A stretch of 64,000 bases of DNA from Eledone cirrhosa (taxonomy: Eukaryota), in contig CAXHJY010000811.1 of the NCBI GenBank assembly GCA_964016885.1, positions 2,546 to 66,545 of the forward strand. Reading direction: 5' to 3'. Both the position numbers and the translations under genes were made by a program. This document shows, in pieces, positions 1 to 64,000 of the stretch. Numbering within the stretch: position 1 is the stretch's first letter; every line of letters starts with the position of its first letter. Under the pieces are notes generated by a model. The model did no database searches. It saw only the letters and a program-made list of their open reading frames with translations, and had not been told where the DNA came from.

Positions 1-51029: not shown

Positions 51030-51325
51030 TAGCACCAACACCACTACCATCACTACCACCACCATCACTACCATCACCACCACCACCATCATCACCACCA
51101 CCATTAGAATGCTCAACATCACCATCACTACCATCACCACCACCATCACCAGCATCATCATCAACACTACCATCACCACTACCATTACAATCAACACTAC
51201 CACCACTATCACCAGCACCACTACCACCACTATCACCACCACCATCACCACCATCACTACCATTACCACCACCATCACTACCACCATCACCACCACCACC
51301 ACCATTACCACCAGGATTACCACTA
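51030..51325. repeat. (ACC/ATC/ACT)n trinucleotide array
   Basis: Direct inspection. Confidence 0.9.
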
Positions 51326-52222
51326 TAGAAATAGCGACAATAATCACTATTATAACAACGACAATAAAATTCAGAATTCGGAGAAGAATTGGAAGAGAAT
51401 TGAGATAAGACACATTTGGAAGAAAAAAAAAAAAAAAAAGAAATAAAAATAAAAAATTTTAAATAAATAATAAATAATACAAACATAAAAATTAAATAAA
51501 TAAAAACATAAAACATCCCAATAAAATAAATACAAATATAATAAAAAATAAAAAGTAAAAAAAATGAAAAAGAAGCCAATATTTGAAGGGGTGGGGTGTA
51601 GTGAGAAATTTTGAGAGATAGAAGAAAAATCTCGAAAATTTTAATATGTAAATGTAACATGAATATGGTTACCACAGAAACGTTGAAATATTTCAGAAAA
51701 TGTACTAAAAATTTTTAGCAAAGAAATTTATGCATTTTTTTTTTCTTTTCCATCATAAACCATAAAAGTCATTCACTACAAATTTCTATAACAACAGATA
51801 TCACAATATGTCATGGCTAGCTCTAGAATTGTCCTCGTGTAACTGTGTGTAGGTACAGGTGTTGGTGTGTAGGTACGTGTGTTGATGTGTGTAGGTACGT
51901 ATGTTTGTGTACGTGTGTGTGAATGTAGGTACGTATGTGTGTGTACGTGTAGGTAGGTACGTGTGTGTGTTTCTCTGTATGTGTTTGCGTACGTGTGTGT
52001 GTACGTGTGTGTAGGTACCTGACTGTGTACGTGTGTATACGTATGCATGACTGTACGTGTGGGTATGTGAGTGTGTATACGTGTGAGTTTGTGTATATGT
52101 ACCTGTGTGAGTGTATGTATGTGTACACGTGTGTGTGTTAGAGTTTACTACAGCAGAGTCGAAGGTACGAATTTCCCCTCCATAGCCCCGAATTCCGATG
52201 ATATAATTGAAATATTTAGAAA

Positions 52223-52286
<64 letters not shown>

Positions 52287-52289
52287 AAG

Positions 52290-52376
52290 GAAAAGAAATT
52301 GAAAATGCAACTGGAGTCTTTTTAAGAATATTTATGTTTCCTTTACCGGTTTCACAGTTCTTATGCTTTTCAAAAG
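52290..52376 (-). mobile_element. PLE-type terminus with a decayed minimal hammerhead
   Basis: Minus strand CTT-TTGAAAA-GCA(TAAGAAC)TGT-GAAA-CCGG-TA-AAG; runs into (TA)n. Confidence 0.45.
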
Positions 52377-52648
52377 TAGAATTAAGATGGAGAGTTTGTG
52401 GTTTACACGCATGCATTTTTAAATGTGTGTGTGTGGCTGTATGCGCAAGTAAACGCATGTATACGGAAATAATCTTATAATTAAGATATAGAAACATACA
52501 TTGAGAAATATACGCTGAAACAGTGTGTATAATACACATTTGTGTACACAGATTCATAAACTTGAGTTAATTTAGACAAGTAGAAAACTTTTAATGCGAA
52601 TAAGTTAGTTGGAACACTTTAGCGAATATATATATATATATATACATA

Positions 52649-52686
<38 letters not shown>

Positions 52687-52854
52687 TCTTTCTATGTCTG
52701 CATATTACGTTATATATATATATATATATAGGTATTTATATTTTTTTCCAAAATCTAATTTTGAAAATTGCAATGAGATACAAATATATTTTTGTATAAA
52801 TAAATAGAAAACTTTCTATATAGTACATACAAAAATGTATATATAATATATAAA

Positions 52855-53105
52855 CAAAATGTATGTATAATATATAAATAAAATGTATGTATAATATATA
52901 AATAAAATGTATGTATAATATATAAATAACATGAATGTATAATATATAAATAACATGAATGTATAATATATAAATAAAATGTATGTATAATATATAAATA
53001 AAATGTATGTATAATATATAAATAAAATGTATGTATAATATATAAATAAAATGTATGTATAATATATAAATAAAATATATGTATAATATATAAATAAAAT
53101 ATATG
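52855..53105. repeat. 24-bp AT-rich minisatellite
   Basis: aaatgtatgtataatatataaata, about 10 units. Confidence 0.9.
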
Positions 53106-53221
53106 TATATATTATATATAAACACAATGTATATATTATAAACAAATATTTTGCTTTGTGGCCTTACGCATGTTTATAAAAGAAGATAATTGAGAAGAAT
53201 TAAAAATTTAGAAATTTAACT

Positions 53222-54110
<889 letters not shown>

Positions 54111-54464
54111 ACACACACCTCTCTCTATATATATATGTATATATACACACACACCTCTATATATATTTATAGGATTTCTTCATATTTATGCTTACATCTA
54201 CAAACACAAACCTATGGGCAATACAAACACACTAAACATACTAAATACAAACAGTTATTGCAGACAATTGAAGTAGATTTTGTTTACAATATTTGCCTCA
54301 ACATTTTCACACTTCAGTGATTGTTGTACATTTCTGAAGAGATGAAAACATATTCTTAATAATATTAGTTGGAAGCAAAATAAGCCAAAATAATAATCTA
54401 TAACCTGCGTCTCAAGCAGAATAGAAGACACTATTTCCTGCCAATTGATGGTAACTGAAGGAAT

Positions 54465-54790
54465 GGAACACCAGGTATATTGTTAACGATAGCTGAGTGT
54501 GTAGATTATAGAATAAGTAAATCATTTGCAGAATTGTTGGAGCGTCCGGGTATTGGTTCTTTTTTCTCAGCGCTCTTTGCGTGCAAATCTGGTTGAGTTC
54601 ACCCTTGTCTTTCAATTCCTGTCAATATCAGGTACATTGCTAAGGATAGCTGAGTGAGTAGATTAAAGGATAAGCAAATAATCCGCAGAATCGGTGGAGC
54701 GTCGGACCAAAATGCTTTGTGGTATTTTGGTTCTTTGCTCTCATTTCTGCGGTCTCTCAGTGCAAATCTGGTTGAGTTCACCGTTGTCGT
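54465..54790 (+). repeat. Tandem duplication of a SINE-A-like head with its flank
   Basis: gatagctgagtg.gtagatta...gcagaat...ggagcgtc...gtgcaaatctggttgagttcacc occurs twice. Confidence 0.75.
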
Positions 54791-55706
54791 TCGTTTCTTG
54801 TCAACTGGAACACTCCTCGTTGAAAACTGACGTAGGTCCTTATTTCCTATTCCAAGCAAGTGTATGTATAAATTACATGTAACAGAAAATTTAAGATTGT
54901 AGAGCAGACTTAACGAGTTTATGCTACTATCTAATAAAGGCTTCGTTAGAATGCGAGGCAGTCATGCTCCGTTAGATTAGGAGGCAGCCATGCTTTGCTA
55001 GATTACGAGGCAGTCATGCTCAAGTGTGTTAATTATAAATCTATGTTTTAAAAACAGTGTTAAGAAATAGACATATTTTCTGACTAAGTTTCTGAGAATC
55101 TGACAGAAGGTGTGAGAATATCAGGAAAACAAAATTACCAAAAAATACAAAAAAAAAAAAAAAAAAAAAAAAGCATTAACACAAACATGAAAGAAACAAA
55201 AAGACAAAACTATCCGCAAAATGGTGAACGCCAAAAAAGCAAAAACACAAATCGTAAATGAATACAAATCATAAAAAGTAATTTTGAAAGGAAAGGTAAA
55301 AAAAAAAAGCAAGAAAAAAGAAAAGTTACTACATTTTTCCAGTGACTACATTTTTACGTTGCACTAAATTTCTTCTAAAATTATTTGCAGAAATCAATAC
55401 AAGACAAACATTTTTTTTTTTCAGTATGAATTTCTTTTTAAATTAGTAGTCATATTAAATTGATATTAGCAAGCGCGGCTGTCACTGATGTGCTTAGAAG
55501 TTAATTAGAGCTAACAGAGTTTCTCATCAATCGAAATTTCCCTATGTAACCTTGTTGCCTTATGGGAACACAGATTTAAGTACTTTACTTGTTCGCCATA
55601 CATTTACAGTATTATCCAGCACTTCGTTCTACCGTTTTCTGTCAATTTGAATATTTAATAGAAATTATTTCTAATTTCTACACTCCCTCTGTCCCTGCCT
55701 GCCTAC

Positions 55707-55745
<39 letters not shown>

Positions 55746-55913
55746 CTCTCTCTCCTCTCTCACACATACACATCTCTCTCTCACACATTCTCTCTCTTTC
55801 ACACACACACTCTTTCACACACACACACACACACACACACTCTCACAAACGCACGCACTCTTTCACACACACATCTCTCTCTCTCTCTATCTATCTCCAT
55901 TTCACACATATAC

Positions 55914-55960
<47 letters not shown>

Positions 55961-56639
55961 GCTCACCATTACTGCTCGGTAATCGTGTAAGGGTAATTAA
56001 CGGAACAGTTTAGAAATATTGTGTTAATATGATAAATATGGCGAGAGTTAATAGCCTAACTTTTCTATATTATGTATAGCTACTCACCATTCTATAAATA
56101 TAGCTCAACTACACATACACACTATCATACACACATACACACTCTCCTACACACATACACACTATCAAACTCACACGCAAACCTATCCATGTTCGTTCTT
56201 AGTTTTTTTCCCGCTATTTATTTGTAAATCAACATCTAATACAGACCTTCGTGCAACAAGCAGATCGAACCTCAATGTTGCTATGGGTTGAAAGACAGGT
56301 GTGTGTGGAAATCGATACATGATAGATGTATCTACGTCACTTAGATCAAATAATTGATTTAAAAAAAATATAGATAAAAATATATAAATATAAAAAAAAA
56401 GATGATGATGTAGGAAAGAAAAATGAGCGAATGCAATATATATATATATATATATACATATACACATATATATATAGTGTTAGAAAGTTAAGGGAACAAA
56501 CAATATATATATATATGTGTGTGTATAAATGTATATATGTGTATATATGTATATATGTGTATATATATATATGTATATATATGTGTATATATATATATAT
56601 ATGTGTATATATGTGTATATATGTGTATATATATATGTT

Positions 56640-56688
<49 letters not shown>

Positions 56689-56825
56689 GTTTATATATAT
56701 ATATATATATATGTATAAATGTTTATATATATGTGTATACATGTATTTACATACACACACACACATATATATATATATATCAGGATTTTACCGGTTTAAA
56801 CTAGTAAGACCATTTTTTTTTAGTA

Positions 56826-57130
56826 GAGTACTCAATACTTTGGATAGTAGAGTATAAATATAGAGAGTTAGACCACGACGGCTGAGCTCTCGTTTCGAAA
56901 GCAAATTGCAAAAAGCTAGAATTTGCTGTCGAAACAGCAAGAACTCGGCCATCGGGCCCTAACTCTCTCTTATACACACACACACATACATACTTGTGTG
57001 TGTGTGTGAGAGAGAGTTAGGGCCCGATGGCTGATTTCTTGCTGTTTCGACAGCAAATTCTAGCTTTTTGCTATTAGCTTTCGAAACGACAAGAGCTCAG
57101 CCGTCGAGGTCTAACTCTCTATATTTATAC
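56826..57130. mobile_element. Nested palindrome of four H1 hammerhead 3' halves
   Basis: Arms 56852-56969 and 57008-57130 are inverted copies; each arm is itself an imperfect palindrome centred on GCAAATT..AATTTGC-like sequence. Confidence 0.8.
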
Positions 57131-57196
57131 ACACATACATACATACATACATACATACATACATACATGTGTGTGTGTGTGTGTGTGTATGTGTGT

Positions 57197-57395
57197 GTTT
57201 ATCCTGGGTTCAATCGGGGGTAACCACAGTAAGTAAGGTACTCAATACATAGCAGAGTATATATATTTAATATAGAAAAGGGTTCTACAAGACTAGAACT
57301 GTTTCATTCGGAGGAACTCATCAGGATGCGCTTGCTGATGATTTCTCCCAAATGAAACAGTTCTAGTCCTGCAGAATCCATTTCTATATTAAATA

Positions 57396-57404
<9 letters not shown>
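57197..57404. mobile_element. H3 terminus with two divergent hammerhead cores in inverted repeat
   Basis: Minus strand CTGATGA-GTTC(CTCC)GAAT-GAAAC-AGTTCTA-GTC; plus strand CTGATGA-tttctcccaaat-GAAAC-AGTTCTA-GTC (57335-57368); 10-bp spacer. Confidence 0.8.
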
Positions 57405-57448
<44 letters not shown>

Positions 57449-57453
57449 GTATG

Positions 57454-57514
<61 letters not shown>

Positions 57515-57635
57515 GTTTGAGTGTATTTGTATGTATGAATGTATGCATATATATATGTGTGTATGTGTGTGTGTTTAACGAGAGAGGGAGACGAAAGGGT
57601 GAGAGACAGGTAGATAGAGATATGGATGGATGGAT

Positions 57636-57697
<62 letters not shown>

Positions 57698-58501
57698 GGG
57701 TACAAGTAGATATAGGGAGCAATACAAGGGAGATAGGGAGATATATAGAGATAGAGAGAGAGAAGGTGAAAGAAAGGGGAACAAACAAGGTAGAAAAAGA
57801 GAGAATAAATAATGGAGAGACGAAGGGAGAGGATAAGAGAGAGAGAGAGAGGGAAAATAAGGGAGACGAACGAATTCGTGTAATACTGTAGTAAGAAGCA
57901 GTCGTATGGTATATCAATATCTGATAATCTGGTCGAGCTAATCTCAATTGTAATTCATTTGATCCATGTGTTGTGTGTCGCTAAAGCAGTCCAATGCTTG
58001 CAGTGGTCGATTACGTCTCTCTCTCTCCCGTATGCTCTCTCTCTCCCATTATTTCTCTCTCACCTTTTCTTTCTCTCACTCTCTCTCTCATTGTCTTCTG
58101 CTTTGTCTATCTCCCACTCTTTCGATGTTGTCCCTCTGTCTGCCTCTCTATATATATCTCTCATTGTCTCTTCCAACCTCTCTCTCCCAATATCTCTCTA
58201 CCTATCTCTCTATCTATCTGTCTCATTCTGTCTCTGAGACTCTCGCTCCCTTGGTGTTCCCGTCTCTCTCCCACTCACCTTGACAGTGTCTGTCCCCGTG
58301 TCCACCTCTCTATATCTCACTCTCTATCTGACTGTCTTTCTGTCTCCACATCCATTTGTCTCTTTTTTCCTCTCTCCCAATATCTCTCTCTCTTTCTGAC
58401 TGTCTCCAGTTCTCTGTTGATCACGTCAGTAACTGTCCACCCGAGTTCTATTTTTTTTTTATCAACCTCGAAAGATAGAGAGGAAATGAGAAATATATAT
58501 A

Positions 58502-58672
58502 TAGAGAGGAAGAATCGATCTCTGTACTAGACTGGTACTTTTTATTTTATCGACCTCGAAAGGACGAATAGCAAAATTGATCTCGGCGGAATTTGAACTC
58601 AGAGAGCAGAGAACCAGAACGAACATCACAAAAGCATTCTATCGGAGGTTCTCACGACTGGTTACTCACCGC
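58502..58672 (-). mobile_element. Diverged SINE family A
   Basis: actggtact..tttatcgacctcgaaagga..ctcggcggaatttgaactcag. Confidence 0.75.
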
Positions 58673-59050
58673 TTGGTGGTCTTATAAGTGAATGGGTGAT
58701 TCAGATAAATATTTATAAAGGAAGGTACGTTCGTGTGAAGCTTTGAATTAATCTATCGAATTTTTACTAGAACTCATTAAAATTTATACTTTCATTAATT
58801 TGTTTGAGGTTGTCCAATATATTGATTTCATTCTACGGCTATCTCTATCTAGAAATGTATTTCACAGATTGTACACGTATACTAAGGAAACACTGTGTGT
58901 GTGTGTGTGTGTGTGCGTGTGTAGTCGCTGGGCGTCGTAATGACATACAGTATGTCTTGGAAATTTAAAACCAGGCAGAGCCTTTCCTTCTCATTCCAGT
59001 ATTGAACACAGCAGCCGATTCCTGAGAGAGAGACAGAGAGAGGGGGGGGG

Positions 59051-59094
<44 letters not shown>

Positions 59095-59356
59095 GACAGA
59101 AAGAGAGAAATGGCCATGCGAGAGAGATATTAGTGAACGTTTTAGAAAGTAAACAGTACACTCAGCTAAACAAGAGTACCAACGACAGCTAGGAATTAAC
59201 TCGGAGTGTAGATATGTCCAGGAAGAGGGGACTCTTGTTCACTCAGTCACTTACCGACGATGAAACTGGGATAAGCACTGGCCGGATGAGCACAGGGGTT
59301 TGTGACAAGGGAGGAATATGAGAGATTAAGCTTTTGAGAGAAATCATTTTCCAGAT

Positions 59357-60726
<1,370 letters not shown>

Positions 60727-61078
60727 CCAAAACACGTTTCAAATTTTGTTGTTTTCTAATAAGCAATAGTGTTTAAATTTCTAAATCTAAAAATATGAAT
60801 TAGACAGGCGTAAGTTTAAAAAAACGAACCAGAAAATGTGATAAGCGAACATTAATTAAGCGATTAAAAACATCGCGACAAAAATATAGGAAAATTTCCA
60901 GTAGATATTTATAGTTTCCTGTATTTTGTTTTCACTTTCTCTCTGATCGTCAAGTCATCATTCATAATAAACCGTCTAGAATTTTTATTTGACAAGCTCT
61001 TGTTTTGTTCCCCAATTTGCATCAAGATTTATTAACAAGCTAATAACTAAGTCCCAAACAGTTATTTTAGACAATAAT

Positions 61079-61265
61079 TGTTTCTACTTTAGGCACAAGG
61101 CCAGCAATTATCCAGTGCATTACTGGTACTTTATTTTATCGACCCCCGTAAGGATGAAAGGCAAAGTCAACCATCGGCGGGATTTGAACTCAGATCGTAA
61201 AGGGACATAACTATGCTGGAAAGCATGGCGTCCGACCCTCTACCGATACTGCCAATCCACTGCCC
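61079..61265 (-). mobile_element. SINE family A, full length, with TSD
   Basis: A and B boxes on the minus strand; 19-bp TSD agttattttagacaataat/agttatttaggacaataat. Confidence 0.9.
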
Positions 61266-61557
61266 AGTTATTTAGGACAATAATGAGCTTCAGAGCTAAA
61301 CTTATCAATCATTAAAAACCTAAATTCATTTAAAAGAAAGAATGAAGAAAACAATATTTGAAATTCCAAAAATTATCAGAGAGAAAACGTTTTAAATTGA
61401 AATGGTTTCAATGATGATATGGTTTGTTGAGGTTTCTCTGGAAATCTAAAAGCCGTGGTCAACCTGTAGCCATTTTAAATTTAATTCAGACGGAGTGTAT
61501 GTAGGACCATACTATAATATACATATATAGTATTGTTGTTTCGCTCTAGTAAATATT

Positions 61558-61625
61558 TGTTTCTACTTTTGGCACAAGGCCAGCAATTAACCCAGTGCAT
61601 TACTGGTACTTTATTTTATCGACCC
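61558..61625 (-). mobile_element. 5'-truncated SINE family A with perfect 12-bp TSD
   Basis: ctagtaaatatt at 61546-61557 and 61626-61637. Confidence 0.85.
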
Positions 61626-61639
61626 CTAGTAAATATTAT

Positions 61640-61818
61640 CAGATTGACAGTATCGGTAGAACGTCAGATGCCAAGCTTTGAAGCATAGAGTTATGGTCCT
61701 TTTCGTTCTGAGTTCAAATCCGCCGAGGTTAACTTTGCCTTTCATCCTTACGGGCTCTATAAAATAAAGTACCAGTAATGCACTAGGTAATTGCTGGCCT
61801 TGTGCCAAAAGTAGAAAC
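61640..61818 (+). mobile_element. SINE family A
   Basis: B box gagttcaaatcc and family tail. Confidence 0.85.
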
Positions 61819-62344
61819 TATATAATATAATATATTATATATATATATGTATAGGAGGGGAATTTGCAAAGTCATTGGTGAACTGTCAAGCCGAGGCTAT
61901 ACTAGAAGACACCTGTCCATGTTGTCACACAGTAATACACTGGGGTAATTTGCTGGCCTTGTGCCAAAAGTAGAAACAATAATTTGTAATATAAATGTAG
62001 GACTTGCTGGTTACTTAAAACTCAATCAAATATATAGACGGGTGTAATTAATTGAAGATAACTAATGACAGGGTTAATGTTATCAGAATGGTAAGCTAAG
62101 AAACGGATTTATCATACTAACTAAAAGTGCAAAGTTACATCATTTCGGTAACAATTTACCGCTACATTCCAACTAAAGTATGACTTGTTAAAGATAACAC
62201 CCTTCCGTGTATTCAACTCTAAAGATTAAGTGTGATGTGTCTAAGTGAGAAACACCAACAGGAAGAATAACATTTTATCAGGAATTCATTAGATAGATCC
62301 AGCCTCAATACATTCTACTTCCTTTTACGTAAGAATAACGGAAT

Positions 62345-62472
62345 ATTTCTGATTTAGGCACAAGGCCAACAATTTTTTTGGGAAGGATAAATGTCGTTTA
62401 AATCAACCCAGTTCATTACTGATATTTTATTTTATCATCGACCTCGTAGGATGAAAGGCAAAGCTAACCTCG
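62345..62472 (-). mobile_element. SINE family A, 3' part
   Basis: ttaggcacaaggcc...atcgacctcgtaggatgaaaggcaaag. Confidence 0.75.
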
Positions 62473-62509
62473 AATAGTGGAATGGAATAGAATGGAATGG
62501 AATGTAGTA

Positions 62510-62912
62510 TGGATCTCCATCGGTTTCGACGATGAGTGTTCCAACCGTCCAAAATAAGGAAACGGCTTGCACAGGCAATTAACATGTATGGGGCAGGTAA
62601 TTCCACAGACGTGTACCCTAAATGCAACGCAAATCTCATGGAAATTTTGTGCGACAGAAAATGTGACAAGGCTGGCCTTTTGAATCATAGGTCCTGTCAT
62701 ATGTGATGGGCCTTCAAACAGTGTCTGTCTACTTAATTTTACTAACATGGCGTCCGTCGAACCGAAACTATTATAAATGGCGTTTACTGAAAATGAATGA
62801 AGCACTGTGAAAGAAAATGTATTGCTCAAGGACACAACGGACCACCGAGTATCGAACCCATTACCTTAGATCACGTTCCAAAATCGCCCTAAACACTAAG
62901 CCATGCATCTTC
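62510..62912 (-). mobile_element. SINE family C, diverged
   Basis: Homologous to 15760-16057; B box ggttcgatac. Confidence 0.65.
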
Positions 62913-63059
62913 ACCACTTTAAAACTACAGTAATACTGTTGGCACAGCACAAATAATCTTGACAAAATCCACTAAAAAGTGATACGTATTCGAGTATATA
63001 TGTCTGTATGGTTGATAATGAACGTGTTTGTATGTGTGCATTTGCATATATACATCTAT

Positions 63060-63353
63060 ATGTGTTATATATATATATAAATATTTATGTAAATATATAT
63101 ATATGTAAAATATATATATATAAATATATATATAAAAATATATTTTTATATAAATATATATATATATAAATATATATATATAAAAATATATTTTTTATAT
63201 AAATATATATATATATAAATATATATATATAAAAATATATTTTTTATATAAATATATATATATATAAATATATATATATAAATATATATTTTTTATATAA
63301 ATATATATATATATAAATATATATATATAAATATATATATATCCCCCAAGTAT

Positions 63354-63388
<35 letters not shown>

Positions 63389-63831
63389 TAAATGTATATA
63401 TATATATATATAAATATATATATATAAATATATAAAAATATATATATATAAAAATATATTTATATATAAATATATATATAAATATATTTATATATAAATA
63501 TATATATAAATATATAAATATATATATATAATATATATATATATAAATATATATATATAAATATATATATATATAAATATATATATATAAATATAAATAT
63601 ATAAATATATAAATATATATATAAATATATATATATAATATATATATATAAATATATAAATTATATATATAAATAAAAAAATATATTATACTATATATAT
63701 ATAAATAAATATATTTAAATAAATAAATATAAATAAATATATATATATATATATATGTAAATATATATATATATATAAAATATATATAAATAAATATATA
63801 TATATATGTAAAATATATATATATATATATG

Positions 63832-63905
<74 letters not shown>
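63060..63905. repeat. (TA)n/TAAA array
   Basis: Direct inspection. Confidence 0.95.
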
Positions 63906-63908
<3 letters not shown>

Positions 63909-64000
63909 AGATCAAAAGATGGTTAAAGGAGTTCCATATATTTTATTATGCGCATTTCAAAAACAAACATCATCAAGCAATAATATTTGTGTTTTCATCA

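What the first reader, a model, noticed from the sequence alone, without database searches (positions are those of the whole stretch)
56826..57130. Palindrome of palindromes built from four ribozyme half-sites
Each ~120-bp arm is a foldback centred on a presumptive stem II (GCAAATT/AATTTGC). It has GAAAC-stem III-GUC/AUC on both strands and no CUGANGA. The arm is then duplicated in inverted orientation around a CA/TG spacer, giving a ~280-bp hairpin. This suggests two successive fold-back or template-switch events, and the RNA would be a strong dsRNA substrate for ADAR or Dicer.
Basis: partly seen in the sequence, partly recalled or inferred. Interest (0 to 1): 0.7.

Follow-up and report, generated by a model that had tools for sequence, protein, structure and literature searches.

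The report
Mirror-duplicated stub of Hydra Penelope retrotransposon
This nested palindrome is real but ordinary: it is an old, decayed stub of a common Penelope-type jumping gene, made of two head-to-head ends that each keep only half of a self-cutting RNA motif, and it was likely copied once more in mirror image on the spot, long after it landed.

Summary
The 279-bp hairpin (56852-57130) is real; short-read contigs bridge its centre without a difference. Longer copies elsewhere carry a complete type I hammerhead (CUGANGA 55-60 nt upstream of GAAAC) and lead through a 1.5-2 kb 3' UTR to a GIY-YIG endonuclease with Hydra-clade motifs. So the arm is the smallest form of the known PLE insertion: two 5'-truncated ends head-to-head in (TA)n, tail on one side. 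The true stem II is GAYRGC/GCTGTC; both ends stop in loop II. 72 different junctions in 75 stubs, with either arm the longer, fit two primings better than one fold-back. The second copy shares private mutations (92-96% between copies, 73-83% within) and has no source elsewhere, so it is likely a later local inverted duplication centred on the CA/TG tract; 9 of 33 related sites show the same. All four half-sites lack the core, and no transcript evidence was found. Ordinary repeat debris with a modest mechanistic lead.

The parts
56779..56860 (-). One-sided 3' tail of the element (long end), ending at ...CCTGAT in (TA)n; holds the GTA(T/C)YGAGTACT motif shared with sister families at 56827-56838
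   Evidence: aligns with the tails of dispersed copies L021 and L110; seen on one side only in dispersed copies
56861..56909 (-). Half-site h1, the tail-bearing arm: stem II 3' strand, GAAAC, stem III with a 3-nt deletion, GTC, stem I 3' strand
56908..56919 (.). Head-to-head junction in loop II of the parent hammerhead, with private letters found only in the two window copies
56920..56970 (+). Half-site h2, the tail-less arm (short end); ATC in place of GTC
56971..57010 (.). CA/TG microsatellite spacer, self-complementary; centre of the second inversion
   Evidence: bridged by short-read contigs
57011..57061 (-). Half-site h3, mirror duplicate of h2 (45 of 47 letters)
57069..57130 (+). Half-site h4, mirror duplicate of h1 (45 of 48 aligned letters, without the 3-nt deletion), plus the first ~10 nt of the tail; ends in a (TACA)n tract
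56852..57130 (.). Whole outer hairpin (second-level inverted duplication)
57197..57400 (-). Neighbouring, separate insertion of a sister family (family C): tail plus palindrome with CTGATGA on both strands

Best explanation
The feature is a decayed stub of a Hydra-clade Penelope-like retrotransposon, two 5'-truncated 3' ends joined head-to-head in a (TA)n tract, which was likely duplicated later in mirror image by a local DNA fold-back at the adjoining CA/TG microsatellite. Step 1 (family link shown; enzymology inferred): the element's GIY-YIG endonuclease would cut both strands of a (TA)n target, and reverse transcription would start on uncut RNA at two sites, one at the far end of the tail and one about 25 nt behind the GUC. 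Both cDNAs stopped some 5-20 nt upstream of the stem II 3' strand, in loop II, and were joined. That leaves a ~110-bp palindrome, a tail on one side, and no CUGANGA on either arm. Step 2 (order shown by shared mutations; mechanism inferred): after the two arms had drifted about 20% apart, a free 3' end in the microsatellite beside the short end would have folded back on its CA/TG complement, copied ~130 bp back across the stub into the start of the tail, and rejoined at a TA/TACA microhomology. The product is predicted to be dead as a ribozyme and has no shown function.
For: Dispersed family: 67 matches at 74-82% (40 of 183 candidates scored), tail on one side, in microsatellites. Parent ribozyme: of 18 independent longer copies reaching the core position, 6 have CTGANGA exactly, 9 differ at one letter, 3 at two (counted by eye); on 44 aligned copies of four subfamilies 82.7% of cells pair (0 of 500 shuffles as high; slid controls 24-52%), with stem I C-G/G-C and C3-G8/U3-A8 changes on both sides. 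ORF link: L258 runs endonuclease (4655-4194) -> UTR -> 3' half-site and tail (2707-2555) on one strand; L144 endonuclease 5590-5846 -> hammerhead 7720-7840; L256 is a head-to-head pair reaching the RT. Endonuclease has CxCx5C, no CCHH, CxxC and CxH. Head-to-head pairs at 110 bp, ~230 bp (L090), ~280 bp (L034), 1.7 kb (L145). 72 distinct centres in 75 stubs; tail arm longer by >2 nt in 18, tail-less arm in 21, within 2 nt in 36; non-overlapping joins also occur (L067, L069, L076, L079, L087). A purified PLE protein cuts and extends both strands, starts at two sites that bound the tail, and uses uncut RNA (PMC11167929). Step 2: h1~h4 45/48, h2~h3 45/47, against 36-38 of 45-49 for the other pairs; the private loop occurs only at the two window places with up to 2 mismatches; 9 of 33 examined sites show mirror duplications centred on (TA)n, arms 42 to ~520 bp, three with DNA foreign to the element.
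Against: No full-length family-A copy with an intact RT was recovered; the RWK and DKT motifs were not seen and no RT tree was built. Pfam did not hit the endonuclease and Rfam listed no hammerhead for the parents among 150 of 154 rows shown. The HHR rows were picked with a core-like pattern, so the pairing figures lean towards the model, and two of the five whole-structure measures did not exceed the shuffles. The outer ends of the double palindrome (full tail on one side, end ~10 nt past the usual short end on the other) are also what remobilisation by the element's own enzyme would leave. Non-overlapping joins could come from later deletion. The 9 of 33 were sorted by eye and not checked with reads; the 75 rows include about three redundant copies.
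Confidence: 0.75

Rival explanations
1. The whole double palindrome landed in one step: a read-through RNA from an already decayed stub, tail intact, was copied by a Hydra enzyme from both start sites, and the two cDNAs met in the source's CA/TG flank.
For: Outer ends follow the long-end/short-end pattern; a dispersed copy (L028) also ends ~10 nt past the usual short end; L300 has the same build.
Against: No source copy in the assembly; mirror duplications elsewhere end at arbitrary points and include foreign DNA (L284, L296, L301).
Confidence: 0.13
2. The first-level palindrome arose by self-priming fold-back of one nucleic-acid strand (first reader; also proposed for rotifer Penelope palindromes, PMC3846280), for instance at the small inverted repeat CCAG-T-CTGG in loop II.
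For: Both arms stop in the same narrow zone (median 14 nt); several family-A centres read CCAGACTGG-like with 8-9 nt overlap; many joins show 1 nt or more of overlap.
Against: A fold-back of the tail-bearing cDNA cannot give a longer tail-less arm, seen in 21 of 75 stubs, nor the non-overlapping joins. It may still explain some copies, and this window's junction is too decayed to decide.
Confidence: 0.2
3. Two independent insertions faced each other in one microsatellite and were later homogenised by gene conversion across the hairpin.
For: Most of the 33 examined facing pairs are independent insertions of different subfamilies or with different junctions.
Against: Copy 2 has no tail, shares the private loop, and the arms within each copy were not homogenised; family A facing pairs were not found with a 22-52 nt gap.
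Confidence: 0.05
4. The arm is a MITE (DNA transposon with terminal inverted repeats), and the double form a MITE pair.
For: Short, palindromic, dispersed, in TA-rich targets.
Against: One-sided tail, a new junction in nearly every copy, and a continuum up to endonuclease-bearing retroelements.
Confidence: 0.02
5. The second copy is an assembly artefact.
For: Unplaced 66.5-kb contig; no read or contig spans the whole hairpin.
Against: Arms differ at 5 substitutions and one indel; short-read contigs hold both versions and bridge the centre.
Confidence: 0.02
6. The hairpin is a functional dsRNA locus (ADAR or Dicer substrate kept by selection).
For: Very stable predicted hairpin.
Against: Private to this place, arms decaying, no host gene seen among window ORFs (limited check), no RNA run holding it, and very many similar palindromes in the genome.
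Confidence: 0.03

Closest known systems
Hydra-clade C-terminal EN+ Penelope-like elements (Craig et al. 2021, PMC8557442; seen: passages, section 11, supplement rows incl. Hydra-1_Obim)
   Same: Endonuclease motifs, hammerhead near the 3' end, (TA)n targets, inverted 5'-truncated copy at the 5' end, extension on one side only.
   Different: Tail ~82 nt rather than 30-40; 3' UTR 1.5-2.1 kb, so the full element would exceed the <3 kb described; hammerhead has a 5-bp stem III and a ~45-nt loop II and is unlike the one listed for Hydra-1_Obim; four motifs of this family were not found in the supplement text (line breaks could hide a match).
Poseidon PAc of Anolis, two RT start sites (Frangieh et al. 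2024, PMC11167929; seen: parts 1-2 of 4)
   Same: Two fixed 3' ends bounding a tail; both strands used; ribozyme retained uncut in insertions.
   Different: Other clade; there the pLTR overlaps the ORF start; head-to-head resolution was not reconstituted.
PLE hammerheads (Cervera and de la Pena 2014, PMC4209133; seen: passages)
   Same: Type I, short helix I (4-5 bp), G10.1-C11.1, palindromic loop 3, U3-A8 covariant, pairs on opposite strands 100-700 bp apart.
   Different: Parent has a full helix III and a long loop II; the window copies are only 3' halves.
Palindromes at inverted junctions of Adineta Penelope elements (PMC3846280; seen: passages)
   Same: Head-to-head inverted pLTR with optional tail and palindromic junction.
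   Different: Explained there by self-priming; arm-length symmetry here favours two primings.
Fold-back inverted duplications primed at short inverted repeats (PMC10622511, PMC7467729; seen: search listing and start of abstract only)
   Same: Self-primed synthesis gives a mirror copy centred on a self-complementary spacer.
   Different: Those are large break-induced rearrangements in yeast; here 40-500 bp and centred on microsatellites beside PLE ends.

Membership tests
Type I hammerhead (window half-sites) | CUGANGA core upstream of stem II | tested here: not met
   none within 120 nt of any of the four GAAAC
Type I hammerhead (window half-sites) | GAAA, stem III, NUH, stem I 3' strand | tested here: met
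   present but damaged: deletion in h1, ATC for GTC in h2 and h3
Type I hammerhead (parent copies) | Core with C3-G8 or U3-A8, G10.1-C11.1, three stems | tested here: met
Type I hammerhead (parent copies) | Match to an Rfam hammerhead model | tested here: not met
   none among the 150 of 154 rows shown at E<=5; none in the window
Type I hammerhead (parent copies) | Self-cleavage at GUC | not testable with these tools
   needs an in vitro assay
Hydra-clade PLE | C-terminal GIY-YIG-type endonuclease upstream of the hammerhead | tested here: met
   L258, L144, L261, L149, L264; weak tblastn to other PLE endonucleases; no Pfam hit
Hydra-clade PLE | CxCx5C linker, no CCHH, CxxC and CxH around E and N | tested here: met
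   translations compared by eye with section 11 and the supplement alignment
Hydra-clade PLE | RWK and DKT motifs in the RT N-terminus | tested here: inconclusive
   copies are truncated or decayed there; only the RT 3' part is seen in family A (L256)
Hydra-clade PLE | Placement in the Hydra clade by RT phylogeny | not tested
   no tree built
Hydra-clade PLE | (TA)n insertion, inverted 5'-truncated copy, tail at one end | tested here: met
Hydra-clade PLE | Length generally under 3 kb | tested here: inconclusive
   no full copy; the 3' UTR alone is 1.5-2.1 kb
MITE | Inverted repeats at both termini and a fixed internal sequence | tested here: not met
   one-sided tail; 72 of 75 centres differ
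Non-LTR retrozyme | Tandem units each with a complete type I hammerhead | tested here: not met
   inverted half-sites, no core; definition from bioRxiv 2026.07.22.740005 part 1

The most novel reading that the evidence does not exclude
Hydra-type elements drive a two-stage palindrome factory in this genome: their RT stops at a fixed structure in loop II of its own uncut hammerhead, giving on the order of 100,000 ready-made hairpins, and their endonuclease keeps nicking the adjoining (TA)n/(CA)n tracts, where fold-back synthesis mirrors 40-500 bp of whatever lies next door. That would be an unrecognised, element-driven source of inverted duplications and dsRNA in a lineage known for heavy RNA editing.
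Probability: 0.2. Interest if true: 0.5.

Novelty: new member of a known kind. Interest (0 to 1): 0.22.

Why it matters
As a locus it matters little: it is decayed repeat debris. As a data point it shows that short palindromes of this type are not MITEs or dimeric ribozymes but minimal PLE insertions, and that their junction statistics can test how PLE inverted ends are made, which the literature still lists as open (PMC8557442, PMC11167929). The recurring mirror duplication at the short end is a possible small addition.

Tried and rejected
Rfam at gathering and E-value thresholds: only generic hairpin and microsatellite matches. A direct pattern search for CUGANGA within 34 nt of the half-site gave 2 hits, one a deleted parent and one chance, because the real spacing is longer. 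Pfam GIY-YIG search found 150 scored matches of 10,596 candidates; the 20 fetched and the long ORFs checked belong to CCHH-type PLE families that are not linked to this ribozyme. RAD-seq runs X21-X23 did not cover the locus, so presence/absence polymorphism was not tested. A survey of local inverted duplications in the random sample had a faulty filter and is not used (first part). Summed contig depth was not used as copy number. Look-ups of earlier findings near this place and by sequence were empty. Six paper searches listed no paper on double palindromes of PLE stubs; most hits were seen as listings only, and bioRxiv supplements were not seen.

Full report
Observation. The window holds an outer hairpin from 56852 to 57130 whose arms are 90.8% identical and which folds at -238.6 kcal/mol, z -31. 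Each arm is itself a fold-back, with GAAAC, a stem III and GTC or ATC on each of the four half-arms and no CUGANGA within 120 nt upstream. A 152-nt short-read contig bridges the central spacer with no difference in runs X1 and X2, and the two arm versions appear as separate contigs. These runs are one sample, perhaps the assembled one, and nothing spans the whole hairpin, but an assembly artefact is unlikely. The genome is 3.0 Gb in 1,796 contigs and rich in microsatellites; that it is an octopus is my inference and was not tested.

The arm is a dispersed repeat. One arm as query gave 67 matches at 74-82% identity on many chromosomes (40 of 183 candidates scored). The copies carry one palindrome, an ~82-nt unique segment on one side only, and sit in (TA)n-type tracts. 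Sister families (B, C) share the build and a tail motif; the window has B at 1-136 and C at 27297-27480 and 57197-57400. Forty fixed 9.9-kb stretches (395,840 bp) held 28 fragments of these families, mostly B and C: about one per 14 kb, roughly 200,000 if that holds genome-wide.

The parent ribozyme. Longer copies continue upstream of the half-site into a full type I hammerhead. Of 18 independent family-A1 copies that reach the core position, 6 read CTGANGA, 9 differ at one letter and 3 at two (counted by eye). On 44 aligned rows from four subfamilies, picked with a core-like pattern, 82.7% of cells pair (0 of 500 shuffles as high; slid controls 24-52%); stem I shows C-G/G-C and the core C3-G8/U3-A8 changes on both sides, while two of five whole-structure measures did not beat the shuffles. 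Stem II is GAYRGC/GCTGTC around a ~45-nt loop. Rfam listed no hammerhead for these parents.

The autonomous element. Walking upstream led through a CA-rich 3' UTR to an endonuclease. L258 runs on one strand from endonuclease to UTR to half-site and tail; L144 from endonuclease to the hammerhead 2 kb on; L256 is a head-to-head pair whose long copy reaches the RT; L272 links RT, endonuclease and a family-B hammerhead. The endonuclease has CxCx5C, lacks CCHH, and has CxxC and CxH around the conserved E and N, the marks of the Hydra clade (PMC8557442 section 11 and supplement). Pfam did not hit it, the N-terminal RT motifs were not seen, and no tree was built. The same paper describes an inverted 5'-truncated copy at the 5' end, a tail at one end and (TA)n targets.

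How the first palindrome forms. Head-to-head pairs occur at all sizes, from 110 bp to 1.7 kb and more. In 75 short stubs with a tail on one side (about three redundant) there are 72 different centres, so the junction is made anew at each insertion and there is no MITE-like master. Both arms stop a median 14 nt upstream of GTCGAAAC. The tail-bearing arm is longer by more than 2 nt in 18, the tail-less arm in 21, and 36 are within 2 nt. Some copies join the inverted tail to a sense half-site with no overlap. A fold-back of the tail-bearing cDNA cannot give a longer tail-less arm; two primings can. A purified Poseidon protein cuts and extends both strands, starts at two RNA sites that bound the tail, and uses uncut RNA (PMC11167929). 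Self-priming was proposed for rotifer elements (PMC3846280) and may account for some copies; the window's own junction is too decayed to decide.

How the second palindrome forms. Outer half-arms share 45 of 48 letters, inner ones 45 of 47, while other pairs share 36-38 of 45-49. Copy 2 thus derives from copy 1 after most of its decay. The private loop occurs only at the two window places, allowing 2 mismatches. A pattern for two short ends facing across 30-60 nt found 58 sites. Of 33 examined by eye, two are full double palindromes with a shared junction (L295, 187 bp, 100%; L300, 222 bp, one difference; L300 has a full tail on one side and a cut tail on the other, as here), four have a short third arm with shared private letters (L291, L292, L294, L297), and three are mirror duplications that include foreign DNA (L301, L296, L284; total spans 218, 852 and 1,048 bp). 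The other 24 look like independent insertions or cannot be told. None of the nine was checked with reads. The family-A form of the pattern found none with a 22-52 nt gap. An old family-A stub is also duplicated in inverted orientation 1.9 kb apart at 98.9% (L309). Arbitrary lengths and foreign DNA favour DNA-level fold-back at the self-complementary microsatellite; remobilisation by the element's enzyme remains possible because the outer ends resemble the long and short ends.

Function. All four half-sites lack the core, three are further damaged, and in the hairpin they would be locked in duplex, so cleavage is not expected (inference). The RNA would be an ADAR or Dicer substrate only if transcribed; no RNA run of this organism held the stretch and my limited ORF check found no host gene.

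Verdict. Observation confirmed; interpretation partly supported. A new member of a known kind: a Hydra-clade PLE stub with a later mirror duplication. Earlier notes of this scan reached similar readings for other loci; they are not independent evidence. Interest 0.22.

Noticed in passing
window 57197-57400 and 27297-27480: Family C stubs; the 57197 copy is a palindrome with CTGATGA and GAAAC on both strands, the two ends stopping just upstream of the core rather than in loop II.
   Followed up: partly
L281:1420-1526, L279:1559-1666, L300:597-702: Family B parents carry the U3-A8 core variant (TTGANAA) with a stem II interrupted by a small internal loop.
   Followed up: partly
L140, L152, L157, L151, about 1.1 kb downstream of the ORF stop: Young CCHH-type PLEs end with a TTGAAAA...GAAAC/CAACC-CGGT motif that looks like a minimal U3-A8 hammerhead, read by eye.
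   Followed up: no
L284:1013-2060 and L296:94-944: Near-perfect palindromes of 1,048 and 852 bp centred on (TA)n and including unique DNA; real duplications or assembly artefacts, not checked.
   Followed up: partly
L309:2046-2324 and 4259-4537: An old family-A stub with a bit of flank duplicated in inverted orientation 1.9 kb apart, bounded by (TA)n, 98.9% identical.
   Followed up: partly
G000 C440 (four copies about 26 kb apart) and C5 30.05-30.46 Mb: Long family-A copies amplified inside large tandem segmental repeats.
   Followed up: no
window 56779-56860; all A, B, C tails: A shared GTA(T/C)YGAGTACT motif within a predicted small hairpin in the tail, a candidate RT recognition site.
   Followed up: no
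window 54467-54804 and 54940-55021: Two imperfect direct repeats (80 and 59 nt) and a 26-nt three-copy array.
   Followed up: no
window 46142-46581: A 79-bp tandem array of 5.5 copies.
   Followed up: no
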